Part shown: positions 1 to 64,000 of the stretch, one piece after another
How positions within the stretch are numbered: position 1 is the first letter of the stretch
Layout of the letters: the number at the start of each line of letters is the position of its first letter
Origin: Klebsormidium nitens
Taxonomy: Eukaryota > Plantae > Klebsormidiophyceae
Assembly: GCA_000708835.1 (NCBI GenBank)
Contig: DF236958.1
Span: 314,692 to 378,691, forward strand
DNA length: 64,000 nt
Direction: 5' to 3'
Made by a program: the position numbers and the translations under genes
Notes under the pieces: generated by a model
Seen by the model: the letters and a program-made list of their open reading frames with translations, nothing else
Databases searched by the model: none
What the model was told of the DNA's origin: nothing

Positions 1-225
1 CTTGAGTTTTTTCAGTCTGTCAATGCACTCCGGGAACTCTTTCAAAGAATCACCAGCCAGTAACATTTCGCCTCTATCGGGAGGAATCTAGACACGAAGA
101 GCGGCCTGATGAGATCGTCCGACAGTCTGATACATTGGAACCACTCAAATTTCAGTCGAACTGACCTCAGTGCTGCAAAGGTTCTCTGGTACGTGTGAAG
201 AGAAACAACTGAGTGCAATTCTCAC

Positions 226-3200
226 TTTCGTTGAACCTGGCGCAGGCTTCCTCCATTGGCAGCTTGAAGTAGCTCGACAGCTGCCTCAACGAGAGGGGGT
301 CCTTTTCTGCACAACACGGCCCGCACGTGGATTTATAAAAACGATGTCATTGTATTTCTTTGGAAACCGAGGGAAATCAAAGTATTCAAAAAGAGAGACG
401 GGCTATCTTGGGCCCCGTAACTTCGCACCCAAGATGTTGTACGGCTAGTCTGCCACTCATCAGGTGCGATCTTTGCGACTTCGACGATACACAGTAGTCC
501 CGCCTTTGTCAGACTATCGAATCCCCGTCAAAAACAGATCCTGGTGCAAGATCGAGGGGCCCGTGTATGATAACTTCAAAGACAGAGGACGTGTCCTACA
601 GATTTCTGATGAGGAAGAGAAGGACAATGCAACAAAATTTGAGAAGATTGACAAAAAACTGTCCAAACGTAGCAGTTGGATCTGATTCCTACTCATGCGG
701 TAGTATTTGCACCTTTTTTCAGGGGACCCAGCCTCGCCAGAACGTTCTCGACGTTCTTGATGCTGCCAATTCCGTACTTGTGCTTCACCCGCATCCAATG
801 GCGTCTTAACTGGCGCGGGGTCCTAAGGGAAAGAAGCACGAAAGACAGACGTCAGCTTTCACATGATAGAACCTGGTTCTAAAAGCAAATGCGAAAGACC
901 AAACACGGAAAGGACCCGAAGGCATTCTCAATAATCAATCCACATTGTGCTTGAGGGTTTCGACTATCTCAGCCAACAATTGTCCAGATTGATACCAACC
1001 TTGAATACAAGCGCTGTTTTTGGATTACGATGAACCACCGCAGAACCCTTCTAAAACAGCTTCCGGCGTTTATCTACGCGCGCTTCATGACAAGTTCACG
1101 GTGACCAGGTTCTTTCCTTGCGCCGCTCCCGCCTCACCTGCCCGGAAAGTACCGGAACGAGTCCTTGAGCATGACCTTCTGGCGGAACAGCTCCCCCAGG
1201 CGCTGCAGGAACACCCGGTCCATCTCCTCGGTGAAGCGGCCCTTCTTCCTCGGAGGAAACACGCCCCCGCTCCCCTCGCTTCCCGCCAGCGACTGCGAGC
1301 TGCTACTGCGCGCGAGCGAGGGCCCACGCGCGCTGCGCGGCTTCTTGGTCGGCCGCTCCTCTTCGTCCTCGTCGGGATCGTACTCCGACTCCGACTCGCT
1401 CCCTTCCTCCGGGTCGTACTCCGAGTCCTCTTCGTCCACGTCAGCAGCCATGTCATCGACGCCGTCGCTGACGTCAGCATCCCCGCCCCTCTCCTCGCCG
1501 CTCGCGTCTCCCTCCGGATCCGAGCCGTCTTCGCCTCCGCTGGAGTTGTCGAGGCCGCGGTCGCCGTCGTCTTCTCCTTCCTCGCGCGCGCGCGGCCGCG
1601 GGGGCGAATGCGCGCCGAGCGCCGAGCGCATCATTCGCAGCTTCCTGGGGCGCGCCGGGAGGCCGTCGAAGCCGGGGCGCAGGCGGCCCACGAGGTTTAG
1701 GCCGGGGTTTGAGCCGCCAGTCTCGGAGGGGGCCTTGAAGCGTGCCCCAATCCTTGGCGTGTCTGACTCCGACGCAGAAGGGTCGGAAGACTCTGCCTCA
1801 AACTGCGCTTGTCTGATCGGGTCTGGGGAGCGGCGAGACAGCGAGAGTGTTATGTTGGAGGGATTGCTCGAGGCGCGCGCGTCTCCGTTGGACGGGACCA
1901 CAGAGGGCCGCGCGCTGCTGAGGTGGAAACCAGGCCGAGTGTTCCAGGCAGAGAAGCACGACTGAAGGTCAGGTCCATTGTCCGTGGTTCCTGCAAGTGG
2001 AAAGAGACGAGATATACCAGGGCTTAAAACCGATTGAACTTGACGTTGAGATTATGGAGGCGCCTGTAAGCATGCCGCAAAAAGGAGCAACCGTGAGCGA
2101 CGAAGCTGCGAGACTAGTCCCTCTCTAAGACTTATTCAAATCGAGTTTTTTTATTTTGCAGAGAAGTAGGATGAACGGCGCCCTCGGTGCAACGGTTCAA
2201 GTTGGGCTGTCGGAGTCTAGAAGAGGTGGACAATTTTGAGCCAAACGGTGCGATTGACGTTTGTGTACAACTTTCCAGTTTTCCTGGCTGACATACGCCT
2301 GCAGTTGCTGTTAAGATAGGAGAAGCAATGGGCAGAATTTGATGGCAAACTCCTCCTATTATTAAGGAATATTGTTTACAGTAACTAATCATATTGGGCC
2401 CCTTGTTTTCCTTCTCTGCGACACTCGTTTCTCCCTCAAATTTCACCGCAACCTGAGAGGGATAACCTATTCAGGTGTGCCCCCGTTTAATTCTTACGTG
2501 CTCATTGTGGCTCTATGTCCTTCACCACAAGACCTTGAGTTCTTGCTCACACGCAAGAAGATCCCAAATATCCGTGTACAAATCATGCTTTGAGGTCGCT
2601 TTGGATTGCAGGTCTCACCATTTTGTGGCTGAGGCGTAAGCAGACCGAGCGTCGGCGAGTGAGACCGTCGCATGAGAGGGATGAGCGCTCGCTCGTAGAA
2701 ACCGTTGCTCCTGTGGGTCTGCACTTCTGCGGTCGCCTCCATCTGCCTCACTGGCAGGACAGGGTGACGAAACATGTCCTCCAGACCACCAGAAGGCGAC
2801 TGCATCCAAACGGGGCATAATTAATCAACGAAGTTCGGCAAATCTGCTGAATGTAGCTTTCTGGAAGTGCATCTTCAATACGAAACCATCAGCTGCCAAA
2901 GTCTAGCGTCGCTATACGACGAGTGTAGCTCGTTGAAATCCCTTTTTAGGCCTTGCTCCTTGTTGTTCAACGCTTTGAGAATCATCAGATTTTAACACAC
3001 AAAGGGACTTTGCTGAAAACCGTTAACATGTACGGAAGCTCGACTTCAGCAGCCAACGGCACCTACAAGTCGTTTGTGAAAATATCACTTGGCACAATGA
3101 TGCTTCCAACAGGAATTATTGACCGGAATTCGTACCTCGTTGTTCAGGACATATCTCCCTTCCGAGTTCTCCGAGATGCCCGGCCACGGATCGTCATCCA

Positions 3201-4008
3201 GGAAGTCGCAGTCAATGGCGTTCAGGTCGTTCTGCTGCGGCGATGGCAGGTTGGTGAGGACTGAAGCGCCCCGGATCTGGAACGGCGAGCCTGGAGGAGT
3301 CTGGGGCGGGGTTCGCACTTTGCTGGTTCCTGTTTGAAGAGAAGAAGACAATCAGGAGCCAAATCAGATTCATTTTCGTACTTCTTCGATTCTCACCTAC
3401 TTTCCTGTAAGGCAACATTTGAGTTGCATAAACTGCGAAGCTCTTGCCAGGATGCAGATTGCTTGGTGACTGCTGAACGGGTTGCACGAATGTCTGCACC
3501 ACGAACCGCCACGGAAAGGGCTGGGCCTAACTTAATTTGGAAGGGTTGTAATCTGCTTTAGAAAGAGAGAGATCCCTTTGAAGTCCTTGAACAACAATCT
3601 GAAGCGCTGTCTGACTGCCGTCCGAATGATCTGGAGATGCGATGGAAACCCTTCCAATCTGGAAAATAATGGTCTTCAACAGAAGGAAAAAGGATTGTCC
3701 ACAATGCCAGTCAAAGCATCCACAAAAAAGATGCGTATAAGTTTCTGCTTCGAAGAAACTCTTCCTTCGTTTGCTCGGGTTTCTTGATGCAACCTCGCCA
3801 CTCTCGATAGTCTCACCCGCTAGATCGCTGGATTGCTTCAGCAGGTGCGTCCTGCCAGATCCTTCCAAGCAGTTGCAGCCCCCCTTCCAGCATTCCACGT
3901 GCGCTGGAGAACCAAGTTGGGCTACAGGACGATGGAGCAGGGTCATGCTGACCAGGTTTGAGCCCCCTTGCGAGAGGCGCAGCATTGCATCAATGCACGG
4001 CGCTGATA
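226..4008 (-). CDS. Partial spliced gene: putative transcription factor with acidic region, Myb/SANT-like repeat and start of an RWP-RK-like domain (5' end unresolved, 3' end probably beyond window start)
   Basis: Six exons with GT/AG ends and matching phases: 4008-3817, 3329-3136, 2799-2619, 1990-1138, 822-713, 306-226. Splicing gives KKGRFTEEMDRVFLQRLGELF...YFPGR|TPRQLRRHW (Myb-like), then E|KDPLSLRQLSSYFKLPMEEACARFNE (resembles the N-terminal half of RWP-RK). The RWPxRK motif itself is not in the window. Confidence 0.7.
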
Positions 4009-4929
4009 CTGCAGAGGAAGACAGAATACATTTGCAGATTCGAATGGCAATGCGTTGTCTTAGAGAGAAGACGGGCAAGAGGGGCTGCAATGGTCGCCTC
4101 GTCGCTCAGGCATCAAAACGGTTTACGTATTCGAATTGGAACCCATTGAACTTGGACATCTTTCAATTTATGCAGTGAGAGCAGCCTGTATTTGGAGCGG
4201 TGTGCCTTCTCCTCTTTGCGACTTCTGAGCATTTTTGATGGTCAAAGTAAATCTGGTCAGAGATTTTTTGAAAATGTAGCATCTAAAACTTCATGTTCAA
4301 AAGTTAGCCGCACGAGACACACCGTAGATGAGGCAGATTGATAAGAATCATTGTGTCAATCCCCTTCCTGCGGGGTCCTTTAAGTCAGGTCCAAAGAGGC
4401 TGTTTGAAGGAATCAACCGGGATCTAAAGCTTCCTTTCCTGGACTTATAGCTTCGTTTAAGATCTCGGTTGAATCTCTATCGAGTCATGCATCCATCCTT
4501 CAGATTCAGAGGGGGACATATAAAATGCTGTGAAGAACAATGTTCTGCTTGAGGTATCCCCAATTGAAGCAATCTATTAAAAACTATCAGCATAATCTGG
4601 AAAGACGACACAGAAAGAGAAAACCTCAAGGGAACACATTCTTTGGGCCACGTTCTCACGGTGTTCCCCTTTCACCACCTTGTACATGGATGACCAAAAC
4701 CAAGCATCCTCTCCTGGTGCCAATAACGGATTGCATAGTGAAGGTGCAACAAATGTGCGCTCACCTTATATTGCAGTCGGATCTCCCAAAGATCTGTCCC
4801 TAGAACTTGGTTCTGAGTCAGGCTCATCAGGCTTAAGACCTGCTGCGGCCCCCATGAGGCTTAGCATCCCCGTGTATTCTCTGTGGCTCGATCAGTTTCT
4901 TCCATCCATGACAGCAAGCAGTTGATAGG

Positions 4930-7560
4930 CCTTCGCAGAGGTCAAGGGTTCACAAGAAGGAATGGCCTGTCGGACCAAACGCCTCTTTCTGTTGAGCACC
5001 AAAACTGCATGAGCCTGCATGGCTGAACCTTCCCCTCTCTTCAAGCAGGAGAAAATGAAGACAGTGACCTGAGAATGCTTTTGGCATCCTGGTTATGTAT
5101 GTTGAGCGGGTTGCGTTTCCCGCCGCTTCCTCATCTTCTGGAACAGGCAGGTTTTGGGGGAAGCTTCCTTGTCAAATGCCTCGCCTGTCTCTCTCAAAGA
5201 GAGCACTTTCCCTGCATACTTTATGCTCATTAAATCTTCGGGGGCCGCTTCAACCTTGCCAGTGCACCAGACAACGACAGTCTATCACGCTAGAGAACTG
5301 AAACTGGTTTGCATTCTAGAACTGATGTCATCAAGGACCCGTTCCATCAGCAGGCATCTCCCGTCTTCACAACAAAAGGTGTGGGTACGAGAGCTCATGA
5401 GGCGCCGCTCCAGGAAGGCTTGATGTGACAAGTGCCTTTCTGTCAGTAACACCCGAAATGTTTCCTAAAACAACGGAGCTGCAGTAGAGTCAAACGAAAT
5501 GCTTACGAAGTTGTCACATCAAACCCTCTTTCTGACTTGACAAGCAGCTGTCAAAATAGCGTCGCTTTGGATCCAGCTTTAACCAAGACGACCACCCTTT
5601 CAATATCTCTTCTCCGCCGCTCCTCTTCGATCTAGAAACGAAGCCTCTTTTCTCGCAGAGCCCTTGCAAGTGATCCGACTGGAACTGGATGTCAGGAGTT
5701 TTGTACATAGATCTGATGTCAGGTGCGTAAAATGGCGCAAATGCAGCCCTAATGATCTTACACTGTTACAGCATGTACTGCGAAGTTGACGCCAGACTCT
5801 TAATCTGTGCTGTGTTCATCAGGAGTGCATGCAAAACTGGATATTGGCAAGTTGCTAGCGCCTAGCTGGATGTCACCGATCGTCATTAATTGCTTGAGAA
5901 ACGTGCGCGACCCGCGTCCGTTCATTTCCTTCAAGGATAAGGTTTGATTCAAGAGCACCTAGCAACCACATGCTCTTGTCAGCATGGGCGCATCGTCCTC
6001 GTTTCGTCCGCCCGAACTGAGATTGATGCCCATGCTACCCGGCTGGCACCCGAACTGAAAATCTTCGACATTCAGTGCCTCTTCCGTTTCGTGTTCTTGG
6101 ACCTGTCCTGTGCGACGCGACGTCCAGCTCGGAATGGTGACGCCTTTGCATCACTGGCCGAGCCCAGCCCAAGGGAACATTGTACATCTTGTTCATCATT
6201 CGTATTTTCTGTTTGATATACAAGCATGCGTCAGAGAACCAATCGGTCCCGCTCGTTCCAATGAGCCCTTTGAACCAAAACTGTTGAACTCAGAGTTCGT
6301 TGCTCTTTGAACAGCGTTCGACAAGGCACGAGGTCGTTTTAAGCGATCCACATTCAGAGGTCCGTCTGCAAATCATCCATCGCCTCTTTCCAATAGTTCG
6401 AGGACTTCATGGGTCGCTTTCAAGTCAGACTGCAGCCTCGTGTAATCCGCACTGCCAATGACGGTCCGCCGCATCCACAGTAGTCGGGCCTTGATCTACT
6501 CATGGCGCTTCCCAGAAGTCAAAGAACGGTCGAATTAGTGGATGCAGATGCGGCAAGGCCTTTCAATTGGCATTGATCCACCCTATTCCTGAACATCCTT
6601 TCTCAGCTTCTCGACATAGATTTGGGCTGCGGCGAAGGTCCAAAGCAGATGTAGATCTGGCTTTTCAGACCGAAGAGTTGGGCCGTTGCTCGTCCGTGAA
6701 CCTAAAGTGGCTTCTATGAAAATTTGAGAGCAAAAAAGTTACTGGCTGGATCCAGACACAAATTTGACACACTTGACCCATCATCATATCAGGTAGGAAA
6801 CGGCTTCCCGCGAAGGCATGCAGGCTTCGCTAAAAACTTGCATCTTGTACGAGCTATACATCGAATGGGCAGGTTGGAAGCACGCGCGAGAAGCCGCAGC
6901 TTTCAAAACCACAACATCTGCCGGTAGCCATGAGGCGACACAAAAAGTCAGCTTCCAAAATACTAAGTTCGTCAGCTCTTAAAGAACCCCTGCGCTGTGT
7001 CTGTTTGTGCAACAAGAAAGTGTTCTCATTCTTCAAAGACGTTTTGCGTCAAAGTTCGAAGCAACGCTCACGATAGTGGGAGCTTCGAGACTGTTTTCAA
7101 GCTTGAGACTCGCTCTCCTCTTGTCCGGCAGACTTGATTCGGGCGCGTTCCGCGTAGTACTTCCGCGTTCCGCGTAAAGTCTCACTGCTCAGGATGAACA
7201 CGCTCACTGATTGTCGATGAAGGAGCGATTGCACTGCGTCGAAAGTGCTTCGAAGCTGGTAACCCTGCAGAAACATTTCTCTTGGTCTTGGGGCCTCACC
7301 TGCATCACAACAGGACCGTGTGACGTTTGCAGATTGACACAAACCCCAGACAAATATGTGGAACCCGAGAAATCTCCCAGCTTGAGGTTTTTTCCTGGAG
7401 CTTCGGCAGGAGCTTTGATGTTGACAACGCTTGAGTACCTCGTGTTGTTGTATATGGTGACATTGCAGGGCCAGGCTGAATCTTCGCACTTTCCAGAGGT
7501 TCGAACACGTGGCTCTGCATTCCAAAAGCGTCACTGTCCTTCAATCGAATAAGGAAACGA
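4930..7560 (-). pseudogene. Possible decayed coding sequence
   Basis: Protein-like minus-strand stretches broken by stops, e.g. PDLHLLWTFAAAQIYVEKLRKDVQE* and HE*IKARLLWMRRTVIGSADYTRLQSDLKATHEVLELLERGDG*FADGPL. No consistent exon chain or family recognised; boundaries approximate. Confidence 0.2.
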
Positions 7561-8895
7561 GCAATCAGCTTTCAGCTTCGTCACCACGAGTCAGATCCGT
7601 TCGATGGCGTGTAAACTGAATCGGGTTTAGAGCGATGTGGGATTGTACGTTTGGGTCTCAGTCTTGCACACTTCTTGTCTCGTCGTTCCCTTATCCTTCG
7701 GTTTTGCTCGGCCGAAGAATGAAGGTTTACACAAGCCCATCAGGACGATCTGAGAAGAGTCGGACCCTTGTCGATCATGCATGTTCGTTTCCAAACAGCT
7801 CTGCCGGAGGCTTGCTTGCGTACACATATATATCCCCGTGTTGCCAACTTGAGCATTCAAGCCTTCGCGCACATAAGCTGTTCGATGCCTATGAGCGGAA
7901 CGCAACCACTCAAGCTGCCCCAATCAGAGAGCGAACGTAAGGTCGGCAGCAGTCAGAGCCACGCCTCACCAACTGTTATGTAATCCACGCAGGCGGCGCT
8001 AGCTTTTCAACAGCTTCATCATAGAGCAGATTGTGCAAAGACCAATTCATGCAGATTCGGCTCTAGCGGACGGGTCGCTGACCGAGTGTGGGATTCCTCA
8101 AGTATGTAGCTGAGTAGCTGGAATTTGTGGGGCATTCACTGTTGCAAGGTCGAGGGATCACAAGGGCGGCCGTGGAGCATCGCTTTGACGGGCACCGAAG
8201 AAGAAACATCTGTACCGAAAAAGAAACATCTCTACGTACTGTCCAGTCCGAGTGTAGTATCAGAAGGGTGATTCACGATAGGTGACATGGTTAGTATGAT
8301 CTGAAAGCGAGTACCTAGAACTGACGGCATGATCGACCTTAAATTGCTTAAAGGCGTAGACAGCTTGAGAACTATCATAAGTGGCATCTACAATTGCTCA
8401 TCAGTGTGCATTGATGTTCTCTTTTCAAACGCCGTAGCCACATGGGCCATAGGCTTCGATGGCATACATGGGAATTGTTTGGGTTTTGAACGTCTAGCTA
8501 CCTTACCAAATCAAAGTGCGTACATTGAATTAGTCACCAAACCTAGTCTAGCAACAGCGCACCGGATTACAACTAAACTTGCCAGTGACGTGCTAGTAAA
8601 AGCAACCGTGACTCAACTAGCTACTTGTCGCCTCCAGGCAATCTGCTGGAACTAGGATTCGCACTAATTAGCGGGCAACAATCTTGGTAGGGATGTAGAC
8701 CGCAGAGAGGCGCAGAAGCAATTGCAGTGTATCATGTTACACTGTGCACCATGCCGACCGTTAAAAAACCCCTGCCCCGTACTTCATAGCTTTGGGGATC
8801 TTTTCACTGAAGGGGAAAAAGATACCGACACGATACACATGTACATACACACGTCATGTAACGAATGGCAGAGGCTTGGGCGCAGGCAAAATTTG

Positions 8896-9014
8896 AAATC
8901 GGAGTGAAACTGGCAGGGGTTTCACGCTCCGAGCAGAGTCAAACGCGAGAGTCGCAATAGTCGTAAGTCCTATCTAAATCGGAGTGAAAGTGCCGCTCTT
9001 TCACGCTCCGAGCA
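8896..9014. repeat. Two copies of a ~40-bp hairpin unit at 80-bp period, with different loops
   Basis: aaatcggagtgaaa-[ctggcagggg]-tttcacgctccgagca (8896-8935) and aaatcggagtgaaa-[gtgccgctc]-tttcacgctccgagca (8976-9014). The arms tcggagtgaaa / tttcac(gc)tccga are inverted repeats with a 2-nt bulge. Confidence 0.85.
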
Positions 9015-9528
9015 AAGGCATATGCTAGGGCTAGGACGAGATTGCCGGGGGTCGATGTTCACTCAATGGGCCTGGTCCGGTATGATGGCCTTTGTCAGAT
9101 GTGTGAACGGCACAACATACAGATGCGAAGGCCATCGCTATGTGTTGGTCGACAGTTGTTCAAGTGTTGAATGTCGCTTGGATCTAACTCGTGGACCGCG
9201 GATTCGACGGTTACTCTCATCATTACGCAAATCGTCTGTCCATTGATGAACTGCTCGCGACCAATATCGTCTTCTGTACAAAGCGCATCACGGTGACCTT
9301 TGGCGGGACGGGCAGGCCCCCACAAACACGGAACCCGCCCCAGTGACCAACTCGAACGACTCAAGACTTTACAACCGCTCCTATTCGCTGCATTCCTACT
9401 TTGAAGACAAGTAGGGTGCAAATGATCGTGTTTCGTCCCTCCCTTGGCTTTCCTTTATTTAGTCAGGGCGGCAGCAGGGCGAATCGACGGCTCTGGCGAA
9501 GCCTGGATGGAGAAGCAATGTCCCGTAT

Positions 9529-12093
9529 CTAGTTGCCGAAGTACCAGTTGTGAGAGGGGTCGGCCAAGTGGTCCATCAGGTTTGCGATGGGGCCCTTCCC
9601 GGTGTGCAGTGCTTGGTGCAGGAAACCGCCGGTGGCGATCATTGCTAGCCGTCCGTTCTTGATCTCCTGCCACGTGACAAATGAATCGACATCAGGCTAT
9701 GGCTTCTTGCGTCAAACTTTCAAGAGAGAATGATTTGATCATATGCCCGCTGTTGCTTGCACTTGTCTTGTTGGCAGAATGGAAGAGGGGGACATTCACA
9801 GCTCTTTTCCTTTTGGGCTCAAAGAGGTGCACAAGAACAACCTGCCCAAGTGGCCCAGAGAAGGCCGGAATTATCTCCAACACAGTATGCAGGTGGGGCG
9901 CGGCCCTCGCCAGGAGTGACCTTGCTTTCGGTCCTGCGAACGCTGGCTGGCTCACAATCTGCAGCCTCTCAAGCAGCACTCAGGCAAAGAACTAACAAGT
10001 TCAACCGGACATGAGTAAAAGATAACTTGTCCAGTCCCGCCAGGAGGTCAATAGACAATACTTGGAGAATGCATTGGCGCTTACCCTTGTCCTCATGTCC
10101 TTGATCTGGGCATCGTCTCCGGTGGCAAGGCCCAGAGGGTCGAAGCCGGGGTAGATGCCGGTGGCATCGATGCTGCTGTCATAGCCGGCCTCGGTCTCGC
10201 GGAAGAGGCGGGCACCCTCAGCGATGGCGACCATGTGGAAGATACCCAGGCCGACAGGGCTGGTGGGCACCTGGAAATGAAAACTGACAGGTCAGGAAAA
10301 CTCGGCAGAATGAGAAGGTTTTGAAGAGACACCTGGTCAAGGAAAGAAGACTAGTGGAGAACGAGTTGAGGCATCGACACGTGAAGTGGAAGAAGGGAAT
10401 CTGGTAAACAGAAAAGAAAGAGAGACTGAGATGTAGAAAAGTAGGACCGAATGATTTCATAGCACTTCCTGGATTTCAGGCAGATTCGAGACCGATTGAA
10501 ATTACATGCTACTTTCCTGACATTCAGGCCCCGAAACTCGATCACCGTAGCTCAATAGGTTCTAGTTCGTCATTCGGGCACTTTGTTTGCAGATGCTGAA
10601 AGGATCTTGGTGTGCCCTTGGATCTTTTCATGAAATGACAATGGAAAGACTGTCTGTACATTTCCTTCTTGATTCTTCTTATGAGCAGGAGTCCCTAAGG
10701 TAGCTAGCAAATCTTCTTTGATGGAAGGGTGTGTAAGGGCCCTGTTTGAGTAGGCTTCCCCATTCCGAGACTTACTGCGAAGGGGGGGAGGGAGAGGATG
10801 AAGCTGTTGCCTCCACCGTCAACCATGGTGTGGGCAGCCGAGTACCAGTCCCCTCTTCCCTGCGCGCCAAATTGTACACGGTCACATCTCAAGTGTGTGA
10901 TAGTTGCTTTACTTGCTGGGTTCAGTTGCAACTAAGCTTCTCTTGACATTAAGAGGAGGATACAGTCCGGAACCCAGTTGCAACCAAGCTTCTTTTGACA
11001 CTAAGAGAAGGATACAGTCCAGCAGAATGGCATCAGGGACAGAAGGCAGTTTCAAACCTTGGCCTCTGACATTGCCATGACTGGTTCCAGTCCTTCAACG
11101 ATCACATGTGGGGCACAAACAGACGATTCCCTACAGAGACAAACTACTACCCTTAAGCCCAATGCTATCATTATCAGGGGCAAAATTGGTGGATTAAGAA
11201 GACTCATGTACTATATCTGGAGTGTTTTTATGATGACAGCTGTCCCCTTACCAGGAGCTCTGGGACGCAAGCACCGACAACAGCGAGCATGGCCGTGCGG
11301 CCGTGGAAGACCTCAGCCTCCGCCATACGGGTCTTCAGCTTCGGGTCCTCCGCTAGCTTCAAGGGGTCGAAACCGCGGTCTCTGCAGCAAGTAAGCTCAG
11401 GATATTTAGTCCAACATGCTAATCTCCTGGTATTGTGCTGGACCTTGCTTAGTATCTCATTAGGGACTTGGCCATCACGACAAATTGAATCTCTACAAAC
11501 GGTGTGTGCATCATTTGAGCAGCTGTGGGGTCTAAGTGTGAGCTATCAAGGCAACCAAGAAGGCCAAGGAGCCTGGGAGTTTGCTGCACTGTGTTAGCCA
11601 GCTGTCTAATTTTAGACCCTCTGGATTCAAGCCGTCCCAATATGCCCACAAGTTGTTGAGAAGGTGCAGCTTCACCAAACGCCTCCCATTGCTCACAACG
11701 TCACTGCTCAGAGAGCAAACTCATCGGCCACAATAACTACCAGATAAATGTTGCCCATTGCCAGAAGAAACCTGCCAGCTCATTGCAGCTCCTGCTGCCC
11801 TTTTTGCAAATATTGGCACAGCATTGCAAGTCACAGCGCCATGCAAATGAGGAGCACTCTGTAGTTGAGACCAGGGCTGGCGCCACTTACGCAGGGAGGC
11901 TACCGTCAAGGTGCGCCGGGGGCTTTGCGCCGGGCAGCCAAACGGGCCGGTTGGCGGCCGCCATTGTGACACGTGCATTGCCCTTCGGGACAACATTGAA
12001 GCTGCGGCAGAAGGAGCTCTGGGTGGAGCTGGAGACGGAGGCGAGGCTCCCGGCCAGGGCCGAGGCCTTAACGGCGCACGCGGTCATGGCCAT
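9529..12093 (-). CDS. Chlorophyll a/b-binding (LHC) protein, divergent LHCI-like, paralog A (His at helix-B ligand)
   Basis: Exons 12093-11891, 11381-11252, 10859-10776, 10270-10085, 9666-9529, all phases consistent. Transit peptide, then [22 protein letters not shown], helix [14 protein letters not shown], helix [14 protein letters not shown], helix [25 protein letters not shown]. Confidence 0.95.
10923..11020. repeat. Imperfect 52-bp tandem duplication in an intron of LHC paralog A
   Basis: cagttgcaactaagcttctcttgacattaagaggaggatacagtcc (10923) vs cagttgcaaccaagcttcttttgacactaagagaaggatacagtcc (10975). Confidence 0.85.
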
Positions 12094-12942
12094 GTCTGCT
12101 CTTTAGTGGTAGGTTGAACAGGAAGGGAGGCTGCTTAGAGTTGACAGGTGCTAGCAAAATGTGGGCGAACTTTGATAGCTCTGTCAGCTGTGTTGAGTGG
12201 GCAACTTGCTTACGATCCGACTCTGAGCAGAAACGCAATTCTAGCTTACGAATTAAGAGCTTGTACTTGAAGAGAGGCTCACGTTGGCCGTGGCGAGGAG
12301 GGGGAGCGCGACGCATTGCACTCCCTTCCGAAGCCCTGGCAGCAACTCCGCTGTGCGTTGGAAGCTTCGGAATCCGCAGAAACCAATCAGAAGCGCCCAT
12401 AGCACCACGTCTATCCATGTGACGTCATGCTGGATCTTTTGCTAGTCTGCGATTGGTGAAATCAAAGATTCACTTGGGAGATGTCTGTGGCTGCGAGCGG
12501 GGTTTCTCGAGTCTTTGGCTGTAATAATTTGAATGTGGATCTGGCGGCAAGCTCCTGATTGGCCGGAGATCGAGATACATCTACACGTGGGACCATGTGG
12601 CCAATTGGAAGCGCTGATCGTCCGGAATGGCTGCGAGCCACAGAGAGCCGCGCAGTACAGCGGAATTGTGACGCCCTGCCGCCCAAGCCAATCCGTGCCC
12701 GGCGCACACAGACGAGTGTCTGGCTCACGTTCTCTCTCCCCTTCACTTCCAAATTCTGGAGAAGAATTGTACAGTGTCTCATCCACATTCTTGCTGTTCC
12801 CCTCGTCTCACTTCAGTTTTAGCTGCTCCCTTTGTCAAATTCGCCAACTTCATCTGCTGTTTGTAGTTCAGCTGCAGCTAAAGCTCAGTCAGCTAACAAC
12901 GAAGCTAAAGAAGCTAACAGAGGGACGTAACAGAAAGACGCA
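12094..12942. promoter_or_regulatory. Putative bidirectional promoter between the LHC paralogs
   Basis: 849 bp between start codons. CCAAT at 12383, 12601, 12688; ATTGG at 12452, 12558; palindromic TGACGTCA at 12420-12427; G-box CACGTG at 12584-12589. Motif presence only, function inferred. Confidence 0.6.
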
Positions 12943-15559
12943 ATGGCGAGCTCCACGATTGCTGCCAGCAGCCTGTCCAAGCTCGCGGGTTTCGCCGCGA
13001 CCACAGCGAGCACCTCCGCTGCTGTCGGCCAGAGGTAAGCATTGCAACGGGGTGGCGCCGAAACTCAAACGGTCGGCAGTGCAATTACGAGGGAAAGTAC
13101 TGTTTCTTACGGCACTGCAGCTAAGAAAATTTTGAGGCGTTGAGGAACCTAGTGCGTGCGCTGTGGATAGGATTGATGGTTGCGCGAGTTTGTTTGTCAA
13201 TCAAGCGGGTTCACATATGGGCAGTCTTGCGGCATTGCCCCTTCCGCCGCACAATAGATCCTCAGTCATGCTCGAAACTGAGTTAGAAGAGCAGCATTGC
13301 AACAGGCATTTCCAAAGTAAATACACTGGAGCAGCAACCTGTAGCAGTAGAATGCAGTTTCTCAATTGGAGGAAAACACGTTTATGCAACTTTTCTTTTT
13401 CCTGTTCTGCCTGCGGAGAATGCGACCAATCTCAGGCTGGCACTGTCAAGTGTCTGAAAGTACTCGCACAAACAGCCACCTAAACCCACAATTGCACCCA
13501 CAATTGCTTCAGAATAAGGGCCCATACAGGCTCATCCTCACAGACATCTCCCTGAAAGACGTGTACTCCCCATTCTTCCTCTGCAGGTCCAGCTTCTTCG
13601 CTGGCCGCGCTCTGGTGAGCCGCCCCGCAGTCCAGTGCAATGCCCGCGTTTCTATGTCCTCAGACCAGAAGGTTGACCCCTACTTCGGAGTGGGTGTCTG
13701 GATCCCTGGCCTCGTCCGCCCCGACCACCTCGACGGCTCCCTCCCTGCGTAAGTTATTGAGCATCTTGTTCCCTCTCTCCAAAAGTATAGTCTTCAAGGG
13801 GGTCGAAGTTAAACACTCCTCTTATATGTATATTGCCTTGGGTTTGGGCCACAATTTGGCCCTTGTCTGCTGATCTTGAGGCCGTACTAGTTTTTTGAAT
13901 TGTTGGAGCTTCGCATAATGGTCGTGCCATAGGAGCGAAGAAATGCAGACTGAGTACTTCGAGCTGGTTGACTGCTTTGCCCCTCATTGATGTTGTTTTG
14001 CGGTTGCGATACACGCTGCTGGTCATTTACTGCCACTTCCAACTAGCCAGTGCTTACTGAGGCACTCATCTCCAGCCCTCCCTTCTGGCCTTGTACTTTT
14101 TTAGGGCGTTGCTAAGCCGCCAACCAGGCATCTGGACAGGTCTCTCACCCGCGTTACAATCCTGGTCAAGTTGCACACAGAGTGATAGCAGCTACTGGAA
14201 TCAATGGCTTGAGTGACTCTTTAAGGCAACAATGCTCAAACCCACAAGAACAAATTCCACTTACTTGGTTGTTATTTCCCTGATCAACCCCTCAAAAGTG
14301 TCCTTTTACCTCTGCAGTGACTTTGGCTTCGACCCCCTCGGCCTCTCTGTCACTGAGACCGTTCGGAACCGTCTGGTTGAGGGTGAGGTGATGAACGGAC
14401 GGTTTGCCATGCTCGCGGTTGTGGGCGCCATTGTGCCTGAGCTGCTGGGCAAGGGCAACTTCGGAGACATTGCCGCGTCCGCTCCCTTCGGAAGCACCAT
14501 CCTGGGTTTGGAGCCTGTTGGTGTGAGTATATTCTCGCTCTCTTTCTCTTGAATAGTCTGCTGCATTGCCCTGCAGCGTCCTGAAGCCAAGGACTTCTGT
14601 GTTCTTTTCAGGGTTCAGTCGCACTGCAGATGAAGCAATGAGGTTTCTCGAGATTCCGATATTTTCTGACTCCTAGCCTTCAGTAAAGTTGCAAGCATTT
14701 TGTGCCCCGTCAGTAGCACCTGCCTCTTGTCCACTCGATTGATCAACAGACAGGGTGAAGACTTGCTTTACTAGCTTTCCTAGTGCAAGTCTCTCGGCAG
14801 ATTATACTTTGGCAGATTACACCTGTTCCATGTCCCAGATCAAGAAGAATCAGAACTCTTGACACGTCTGCGTCTCTCTACTTCAGGTCCCTGCTGAGTG
14901 GCCCGGCATCGCTGCTCTGTTCGTTGCGGGTGCCGCCGAGAGCCTCCGGCTGCGCGCTGAGATCACCAAGGGCTACGGCAGCTACGATGATGTCAGCAGC
15001 TTCTTGTACCCCGGGTTCGACCCCCTCGGCTTCGCCAAGGGTGACGACGCAAAGGTCAAGGACATGAGGACCAGGGTCAGTAGACACTTCACACCTGCCC
15101 TTGTTTACTTTCGAATGTGTCCAGATTCTGTTCCTTTTGACTTGCATACCCGTCTGCAATACTCTTCTGTTTCGAAATTAACTTCTTGATTGCATCTGAT
15201 CGTCTGGGACTATTTTTTGGAAACACCAGGCTGCAACGAGAGCGGAAGCCATTGTACACCACTTGCACTCCTACAAAGCTGTACTCTGACAAGGCTGGCC
15301 CTCTCTTTACACGAAGCTCTGTTGTACAAACGAGAATAAAAAGAGTTGGCAGAACACCTTCGTTTTACTGTCTCAGGCGGGCGCTCAATGGACTTGTGCT
15401 CTATGCGTGCAGGAGATTAAGAACGGGCGGTTGGCGATGATTGCCTTCATCGGGTTCCTCCAGCAGTACCTCGTGACCGGACAGGGCCCATTGACCAACC
15501 TGAGCCAACATTTGGCCAACCCCCACGCCAACTGGTTCTTCAGCCAATCCCAGTTGTAG
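12943..15559 (+). CDS. Chlorophyll a/b-binding (LHC) protein, divergent LHCI-like, paralog B (Asn at helix-B ligand)
   Basis: Exons 12943-13034, 13587-13748, 14318-14522, 14887-15075, 15413-15559, phases consistent. Motifs [71 protein letters not shown]. Confidence 0.95.
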
Positions 15560-16802
15560 GCCCCGGTTCTAAAGCGTCGCCCACATTCTGTATTTAGAAA
15601 GCAGTCCTCCTTACTGGTGTTTGTCGTGAGGAACTGCCCAGGACGGGAAGGCTCGTTCTCAAGCGGGCCCAAGAATTGACGAAGCCCCCCGTTTCAGGCA
15701 GGCAGTCGATCAGATCCGATACAGGTCCGGACCACGAGTTGTTCACAGTTTCGTGTCGAAAAGTGCACCTACGTTGAGAGAAGGGTGACCCAGTCCGTCC
15801 CCCGCGTTAGGGCCTGTCTGTACAGTCGATTTTCCGAGGCATTGAAACACTCCCAGCGACAATAATGGAAGTTCTAAGCACGTGTCCTGGCCTCCCATCT
15901 TCGCCTCTTGAGTCGGACAGCATTCATAGGATCGTACCCTTTCATTGAATCACTGATGTGCGGTCCCTGCGTGTTCATGGTTCTTGCTTTGACATGTTAC
16001 ACGCTCGAATTTGATACCTTCATCCCAACTAGTTGAGTACTCAAGGTGCGTCATCTTGATGCTTGGGCTTCCACGTTGCCCCCGTTACAAAGGGCCTATC
16101 GCTCCTCTTGATGGTACCAGGTATGTATCGGGCTCGATATGTAGGGTACACACATGATGTGGTCCTTACATGCGGACGATTGTGCACACTCGCCCGTGCA
16201 TGCTGCAATGTAACGCACGAATTCCATCCATGGACGGCGCTCTACATGTGAGTCTCTTGCGCCTATACATTGGCATAGAAGAGAAGGTCCATTGTTTGGC
16301 GGGGTAATACATGTAGGTTGTCCCACACTGCATCCAACCGCGCATCGTGTCACATGTTCTCAACACAGAAGTAGCTTCAAGCGCACTGAGACCAGCTACT
16401 TAGAACCTAGATTTCTGGCAAATAACTGATTTGCGTCATGACGCCTTGAGCGTCCCAGCAATGGCCGAGCGCCTCAACACATACACGAAAGCCGCCCAAA
16501 AGCTTTGAGCGGCGCTTGTTCGTCTCATGAATACTTGTCCTCCCCCATTGCAGCCGCGGACTGAGAGGCCTCACATGCGTGATTGCCATCTGTATTAAAA
16601 CCTCGAACACCTGTGCGGCTCTGTAACCTGCTGTAAACCCGTCCTAGTTTGATGTTGACGTTGCCCCTGCGCCCCTGCGTCATTCCCTGCCGTATCTATT
16701 TGACAGAAGCGTTCGATACAACAAATGCTGGCTAGTGTTTGTGGACATGTCCAAGTTCAGAAATCTGATCACAGAGACGTCTCGAGTGTAACTCGATTGG
16801 GT

Positions 16803-19800
16803 TCACTTTGGCCGGGGCGACCCACCACTCTTTGCCGACAGCAGTGGAGTCAAGTCTCCAGCCACAATGTTTAGAACGATGGTCTCTTGGCCCCGTCGGG
16901 TCTTCACTTTGATAAGCTGCGGCCAGACAAGTCAATCTCAGGCAAGATCTGCTGACGTCAGTTCGTCAGACACTGTCATTCTGCCCCTTAGCAATATTCA
17001 GGCGCCGCGGGGAGAAGCAGAAACTCAGTCTCGCACGGACTCTTGCCTACTTACCCGTCATGGATCTTGACTAGAATGCCGAATCCCCTCAAGCCAGAGG
17101 GGCTTATAAAACAAGCCTTTGAAGCCACCAGGGTTCCAAGGAAGAGAGACATTAAGGGGAGAGCTTATCAACAGGGTTCGGCCCCGGCCAACACAAACAA
17201 ACAGACCACTCAGACTGAAACCGATTAAAAAGCAGTCCAGACTCCTGGCTTTTGGAGGACAGTGGCATGCAAAGCAGAGCTTTGAATCTTCAAAGAGCCC
17301 ACCTGGCCGACGTCACTGTATGCGATGACGCACTGCAGCTCGCCCGCGGAGCGCAGCCGCCGGCCGTCCATCTCCAAGATGACGTCACCCGAGCGCAGGC
17401 CGGCGGCCTCGGCCGGGGAGCCGTCGGCGATCTGGGGCCACAGCAGAAGTGCGTGTGGGTGTGTATGCCTCCACTAGTGTGAGACAGTTGGGTGATTTTG
17501 GCTTCTGAATAAGCCAATTCGCATCTACTTCGACCGACGAAGTACCGCATAGGATGGCCTAAACTGGCCTTTACGTTTTATGGACGGTCGTAGAGAATTT
17601 GGATGTACGGAAGTCGAGATTCGGACGGTGCGGGGTGTAGCTTGGGCAGAGTACGTGATCTGAAATACCAAATCCAGAATTTCACACAGGTACATCAAAA
17701 TAAGGAGAATGAAACAGCACTACTCCAATCGCTGATAGCATGTTCTCGTTTTAGACTGCGAAGCAGGGTGATCCCCAAAGGTTCGGTGCCCACTTGCTGC
17801 GCTATGGGTCTGTAGCGGTGCCTGGCGACGAGTACGAGTTAGACGCTGATAGATGGAAGAGGTACGACGCGCGCGCACATTGTAGGCGCGGAAGGTGCCG
17901 GTCGCTGGCTCCAAGGAGATGACGTATGAGCGCCCTTCTTGAGTGGAGCCCTTTTAGCCGCTTTGAACTACCATTTCAGCAGCGCTCTCGAATTTATTGT
18001 TCCGACCAGTTGCGACAAAGTGCCGTCACATATCCAGGGCGTTGAGAAGAGACACTTGCACTGAAGCCCAGACAAAGGGCGCCTTGTCTCATCTTTCGCA
18101 GCAGTGCCCTTTCGCCTCCAGTTGTCAACACCCCAAATTTCGTAACATAGGACTTAAGAAAAACGGCAACGGTACGCGCAGCCGGACTGTGCAGCATTCG
18201 ATATCGAAACACAATTGTTAACTCACAATGCGCAGAAAATATGCAGAAAAGGGCGAGAGGCACACGGCTCACGTTCGCAACCAAGAGGCCCCCGACCTCC
18301 GGCAAGACCCCCCGGGAGCCGGGCTCGGTGTTGTGCTGACGTGCCAGCCCGGGTGTGATCGTCACCACTTGCACGCCGATGTAAGCGTGACGCATGGGCA
18401 GGCCCTGGCTAAGGACGTCGACGATCTTGCGGGCCTGCAGCGGAGAACGTCCGATGAACAGTGCAACTCGAGATTCTTACTGTTAGGTTCTTGCTTGCAG
18501 ATTGAGCTCGCAATTCCAGAAGAGTAAAGTTATCAAAGTTTCCGGGGTTTGTCAAGAGTCCGCGTTCTCATTTATAGCATCCGCGATGCAAACGTTTGCC
18601 AAGCGCCGTCCGCAGACTACTCCTACCGGGCTCAATCGTTTGCCGGCGTTACCTTTCCTGATGTGTCGAGAAGAGCGCTACGAACCATACCAGCTTGAAT
18701 CGGGCGCTATCCAACTACTTACATCTTACGCAAAAGGGCTTGGAGAATGCCTCGAAGTATCCAAGCACAAATAAAATTTGATCCGTTGGAGCCTCACGTA
18801 GTTGATGGGGATCGCGAAGCTAATGCCCTCCGCGTCCGCTCGGATCGCCGTGTTGATCCCGACCACCTTGCCGAATTCGTTTAGGAGGGGTCCCCCCGAG
18901 TTGCCCGGGTTGATGGCGCAGTCCGTCTGGAGGAAGTCTACCCGTTTCTCCGGGATGCCGATCTCGGCGGCCTGTCGGTGCAGACAGCTCACGATACCTA
19001 GAGTCACGGTGTTGTCCAGGCCGAAAGGATTGCCCACCTGAGGAAAGAGGTGGGTATGACGTCAGAGACGCCAGTTGACGTCAGGCTGGGAAGAGAAGGA
19101 CGGCATAAGGGCAGGGACAAACGACACTATCCCACAAGGATTTCATGCAAGACTTACTCGCATCGGAGGGGATAAGGATTGTTGCATCCTGACGGCAGTT
19201 CCATCTTCAAAAGGCGTCAGATTTCATACTACAGTCGTGAACCTGAGTTCATAGGAAAAGTATTATCCGACGGCCTACAATCCGTGGTACGATCACCACA
19301 ATATGTGGCAGGGCCTTCGGCGACCCAGCAAGGCCTGTGAGAAGTCTTCTGGTCGCCTGGGTGGGGACCAGTCCTCGACACCTGTTAAAGTATCGACGAA
19401 GAAAAGCTGAAGTCTCGGTCGCGGCGCTCACCGCTATGACCCAATCCCCGACCTCTAGGCTGTTGCTGTCCCCGAGTGGCGCATTCGGCAGGCTCTCCCA
19501 TTGGGGCAGCTCCACTTTGATCACCGCCAAATCAGTCAGCTCGTCCGTGCCCACGACCACGCCCCGAAACGTGCGCCCATCAGTGAAAGTGACCTGCAAT
19601 CACAGTAAACCCGAATTCTGTTGGTTAGCGCAATGAGGTGATACACTTCCGTGGTTGAGGATTATAGTCTGGCATAAAATCTGTGCAACATTCAGCGCCC
19701 TGGCGTAAGCCGGAACCGGGAGATCTGTCAGCACGTGGAGGAGCGGGTCCAATACCGAGCTGCGACCTACATTGGGCTCGTTTACCTTCTGAAGGGCGTT

Positions 19801-21734
19801 ATGCAACAGACAAAGAAGAGGGGGCCGACTAAATCTCAAGTAGAGATGTTGGCAGAGAAACAAACAACTATTGGATCGTCACCTAGGAGGAACAAGGAGA
19901 CTACTTTGATTCAGAAGGTTCAACGCTCTTCAGAGGTTTGAGTCAGCGTTAGAGTTTGATTGTACGGAAGGGTGCCAACACGAGAGAGCGCAAGAGCGCA
20001 AAAGCAGATTCGTGAAAAGCCGAAGAGCAGTTTGTTCAGTTGTAAGTCTTAGGAAACATTGGAGCGGATGTTGATGCATCTTCTGTGTGGGCGGTGTATA
20101 TCCAATCAGGCGATTTTGACTGGCACAGTCCGGTTCAATTAAAAGTTGGTCTCAGTAAGAAGAGCGGTGACAGTGTCAATATTGTTCCCGGATCTCCAGA
20201 TGCCCATTTCTTGACAAGGAAGGGGACTCACCAGAACGGTGTCCGCTCGATTGATGACGTGGGCGTTCGTCACGATGATCCCCTGCCGCCCGTCGACCAC
20301 GAACCCGCTCCCCTGCCCTTGTTCCCGGTCCTTTGCCCGGTCCTCCAGCGCCAAATCGTCCCCCCCGAAAAACTTGCTGAACAAGTCCTTACCCCCCGCT
20401 TCGCTCGGCTGATTCCTCTCCGTGTTTATCCGCACAACCGACGGCCCCACCCGCTCGGCCGCAGCCCGCACGAACGAGTTTCCCTTCGTCGGGAACCGCA
20501 AGATGAGTTTGAACGGCAGCCCGGATCCCCTCCGCGAATCGCCGCATAACTTGACGGGCGAGTCTGTGGGGGGCGGAGTTTCGGGTGGGCTTATGGAGAA
20601 AGCGGTGGCTCGTGCGGGCTCACTGCCCGTGTCCCATACCGCGCGGCTCGCGAAGGGGTCGGCGCCAGCGGGCGGGTTTACGAACGGAAGCTGGTAGCTG
20701 GCTGACGTCATGACTGATCCGCCTGGCTCGACGACGGCGCCGGAGTCCCACGTCACGGGCCGCGTTCTGAAGACGTCGGAAAGAGTCTGCGAGCTGGCTA
20801 TTGAGATGCCTGCAGCTGTGTCTGGAGCGGATGGTCCGCTTGCACTTTGTTGTGATCTTCTGATACTCCAACTTTTATGTTGGGATGCTGATGGCTTGGT
20901 GGGGAAAGCTTCGGAAGCGGAAGGCCCTGCTTGCGAACTAGATGCAGATCTTTCCAGCTGCCAACCTTCCTGCTCGGCTGAAACAAGGCCCGATGCATGA
21001 TGCTGAGTAGACTCCCCTTCTAACCTACGATGAAGAGCTTTGGCTCTCGGGAACAACACTGGTTTCTGGTCATGATCTGCTGATTCGAAACTTGAACGAG
21101 AACCTTTGCACTGTTCGGAAGGCTGCTGTACAGCAACTTCACTTGAATGCTGAAACGCAGTGACGTCCTTTGGTTCTCCAGAGCTTGAGCGGTGGACTGT
21201 TGAAATAGTACTTACTGGAGGCTGACTTTTGGGCCTGGTCTTCTGACTGGATAAAAAGAGCCAATACGATGTGGCTGGAAGGAGCGCCGCAACAAGAAAG
21301 CCAACCGCAAACTCCAACATGAAGCTTGCCCATCGAATTGAGCCCTCCCTCTCTGAGGAATTACTACCACTTTCAGACTGCAAGTCTGTATAGATTGACC
21401 AACAACTCGCTCTTTGAGACTCTGTCTTTAGTAGGGAAGACTCGCTCTGGCTTGAATGGGGCAAAGAACTCGACGCACAGGGTAAAGAGGCTTTGGAGTG
21501 ACGGCGTGATCTGACGGACCCGGGCCAATCCCAGGGTCTGTTGAAACTGGGTGTTTGAATGCTCCACTTTGAGGACTTTCCAAGCAGCGTCCCTTCGTCT
21601 TCCCATTGAAGCACCCTACGAGTACGTGGCGGAGCACGGCTACGCAAGTTGACCTGCAAGACAAAAATCTTATCTGCATGATCTGGAAGTACTGTGTAAT
21701 ACAAGCGCTCTTGTTGAGCGTCCGAAATAGTCAT
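16803..21734 (-). CDS. Deg/HtrA serine protease with C-terminal PDZ domain, DEG14/HhoA-like, with a long N-terminal extension (start codon uncertain)
   Basis: Exons ~21734-20232, 19593-19432, 19037-18798, 18434-18273, 17431-17303, 16916-16803. Catalytic triad TNAHV / DLAV / GNSGG; [17 protein letters not shown]; GIVSC and QTDCAIN as in plant DEG14; [26 protein letters not shown]. Confidence 0.93.
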
Positions 21735-22458
21735 GTCAAGAGCTACATGTGGGAGGGGCACTGAGAATCATCTGCCACTGAGGTTGGCTAGCCAACCATG
21801 CTGTCAACAGCGCATCGACCTATGCTTAGATGTGACTTTCCTGTGAGGAGCCCCAGACTCCCCTCCACAGTGGGAGCGGGTAGTCATCACACCTCATGAT
21901 CCTATCCTTCAAGTCCACATGAAGACCACCTTTTCTAAAAGAAGTTGACAAGTGTTGGGCCTCTTTCTGTAAAGTAAAAACTTCATTCTGCTATCACTTT
22001 TCGCAGTAGCAATCACATGAAAAACTCACATTGCAATGCGCTTTCACATTGATGTGGCGTGAGCCCCTTTTGGAGCATGAGTGCCCCTTCGTAGTTGCAG
22101 GTGAGTTGCAGCTTCCAAAGCAACACGTTGTCCGAGCTTGTGCTGTCTGACTGACAGCCATTGCGTGCCCTTCCCATAGACCCCGCCACCCCTTCTCCCT
22201 ATGTTTAAACAGTCATTCACCAGTTGCCGCTGCAGACTTCAGCTCGATCCAGCTCACTCGGGCTCACGTTAGGTATGCACCACTCTGCTCTGTGCAGAGT
22301 CGAGCGAATGGCCTGCTATTCAGCTGAATGGCACCCACCTACACCAAGTTGTCAGCATCATGACATTGATTGAGCGTCATGTTGCGCCAACCTTAAAATA
22401 CGTCCTCCTTGTTTGATGTTCGACGTCTTGGTTGCAGGTTCACAGATCTACTAGTACT

Positions 22459-24962
22459 ATGGGTGAGCCCTTGGCCCACAGGCTAACTGGTGCTTAACTC
22501 CAATTCGGATCAGCAAAAGATGGCAGCCGGTTCTGAAAACTGTGCCAGAAGGTACCTACTTAGTCAGGATTTCCCCTCTGCAAGGATGCCACAAACAAAC
22601 GGCTTGCTGCACACCAGGAAAACGGGAAAGTTAGTCAAAGGTTGCGAATCCAAACTTGTAAACCCGGGTTCGAAGAGTACAAACCCCGGGTTTCTGCCGT
22701 GCTGGGTTTGACACTGAGAGCTGGCTCGACGTGCCCACAAGTTCAACTTCTGGTATATGGTGGCCAGCTTTCAGGGGTTGAGATTTTGAACCGATGACAG
22801 CTTGTTTTGTCGATTGCATGTAAGAGCTGGAGAAGTGCTGCCATGGCCTCTGTCCTTCACATTGAAGGTGTCGCATCGCTGGCACTGCTACCAGATGGGT
22901 GCATCTCAGGGCACCTTATTGACGCCGTCACCAAAATGTCGTACGGTATATTCGGAAAAGGTGAATAAAGCTGGAGTGGACTGGCGGCGCTTGACTTCCA
23001 CGGAGAGAGAACAGCTCATGCCAATTTCTGAGAGTGCCAGTAGTTTGTTGGGTGCTAAGAATTTCAAGATTGCATTGATGGTACGAAAAAACTTTTTCTT
23101 TGGAGACATGTCTTGTTAATCAACCGCAGAAGCTCCTACTTTTTCAGCAGCTCATCTCAGTCCCGACCAGAGTTTCCTCAGGTTGGGACACTTGCATCTG
23201 AGAAGCTGTATGCATTGGCCGCCTAGAGGTTTGGTCCTCAAGCACCATCTAGAATGATGTTGCTCATACATTGGGGTCTCTTGCTGCTTTGCAGAGATTA
23301 AGTGTGAGCGTGAGTGTAGCCGGGGGGAAGACTACAAGCTCGTGGACTTGACGATCCTGGAGTTCAAGGTCAGTTTCCAATCTTATGAAAGGCAATAAGA
23401 ACCTGTCCTTATCTTTTACTGCCATCTGCACGTTATGTGAAACTCCTGTCCTCATGAGCTGGCCACCGTACTTTTGAAGCACACAAATTGAAATGCAATC
23501 AGCTGTTTTATGCTTGGCAGCTGGGTTGGTGTGGCTGCCAATCCTGTGAGCATTACCTTCTTCCGGACCACATCTAACTTTCTCTGTCCACTTTTGGTTG
23601 AGGTGCACTAGATCAGAGCTGGACTCTTTATTAGGCACTGTGTCGCAAGTGCACCCGATTTGTGTACTGAATGGTTTCCTTGTGCATACAGAGTCAGAAG
23701 GAATGTACACTAGTGGTCGAGCAAAGAGGCGCAGATGCAGCCAGGATCAGAACAGCGGAAGATGCCCATGGGTAAGTATGGACTGCAGATCAGGCTGACG
23801 CATATTTACTGCTTGATAACTCTACTGCTGAGGTTATCGGACGCTCAGAACTCAAAATATCAAAGTCTTTCAAGGCCCTTCGTTGCGCAACAAACTTTCA
23901 AGAGCAGACTGAATGCTTGTTGTGGCTGCTCAGTCAAGGCCTTCAGTCACAGTCATCCACTCAAGGAACCAGTATCATGCAATCAAGACAACTGTACATC
24001 GATTTTTTCTCGAAAAGTGTTCAACTAGGGGAGTCTGATCCATAGAAATATCCTCGTAAGCAGCCTCTCACACTTTTCACAAACTTGTTTCTCTGAGCCA
24101 AATGGGAAAGTGTTCTGCATCGCTGGAGATGGCGGAAGCTAAGGAATGCTTTTCCCGGTTCCAAGGGCGGGTCCGATTGTCCAGTACACGAACAAACGTT
24201 CAAGGAAATTTTGGAGAACCTTTTCGCAGGTGGGAGGAAGAAGTCCTCGAAGCAGCCAGAGAAGGACGGTCCGGAGCCCCGCCCAACGTCACGTTCGACT
24301 GCGAGACTCTGAAAGCGGACGCAGACGCACGGCGCCACATCCAAAGGTTCCTTCCCACTCTAGAGGGCCAAGATGCGGTCGTTAACGTTGGCAAGATGGT
24401 GGCTAGCGGGGTCAAGTTCGAGGCTACGAAAAGTAACAGAAAGCGTGACTCAGAGGAAGCGTTCTTTGGTGACGTCAGCAGAGGGCATGATGAGCGGGGC
24501 AGCTGTGGAAACACGGATGAAGGGAGGGGAGAATGGTTGGCGAAGAAGTGGAAGTTGGAGGAGGGGGCAGACGGCGGGGGATGGTTCACCAGGACGACAG
24601 AGAGCAAGACGGAAGTTGTGACATCAGAAGAAAAGGGCAGGAGTAACGGCTGTTCGAAAGCAGGAGATGAATCTGGAGGAACGGAAGCAATTCGACAGCT
24701 GCACGAGGGAACGTCGAGCGAGAGAGCGCAAGTCAGTGAAACGGCCGGCTCCGAGAGTCAAGATGAGGAGAAGAGCCGTGCTCGGACTGGAAATCTGGTA
24801 CGAAATGCAGAGGAACGAGCTTGCTTCGAAGGAACTTTGAGAGAAAGGTTGAGAAGTATAGAGGAAGCGATAGGGCTGCCAAGCGAAGGACAGCTGCGGC
24901 CCACACCACTCAGCAGAAAACTCATAGAGGAAGATGACACTGATAAAGAAGGGTGGCTGTAG
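22459..24962 (+). CDS. Uncharacterised protein (globular-looking N-terminus, acidic disordered C-terminus)
   Basis: Exons 22459-22462 (ATG G), 22895-22960, 23295-23368, 23692-23771, 24230-24962 with matching phases: MDGCISGHLIDAVTKMSYGIFGKEIKCERECSRGEDYKLVDLTILEFKSQKECTLVVEQRGADAARIRTAEDAHGWEEEVLEAAREG...FDCETLKAD...LPTLEGQDAVVNVGKM. No family assigned. Confidence 0.75.
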
Positions 24963-25884
24963 CTGTGGCCTCATCGACGCATCGTATTTCTGTACAGAGG
25001 GTGCTCATTGCTGACGGCCTGATTAGAACTTGAACCGCCGGAGGCAAGCTGGCCTGCGGATCTCGTCTGCCTGGAGTCAATGCTGGCAGAAATCTCCTTT
25101 GAGCTGCTTTTGTTCATGCCATCAAAGACGCCACGGCTGGTCTTGTTGAATCCCCTGAGTTGTCTTGATCCGATCCTGACGAGCCAAGACAGTGCATGTA
25201 TGATGGCGCGGCTATCCTATCTGCTTAATCGTGCCGACTTTGTTAAGCATGTATACGTGCACACTTTGAAGGTTTGATTGAGTCCCATTTGCATAACTGC
25301 CGAAACCGTCAAATGCAGCTAGCGTACCATTATGCCACCATGTCGAGAGTCGGCCGCAGCTGACCATGAAACCTCTCGTCTTATATCATTCGATCCTGTA
25401 TGTGTTGCCGGTCCAATCTTCTCATAAGCGTCGGAAAATACGTGCATGGGCAGGCTTGCAAAATATAGATCGTCGACGAGTAATCACGCACGTCCATAGA
25501 GTTTCATCGAATTGGATCCTGGTTAGTGCGCACGGTTGGATGACCCTGATTGCAAAAGTTTTCGCATTCGTTGAGAGACGCAGTTGGCCGCCTTTTCAGC
25601 CTACCACGTAGCCTCCGAGTGACCATGTTTGAGTGCGTCAGTTCCAAATACTCCTCCATTGGAACTGAAGGCAGAATAATTGTCATCGACATACAGCACA
25701 ACGTCTCAGTTGTTCAAACTTTTGATGCCAGACACTTGAATTAGACGGCAAGCGAAGGCTCTATGTACAACATTTCAGTTCTCCTAATGTACAATCTCGA
25801 AGGCATTTCTCAACGCCGGAGGTTTATTAGTCTAGCAAAATGCTTCAGTCACCGCCCTTTACGGGCGGTGAAGTCATATTTCCT

Positions 25885-28800
25885 CTACTCAGCAACGACA
25901 ACAACCTTCCCCACCGAGTGCCCGTCGATGCTCCGCTCCCAGGCCTTCTTCGCCTCACTCAGCGGATACTTACTATCGATCACCGTTTTCAACTTCTTAT
26001 CGCCCACGAGATCCACCAGCGTTTGCAGATCCTTTGAGTTCGCCGACAGGATCAGGGGGATCAACCTCTGCTTCGAGAAGGTCGCCGCCTGCAGCGCGGA
26101 CCTCGCAATGTAACTAGCCCCGGGGGTAAAGCTGACCACCTTCCCATGCTTGGCGAGCACCTTCTGCCAGTGATCCCACGGCTCCTCCTTGGACGTGCAG
26201 TGCAGGATGACGTCATACGGCTGCTTAGACGCGCTCTGGAAGGGGTTGGCGGGGTCGGCCAGCTTCTTGTAGTCGAGGACCTCGTCGGCGCCCAGGCTCT
26301 TGACGAGGTCGATGTTGCCCGTGCTGGCGGTGGCGGTGACGTGGGCGCCCGCGTACTTGGCAAGCTGACGCAAAGAAAACGCAAGTGTGAATAAGCCCTA
26401 AAAGTACTTTACCTTGTCAATGATTACATGGTTGAAAGATTGTCCTGCTTTTGTGCATCTTCCGATATGTCCGCGCAAGGTGACGAACGAAGTGCCTAGC
26501 TAAGAAAGCCGACGTCAGCGCAGTCAACTGGTTCCGTGTCGTTGTTAGAAGGGTCTGCAGGTGACCATCTCAAAACGACGACTCTCTTTTTGCACTACAT
26601 ATGAAACGCTAAGAACCTGACAATTATTTATAAATACAGTGCTTTTGTTGTCCGTGCCAAGTAACAAACCCAACTTCAACAAGAGATTCAGGTGCTTGCA
26701 GCCTTCACAACAATCTTGTCGAAAAAAACTTTCGCCTTCGAACGATCGAGATGATACTTGGATGCGCCTTGTCGACATAGACCGCCTGCAGTCAACAATG
26801 AAGGGAAGCAAGCGCACATGATAGCTTCGATATCAGGAACGGCCAACGTACCTTTCACAGGACGCACAGGTGAAGAAACCACCAACATACGAATCTCATG
26901 AGAAACTTCCTGTAATAGTTCGAGATCGTGGTGGCATCTCCACGATGCTCGACTGAAGACGTGGGCGATTAGAAAGGAACCGTTTGGGTCCATGCGAAGG
27001 CAAAGATGTCCTGACCTTTTGACGTTGGTTCAATAAACTCTGACGTAGATTTGATCTTCATCTTGAGTGGTTGATCGCAGCCATATGTTCGGCAGGCAGC
27101 CTGTCTACGGTTCCCTAATCGTAATAGAAATACTCAAAATGCTACTTCGATCACGCTCGACTCGACATCCCAAGAGAGCCGCTTCCCTGAACGCTTTCGG
27201 GTCTGTTAGAAGCTCATTCAAATAATTGCACTCTTGATCACCGTTCAATGACTGTCCTGAAAATGGCCGGCCGTTCCTCAACAAGCCTTCGGAGCCGTTC
27301 GAAGCGGTTCCCTTCGAATTGGCCCTTAAACGGGAATTCTTCATACGAGCTTCACCTTGCCCTTCGACTCGTTTGCTGGCCTGGAAAAAGGGCTCGCTAA
27401 AATGAACACCGAATCGTCCCCGTTGTCTCACCTGCACGGCATAGTGTCCCACTCCTCCCGACGCTGCTTGGACCAGTACGCGCCCGGTGCCCTTGGGGAA
27501 CGATAGGCCCCCCTTGATGAGGCCTTGGAGTGCGGTCATGGCCGCAACCGGCAGGCCTGCCGCGTCTTCAAAGGAGACGCCTGGTGGCAGTCTGGCGATT
27601 GTCTTGGTGTCAATGACTCCGTACTCAGCGAAAGCGCCTTGATGCTGTTGGGGGAGAAAACAATAAGTTGAGCACGATCAGGAAACATTATTGTTGAAAC
27701 GACCGACTATTTAGGCTGGGTCTCTCTGCTCAGAACGGCTGGACTTTAGAAATGAACTCTCGAGCTGCAAATGTTCAAGGTCGGGACGACATTGTTTGAA
27801 ACGTCTCAGTGGCTGACTCCGAAGTTCAAGGCGCCACAAATTGGTAAGGAGGTGACCACGCTACTTCAACAATGGGCTTTCACACACAGAGTCACACAAC
27901 CACAGAGAACTTGATTTGTTGCACACTGGCCACCCTGAAACAACCACCAGCAGAAATTCAAGACTGAAGTCCCGGTACACAGTGCAGACAACATCCAGAT
28001 GGAGAAGACTTTTCTGTGACTCACATATACGTCGACCTTGGCCAAGATCCTGTCACCAACTGAAAAGCCAGCTATATTGGAGCCAACAGCAGCGACTGTT
28101 CCAGCAAAGTCGGTGCCTGCACAATAAATAGTCAAGCTATTGATCATTAAAATCAGCCAGCAACTCCCTCCTAAAAAGGCCCTTCTATGAACGCTCAGAC
28201 TCTGGTAACTTTCGCAATCTGTGGCCAGACTTACGAAACAAAATGCTCTACTTTGCAGGTCAGTCTGTAGTGACCTGGGACAAAGTTTCTAGCATTGCTA
28301 GATGTCGGTTTGGGATGCAGCCCCGCTTGTTTCAAGCCCCCTAAGTTGGATTATGCCGTCATCTCTTGAGTACTAACTACCTGACTTTTCCCAAATAGGA
28401 GCATAGGAAGGAACCTACCTGGAACCATAGGCAACTTGATCCATATGACTGCTTTCAAAGCGCCAGACTGGATCTTCCAGTCTACGGGGTTCACGGAAGA
28501 TGCGTGTATCTGCAAGAAAGGCAGTACTTCTTGTTAGCAGTCAAGCTGCCATTCTGATGGTCGCAGACCCTCTGTCTTTGCATCATGCTGGCATCTGGTC
28601 CAGGATTCATGCGTGACTAGCTTGCTCATATAGGAACAGTTAACAAACCATAAAAGCACACGCGACGGAGGTAGTTATGACTTGTGATGGACCACTTTTG
28701 TGAAGGCGTGCAGGCAGTCCCCAGCCTGCCGTCACGAAGGCTGTGACCAAAGCACCTTAAGTGCATGCATTGGCTCATAAGCTGGACAGTGAACATGCAT

Positions 28801-29244
28801 GCATTCCAGGGCAATTGAGCTTTTAAGAGCGCTCACCTTCAGAAGAATCTCATCTGGCCCAGGCCTTGGCACTGGCTTGTCCACTAGCTCCAAGCTACCA
28901 GCCCCACCACCATATTGCACGTACTGCCATGCTTTCATCTTTTCTGGAACTGCGGCCATGCTGATCGTTCCTCTGCTTCGAGCAGTGAATGGCTGCAATG
29001 GTGATGCCGAAGATCCTTGTAATACACGCAGTGGTGCAATTCGTGCCAAAAACTTACTGCCACCCAGAAGAGCTGGAACGGGTGCGGACTTCACAGATCT
29101 TCCAATGCTGGGGGAGTGCGTAGGTGATCTGAAGAAAGCCTTGGCAGGGCAAGCAGGATGCGCTATGTGGCTTTTCAAGAGAAACGTGCCGTGGGGGCGG
29201 AATAGCAGAGTAGCTGGCGAGCTCGACAGAACCAGCTGCGGCAT
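25885..29244 (-). CDS. ceQORH: Chloroplast envelope quinone oxidoreductase homolog (MDR-family NADPH oxoene reductase)
   Basis: Exons 29244-28837, 28509-28419, 28116-28025, 27644-27432, 26364-25885. QYGGGAGSL, VNPVDWKIQ, AAGLPVAAMTALQ, AASGGVGHYAVQLAK, VKSLGADEVLDY, VIDSKYPLS..AWERSIDGH closely follow Arabidopsis At4g13010 as I recall it. Confidence 0.93.
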
Positions 29245-29420
29245 GTTGACCACCTGGGTTTTTGTGTGTGCAACACAAAGAGGAGCTGCTGCAGCTCAGG
29301 TCAGAGCTCTGCATTTGACGAGAAGAAGGAACCCGAGCTGAAAACCCTATTTCAGTGAAACCTGGTGAAACCCCACAAATGTAAAACCCTGATGTGTTCA
29401 TGTATTCTGAAAGCAACTTT

Positions 29421-29435
29421 CTTCTAGAAGCTTCC
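29421..29435. promoter_or_regulatory. Perfect three-unit heat-shock element between ceQORH and DJ-1D
   Basis: cTTCt-aGAAg-cTTCc, alternating inverted nGAAn pentamers. A telo-box-like AAACCCTA lies nearby (~29342). Confidence 0.6.
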
Positions 29436-29621
29436 AAGTTCGCCAGATTGCCCATGCATTCCAAGTTTTGTTCGAAGGCAATGGAACGGCTGTGGGCAAT
29501 CCAACGAACATAACGACCTCTCAGCTGAAAAATTTAGGATTGGTTGCATTGCAATCAGCTGCTGCGCGCATTGTCCTCCATTTTCTTCAATAGGTTAAGC
29601 GGGATTTGAGAAAGCGCAACC

Positions 29622-32600
29622 ATGAGGAAGGTTCTATTCATCGTGGGGGACTACTGCGAGGACTATGGTAAGTTTTCCTACTTGACAAGCTCATCACCAT
29701 GTGCACGTACTGATGCAATCCTTCTACAATTCTTCTACATCTGTTGAGTGCCTTAGTTGATTGTATGAAGGGCACCTTGTTGTTTTGCCCCTTACGGTGT
29801 TCTCCTTGCATCCATTCCACGCTTTCACCATGAAACCAACCGGTCTGACAATGCGGGGCTAACACTGCTTTTCCGTGCAGAGGTGATGGTTCCTTTCCAG
29901 AGCCTTCTTGGTTACGGCTTTCAGGTACGTGTTTGCAGGTGTAGGCAATCAAACAATCCTCCAAATGATCGATTGGGGCATGTTTGTTGGAACTGCGTAT
30001 CTCCTAGGGCGTTGATTCAAGCAATGCAAATGTTGCAGAAACATGTTTGTGAAGAAATTGTCATGATTGGTACATCTTAGGGGCTTAGCCATACTGGGCC
30101 AAGTGGTTGGTTGATTATTCAAGTGCCACCACCAGGTGTACATTCCCAGCTAATTGTTCCTGCTCTGAACTTGACATTGACATCTGCATCCCTTTCTGTT
30201 TTCAGTCCGCATTTGATGCCCACTGCATACGGTATGTAGTCTTTTGACCTATCCAACTGCCTGACAAGGAAAAGTGGGAAGTCATGACAAAGCTCGGTAG
30301 TTGGCTGATGCGATGAAGTTGAAGTTGACAAAGATTGGCAGCATCTCTTTCTTGGTTTATCACAGGCGGATGCGGTCTGCCCCAACAAGAAAGCCGGTGA
30401 CGTAGTCAGGACCGCCATACACGATTTCGAGGGGTAAGGTTAAGCCTAAGTCACTGAAATCCTCAAGAAATTTGGATTACTAGGATCTCAACATCGATGC
30501 TCAAAGTTCTATCACTTGCGCATCTGGTCAATTTGAGGGATAACCATACAGCCAAATCCAGTCCGCATCTTGTCAGTTTTCTGGAAAAGATTCTAATGAC
30601 ACCTTTGGACAGTGTGCTCACCTCAAGCCTTTGCTGAGTATCTCAAGTTTCAATTGTGCCCTCATCTCTGCGAAGCTGAGATGTGCAGTGCCTCTAGGTC
30701 GTTCATAAAGCAATGCATCGGGTCACCTGTCTGCAATCTGTACCTGGGGCGCTTGGTTGAGTTCACTTACGCTGCTCCATCGGGGGGGGTCCCAATCAGG
30801 AAGCTTGACTCCTCTTTCTTTGTCCGTCCAGGGACCAGACCTACTCTGAGAAGCGTGGCCACAACTTTGTCCTCACTGCCACGTTCGCCGAGGTGCACGC
30901 TGATGATTATGACGCGTTGGTAATTCCAGGTAGGTGACAGGTGTCCAAAAAAAGATTCCATGAATCGGCAGCGGAAACGAAGAAGGCTGTTTGATACCCA
31001 ACAAGCCCGATACGCCCCTTCTATCTTTGCTTGTGTTTGCCCCAGCCTCTGACACTGTGTTCGGCCTTGGCCGAGCGTCAAACGTGAGTGGTCCTGGTGG
31101 CTCTCGAGTCCAACTTCGACTTGCATATTCTGACCCAATGGGCAGGTTTGCAGCACTGACAAAACGGGTGTCCTGTCAGATTTCGACCGTCATCCGATTG
31201 GCGGACTGGTTGATCACGAAATTGGGATTCGAGGTCGTTTTCAAATGCTGGGACCACCCTCATGCGTTAGTATTTGAGATTATGAATGGGTTCAGTTTCA
31301 GTTCAAAGGAGTCACAAACAGCCACCAACGACAGTAATAGGGGTACGGCAGGACAGAACGCCAGAGTTCAAACTCGCTCAAGCATTCCCATGCATGACTT
31401 CAGTGCGTGGTGAACATCCCTCCACGGCCGTCGGAATCATCACTGGAATCTTTTCCAGATTTGTAGTCTCCTCCTTGTACCACTAAAAATCAAGATTTCG
31501 AGAAACGCAACCAGAAACGATTTATTTCCGCTCTCTTTCCAGGCGGCCGCGCCCCCGAGTACCTCAGCACCGACGACTCGGTCCTCTCGCTCGTCCGCCA
31601 CTTCTTCTCCAAGAAGAAGCCCGTCGCCTCCATCTGCCACGGCCAGCTCATCCTCGCCGCCGCTGACGTCATCAAGGGCCGCAAGGTGACGGCGTACCCC
31701 GCCTGCCGCCCCGTGATCCAAGCTGCGGGTGCCACGTGGCAGGCTCCCGAGCCCATCACGTCGTGCTTTATTGATGAGAATCTGGTGACGGGCGCAGCAT
31801 GGCCGGCGCACCCCGAGTTTCTGGGGCTGTTTTTGCTGGCCATGGGGGCCAACGTGAGCAACACCGAGAAGAAGGTGCTGGTGCTAGCGGGCGACTTTGT
31901 GGAAGGTGAGCTGCGGCTTTTGTCCGGATGACGGGTGTTTTTGTGAGGTTCTCGAAGTTCAAGCCGTCGAATGATTAGAGGAACCCGGAGTCGAGGTGGC
32001 AGAGCAGGTGATACTCGCTAGGGATTCGAGGTGGAGAAAGGGAGAAAGGGATCCTGGGGCTCAAAGAGTTTGAGGGTTCAGGTTTAGTTGAGGTTGTTAA
32101 AGTGTTGGTTAGGAACGGCCGACTTGTAGCCTCCTCGAAGATGCGGGGACGTGTTCAGGAGACGTCCGACATGCTGTTAACCAAGCTTTTGAGTGCTTGA
32201 ACGGTCAGCTTTTGAAAGATGCCTCTCACAGTTTATTGCCTCTGAGTGAAATAGCTTCTTTCACGAACTTTTCCTTTCCACATATTGAAAGCACGGTTTT
32301 CAGACACAACAATAGCAGCTGGCTTTCACATTAGGGACGGGAAAGTTGGGTAACCGATCAAGTAACAAAGAACCGCAGTCCAAGTAGACAATGGCCAACA
32401 CCTATACTCAGGGGGCATGCCTGCTTGTCATTGTCGAAAGCGATTGCAAGTGGGACTGTTTTGAGGTTCGAGCGTTGTGTACGTCGGATGTTCTGACACT
32501 GAAGCTGTTGAGAGGGCCAACGGCATCAGCTCACCCCCTTGAGTACCCTCGCAACGTCTTTTCAACCTATGTCCCGTACGAAAACGACGTACTATCTCGC

Positions 32601-35600
32601 TCCCGAGGAGCGCCTCGTACGAAAGCGAGAAATTCCGAGCCACTTCCGCTGATTGTGCGAGAGTGAACACGAGCTCTTTTGGATGTCGCAGATTACGAGG
32701 TGATGGTTCCGGTCCAGGCGCTTCAGGGGCTGGGCTACAAGGTGGATGTTGTGTGCCCAAACAAGAAGGCTGGAGACACCATCCGAACAGCGGTCCACGA
32801 TTTTGAGGTACACTCGCCACCTTTCCGTTTCCGTTCCGGTCTCCTCTCAGGAGTGGCCGAGTCGCAGAGTGCTGGTCTGTGGCGAGGATGATTGACGTCT
32901 GGGCGCATGGATGCGTCCAAAGGCTTTCTAATATTCTGAGGCCATTTCAAGCGGTCAAGTGCAGAGATGTCGCTTCGCCATCCTTGCTTTTCAAGCTGTG
33001 CTTCGTAAGTCAGCCCCGTAAGTTGTGATCGATCAAATTGAATCATCGTTTCAATTTGTTGAGAGTTTGTTCTTAAAAGCAGTGCTGTCCTAGCCCTGTA
33101 GATTTCATGAGTAAGTGGTTCGCACTTTGGATTTACCGAGTCCACCACCCGCTTGTCGTTATGCTTGAACAGTACTGTGCTTTTGGAGGTGTTTGCTACT
33201 TAGAAAGTCCTATATATCTTCCACAGGTTGCTTTCTTCTTCTTCTCCGATGCAGCAAGGAAAATGAAGTGTTGCTTGCTGATGTATGCCCAACTAGTAAC
33301 GTACAACGATTTTCAAAGGTTTTCGAGTCCAGTGATGTACTCGGCACTGAAGTTTCCGATCTGAGTCTCAGTACTCACGGCAAGGAAGATATCTGCCTGG
33401 GCGCCTCGTGTGGCCAGTTCTGTAACAAGAATTCCTCCGATGCCCTCACAAGAACAGGTCCTCCTCCTGTCGCCTTCTTCCAGCTTTTCTCTCCTCTGCT
33501 ATACACTTAGTTTCTTGTGGCGGCCCAACAGGGGGCATGCGAATCGCGACCAGACTTGAAGGATGCTGACGGTTCGCTCGTGCGTTGTTGCCTGGAAGCG
33601 TCTTGGAGCTCTCTGATTCCTGCTTCGGATTGATCTTAAGAAGCTCTGAGTCACCGAATTCTTCAGCGTCTTTTGATAGCGTGAGTTTGAGTAGGACAAA
33701 AAAGAACTTCTGCCCACTATCGCTCGCACTTCCTGGTCTTTGTTGACATCCGTGACGATCTCAAGGCATGGGCCCGAAAGTGAGCTCGTTCGACGAGCTC
33801 ACTGAGGCCACTTCACGTTCTCTTTGCCCCCTTTTCTCCGCATGTTGCGTCTTTTGATCCTCTAACCCTGTCTAGATCAGGATTTGCAGTAAGGATTTGG
33901 TGCGGCCCAGAGTCTAGCCAAAGCTTTTAAATCGAACACGAGGCTCCCACTCTACTCACCGCAGCTTCACCATCCTAAGTGCTTTACACAAGTAAATCGA
34001 CAAGAATGTGGCACCCCGCATTCAAGAACTCTCGTCCTGACAGGTTCAGCCTTTGTTCTCTGAGTGCTATTCTTCTGATTGTGATTCTGGCCGTCTGTCG
34101 AGCATACGTTTTCCGGAATGTCCAGGACGCAATTATGGTTTTGCAAGTCTAAGTATAGCCCAAGATGAAGTTCCTGTTCAGTCTGTTCAGGGCTGGTGTG
34201 AGATTTACGCAGCTCTTTGTCTGCGGCCTGCCCTTTTATGTCCCTCTCAAACCCTTTCGCGTGCAGTGTCCGGAGATTGGTCAGAGCTTGGTTTGAAGTC
34301 CATCGATGTCCGCGGGCTGCTACGAAAGAGCAGTAGCGGCAAATCCTATGTTGGGGCAGCTGTTGTGCCGGGACCCTTCCCGGCAAGGATAGTTTTGGTG
34401 GGGGTGAGCTGTCAGCTCATTCGCCCTTGCGTTCTCTGATGCCGGCCATCGAGTTTCAAGGCTTCTTGCATGCTTGCGACGAAGCTTGTGAGCAGCTTGG
34501 CAGCTGGTCTTCATTTCGATCTGTTATGAGGCTGCTTGGACCAGTCCTCAGACGAATTAGTGTGGTTGCGTCTGATGGAAATCCGTCCTGCACAGTCTGT
34601 GATTGTTGTGATTGCCAGCTAGGGTGTCTTTATGAGCGATGTTTCTCTGAGAGCAAGGTGCTTGGATTCGACTCCCTTGCACTCGAAGTCTAGTCTAAAC
34701 CAGTCCTCAAGTCTGCCATCAATGCGAGTCACGACTTTTCCTCGTCGTCAACGCCACTCCAAGTCCACCTTGTACCAACCTGAGCCTTTCTAAAAGTACG
34801 AATTTCCTCCCAAGACCTCTGTGTCGAAGTGAGGCGGTGTTAAAGAAGTCACAGGCCGGAAACCAACCGCTTCGTGCTGATTTCTGGGGATCGTCCCAAG
34901 CCGGCAACGTGAGTAGACTGAGTGCTTGTGGCAATTCGATTGCTTGGTGCTGGCGGTCCATTTCCAATCCTTCAGGAAAGGTTGCTATTGGAGCTTCGCA
35001 AACTGGCGCATATGTAATCCGTGTTGTGTCTCTTCCTGACTGTCACTGGGCGCTCACCCAGGAAAGACTCCTCCAGCCTAAAGCAGCGCCAGTACTTGAT
35101 CGTTGAAAGCTCAACAAACCGGGTTTAACGACATTACAAATTGTTTTCAAATCGGCACACACCTTCGGTACCTTTCTTTGATTTTTTCACGCCATCCGAA
35201 AGGGTTGCAAATATCGATTTTTAGGCTGGTCCGTGATGGTTAAAAGGCCCTGGGCTCTAAACAAAGTCCAGTCATTGCCGCTGTTGAGGCCCAAAAGAGT
35301 GCCCCTTTGTTGTTCGCTCTTTGGTTCCTCCAGAGCTTGCAGTATTGCAGCCCTTTTCGCAGCAGATGGCGGGTGCTTATGACGCAAAGTTGAACCGTTC
35401 TCGTCATGAAATTGGGTATTGATGTTCGATCCCCTTGTACGTTTACAACTTTGCCCGCCTGGCCTGGACTCTGCTTCTCCCCGGCAAGGATAGCAGACGC
35501 CTAGGCACCAGAGAGTGTCACAAGATTCACGGCCTGTCTGATGCCATGGGACGAGGGTCCTCAACCAGAGTGGCAAAACAAGTGTGGCAAAACCAGTGGC

Positions 35601-38600
35601 AGGAGTCCGCAGCTTCACGCCACTTTGCTGTGTCCCGCGATTGAGGTTTGGCGCGGTAACTCAAATCTTCAGGGCCTGTAATAAAACTCAACTGATGGCT
35701 TGCGACTGGCCCTTGTGACGTCGGATGTGTGATCCGCTCGGGAGCTATTGTTGGTTCAGATCTTTCTCAGCAAAGCAGCACTCGTTGCTGAAGGCAGATT
35801 CTCCCTCTTTCCCCCTGAAAAAGTTTCCTTTGAAGTCGAAACAAGCAAGGCGAATACCTGGTCCGTTTCTGCCATGAGAAGACTCGAACGAGCTTTTTAA
35901 ATGATCTGGGACCGTGTCTGACTCCATTGACCGGCTTTCGGAACATCCATGGTATTACAAGTCCGGTATGCTCAACTTGTCATTGCGAGATTTACTATAA
36001 CCCTCCTTAAGGTCTACAAATTTTCTCCAAGTCTATTGAAATGCTGGGATCCGAAGTTTGATTTCGATTTTCTCGGCATCCTGAGCCTTCTTGGATACAC
36101 CCTGTTCTATGGCAAGGAACGCTTGTTCGGATTGAGCTCATGCCAAGAAGGGTTTGAGAACTGGATTCATCTTCACGTTTTTCTGCTGCTCTACGAGAGT
36201 ATAAGGGAGTCTCTCACACAAAGGTCGTTCAAACAACAGTTGTTGCACTTTTGGTTTTATGCTTCTGAGCGGCTATGAAGAGCTTCGTAAAACCTGCAGA
36301 GGCGTAAACAGAACTTGTCGGCCACTGACGCTGCCAGGCAAAGTCGTCATTGTCCTTTTATTTCTTGTTTTCTTGGCTCGTGTCAAGCGCTACCTTCCTT
36401 CGGCTCTGGCTCTGCAGCCCGCGGTCTGGTTATCGGGACCCGTCATTCTGAATAGGGCACATGGAACAAAGAGTACGTGCGTTTGTCGAGACGGCAGGTT
36501 AGCTTTAGCCAACTGATAAACAATTTTCACTTGTTGATCTTGCAAACCTCCAAGGTACGAATCTCTCTCAACCAGATTTGTGGTTGCCAAAGTAAGAGTG
36601 GTATTTTGTGTGTGTCGTTGAGATACACCCGTAAATGAACGTCGCAAATGAAGATTCCTTGCCGCGGAAACATTCCGCAAAACCGTGCAACAATGCCTCC
36701 GACGAAACTTTTCGCGTCAACACCGTTCAATTTTCAACTGCAAGTTCGACAGACTTCGGAACCGTAAATGGGGTCTTCCTCTGCTAATGCGTCATTTGAC
36801 TCCACAAGGGCTGGTAGCCCTACTGCTCTTGACAATCTGTGCCGAGGTGCCCTGTTTTTAGGGTGGCCGTAAAGGTTGCGGGCCCTGTGCTTCAGAATCC
36901 ACTGACCGAGAATCCATGTCAGTTTTCTTTTTGAGGCACCTCGTCCCGAAAATTCGTACATTATGCGCCTCTTCATAGCGGAACAACTCAGATTATAAGC
37001 ATGCCTAGCGGCAACCAGAGACAAGCACTCCGGATCGGAGTAAAGCTCAACTTCTTTCCTTTTTGTCTTTCTAGATTATTTGTTAGTATTTGCTTTGGCA
37101 GCCGTTGGACAGCACGTCGAGCCTAGGGCACTCTACCTCTGCAGAGGTGACCTTTCCGGTGTCTTTGAGGCGCTACTGTTGGTTGGACAAAGACTTTTGC
37201 CCGCTTGAAGTTGCACGCGGGTCGTCTTTATGAGCGAATGCTACGTCTTCCACCCTTGGCAACAGTTTCCAAGCTTCGCCTCGTTTCGTCCGTGCTTCGC
37301 TGGTTGACGCCGAGCACAAATCGCCTTGGGGCTGAAAATTTGGAGTTCAGTTATTTCCCCGATCCATTCGTGACGCTGTTGGCTCGTGAAGATCAGAACG
37401 TGGCAGCGCTCAAGTGTTCGCTTATGATTCTTGGAACCCTTATGTCTTAGAACAAGACGCGGCCAGAAAGAAGCTGTAGTCGCTCATCTGTCATGGGAGC
37501 AGCCGTGTTCTTAAAACTGTCCCCTCTTCCGGCAAGGATAACACCTGGGCGTTCAAAATCTGCTCAGAGGTTGCGTTCTCATGATGCCGTATAAGGGGAC
37601 GTGCCTGGGTACCGCCCTACGCAGCCTTGCTTCTTCCATCCTCTGTGGGCGTTTCGTAAAGACCCGATACTAGATGAGCGGAACATGTAATCTGGAAGCA
37701 GATCCGTGATTGATGTCTGCGTTGTTTTTGTTATGCTGCATAGTAATCTGGTTCAGGTAGGCTCTATTTGTTCTTCGGTCTCTGCTTTAAGATATCGATG
37801 AAGCAGGTTCACGAAGATTCATCCGTTGTCAGCGTTGGAAGAAATCGCAACGAAGAACTCTGACGCTGCAAAACCTCAAGTCTCGAGCCTTCGTCGTTAG
37901 TCTTTGGATGTGGATTGTATCCACACTAGATCGTTATTTCACGGACGATAAGCAAGCGGAATTGGACAGGCCACTGCCAATGGGCGTCCTTCCGGCTCTC
38001 CTGGCAGATCAACACGCGTTCCACTCAGCCGCACAGCTACAGCAACCCCTTCTTGCCCCCCGCCTGCCCTTAGCTGCAGATCGGACCAAAGTCACTTTGC
38101 TGAGCCAGCCTCGAGTGTCAACTTGGAGACAGCCCTGATTCAAAAGTCAAGACGACATCAGAAGACTTCCACATTGCAAGTCGAAATCTGAGTCCCTTTT
38201 TCCTGTATCAGAGTTGTACGTTGAACCAGCTTAGACACAGTTGGAAGGACGCGCTCCGCACCCATACCCCAAGTTAACCTTAATCATCCTCCGGGCGCTG
38301 ATTTATTTCTCCCTGGCTGCACGTCAACTGGAAATTGACACTACCCTCCTCTCGTCTCGTCCCGCAGGGCGACCAGACGTACAGCGAGAAGCCCGGCCAC
38401 AATTTCAGCCTCACCGCCGACTTCGCCTCCGTTTCCGCTGACGGCTACGACGCCCTGGTGGTGCCCGGGGGACGAGCCCCCGAGTACCTCAGCCTGGACG
38501 AACAGGTGCTGGAGTTGGTCAGAGACTTCACCCGGGCGGAGAAAGTGGTCGCATCAATTTGCCACGGGCAGCAGATCCTGGCAGCCGCCGGCGTGCTCAA

Positions 38601-39964
38601 GGGCAAAAAGTGAGGGAGTCGGACGTACTGCGACGGACTTTTCGCTTTGCTTCGTTGCTTTACTGGCCTTTCAGAGTATCCCTTGTGAGATCGAGGAGCC
38701 GGAGTGCTTTCGGTTTCAGGACTGGTGGCGTCATTCGCCGGGGTCTGCGTTTACACTAAAAGTGTGCTTCGTGTCCCGGGGTTGATAGTCCGGATGCCGA
38801 CAAATGGCCCTGTTCAAACATCGCAGCGGCAGCAAGTAGCAAAGGAAATGGTTGCAACAAATGGCGGCTGTCCGACTCAACGTAGAGGCACAAAATCGTC
38901 AAGTGGCAGGACGTTTACATCTTGCATTAGGAAGCTGAATGTTCACTTGTCAGCGCCTCTGGATTCGTGTCAGGTTCGCGGAATTGGGTCTTACTTCGAC
39001 GGAGAAGTCGAGTGTCGTTATTTCGTCAACTTCTGTCAGAAGCTTAGTGGGGCGGAACGGGCAACACCGCAAAGACTGCAACAAGTTTCAAAATTGGCAA
39101 TGCAGAGCTTATTCCGGACCCGGTTGCAATCTCTCCAGCATCAACAATCCTTCGCACTGCAAAAGTGGAATTGTGGATCTTGGCTCTTATACCGACTGAT
39201 CACATGTGCCTTCGTGCCCGGACAGAATTTACAAATTGTCTGAGAGGGTAAAGTCATCAACGGGGTCAGGGTGGTCGTGGTGCGGAGCACGTAATGTTTC
39301 GGTCTCAGCTTAGGTTAAGCTGAGGTCTTGATGATTACTGATTCGAGGAATGTTCCTGGCAGGTGCACGGCCTACCCCGCAGTGAAGCCGACGATCCTGC
39401 TGGCCGGGGCGGAGTGGCTGGAGCCGGACCCCATTTCCAAGTGCTTCACGGATGGCAACCTGATCACCGGGGCGGCTTGGCCGGGTGAGAGTTGTTTGTG
39501 CTCCTTTGTGCTTTGGTCATCAATGGTCGGTTCTTCACATGTTTTACAAGAGGCGGAGTGATTGAGAAGAGGACGCAGTTGCCCGGTTGGGGATCTGGCG
39601 TTCCCTGGATGGGGCTGTGTCTGTCACGGATAGCAATGAGCTGTAATTTCAAGATATCCTTAGCTGATAATCTGCATATATATTGCAGTACGTCACCGAC
39701 GTTTGGTCCTACGTCACTGAGACGAGCATCGTGAAATTTTCTAGGGGCGTACGTGCTGAATATCCTTACTCTGCCTTCGTCCAATTTCATGCTATTTGAT
39801 TGTTGTACGTTGCCGTACGTATTTCCCGGTTGTCTCAAGGTTGTTGACGTGCTACTGATAAGTGCGGAGGTTTTTTTACTGACAACGAGCATCTGCCTGC
39901 AGGACACCCGGAATTCATCTCCCACATTGTCAAAGCGCTTGGGACAAAGATCAGTGTGGAGTGA
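29622..39964 (+). CDS. DJ1D: Two-domain DJ-1/PfpI protein (DJ-1D type, glutathione-independent glyoxalase III)
   Basis: Exons 29622-29667, 29881-29924, 30366-30433, 30832-30929, 31543-31905, 32692-32807, 38368-38609, 39363-39484, 39903-39964. Both domains have GD(Y/F)x[17 protein letters not shown] and catalytic SICHGQ. Confidence 0.95.
33190..38270 (-). pseudogene. Decayed, internally repeated coding-like sequence antisense within the 5560-bp intron 6 of DJ1D
   Basis: Intron 32808-38367. One minus frame runs about 311 codons (36119-35187) with 5 internal stops. The 12-mer ccggcaaggata (YPCR on the minus strand) occurs at 34380, 35481, 37529; the 14-mer gtctttatgagcga at 34626 and 37224. No transposase or RT motif seen; boundaries approximate. 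Confidence 0.45.
33779..33803. other. Perfect 11-bp-stem hairpin
   Basis: agtgagctcgt-tcg-acgagctcact. Confidence 0.8.
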
Positions 39965-41251
39965 GTTTGCTTAACGAAATTGGGGCAGAGAAGTTCAACA
40001 GCAACCATGGATGTTACGTTTAGTAAGCGTATGTTGAACCAAGAGATCATCTTATCAAGTAATGGTTGTCCACTGTAGCGAAACGTAGGTTAGGCACAGC
40101 TAGGACAGAAACAAGTTGAGAACACAGCAGCTGAAGAATGCTGGATTGAAAACGAAGTTTGTCAAAGTGTGAGATATGTTGCGAGTGTTTGCTAGAGAGC
40201 TTATGAGTCCCGCTAGCTAGGATCTGAGGTGTTGTCTGTATAACGCTTCATGCGAAGTGAGATGTAAGATGTCTCAAAACCCGCGTTCAGGTTTCGAGCT
40301 GAGTATGCATTTTAAGGCCGGTTTGATTGGAAAAATCTTGTTTCATGCAAGCCTTAGCATGCTGGTCCAGTCTGACAGTAACTTCTGCTTGCAGCATGTT
40401 AGCCAGTAAGTACGTGGCACCTCATGCAACGAGTCAAGTTCACGCACATAGGACAATCAAGCCGCAGCTTGCGTATCTAATATGTTACACGAGTGACTCG
40501 TATCATACACGGCGAGTAACCGACTGGCAACTTAAGTGCCGTGGAAGTCCTCAATCCTTGACACACTCAGCTATTCTGTGCATGCACCCGGCAACTAATC
40601 ACATATCATATATCAGAGATCGCCCTGTTTGTGCACGTAAGATACACGAGTCGACCATGCACTGACGTAAGAGCTGCATCAGTGTGTGCCGCGCGCGCTT
40701 GTCATGAATTTCATCGCGAAACTTCAATAAGAACATGAAAGGCTGATGTTTTGTGTGCACCAGATTTCGACACTGGCACTCAATGATACATTTTTTTCTA
40801 CAACTTAATTAGAATTTCTGTAACGAGGTTGCCAATTGAAGTCTTTGAAGTAAGGGCGTAGTACTCTACCGAGCTCTTGTCGCTGGGCCGCGCGCGGATG
40901 ATTGCCGGATGTCTCCAATTTTCAAGAGCACGTATAGGCCGACGGCGATATAGTCACAGACTGCATTCTGGTTGGTCGAATTGACGGGCGCCTGGCTCGC
41001 GCACTTTGTTGGACCCTGCCAGCTTTTCGATCGGCAACCCGTGTATGTGGGAGAGCAGCGAGAGTCCTCGCCTGATGCTCACTTGCTTAATGCAATGAAA
41101 AAAACACTTCAGTAACAACTTTATGCATGATCGAATCAAAGTCTTTAGACATGCTTCATAATTCACAGGGTTCAAGCGTCAAATTAACACAAATAACAGT
41201 ATCCCCCTCCGTTTCGACTCCCCCTCAGTACTTCCGACTTCAACCGTGTTC

Positions 41252-44200
41252 TCAACGCGGCTGAACAGACAGGCGCCCAGCCCGGTTCATCTCACGCTCA
41301 ACTGCTTCACTAACGTAGATAAAGCTGGCAATGCCCGCCTTATCGCACACGTCCCTGACGCGGATTGTATCGTCTGTGTGCTGGGTCCGGGCCAGGTTTT
41401 CTAACAGCTTCATCGCACTCCTCTTCTTCAAAAGCACGTTTCGTTCTAGCATCTTGTCGAAGATGTGAAGGGCGCCCTTCATGTGCAGGTTGTCGGCATA
41501 TGCATACAAAAGGTTGTTGAAGCTTGCCACTTTCTGCAGAACATAAACAGTCCGGTGTTCAGCGAGATGCTATACATATGCGGAAATACCGCAAGCTCGC
41601 CTACGACTCGCTAAAGGATTTCTCAAGCCGTACGACCCATACATGTCCTGCGCGCGACGAAGCTTGAAGAATCAACTGGACAGCACTCCGCTGGACTCAA
41701 GTGCCCATTTCTGATCGAGCCAAGCATCCAGCTCGTTTGCCTAAGCAAGCCGTGACCAGTCCCCAAAATCGAGGCTTAAAACGTCATCTTGTGGGCTTTT
41801 ATGGTGCTGCTTTTGAACTTAAACGACAAAAAGCATGCAAACCCAAAATCAACAACCCCAGCTATCACCATAGGAAGCCAAGGGCTTCGAGATTCATTCC
41901 GGTAGCCTGCTACGGACGCTCACCCATTTCCGCTCCGGCCCCTCCTTCTCTACCAGTTGCCGTACCCTCTCCGTCAAACTAGATGCGTCGAGCGGGGGGT
42001 CCGGTCCTGTCCACCGGACGGTGTCGTACACCACGGACGGCCCCTCCTGGCTGCGCAGGAGCGTCCGCAGCCACTCGTCCTCACCTGAAGCAAGAGGAAT
42101 ACTTGAGACGTTCGGAACTGGATACGTGCGAAAGTCGTCCGGATTGGGGAAAAAAGAAGAGTACGTGAAGCAGCCAGAATTGGCAACAGGCAAACTCGGT
42201 TTTCAACTAAGAAACGGTTTGAGGCGCTCGGGACCAGCTACGTACGCAAGAGCTCACGTGTTGAGTGACCCTCGCAAACCAAACCGGATGCAACCTGGTT
42301 CGATTTGCGGGCGTTTCTGCGGACTGAGCCTGGATACTGGATTCGTACCGGACCTTCTATCAGAGCAAAGCGCCCAATCCGCTGCATACAAAAGATAGAC
42401 GGAGAACTGGAAAAGCTGCTCGCAAGCCTGCTGTCGCGCGCATTACCTGGAAAGGAACGGCCCTGAGAGGAAACGGAAAGAAACGGAACTGGGAACGAAG
42501 GAAGATAAACCAGGATCCCCACGGCAATCCGAAACCAATCATATTTTGCTTCGTACCTGTTGCAGAACTAGACGACGGCTGCTCCTCTACCAGCGACTCA
42601 GCCCCCGTTCTTGACGTGCTCTCTTCAAAACCCCCACTCGCAGGTGTAGCTCCCGCCATGCCCGCACCACCCTCCGTATCCACTGCCACGTGGCTCCCTC
42701 TCCTTGGCCGGCCCCGCCCCTTCTTCTGACGTACATACACGTCATCCGGGATGATCCCCTGGAAGCTGCCCCGCTGCAGGGCCTCCTGAACCTGGTCGGG
42801 GCTGACGTGGCAGTCCCGCCGGAAGATCCCGTGGGTGACGTCATTCGGGCGCAGGCCCGCGTCGCGCATGCGCTCGAGGGCGTCGAGAGCCGCCTCGAAT
42901 TGCTGGGTGCGCGCGTAGTGGCTGATCAGCGTGTTGAACGTCACCTGGAGAATGCAACCACTCTTGATAAGATTCACAACAAGCTATCCCCGGAAAGCAG
43001 AGTCAATCTCAAACTTCTATCCTTCTATTCGAACGTGCAGTTGAGAACTCTATCTGCCACCTTGTCCTTGTGACCAGAGATAATACCAGCCTAATAATAT
43101 TTTGGGCAACTTGTGGAGCGACAAGCTGCAGTGAGCTTGAAGGCTAAAGGCTAACAATACACAGACCATCATATCAAAAAAAGAAACTGGAGACTTCACT
43201 CGCCGCGAGAACCGGCCTTGCTTTGCTCAATCTCCATCCACATAACAGTGCATCGCAGTCTGCAAGGCTCAAGAACTTGACGTCAATGGCACAGCCTCAA
43301 GCCAACCACATAGCGTGGTAAGCTCGGTCTTGTCCGCCGCACGTGACCTTAACCACGGCCGTGCTCCACAACGATTACATCCCATTCCCTCACCTCATCC
43401 GGGGTTACGCCCGCCGCTTGCATCTCCCCAAAGACGCCCTCCATCGCCTCGAAGTCCCGCACGCGCCCGTACCCGTTCATCCGCATGTTGTATCCGTTCG
43501 CCACTTTCGCCATCCCCTTCGACCGCATCTCCGAAAATACCGCCTCGGCTCTCGGCAACTGATTCGACTTGGCAAACACTTGCAGGACGGCGTAGTACGT
43601 CATCTGCAGGGGAGGAGCAGCGGCATCCCGTCAGCGAAGCCCGTGCTTACGTAAAGACGAGAGCCAGAACGTGGCGTTGGTGATTATCACAGGCAGAGAT
43701 TGCATTAAACAGCAATGCAAAAGGATGGAATCAGAGATCCATTGGGTCCTGGTGGCTTTAATCCTCCTACTTGATGCCCACGTCTATTCTGACCCAAGGC
43801 GCAGAGGTCAACCATCACCACAGTAAAGCTTTTCAGTGGTTCATGAGAACTACTGAACCTTCGAAAACTGTATGAACCATGAAAAAGAAGTTGCTTGAAC
43901 CAGGCGTTGACATATTGCCGGTGTTTGATGCGCTCTCGTCATGACGAATGCTTCTTTAGGTCTGACCGAGAAGAAACAGCGGACCAAAGTTTTTGAGCAC
44001 CTCCCAACACGATGCAATGTATATCGAGGCCGATCGCTTTCGCAAAATCCAAAAGTCTAAACCCTCAGACTTCGAAGCCCCCCTACTGTTTGCGAACTCA
44101 CCGCTGGCAGCTGCCTGCCCTGCTGCCGCATCTCCCTCCACAGCTCCTCGACGGGTTCCCACTCGTTGTTTCTCTCGCACGCTCTGCAAAAGACGTTGAA

Positions 44201-47200
44201 CGCCTGCACTTCGAACTCGGCGCGGGTGTCCTTCAGAGCGGCCCGCAGGACGACTAGAGCTTCTCGGAGGTTGCCCTCTTGCACGGCCTTTCCGACCATT
44301 TCTAGGAGGGTCCGTTGTTCTAGTCGGGGTACCGGGGTGCCGTTGACGGCACGCATCGGGGCGCTGCCACGCTCGAGCCGGTCCAGGGCGGCAAGCTCGC
44401 GGTATGTGACCTGAATGACATAAAAGAGATACTCCGGTAAGAAGAGTGACAGAACGACATCTCACGTATTCTGCAACTGTGATGAAAAAGCGATGCACGT
44501 TCGGAGTACTCGAGGTCGTCAGAGACAAGAGAACGAGAATGACGAGATCACGGACCGAAAGTGAAGCAGCCTTTCCATGATCGATTAAAGGAGGAGGAGA
44601 CAGACCGCAAGTTGGCAGTTTAACCTACCAAAAAGACCGCAAGTTGGCAGTTTAACCTACCAAAAAGAAGTGGCATTCACACAGCCTCTGCATGCTTCCT
44701 CGCAACAAGAAAGAGAATCTGATCGAGGAGATCATGATAGCCGATAAGGCTGAGCGTGTCAAAATCAATCCAAAAAGAGGTTGGACAACATGTGGACTGA
44801 CCACCCGTGCACGTCCCACGCTCCATCTTTGAGACTTCCAACCGACACAAGCACGGAACACCTAGGCACGGAACGACATCAGCCATTTGCTAAAAACGAC
44901 AACTGGACCACTAGAAACCAGGATGTCAATCAATTCACCCAACAATCCAGACTGGTCTCAATGAAAGTCTCGTATCCCTGTTCCGCTCAAAAGGTTCCAG
45001 ACAAAGACTTCCTGCAACAGCATGTCGAAAGCGTCTGGACCCCTCACCTCGTTCGGGCGGAAGCCCTCCTTCTGCATCGTCGCATACGCCTCCCTTGCCT
45101 TGCCCACTTTGCCCGCCTTGCCGTACATGTGGATCACCGCGTTCCACAGCTGCGTGCTGTGCGAGATCTCCAGCGCTTCTATCGTCTCGTAAAGCTGCTC
45201 CGCCTCGTTCATCTTCCGGGCGCGCACCAGAGAGCTCAAGATAATTACGGCCGAAACGTCGTTGGGAGATGCCCCCCGCTCATTCATGCCGGCGAACACT
45301 TGGAGCGCTTTCGTGAGGTCGCCCCTGCGGGCGTAGACGCCCATAAGGGCGTTGTGGGGGCCGGGCTCTTGGACCTGGGGGGACGCGAGGTACTCCGCAA
45401 AAACGCGCTCGGCGGAATCGAGATCGCCCGCGTTCCTGAAACGAAGCAGCTCTCAGATCAGAGGCCGGTCGTGAGGAACATGTAGGACAAGGAGCATCGA
45501 GGAACGTGCTTTTAATGCAAGATCCTCATGACAACTCGAGGTGAGGTCCTCGCAAGGATCGGAGGCAATCCTTGAAGACAAGCTTTCGAAGAACCCTGGC
45601 TGCCAGCAGCCTTGAAAAGACGCTGTTGCATAGACCAAAGGGTACTGCAAACCGACAGCACTTTTCAGACCCGAATTCTCCCTTCTACCTGACAATATGC
45701 TCTGAAGACATGACTGCTTGACTTCATGCCACGTTGGATGAGCTGGAAAAGCCCTTCCCTTAACGAACGGGCCCAATCCGTATCGGCTATGGAAATTTTC
45801 CACTCACGATGGACCATCTGCTGCCAATCTGGTGCTCGAAATTTACCAGCTTATCTTGGGTCCGACACGCCCAAGGAGCAGATTAAACGGCTTGCAAAAA
45901 CGCAGTGCTGTGGATGGCTTACCCATACGCGTTAATTACGGTCGCATAGGTATACTTGCTTGGTTCAAAGCCCGCTTGCTTCAAATCGTCAAAAATGGCC
46001 TCGACCTTGCTGATCATGCCCTGCTTTGTATACGCTGCCAGCAGGGAGTTGAACGCAATCTGTATCAACAGCGAAATGCAGTTGCATCAGCAGAGAACAA
46101 AAGAAGGAAGCTCCCCGCCTCCCCGAGTTTAGAAAGCAACAACAGACAAGGAGCTTGAAGATTCCCAACCGACAAAAGCAGGAAAGCGCCAGATTAGATG
46201 CTCAACAATTGCATACTACTCCAAAAACAAGTCGGAATACAAGCGAACTCGCGATTCGAGCTAGCCCATGCGTTCTCCAGCGTTCGTGTAGATCTTACCA
46301 GTTCGGGAGCCACTCCCGACCTTTGCATCTGCTTAAAGACGCTCTCTGCCTGGTCCACAAACCCAGCCGAACCCAGGGTCTCGATCATTTGCGAGTAGAT
46401 GACGGACGTGGGCGCTATCCGGGCGGCCTGGAGAGAAGGACAAACCAATGATTTATCTGGTGGAGCTTGTCAATTCTGATAGGAAGGAAAGAGACTGCCA
46501 TGAAGTCGCTATATAAGCAAAAGTATTCTTGGCGCATATCAAGCTCTCCCGTTCCCTCCCAATGCTTAATTTCTGTCTACTGTCCCGTTCTCGGCACCCT
46601 GTCCCAGTCAATCACAGCCTGAAGTGAGGCCCTTGCCGAAACCACTACTTGGTGGAGCAGATTGACGACGTCCACAACTTTCGGTTTCGGATCAAGCATC
46701 CAATGTCAGTCTCAGCTTCAGATAAAAAAGCGCAACTGGCAAACCAAGTTGGCACACCAAATGGAGGCCAGACATCTCACTTCGCTCAGAGCAAAGCAGA
46801 TCCCAAAACATAAGGGATCGCTTCCATTGCTTCTTGAAGGAAGTTAAGATTCGCAAACGGGGCATGATCCTTTGGTTCTCCCAAAGGCGCCCTGTGCCGC
46901 CGCACATCAACGAACCTTTCCCCTTACTCCCATCTCACTCCTATCAGGAGCACCTGATCAGTAATCAGCGCGACTGGACCTTTGACTCTCAAGGGATGAG
47001 TGAAGCGGAGACTCGACCATCTGGGCGACTAGGACGACCGGTCCTCCCACACCTTAAATGCATACCGACTCCGCAATCTAACAAAGGCGGCCCACCTGCA
47101 TCTCCTGGAACAACGCCAACACTTCGTCCGTCCTGCTCCTATCCCGGCTGAGGGCTTTGATGACACTGCTATACGTGTATGCGTCCAGCCTCATGCGCTG

Positions 47201-48948
47201 CTCTTTCATGTAACCAAAGAGAGCCGACGCCTGCTTCGCCTGGCCGACCTGAGCGTACGCATTTAGTAGGACGTTGCACGCCCTCTGCAGGACGAAAAGA
47301 AGCGTTTTGAGTAACTTGGGTGAACAAATTCATCCGCATAGAAAGCAGTTTTGCAAGTGCACACACTCATAAGAAGGATCTGCATCAACACGTCAGCTTT
47401 TCACAAAGAGACCTGCCCCAGTACTCCTTCCTCTCTTTTCAAACAACGCCAATGACTGAACGATGGTGAACACGTGAACAACTCTCTGGGGACGAGACTC
47501 GTCAAATCGCTCTTGCTTGTCTTACCGTGTCTACCAGCCCCTCTTCCTGCATGCTCTGGAACATTTCCTCAGCCAGCCGGGGCTGCTTGTTTGTCCCTAA
47601 AATGTCCATCATGATTGTGTATGTCTTCTGGTCTGGCTGAAGAAACCGATCCTGCAGAGAAGAAAAGACACCAGCTGCTCATGAGCAAAAGCTATGTCAA
47701 GGCACAGTGCGCAGCAAACCCTAATTCTGGATGACTGTTTTCTGGCATGTCTGTTGGTATACAAGCAGCAATCAAAAAGATTAAAATGGCACTGCCTAAC
47801 TCGTTGCATCGCTGAGCAACATGCCGCGACCGCAATAATGCAGAAACTCGCACAGCCCTAATGAAAAGCGAGAAATGCATTGAAGCCATCAAGAGTGGAC
47901 CGCTTCTTTGCTGAACAATTCGACTTTGACACCAGCCAAATGCGGGCATCTTAAATGCAGTAGCAGCTGGTGGTGGTGCACACTAGCGGCGCGCAAGGCG
48001 GCCCATGACCATTACCGGCCTCGATGAAATGGTGGTCGCAAGTCCAGCTGGTACATCAACTCACTCGGCCACTGCCAGCGGGCTTACCTTCAACATCCAC
48101 TCGAACACCCGCAGCGCCACCTGCCACTCCGCCCTTGCCCCAAACTTCAGCAGGATGCGGTCCATGTCCCTAACCCCAAGCTTATCCACAAACAACGCCA
48201 TAACCTCAAGCCCCTCCTGCCTGATCCTCTCCACCACCGGCCTGATGTCGTAGTCCAATCGGACGTCTGCCTTGCCCCTAAAGTAGGGCTCTTCCTCTGC
48301 TGACTCACTCTCCCCCGCTGCTAAAGACCCCGGTGCGGCGTCCTTCCCTTCTGACTGCACTTCCGCTTCTTCCTCCTCATCTTTGAGATAACCCTCCCTC
48401 GCTCTCGATTTTGCCGCTTTCTCAGCCAACTTTGACTCCTTACTTTCCAGAAAAACCGCGTCTCTTTCCTCATCGTCCCCTTGAATTGTCGTTCGCTTAG
48501 AGCTCTCCTTGGGTTTCTGTCTGGGTTCTGGCCGCACAATGCTCCGACCAACCCTGCGCTTGACGGGAATGGTTGGCGGGTAGACAACAAAGGCACCATG
48601 CTGAGATTCGACAATATTGCCACCCTGGCCTAGTCTAAGTTTTGCCGGCTTCTCCGGCGCTTCGCTTCCTCTCACCACCGTTGCATTACGGCCCCCTTCC
48701 TGAGCCCTCACAATCGGCCCACGACGCGATCGACTTTTAGACTTGGGCAGGGAAATGGCTGTCAGGCAAAGCCCGCACAGCTTGCTGAAAGAGGACAACG
48801 ACGCAGTACCTCCCGAGAGCTGTGACGCTGCTCCAGCACTGGCGACATTGGCTTTTGAGCCACTTAAGCTGCCAGGTGACAGAGCCTGTGGCACCAGCTT
48901 AGCTACAGACATAGTGCCTGGAAAATGGACGCGACAGCTGGAAGCCAT
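41252..48948 (-). CDS. P-class pentatricopeptide repeat (PPR) protein, probably plastid-targeted
   Basis: Eleven exons: 48948-48088, 47651-47526, 47284-47096, 46427-46299, 46059-45923, 45435-45048, 44410-44102, 43603-43394, 42944-42557, 42084-41924, 41533-41252. About 14-15 35-aa motifs by eye, e.g. QLWNAVIHMYGKAGKVGKAREAYATMQKEGFRPNE. Ser/Ala-rich N-terminus. Confidence 0.92.
44602..44665. repeat. Perfect 32-bp tandem duplication in a PPR intron
   Basis: agaccgcaagttggcagtttaacctaccaaaa twice (44602, 44634). Confidence 0.95.
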
Positions 48949-49514
48949 TACGCCTTGCTGGCGCTCATGAACGCTGTGCAGCCTCCGTTGCAGCTTCCTG
49001 AAACACAGAACGTGTGACTCTATGACTACCTAGTATGGGAGCTCGACAACAAGCCAGAGATGCACGGACAAGCACATGGTTTAGGCGAGTACACCGCCAG
49101 CACGACGTTGGACAACTGTGCCGTTGCATCTGAGCCGTCCGAGTCAACCATATCGGGAGTCGACGGTTTGAAACCCACTACTTTCTCCCCCGGCCATACA
49201 AACTCAGGCCAAATCCCCCAGAAAGAGACGACCGGGGAGTCTCTCACGTGGGCTCTCAATGCCGACGCTTAAATCGTCTGGGCCACAGGCCATGCAAAGA
49301 TGCAGAAGGCGCTGATGGGAGTGATGCAGGGCTGCGGGCACAGCTGAGGGACTGCTCTTCCAGCTAGCGCAGTGGGGCGCTGGATTTGTCTGCCACACGA
49401 GCAGACCCAGGGCCAAAGCAGGAAAAGTTTCTGATCGCCTGCATAATTCATTGGCAGAAAATACTGTACGGTTGATGCCAATGTCGAATTGCATCTTGAG
49501 GGTGTCCTGGAAAC

Positions 49515-52500
49515 ATGAGCAATCTGATCAGCAAATCTAGTCAATCAGCCCTCTTCAGAGCTCATCTGCAAGTAGTAGGCAGTTGTGCAAGTTGGTATGA
49601 ATCGAAGGCGAGTTTAAAGGCATCTTCTCTGTTTGCATTCCTCAACAGCCCGCCAACTTGTCTAACTAGTGGAGCTCAACTGATCAGGAAGACAACGACT
49701 CATCGACCGAAACAGTCAGCCCACCGAAATTGCAGAACCCCTCTGTGCTGTAGTTTCAGTGTTGCTGGATCTCTCACCTCCTTCAGCAGCCAGCATTTCT
49801 ATACGGACCCAAAGCCAGCATTATCATCACGTGGCGGCACTGGGAGCTGTCAAAAGATGCCCTCTGCAACATCAAACACTCTGCAAGGAGACATAGCGGC
49901 TGTGAAAAGCACAGTGGTTGATGAAATGCAATCGACACACTCGTCCTCGCCCCCTGAGCCTGTGCTAAGTATAAGTCTGATTGGTAATCACACAACAGAG
50001 GTCTTGAGTGTGGACTCCAGCGAGCCTCCTTTGGTGCATCTTGTAATTATCCCTGGCAATCCTGGTAAGTGACGGAGTCAAGTTTCAGCCTGAGAAGTGG
50101 TGGTGCCGTGCGGGGGCTGCGCCCCCAAACCCACTCAAATCAGTGGCGCAGATTGCTTCCTTGCTTTTTTCCAAAGTGGCTTTCTCAAGTCGCGCTTGCA
50201 TATTGCTGATTATTGATTGATCTTCACAATACAAAGTGATTTCAGGACTCCCTATCCCAGACTGGTTCGTTGTTTGCAGTCCTGTTTATTAAAGCTGGTC
50301 ATATTGTCTGACCAGCCCTTCAATGTAAAGCTTGCACGTACTTTGGGGGCCAGACTAAGCTTACACCAGAGTTCAACCTGCAGGTATTGTTGCCTACTAT
50401 GAGGAGTTGATTGGCCTAATTTCAGAGGTCGTCAGTAGAAAGTGGAAGATCACATGCATAAGTCATGTTGGTCATACACAGAGAGATTGGGAAAAGGGAA
50501 AGCTGTCATCACTACAGGCAAGTGATCCAATCAAGGCAACTCATTCTGTAAGTGTTAGATGACTCAGATGATCAACTCATAAGTTGTTGCCAGTCATTCC
50601 ATAATAGTTATATGTGCTGGACCTGATGTCATCCGCTGAAGCAAGGCGCACATTGGCAGCTGGTGACAGGCTCGATAAGGACAGCTTCGGTTTTGAGTTA
50701 CAGTACTGTGGAAGGAGTTGCACTTTGGTCCTTGATAAACGTTCCCCACACCCATACAGTCTGGACCTGATTGAATCTCCGTTTTGGTTTGGGACAATGC
50801 GATTTTGGGGCTTCTTGAATCTTCCAACAGAAGTATTTCCCTCAAGAGAAGTCAAAGCGAGGTCCATGGGGCCTCTGCCAAAACTTCAGAAGAATGAGCG
50901 CTTGAGAAGCGCGTCACTTGCAATTCAAAAAAAGGCCCATGACAGGGATGAACCAGGCACCTCCATGATCAGGCATTGGTCAACGCAAGCCTTTCTGACT
51001 CCAGGTATGCCACTCATGTGCAGGACCAGATTGAGCATAAGGCAGCCTACTTGAGGACTCTGGAGGACCAGGGCCTTCCAGTCATTCTTGTGGGGCACTC
51101 CATTGGGGCGCACATTGCGCTAGAGCTCTTGAGACGCTTTCCAAAGCTTGTCACAAAAGTCATCGGGCTCTACCCCTTCCTGTCGGTAAGGCACTGATTT
51201 GAACATCTGCATCTCGTTCTGTTCTTTGGTCATGAAGATCGGACCAACTTCTGATCGATTACAAACATGTCTGCAGATTACTCCCTCTGTTAAACATTTG
51301 CAGAATCTGGAGCTTAATATAGATAGCAGGTAGACGGTTTCTATTGTTGACGGATGTGGAGAAGCGGTTCTTCAACAGTACCAATACACGAAGACCGATG
51401 CTCCTCTCGACTTGGCTTTTTGAGAGGAAACTGTGGATCTGCGATTCCGCGCTTTGCTTCGTAGCCAGTCCCTCGAAGAATGGAATGGCGTTCAAGATAG
51501 CGTCCGAAGTTTTGGGGATGTTTCTCTGCTCATGCCCCGGCACCTTCGACGAGCTGCGAGCTCTCGCATATTCGTCCCTCCTCTCATCTTAGTTTCTGAA
51601 GCAATATCTTGAAGTACACCGCTTACCTTCTTGCAGCTCAATCTTGATTCATCAGAGCAAAAGATCCTCGGGAGAGCGACGCGCTTCTATCCGGCGAGGC
51701 TAGCATTCAGTACCCTGGCCGGTACTCTGGGCTTCCTCCCAGCCAGTCTGCAAATGGCTTTGCTCCGAAGTACGATTGGGAAGGCCTGGGACCAGCCAGC
51801 CATCGACGTCACTCGCCGGTACATGCTGACCGTGAGCAAGCCACTCGTTTCTCTGACGACAACCATTGGTCCTTAGATGCTTGTTTCAGGGCTGGGGTTG
51901 ATTAGCAACTTGTTGTCCATTTGCTGCCCGAAGTGCCAGGTCGGGGCCTTACCTGCACCCGTGATGCCCAGGGGTTTGCGACCTTGGAACCGAATATGGT
52001 ACGACAAGTTTGAGAGAGTCTGCGGGGCTTCGATCGATCTTTTGGAACGAATTCGGGAGCTTAGACGAGACTGTGAAGCTGCCCTTCCTTTGCTAGGTTG
52101 GATTTCTGTTGACTTTTCTTGAGCTTTCTTACTTTTAAAGCAGTCTTATTGCCACGAGTGGATAGTCGTTGTGATAATTGAACTGGTCGCCTGTCTTATG
52201 ACCTGCCAATCTCGCCTCTAGATTTTAAATTTGCAATCGGAACGGGCGAGACTTGGGACGGCTGTATGAAGGTTCTGATGCCTCTTACCGTCCACCGAAG
52301 CAGGCCCGAAGATCTGTCGGGGCCTGACAGATCGTCCCCGACAGACGTCACGGGGATTAAGAACCGGCAAGATTGCCGGGGCAAGGAGTGTCCAAATTTC
52401 AGTTCATGTTTCGAGTGAGACATCTGGTATGAGGAGTTTTTAGACCTAAGATCGACGCTCGTTCGCTTGTTCAGCTACCCTTGCTACTTACTCAATCCGA

Positions 52501-53902
52501 TTGCATCGTGGACCTGAAGGGCTTGTACACTTTGTCGTGCAGCACCATGTGGCGGCTAACTACGTGTACATGGGTGCTACCGAGTTCGAAACAGTGAGTT
52601 GTGCCCCGACCGTCTAGTATAACAACTCTCTTCTGTTTGGTGCTTGGTGAAGTCGCCCCCTCTGCCCGGCTTCCCCTTAAGTGGAAAGCGGTGCTCAGTA
52701 TGCTGCAAGCGTAGCGTGTACACGATAGGAGGCGTGCTCAGTTCTTTTGCGTTCTCACAACTCCGAACACTTGCCAATGGTGAATTTGACAACTCATTGC
52801 GTCATTATCTTGCACTGGAGGGGTGCATCCGTTGAACATGTTGATGTGAAAGGAGAAGGACGCCTTGACCAATACAGCACTCTTTTTCGGGTTGCTAGTT
52901 TGCAAGGTTGGAACTCCCTGACTGGGAATTTCTGGACAGTCAGAAGGGAAAGGTTGCCTTACTGTTTGGAGCCGACGATCACTGGGGTCCAATAAGCCTC
53001 TCCGACTTGGTGAGCCGAGCCAATCATCTCAAACATTCTTATCATGCAGTCCAGAACTTTTGGGCCTGAATTCTTTGAGCACTTAAAATCGATCATTGAC
53101 ATTGTAAAAGGGGCTTCCCTTTTTGAGTTTGCAGTATGCAAGGCAGCCTGCTCCAAGAGCCTGACCGGTTCTTGGGACCCTTCACGGATCTCAGCTCAGC
53201 TTAACTTAGTCTGCCTTTTCCATTGCACCAAACTAGCCTCTTGGAATTGGAGCTGAGGTTTCAAAAGTGCTACGATTTCGATCGATTGCGGCCAAGATTG
53301 GCGGGTCGGTTCTTGAGCATGGTGAAGTAGTTGGAACATGATGCAAAGTCGTGAAGACCCGTTTCAGGATTCAGACGGGGCTTCTAGGCTTGTCGGCTTT
53401 TATCCGGTTTGTCTCAAGCTTATCTCTAAGACAAACGTGCACTATTTTATTGCTTGTTGGTTCGGTACGAGCTACGATTGTCGTTCATGGATTCTTTACG
53501 TTGAAAAGTAGGCTTGCGATTGTCGCGGGCACACGGAAGAATAACGCATAATGACGTAGCATACCGTGTGGACGGACTTTTTGGGCATGGGAATGTTGCC
53601 GATTGCACTAAGTTGTCGTTGCTCCTCGATTTCTGGACAACTTCGGTCATCGGCTTGAGCATCTGCTCATGCAAATGCTCAGCAACCGTGGGCAGCGGAC
53701 GACTATGACCCCCTTGACAAGGTCTGTTCTGTGCTTCCCAATGCAGGCCCGTGAACGGGTTCCGTTGCTACATATAATTGAAGAAAAAGAAGGTTTGTTA
53801 CATGCGTTCTGTTGCACTCGTCGAGGTTCGTTATGGGTGGCTAAGGTAATACACTCTATCTGCATTGCTCTTGAGAATCCTGGAGGTCTGAGCGATTTGT
53901 AG
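49515..53902 (+). CDS. LDAH: Lipid droplet-associated hydrolase (LDAH)-family alpha/beta hydrolase
   Basis: Exons 49515 (or 49857)-50064, 50384-50517, 51024-51185, 51637-51831, 52543-52593, 52899-53009, 53747-53902. Motifs IIPGNPG, SHVGH, SLQDQIEHK, nucleophile GHSIG, FGADDHWGP, HAFCC. Intron 2 has a GC donor. Confidence 0.9.
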
Positions 53903-54959
53903 CAAGTAATTGTAAATGTTAATTGTTCTTCGTTGTCAAGCGATATCTTTTTAAACCAATGTACACCATCTGTGAGTCAGGTGACGCCATCCAAATGTCA
54001 GCCTTCACTTGCGAATAGAAGTAGATCCAGCAAATGGTGCTCTCTATTTCATCAATCTGGTTTTACGTCAGGGGCAGTAAAATCAGAAACGTGATGATGT
54101 GATCAAATCAGACATAATGATGCGGGATTTTGCTTCAAGGGACTTGCAGTGTGCACATGCGGCAAAGGACTAGCTCGAACTCAAATGCTTGTAGGTATGT
54201 TTACTAACGAGGTTGACTGCAAAAATTGTATGCCGTTATCGCATCTCGGCAATGAGACTCTGATCGTGACCTTGAAACATGGAATTCGAAGTACCATCGA
54301 ATTCGTGCACGTGCCAAGATGCGTATGCAAGGCTGATGGTCTCTTTTGACACGCCGTAGCATGTGCGGCCATTGGCTTCTCATGGCATACAATGTTTATG
54401 ATTGCTGATCCACGCAATGAACGATCTTGAGTCCGTCCATACGTACACTGAGCAGAATTAGACCACTCGAATTTGCAAAATCTAGAAACGTGTTAGCGTA
54501 CACGCGGTACATGTGCTGCCAGGATGTAACTGAAGTGAAGGAATGCAGACAGATGCAGACCGGATTGCAGAGAGCCCTAGTAGACTGCACAGCTTGGATT
54601 TGTAAAGAATTGTGCCAAGATTGTGATATTTAGTCTGATATCCTGACGCGCGTCGGTTACGATGAAGTCACGAATCTATATGTATATTGAAGGCCGGTTT
54701 CCCAAAACTAGTTTTGGCTGTCACATCATGTGAATCCATATGTGTTACGACAATTTGATCATGTCCTGAGTACAGGTTCATGTGCTCGAGCAGAATACGC
54801 TCAACTTATTGACTTATGGGGATGCATGATCTTGTCACCCTAGTCCAAGTTGGAAGTGCTGATTTGTAAAGTATTTAAATGAGGAGTCGAGTCCTCAGAC
54901 AGTCACGTGCCGCTCACCGGCCGCGACCGCCTGCATGGCGCGGCGCGCACTGGCAGCGC

Positions 54960-57300
54960 GCACTCGTTTCACTTGCGGTACCTACCGTACGGTATCCGTA
55001 GCCTAGGTACCTAGTAGGTAGGTACCGTTTACGGGAAAGTTGCAATTTCATGCAACGACAATCATTACAATGTTATCCGCTGCGTCTGGAATCTGCATCG
55101 TGCAGGTTGCAACTACGGTACCAAGAAAACGTGCGGGCTTGTATCCGTTGGATTGTACCGTACATGCATGTTTGCTACTGAGCCAAGGTTTCGCGCCGTC
55201 GATCGTTCGCACGCACCGCCAAAAGCGTAGAGTATCGTTTCTCGTAGCAATCATTGAGGCATAGTCACTCGACTGAGGAGTCAGGACTCTGGACTCTGGA
55301 GTCTGGAGCTGGAGTACCTAGGTACGGTACTAGGTAAACTCTGAGCATTGAGCAGTACCAGTATTGATGAGGTAGGTACACTAACGGGTACCAAGGGAGT
55401 TCGACGAAAGCAAGTAAGGTTAGTATGGAGTTAGGGTGCTTTCGGATACGGAGAAGGTCACGTTGTGCATGGGGTTTTACTGTCCGCTAACCACAAATGT
55501 TACCGTGGTATGGAATTCCACAATCAGGGACGTTCGTTCTCGTACCACGGTAGGCAGTACGTACCTAGGTACCTAGTACCGATATAAATAAAGTTTAATA
55601 CCTATAAGGCAATGTGACCTATAAGGTATTGTATTGCGTAAGAGGACTGTACGTTTAATGATTGCGCGGTCGTACCCCGCGCTGCGCGGTGCGTACCCGA
55701 GAAGCAACCGGGCCTGCCCTGGGACATTAGGGTCTCGCAAGCAACCGGGTGACACGCAGGCCCTCCCTCTGACATTAGGGTCTCGATGTCGCAAGCAGCC
55801 GGATGACAACCGGGCACTTCCCAGTAACATTAGGGTCTGTCGGTCACATTACCCTAGGTTTTTAGTGTTGCCCGGGGCTTTACATGTACAGTAGTCCTCT
55901 ACGGTTGAAGAAATTCCTTTTACGGAACGTACCTTATAGTTATTAAACTTTATGGTTATGTGTACCGTGGCGTACCCAGGGCCCAGGTACCCACCTACTA
56001 CCTAGTACCTGCCTACCTAGTACCGGTAATCGATTACCTAGCTCCTAATCATTAGGTATCGGACCGAGTCAAGATCCAGATTTCTGTCAAGACTGCAAAT
56101 ACGGTCCCAGGATCAGATTCAAAGCAGTGACAGGGTGGTCACATTTGAGGTCGCGACGACCCTTGGGACCGGTAGGAAGTACAAACACGGTCCACGATCG
56201 ACTGCACAGGGTACCTATACGGTACCTGGAGTGATCGAACGGAGTGATAGCAATTTACGGTACCTGGTTTTGTCGTATCTATGTACTTGCGACTTGCCGA
56301 CAAAAAGCGTGCTCATGTGGACGCCACAATGCACATGTGAGATCTGGAGTGTGGTGCACGAACGCCATGTCAGCAAGTTCTGAACCCCTGATCCCCCGTT
56401 GATAACGGAGATCCCAGCTCCTCGACATCAATAATTGCTGAAGCCAGGGGTGCCACCCAAGGCTGGCGTAAAAGCCGCCCCTAAACGACAAACCTGCGGG
56501 GATTGGACAAACGTGGGGGTTGCTTCAACTTCTTGAGCGGTTTGAAACTGCGGGATAGGTACCGTAGCCAGCAATCTGCCTGGCGGCGCCAGCCTTGTTC
56601 AACCTCCGCGTTATCGCTAACCTTCAGGCGTTTTTGTCCCGGACTTCGACGCCGGAACAAGTAATTTACACAGAACGCCTTCGGAATTGAGAAGTTGGAC
56701 ACTATTAAACAGCATAGAATATGCTCATTGAAAATCTTACTGGAAACAGGAAAGAGCATATTCGATCGCTCTGACAGTGGCAACTGACACCACGACAAAA
56801 TCCTGCCGGTGATGAGCGAATCGTTCAGAGCTTAATTCGGGCAAACTTACCTAGGTACGTCACAGCATGCAGGTGAACATTTTGTCCTATCAGTCGTGTG
56901 CTATAAGTAGGCTGCCATACGCGTCCCCCAGGCCCACGGTACTGAACGCGCGTACTTTATCGAATTACTCTTTTTGCCAGAAGGTACAGTACGTAGGTAC
57001 TTTGTACTACAGTGAGTAGTACCGTACCGGTACCATTTGCCACTACCGTAGGTGCCTCCACCTGTAATTGATGTGGGCTGACGGGGCCTGACATGAGTTC
57101 AGGAATCAGCACGACACTCTCACCACTGACACCAGCCTCGATCTTGGTGCTCAGACTCATTGGCACTGGGCAGGCGAGTTCTGTGCATCCAGTCACCAGA
57201 TCCAGTTCGCCTGTCCGAGCAAAGCGACTCGCGAGTGTTCTCCGCTGCCGGTGGTTTTGATCAGTGCCCTGTGCAGTGACGGCCTACATTCCTACCTACT
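54960..57300. repeat. GTAC/CTAG-rich, palindrome-rich low-complexity intergenic DNA
   Basis: Dense runs such as cggtacctaccgtacggtatccgtagcctaggtacctagtaggtaggtacc (~54976) and cagtacgtacctaggtacctagtacc (~55555). Inverted pair taccgtggta (55501) / taccacggta (55542); palindrome ggtaatcgattacc (~56025). Confidence 0.6.
55588..55953. mobile_element. MITE-like non-autonomous element (~366 bp) with 22-bp inverted repeats and three internal repeats
   Basis: Left ataaagtttaatacctataagg (55588-55609); right ccttatagttattaaactttat (55932-55953) is its reverse complement with 1 mismatch. Internal aagca(a/g)ccgg...acattagggtct units at ~55702, ~55739, ~55793. No clear target-site duplication. Confidence 0.55.
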
Positions 57301-57654
57301 CGGTACAGGAGAAGATCGATCGTGCTGATCCGGGCGGCCACATTTGTTTGAATCCTTCGTGAGGAAGACTAGGTAGTTCCACCGCGTTTGGCAGTGGCCT
57401 GGCTTTGACCACAAGGACTGGAGGTGGTGTCCCTTGCATTACTCCAGGAAGTTTGGTGGCCGTGTCCGCGAGGGACCTTACTTGCTGGATTGAGTGCAGA
57501 GACGCTGGCTTGGACGGCGGCAGCGGTTGCCGCAAAGTGGGCTCGCAGTGGAAGTGGAAGAGGTTTAATCTTTAGTGTGAACTCTGTTGCAACGCCTTTG
57601 GGCGATCAGGGAAGCCTGCAGCTGGCCACATTGTCGGGGCTTGCATCAGGAACA

Positions 57655-60600
57655 ATGTTCAGGCGACTGAGCGCAAGGATCAGATCGGGTAGCTCGGCTG
57701 GGAAGCGGGCTGGCAGTAGGGTAGAGCCTGCTGCACAGGGGGATCAAAGCCTGAAATGGCTGAAGGCAATCCATAATGCTCAGCAGGTGCGCCATTAGTG
57801 AACAGTCTGCTCACCAAGTTGCACATTTCTCTTGCCTTTGTCGTTTCAATATGTGCCGTTAACTTCCAGAAAGAATTACCTTCGCAATTCAACAGGATAT
57901 ATGTAACTTTGTGTGAACATTCTTTGATCAAGTCTCGTGTCCTGTTTGTGGCCAAAAAAATCAGATGCTTCTTTGAAGCTGTATTTGAGCGAAGGTTAAA
58001 TTGAAGGTGCCTTGGAGCTTGGTGTCACCAAACTGAGTGCTGATGCCGCTGATGTCGAATTTGCAGGGACCTGGCTTGCGCACATCAGCAGAAACACCAG
58101 AATCAGCATTTGAAGCAGGGCCCTCCCTGTCTCCATCACCCTCTGAATCAGATTTCCTGTGCACTAGCACAGAGGATGGCTCTGAGGACCCTTTCTTCTC
58201 CCCGAACAGCTCGCCATTTCCATTCCAATCTGATCTCAACCTCCCATATGATAGATACTCACCTCCTGAGTCACCATTACTATCGCCAAGCTCCGAAGCT
58301 GCCTCCTCCTCACCATCCGACCATGATGCCTTCCCTTCCGAATCAGAGCCTTCTACCCCGGACTCGTGCTCAGTGTCTGGTTTTGAGCCAGAGCTGGAAG
58401 TTTTGTCCCCAGGATTTGACACAGGAGTGGAAGATCTGAATGTGTTCCTGCGGGAGAGCAGATACAGGTGAGTTGGTCGCACCAGCACTGAGTATCTTTT
58501 TGCTGTGGTTTGGTCTTACAAGTGGGAACTCTGATTGTATCTTAGCATGTGAGAACATTGTATATTAGTATGTCATTGTGAGAACATGTCAGCAGGGAAC
58601 CCATTTGTTTCTAGGACGGTTCAATTATTTCTGCCAAGAATAAGTTGATCAGCACTTCGCATTTCCATCGGATTCCAAAGCCTAGAGTCAGGGATGAGCA
58701 CTAGTACACATTCAGGAACAAATCAAGGACTCTTATCTGGCAAAATTTGCTCCTGAGCGCTGATCCTTTTATCAATGTGTGCAGGTTTGAGGATCGTGCC
58801 AACAACACTCCCATCACGGTTGTACTGGGCAATGAAGCGGCAGACTTGGATTCGATGGTCTCTGCGATTGCTTACGCACGTTTGTTGGAGGCCACCAGGA
58901 GTCCTTCCTCAGCTGTGGTAGTGCCCCTGCTAAACATACCAAGGAGAGACCTGCCCCTGAGAACAGAAGCAGCATACCTTTTCAGGTATGAAGATCCTAG
59001 GAGAGGAAGAAACGAAGCATGGGCTCACAGCCTGGACAAACTTCAGTGAAGCGTGTCTGCTTGCATCTGGCTGCAACCAAGAGGGGCCTTGGCAGCGATC
59101 CCTTGGCAAGCATATTCCTCTGCAAGCACATTCCTCATCAATTCTTGCAATTAGGATGGAAGGCAGATCCTTCTGTTTGCTGGCTTGCTTATATTTCTTT
59201 GGCCAATTCTCTTGCAGCACAATGGGACTGGATCTGGACGCCCTTCTTTTTGTGGACGAAGTGGACCTTGACGCGCTTTCTTCAAGCGGAAGATTGCGGC
59301 TGGTCTTGGTCGATCACAACCGTCTGGCGCGCAGCCAGGAGCACCTGCATCGATCTGTCATTGAAATCGTTGACCATCATGAGCCGGAGGGTTTGTATCC
59401 CTGGGTGGAGGAACGACTTATAGAGCCAGTGAGTTCTCTAACTCTTCTGCTCCAAAAATTTGCAGTCTATATCCAATGAAGCAAGCCTCACGCAATTGTG
59501 AACAAAGTTGATTGGAAAGAGTATTTCACTCGAGCGCACTATGCTCGTGTTTGTGTCAACTGTACTGCGTCGCTCGAAGGGCTTCTAACGGCAACTTGAT
59601 GGTGTCTGCAGGTTGGTTCCTGCTGCACACTCGTCGCGGAGCGCATCTCCGAGCAAGCGCCAGAGCTGCTCCAAGGACGGGGCCTGAGCAAGCTTCTGCT
59701 CTCAGCAATTCTTCTCGACACTTCCAACCTCGATGACACAGTGGGCCGAAGCACCGAATCAGACGAGATCATGGCGGCTCTATTGGTCAACGGAGCAGGG
59801 ACTCTGGGGCGCTACGGCCTGTTCGAGCTCCGTGAGTATCTTCCGCAATCTTCACTCTTTGGAAGGGTTGTCGCTGATGTCGTCATTTGTACTTCTGGAT
59901 CACTGGCAGGCCCTGCAAGTTTGCATCTCTCTGTTGTCACCCACTGGGGATCAAACATAAGACCTCAAGTCAGTGTGAGCAGATTACAACAGTTGCTCTA
60001 ACAGCCTGGCCACCTCTTCCAACGCTATGTCCTTGCCTTTGGCTCCTCTTTTAATAGTTGCCTGCCGGCTTTTGCAGTGAGGGCAAAACGCTTCGATCAA
60101 TCAGGTCTTAGCACGGCAGACCTTCTGCGGAAGGACTACAAGCAGTGGCTGATGGCCCCTGACGCTAATGTGGGGATCAGTGCTGTGGGGCTGCCTCTCC
60201 GGAAGATGGCATCAAAGGACAAGGACTTCAAATCGGAGGTCAAATCGTTTGCAGGTGAGCAACTGATCAACCCCGCTTACCTCTTTCCTTGCGTTTCTGG
60301 AGCAAAATCTGCTTGCCTCAAACGACTACTTCAGTTCTCCCTTTGTTTTGAATCGAAGGCTCTCATGTTAAGAATCATCTTATCGATCATCTTCACTCAA
60401 CTTGGGAATGACAGACGGATTTCTTTGCACCAAAGAAGACTGCTCAATAGGAAAGACCAGATCATCTTGTAACGGATTGGAGACTTACGAGGGCTGTCGA
60501 CTTCTTTTGCAGCGCAACATGACCTGGAGGTCCTCGTCATCATGTCCATGTTCTATGACGTCATGGGCAACTTCAAGCGCCAGATTGCCATCGTGGCTGA

Positions 60601-60790
60601 CGACGAGGCCCTCGTCAGGGACATCGCCAAGTTCCTGGCATCGCCAGATGCGGGGTTGAGGCTCACAGCGAATCCTGCAGCGGGATTTCCCGACTTTTCC
60701 AAGGTTTACAATCAAACGTGCCTGACAGCGTCACGGAAGAAGGTCCAGCCTCTTCTCAAGGAGTTCTTTGCTTCGAGATTTGGACAATGA
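57655..60790 (+). CDS. PRUNE: PRUNE/PPX1-type exopolyphosphatase (DHH family) with N-terminal extension
   Basis: Exons 57655-57786, 58067-58467, 58785-58985, 59218-59428, 59612-59831, 60078-60254, 60513-60790, phases consistent. Motifs VVLGNEAADLDS, LVDHN, IVDHH, VGSCCTLV, AILLDTSN, RKDYK, SRKKVQP. Start codon less certain. Confidence 0.92.
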
Positions 60791-63519
60791 TGGGTGGTGC
60801 CGGGAATCGGCATCCTTTCGTTTTCCCCTTGGTGGCAGTAGTTCGGAACGCAAGGGTGATCCCTTTTTCGGCGAGTTGCAGAGTCAGTTTTTGAGAGCGT
60901 TACTTTAGTACCTCGTGTCGTTCCCATTGTGAACGTTGGAGTTATGGGCTGAGCGCTTGTCGTATTCGGAAGGATTCTTGGACCGCAGTCACTTCGACTG
61001 CCAGAGGAGACGGTCTTCTTTGGCAAACTGTTGAGGGTGTAGCATAGGCAAAAGTAGTAGGTTAATCTACTTGACCACTGGGAGTTCGGAAGTTCAAGAC
61101 AGTCTTGAGGATTAGTCCTCAGCTATATGCTATTCTTTGTCACAGCCTACTGACGGATCTCGCTGTAGTACGAGGGGTCTGTAACTAGTGTAAGCTAGCG
61201 CTTTGCTATCAGTCACTGTAGTTTTCGCAACCAGCATCAGTTGGTGCTAGTCACCGCGTTCGAATTTTGGCAATATGTACGATAGGTGGACAGGCCCGAC
61301 GTTAGGACTCAATTCTGCTTTGCCCATATCACATCCGCGTAGTCATCAGCTGCAACTTAGTCAGTCACCACAACTTGGACCGACTGCTCTTCAACAATCA
61401 CACCGAGCTTAACACTGGCAGTCTATTTGACCATCTACTTGGCGGCCACAATCGACTCACTTTGAAAGATGTGCTGACTGATGCCCGGTTCATATGTAAT
61501 GCGCTCTAAGGATAAGTTCGAGCACATTGAGTTAATGTATCTCATCCAATTGCCTCAACGTGGAATGACTTCGAGCCCGCTGATTGCATGGCAAGTTGAT
61601 CTCGCAGACTACCGTACGCAAGCATTTGTACTTCGTATTTGCAGTCTCTTATGTATGTGCAGCTTGCTGAATACCAACAAAAATGCTTCTGCGACAACGA
61701 TGTCCAATCTCATCCTGCAGCATGTTTGCATCATGTGTATCTGTAAGGCACCTACCTATATGTGAAGCTGTAGTGTGAACGTGTAGACATTTAGAAAGCT
61801 TGGATGCATGTCTTGTAATAAAAATCGGGTCCGATCTGACGTAGGGATTCGGCGTTTCAATCGTCCGAAGCTTATTGAGCCTCTCTTAAACCATGACGGC
61901 CTATACTGATGCCGCGCTTGGATTGCCGGCTAATTAGACTAGCATGAAGACAGCATCTCGAAAGTTGCCAGTTGCTGCATGCTCGGAGTGACGATCAGAC
62001 AAACGATGGTCACTTCTTTTTATACACGCTTAGGCACCTGGGCCCATGGCGCAGAAACATGAGCAATTTCGGAGTTCGGGCTTCATCAAAAAATGTTTCT
62101 ACTCTAGTTACCAAGCACTTTCTAGCAACATGGTTGTACATGACATGCTACCTCATTCCTGATTGAATAGTTAACTACTATGTATATAAAGTCACCTCAA
62201 CTTATCTACTGGTTCGAGGCAAAAGGAACTTACATTGTCTCTAATATAAGGCTTCTACTCCAACTTAGTTTTCCAATTCTTCTCTAGGGGCCCTTGTAAG
62301 ACCGGGCCTTTGGTAAGTTCTAGAGGAGCAGTTGCAACGCCTGCGTAGCCGGAGACTCGTACTGCAGATGCCAATGCCTGTGCCGCGGCTGCGCGCCGCA
62401 TCCCCCGTGGCGGATCGGAGGTGCCTCAACTTCATGGCGCCCTTGCGCATGTGCATGCACCCTGGTGCCAAACAAGGTATCGAGTAGGTACTGCCACGTG
62501 TTTTGTACGTCCATAAAGGCGGACTACAGAGGCATTCGAGTAGAAGCAAGCCATTGGGATTGCTTTCGTGATCGCCCAATATGAGTCCGATGCGAGACTG
62601 AAGTTACTTAGAAGTGGCTCACGTCACCGTCTGCAACATGTAAGGTGCAACTTTCACGGGGATCACTATCGAAGGCCTATAAATGTGCTGCCAACTGAGT
62701 ACTATGCGGTGAATACAGCACGCGCAGACAAGCAAGGTGCACCATTTGTATCAAGAGGACCTACGTAGCTTATTCATAGTCGTCCATCTAAACCCTAAGC
62801 GCACAAAGTGTTGTGATATTCAGCATGTAGAGCATCTACTAAGTCTCAAACTAGCATTTTAGTCATATGCATGTTTGCACCGGTCACCATGCGAGTTCAT
62901 GCTCGTTTGCAGGCCAGCCGGCAGAGGTATAGTAGTAGAGGTGGCGCTCGGATTCCAGAATAGATTTTGGTTTGCATAGTACGGTGCGTGCCATTCATTT
63001 ACATTGTCAGTTTGAAATCGCCAATTTCCAATAGGGAGGTCTGTCGAAAGCATGCTCAAAGTGCTAGGTCTATAACTTTTGCAGTTTATCCTGCACTGCA
63101 TCCCGCAGTGTATTGGGTAAGCAGTCGCGACGGGCCGCAATCATTCGGTTTGGGGGCAATCACCGCAAGTGGAGTAGGCAGTCTGCGACAAGGTTTTACA
63201 AAATGTATGTTGCTTGGCCCGGGGACGTTTGGTCCAAATTAAGAGTGGAGTTTGGAGGTTTGCAGCAAGTTGGCTGCCTTCAAGTTACATGCGGCAAAGT
63301 TTTGTCCAGACGTTGGGTCCGAAGAGGAGAGAGGTGGGGCACTGTACTGCACGCCCGCCACAAAAGCGTACAGCACAGTGCGAAGCTTCTGGACAGTGGC
63401 GACGCTCGGGACTCTCTCTCCAAACCCTAATCTCCTCAAGGCAAAGCCTCTGTGTAGGTGCACTTAAATAAGAGCTCAATAATGACCAGAATCTCAAGGC
63501 TGAAGAGTAATCAGGGGGA

Positions 63520-63835
63520 CTGTCCTCCGATGACTGGCAAACGATGGCTGACTGTGCATGCCAATGACTGGAGAATCCAACTCGACCAATGACTGCAGAA
63601 TCCAACTCGGCCAAAAACATGCCAGAAGCACAGCACAGAATCTCAAGCTCCAATGACTGCACACAACCAATGAGCAAATGACTGCAAGAAGTAATGGGCC
63701 TGAAGCAATGGGCCTGCCACCTCCCAGCTCACACCGTAATGAATATGAAATCTAAATCGACCAATGGGAAAGCCTAAATCGACCAATCGGAAAGGAAACA
63801 CCCGTCTCCTGCTAATAAATGCCCAATGACTGGAC
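63520..63835. repeat. Cluster of CCAAT-containing short repeats
   Basis: ccaatgactg at 63561, 63586 (25-bp tandem unit), 63650, 63823; ccaat also at 63667; ctaaatcgaccaat(g/c)ggaaag twice (63752, 63774); aatgggcctg twice (~63693, ~63707). Confidence 0.7.
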
Positions 63836-63964
63836 AACTCCTAAGGGTCCCTCTAACGACAGAAGATTGTCCCCAATGTCAGAAAGTATCTAAACGACTA
63901 AATGATGGTATTCATCATAATGGTGACTCAGCTACACTGATCGCAAATTTAGCTCCTCATTGCG

Positions 63965-64000
63965 GCAACGTTGCAAGCGTTGCAGCAACGTTGCGCAACG
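63965..64000. repeat. Repeated palindrome gcaacgttgc, truncated by the window end
   Basis: gcaacgttgc at 63965 and 63985, then gcaacg at 63995. Confidence 0.6.

Follow-up and report, generated by a model that had tools for sequence, protein, structure and literature searches.

A divergent ceQORH-type and DJ-1D gene pair in Klebsormidium nitens with a single perfect heat-shock element in its short spacer

Two unrelated genes predicted to act on reactive carbonyls stand head to head in the streptophyte alga Klebsormidium nitens, and a perfect heat-shock element (HSE) lies near the middle of the short spacer between them. The locus raises the question of whether this element switches on both genes together, as the original prediction proposed, or whether the pair is an ordinary divergent one. 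The window analysed here is a 64-kb stretch of contig DF236958.1, and all coordinates are window positions. Both genes are already annotated, and their identities, exon structures, spacing, intervening motif and linkage in close relatives could be established. The minus strand carries GAQ78208.1, a ceQORH-type oxidoreductase (25885–29244, five exons), and the plus strand carries GAQ78209.1, a two-domain DJ-1D (29622–39964, nine exons). Exon borders were obtained by threading the corresponding database proteins, P0245 for the former and P0124 for the latter, onto the window; both thread exactly, and all introns have canonical GT-AG borders. The predicted head-to-head identities hold, as the best structure matches are 5A3J on the minus strand and 3UK7 on the plus strand.

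The minus-strand gene, whose stop codon ends at 25885, consists of the following parts:

28837–29244, minus strand: ceQORH-like exon 1 in the long frame, open from ATG 29244, with its donor GT at 28836–28835
28954–29244, minus strand: N-terminal extension within exon 1, 97 codons relative to AtceQORH (95 upstream of the GenBank start), transit-peptide-like in composition and conserved in P0001 and P0002
28419–28509, minus strand: exon 2, exact threading of P0245
28025–28116, minus strand: exon 3, P0245 threading and a weak Pfam ADH_N match
27432–27644, minus strand: exon 4, with the AASGGVGHYAVQ nucleotide-binding stretch (threading; 5A3J residues 103–174, E value 6.6e-10)
25885–26364, minus strand: exon 5 including the stop codon (P0245 threading; 5A3J, E value 6.6e-40; ADH_zinc_N_2, 2.7e-24)

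The exons of the 427-aa long form were searched one by one rather than as a joined model. Among solved structures, Arabidopsis ceQORH (5A3J) ranked first for exons 1, 4 and 5, and for exon 5 the next chain (E value 1.3e-7) trailed it by more than 30 orders of magnitude. Residues 102–136 of exon 1 align with AtceQORH residues 5–39, and the AASGGVGHYAVQ stretch is identical to that of AtceQORH (AT4G13010; PDB 5A3J/5A3V/5A4D), a chloroplast-envelope oxoene reductase. The last exon shares ~50 % identity with plant proteins that bear the name ‘chloroplast envelope quinone oxidoreductase homolog’, and the Pfam matches (ADH_zinc_N_2 and, weakly, ADH_N) indicate a zinc-independent fold of the medium-chain dehydrogenase/reductase (MDR) type. 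By these sequence matches, the product is a ceQORH-type NADPH oxidoreductase of the MDR family, predicted to reduce long-chain α,β-unsaturated carbonyls at the inner envelope. Paralogues occur on other K. nitens scaffolds (kfl00444_0110 and the AOR-like kfl00004_0220).

The 377-bp spacer of the original prediction depends on which start codon this gene uses. An ATG is present at 29244 on the minus strand, 377 bp from the plus-strand ATG at 29622, which is itself the start of GenBank GAQ78209.1; however, the GenBank model GAQ78208.1 places the start of its 332-aa protein at ATG 28959 (Met96 in the long frame), and this start gives an inter-ATG distance of 662 bp. Under the GenBank model, positions 28960–29244 would be 5′ UTR or promoter and the protein would have no presequence. 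Met96 does align near the N-terminus of Arabidopsis ceQORH, which itself lacks a transit peptide and follows a non-canonical import route. Yet the 95 upstream codons are open, with an estimated chance of ~0.01, and resemble a transit peptide in composition (no Asp/Glu, 11 Arg/Lys, 20 Ser/Thr, 12 Ala and 12 Pro in the extension). These codons are also retained in two relatives (P0001 and P0002), where Met1 is unchanged and all indels are in frame; identity over the whole of exon 1 is 85 and 74 %, respectively. Because the extra codons are transit-peptide-like and conserved in both relatives, ATG 29244 is probably the true start, which would give an oxidoreductase of 427 aa whose N-terminus resembles a transit peptide; we consider the GenBank start unlikely. 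Either start leaves the two ATGs less than 1 kb apart, a spacing compatible with a bidirectional promoter.

This choice has a consequence of its own. AtceQORH has no such extension, and the ceQORH hallmark of having no cleavable transit peptide is not seen in the long frame and would hold only if 28959 were the real start. Plastid targeting of the algal protein is a prediction from its sequence. Arabidopsis ceQORH is the textbook example of a protein imported with no transit sequence. The algal ceQORH appears to carry a classical transit peptide, which is missing from the database model, and this by-product may matter more to chloroplast-import specialists than the regulatory question does.

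The plus-strand gene was resolved by threading into the following parts:

29622–29667, plus strand: DJ-1D exon 1, exact threading of GAQ78209.1 (P0124)
29881–29924, plus strand: exon 2
30366–30433, plus strand: exon 3
30832–30929, plus strand: exon 4
31543–31905, plus strand: exon 5, end of domain 1 and start of domain 2
32692–32807, plus strand: exon 6
32808–38367, plus strand: intron 6, 5560 bp of unique sequence
38368–38609, plus strand: exon 7
39363–39484, plus strand: exon 8
39903–39964, plus strand: exon 9 including the stop codon

The protein contains two tandem DJ-1_PfpI domains (Pfam, two stretches, E value 4e-95), and its residues 2–384 are colinear and gap-free with Arabidopsis DJ-1D (PDB 3UK7, E value 3e-165). 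Both halves retain the SICHGQ nucleophile elbow (Cys-His) and the EDYE motif. Arabidopsis DJ-1D (AT3G02720; PDB 3UK7, 4OFW) is a glutathione-independent glyoxalase III that converts methylglyoxal and glyoxal, and the two proteins are of nearly equal length (388 aa, compared with 386 aa in K. nitens). We therefore assign the algal product as a cytosolic-type two-domain DJ-1D and a predicted glyoxalase III. The gene is distinguished by its unusually long 5.56-kb intron 6, which shows no repeat elsewhere in the window; an Rfam search of the 25–41 kb interval, intron 6 included, returned no match.

Within and around the spacer, the following elements bear on regulation:

29245–29621, between the genes: 377-bp spacer between the two ATGs, presumed shared promoter region, GC 0.46
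29422–29434, within the spacer: perfect three-unit HSE TTCtaGAAgcTTC, an exact consensus match
29355–29388, plus strand: three GTRAAACC copies within 34 bp (three of the eight window matches)
37808–37820, within DJ-1D intron 6: second perfect HSE, used as a background control

The near-central HSE of the original prediction is present as cTTCtaGAAgcTTCc at 29421–35, 5 bp off the spacer midpoint, with the flanking ATGs 184 and 194 bp away. It comprises three contiguous inverted nGAAn units (nTTCnnGAAnnTTCn), with no fourth unit on either side, and a scan of the spacer for HSE dimers and trimers found none beyond this single trimer. The chance expectation of a perfect trimer in this spacer is 0.004–0.010 (0.4–1 %); extrapolated to the ~16,000 promoters of K. 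nitens, some 70–160 would carry one by chance. Across the whole window, three perfect HSEs occur where 0.86 would be expected, a count reached in 5 of 100 shuffles, and the other two both lie in introns. GTRAAACC occurs eight times against 3.5 expected, and the spacer has no second copy anywhere in the window. The AG dinucleotides that had been proposed as acceptors of spliced, possibly overlapping 5′ UTRs do occur at 29593 (plus strand) and 29254 (minus strand). All 12 verified acceptors of the two genes are CAG; the candidate at 29593 is TAG with a good pyrimidine tract (0.82), and that at 29254 is CAG with a weak one (0.47).

As to conservation of the pair, both genes share a contig in two Klebsormidium-like metagenome assemblies (JGI contigs of 27,720 bp and 29,179 bp). 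The Arabidopsis orthologues are unlinked, with AT4G13010 on chromosome 4 and AT3G02720 on chromosome 3. A metagenome scan queried by an alignment of exon 1 yielded 16 loci, all distantly QOR-like (31–67 % identity), none of which covers the presequence or has an adjoining DJ-1 gene. The linkage is inherited within Klebsormidium-like algae and was seen only in close relatives; at 81–93 % protein identity, it is the default expectation and not evidence of selection. Our literature search found no paper that treats ceQORH and DJ-1 as a pair.

High light is among the RNA-seq conditions that the original prediction had named as a check. In the complete table of genes differentially expressed under high light in K. 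nitens (PMC9121098), none maps to DJ-1D, E or F, and the ceQORH gene of this locus is absent, the sole ceQORH-mapped entry lying on another scaffold and none of the ceQORH type on a large one. The same treatment induces HSP90 and HSP101, as well as the AOR-like kfl00004_0220 and the DJ-1B-like kfl00052_0190 (PMC9121098). Elsewhere, Brassica napus CEQORH is repressed by heat, heat strongly induces the DJ-1 paralogues C and E of Arabidopsis, and soybean GLYIII promoters carry predicted HSF sites.

On balance, we lean towards an ordinary head-to-head pair, in which two nuclear genes would be transcribed in opposite directions out of one short intergenic region. Its single minimal three-unit HSE, although a genuine consensus match, is less likely to switch on a dedicated module of co-induced carbonyl-detoxification genes than to be an incidental or weak site. 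The intronic position of two of the three perfect HSEs, the lack of further HSE dimers in the spacer, the absence of both gene types from a high-light list in which HSP90 and HSP101 are induced, the heat repression of B. napus CEQORH and the unlinked Arabidopsis orthologues all favour this reading. Against it stand the low chance expectation of the trimer and its position almost exactly midway between the genes, the presence of class A and class B HSFs (HSFA and HSFB) with a rapid heat response in K. nitens, and the induction of heat-shock proteins by reactive electrophiles and carbonyls through a thermotolerance system described as ancient. Short HSE-bearing bidirectional promoters also exist in plants, the DJ-1 superfamily includes heat-shock proteins among its other members, and the contrary expression evidence is indirect, drawn from high light and from a second species. 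We infer that the two genes do not share a strong heat response.

In the model of the original prediction, an HSF trimer on the central HSE would activate both divergent core promoters, and heat or reactive electrophiles would co-induce an oxoene reductase of the plastid together with a cytosolic glyoxalase III. The centred perfect nTTCnnGAAnnTTCn, its rarity by chance, the HSF repertoire of the alga, the carbonyl induction of heat-shock proteins, the contigs shared by the two genes in the related assemblies and the working precedent of the 355-bp bidirectional HSE promoter of rice Oshsp17.3/Oshsp18.0 are all consistent with such co-induction. We nevertheless find it unlikely, though plausible, as the HSE is single and minimal and has two equally perfect counterparts in introns of the window, neither gene type follows HSP90 and HSP101 into the high-light list, CEQORH falls under heat in B. 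napus, and the linkage evidence is either negative (Arabidopsis) or expected by default. The element might instead serve one neighbour alone, the other gene being regulated independently. DJ-1D would then be the likelier target because of its analogy with heat-inducible Hsp31-type DJ-1 proteins, and the heat induction of Arabidopsis DJ-1 C and E, the soybean GLYIII promoters and the heat repression of B. napus CEQORH agree with this division, as does the motif evidence itself. However, HSEs act in either orientation and this one is practically equidistant from both genes, while the DJ-1D-type gene is missing from the high-light list; we judge single-gene control improbable.

A more far-reaching proposal builds on co-induction. 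Reactive electrophiles, oxylipin ketols and methylglyoxal among them, would activate HSF, an effect reported in K. nitens and in land plants for compounds of the OPDA type. Acting from one site, HSF would in turn co-induce a plastid enzyme for the saturation of α,β-unsaturated carbonyls and a cytosolic one that removes dicarbonyls. Such an HSF-dependent bidirectional promoter would close a feedback loop and constitute an algal carbonyl-stress mini-regulon predating land plants, which we regard as quite improbable. Were the HSE to drive both genes, the HSF pathway would be tied directly to reactive-carbonyl detoxification in an alga closely related to land plants, and the locus would represent a compact, testable functional gene pairing in a streptophyte alga. 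At present, the annotation is correct and the regulatory hypothesis, though attractive, is unsupported.

The promoter role that we infer for the spacer has counterparts in known systems. Divergent heat-shock gene pairs that share an HSE occur in animals, namely the hsp-16 pairs of Caenorhabditis elegans and human HSPD1/HSPE1, and heat-inducible members of the DJ-1 superfamily, such as E. coli HchA/Hsp31 and yeast Hsp31, illustrate a DJ-1-fold glyoxalase under heat-shock control. These systems share the concept with the K. nitens pair but belong to different lineages and families, and none of them is known to set a DJ-1 gene beside one for an MDR oxidoreductase. The closest parallel in layout is rice Oshsp17.3/Oshsp18.0, in which two head-to-head genes are separated by a spacer of similar length (355 bp) with HSEs inside that drives both. 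The rice spacer holds several HSEs between two paralogous sHSP genes of proven heat induction, whereas that of K. nitens holds one minimal HSE between genes for two unrelated enzymes. The K. nitens locus is a candidate further example of an already known kind, the HSE-bearing bidirectional promoter.

The two genes that flank the spacer carry consecutive GenBank accessions on one 474,224-bp contig. GAQ78209.1 (P0124, 386 aa, 'putative DJ-1 family protein [Klebsormidium nitens]') clusters at 90 % with a relative of DJ-1D exon 5; exact threading divides it into nine plus-strand exons of the window (29622 to 39964), with all introns of the form GT...CAG. Residues 2-384 align to Arabidopsis DJ-1D (PDB 3UK7, 4OFW) with zero gaps (E value 3e-165), the alignment places an SICHGQ elbow and an EDYE motif in each half of the protein, and Pfam returned two DJ-1_PfpI domains. 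The predicted start at ATG 29622 can be regarded as secure because an in-frame stop codon lies a few codons 5′ of it and the Arabidopsis alignment begins at residue 2. Intron 6 (32808-38367, 5,560 bp; the remaining introns span 213-786 bp) consists of unique sequence, T-rich on the plus strand, in which neither an Rfam match nor a convincing ORF was found.

GAQ78208.1 (P0245, 332 aa, 'Zinc-binding oxidoreductase'), which shares a cluster with a relative of ceQORH exon 5, was threaded exactly onto five minus-strand exons, the borders of which were confirmed by eye and by translation.

Exons of the ceQORH-type gene, placed by exact threading of GAQ78208.1
28959-28837, minus strand, exon 1 (GenBank model)
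28509-28419, minus strand, exon 2
28116-28025, minus strand, exon 3
27644-27432, minus strand, exon 4
26364-25885, minus strand, exon 5

Structure matches were sought exon by exon, and Arabidopsis ceQORH (5A3J) was the top match for every exon searched (exons 1, 4 and 5). Exon 5 matched with an E value of 6.6e-40 (next chain, 1.3e-7) and exon 4 with 6.6e-10, including an identical AASGGVGHYAVQ stretch, while residues 102-136 of exon 1, numbered on the 427-aa long form described below, align with 5A3J residues 5-39. Named database relatives (~50 % identity) are annotated as 'chloroplast envelope quinone oxidoreductase homolog'. The original prediction had called these genes DJ-1D and ceQORH and placed them head to head; the 3UK7 and 5A3J matches, the Pfam domains and the named relatives bear out both names, the two proteins do thread divergently on the window, and the observation is thus essentially correct.

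The start codon of the minus-strand gene is less straightforward. It had been placed at ATG 29244, giving the long form, whereas GenBank uses ATG 28959, which is Met96 in the same frame; the distance between the divergent ATGs is accordingly 377 or 662 bp. The 95 codons upstream of the GenBank start are open, and the predicted 97-residue extension (28954-29244, minus strand) lacks Asp and Glu and contains 11 Arg/Lys, 20 Ser/Thr, 12 Ala and 12 Pro; this composition is of the classical transit-peptide type. In Logan assemblies of related algae, the ORFs P0001 and P0002 (85 and 74 % exon-1 identity) start at the same Met; substitutions and two in-frame indels are the only differences up to the exon-1 donor site, immediately past which both diverge abruptly. 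We favour ATG 29244 on account of this open, transit-peptide-like and conserved stretch, which suggests that the algal ceQORH probably carries a classical presequence omitted by the GenBank model. Arabidopsis ceQORH, in contrast, is known to be without such a presequence and is imported without a transit sequence, so the long form departs from the family feature of having none.

The spacer (29245-29621) does contain the perfect HSE described near its middle, TTCtaGAAgcTTC (motif also TTCnnGAAnnTTC) at 29422-29434, centred 5 bp from the midpoint. It has exactly three units, neither flank adding a fourth, and no further HSE dimers were found in the spacer, whereas strong heat promoters usually hold several HSEs, for example in rice. 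The window as a whole contains three perfect matches (0.86 expected; 5 of 100 shuffles reach three), the other two being as follows.

Further perfect HSEs in the window
37808-37820, second perfect HSE, inside DJ-1D intron 6
50812-50824, third perfect HSE, in a plus-strand gene with a GHSIG hydrolase-like motif, between two of its exon-like ORFs

Both thus fall in introns and are presumably background. The gene around the third (49515-51197, plus strand) is multi-exonic, has IPGNPG and GHSIGA motifs and looks alpha/beta-hydrolase-like by eye; its tested ORFs returned no Pfam match. Elsewhere, an ORF at 42363-42977 (minus strand) encodes PPR repeats (Pfam PPR_2, 3.5e-10).

By first-order Markov simulation, 0.004 (window composition) or 0.010 (spacer composition) HSEs are expected by chance in the spacer. 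Extrapolated to roughly 16,000 promoters, this amounts to about a hundred HSEs arising by chance genome-wide, similar to any plausible count of true HSF targets, and the motif by itself would thus leave function at roughly an even chance or below.

Other features of the spacer were also inspected. The AGs reported before both ATGs are present, at 29593 (plus; TAG, pyrimidine fraction 0.82) and 29254 (minus; CAG, 0.47), and appear compatible with use as splice acceptors; in the two genes, all 12 acceptors that were verified read CAG, with pyrimidine fractions of 0.47-0.88. In the half nearer ceQORH, GTRAAACC occurs three times within 34 bp (29355-29388, plus strand), accounting for 3/8 of the matches in the window (3.5 expected for the whole window), and may represent a cluster of putative factor-binding sites. 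Two telo-box-like AAACCCT heptamers (29342-29348 and 29384-29390, plus strand) are also present; this heptamer is not enriched over the window (12 vs 8 expected).

Both genes appear to be linked in relatives. In JGI/IMG data, P0246 (ceQORH last exon) and P0004 (DJ-1D exon 5) each occur on two contigs with a longest of 27,720 bp, and P0247 (ceQORH last exon) and P0123 (DJ-1D exon 5) likewise on two with a longest of 29,179 bp; these equal values place ceQORH and DJ-1D together on one contig of <=29 kb in two Klebsormidium-like assemblies. The linkage is therefore inherited among close relatives, which is weak support for functional pairing, as kept synteny is the default expectation at such divergence (~81 % identity in the oxidoreductase exon, 91-93 % in DJ-1D exon 5). 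A metagenome scan recovered solely distant QOR loci, none with a DJ-1 neighbour, the Arabidopsis orthologues (AT4G13010 and AT3G02720) are on different chromosomes, and our literature search found no paper pairing ceQORH with DJ-1.

Shared HSF control of both genes, as originally proposed, is a hypothesis. Both reactive carbonyls and electrophiles of the OPDA type are inducers of heat-shock proteins, within a thermotolerance system described as ancient, so a link from HSF to carbonyl detoxification would be biologically sensible and speaks for co-induction of both genes by the HSE; we nevertheless consider this unlikely. The HSFs of K. nitens comprise one member each of classes A and B, and the alga responds rapidly to heat; public RNA-seq for it includes a heat set of 2 h at 37 °C (PMC9516188) and a stress atlas (bioRxiv 10.64898/2026.04.17.719161). 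In the complete high-light differential expression table of PMC9121098, no gene mapped to AT3G02720, AT2G38860 or AT3G54600, no DJ-1D-type gene was induced, and the only gene mapped to AT4G13010 was kfl00444_0110, on a small scaffold. HSP90 and HSP101 rise under high light in the same study, as do unlinked carbonyl-detoxification paralogues, namely AOR-like kfl00004_0220 (11 to 60 FPKM, 5-fold) and DJ-1B-like kfl00052_0190 (5.5 to 30 FPKM, 5-fold; Table 1 therein). CEQORH belongs to the heat-repressed genes in B. napus, and heat induction in Arabidopsis is reported for DJ-1C and DJ-1E, not specifically for DJ-1D.

That the HSE serves one gene only also seems unlikely. We lean towards an incidental HSE, or one not strong enough to set up a shared heat regulon. 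Were it functional, an HSE-bearing bidirectional promoter would be a known kind of system; both genes are already in GenBank, and such a promoter is known in rice.
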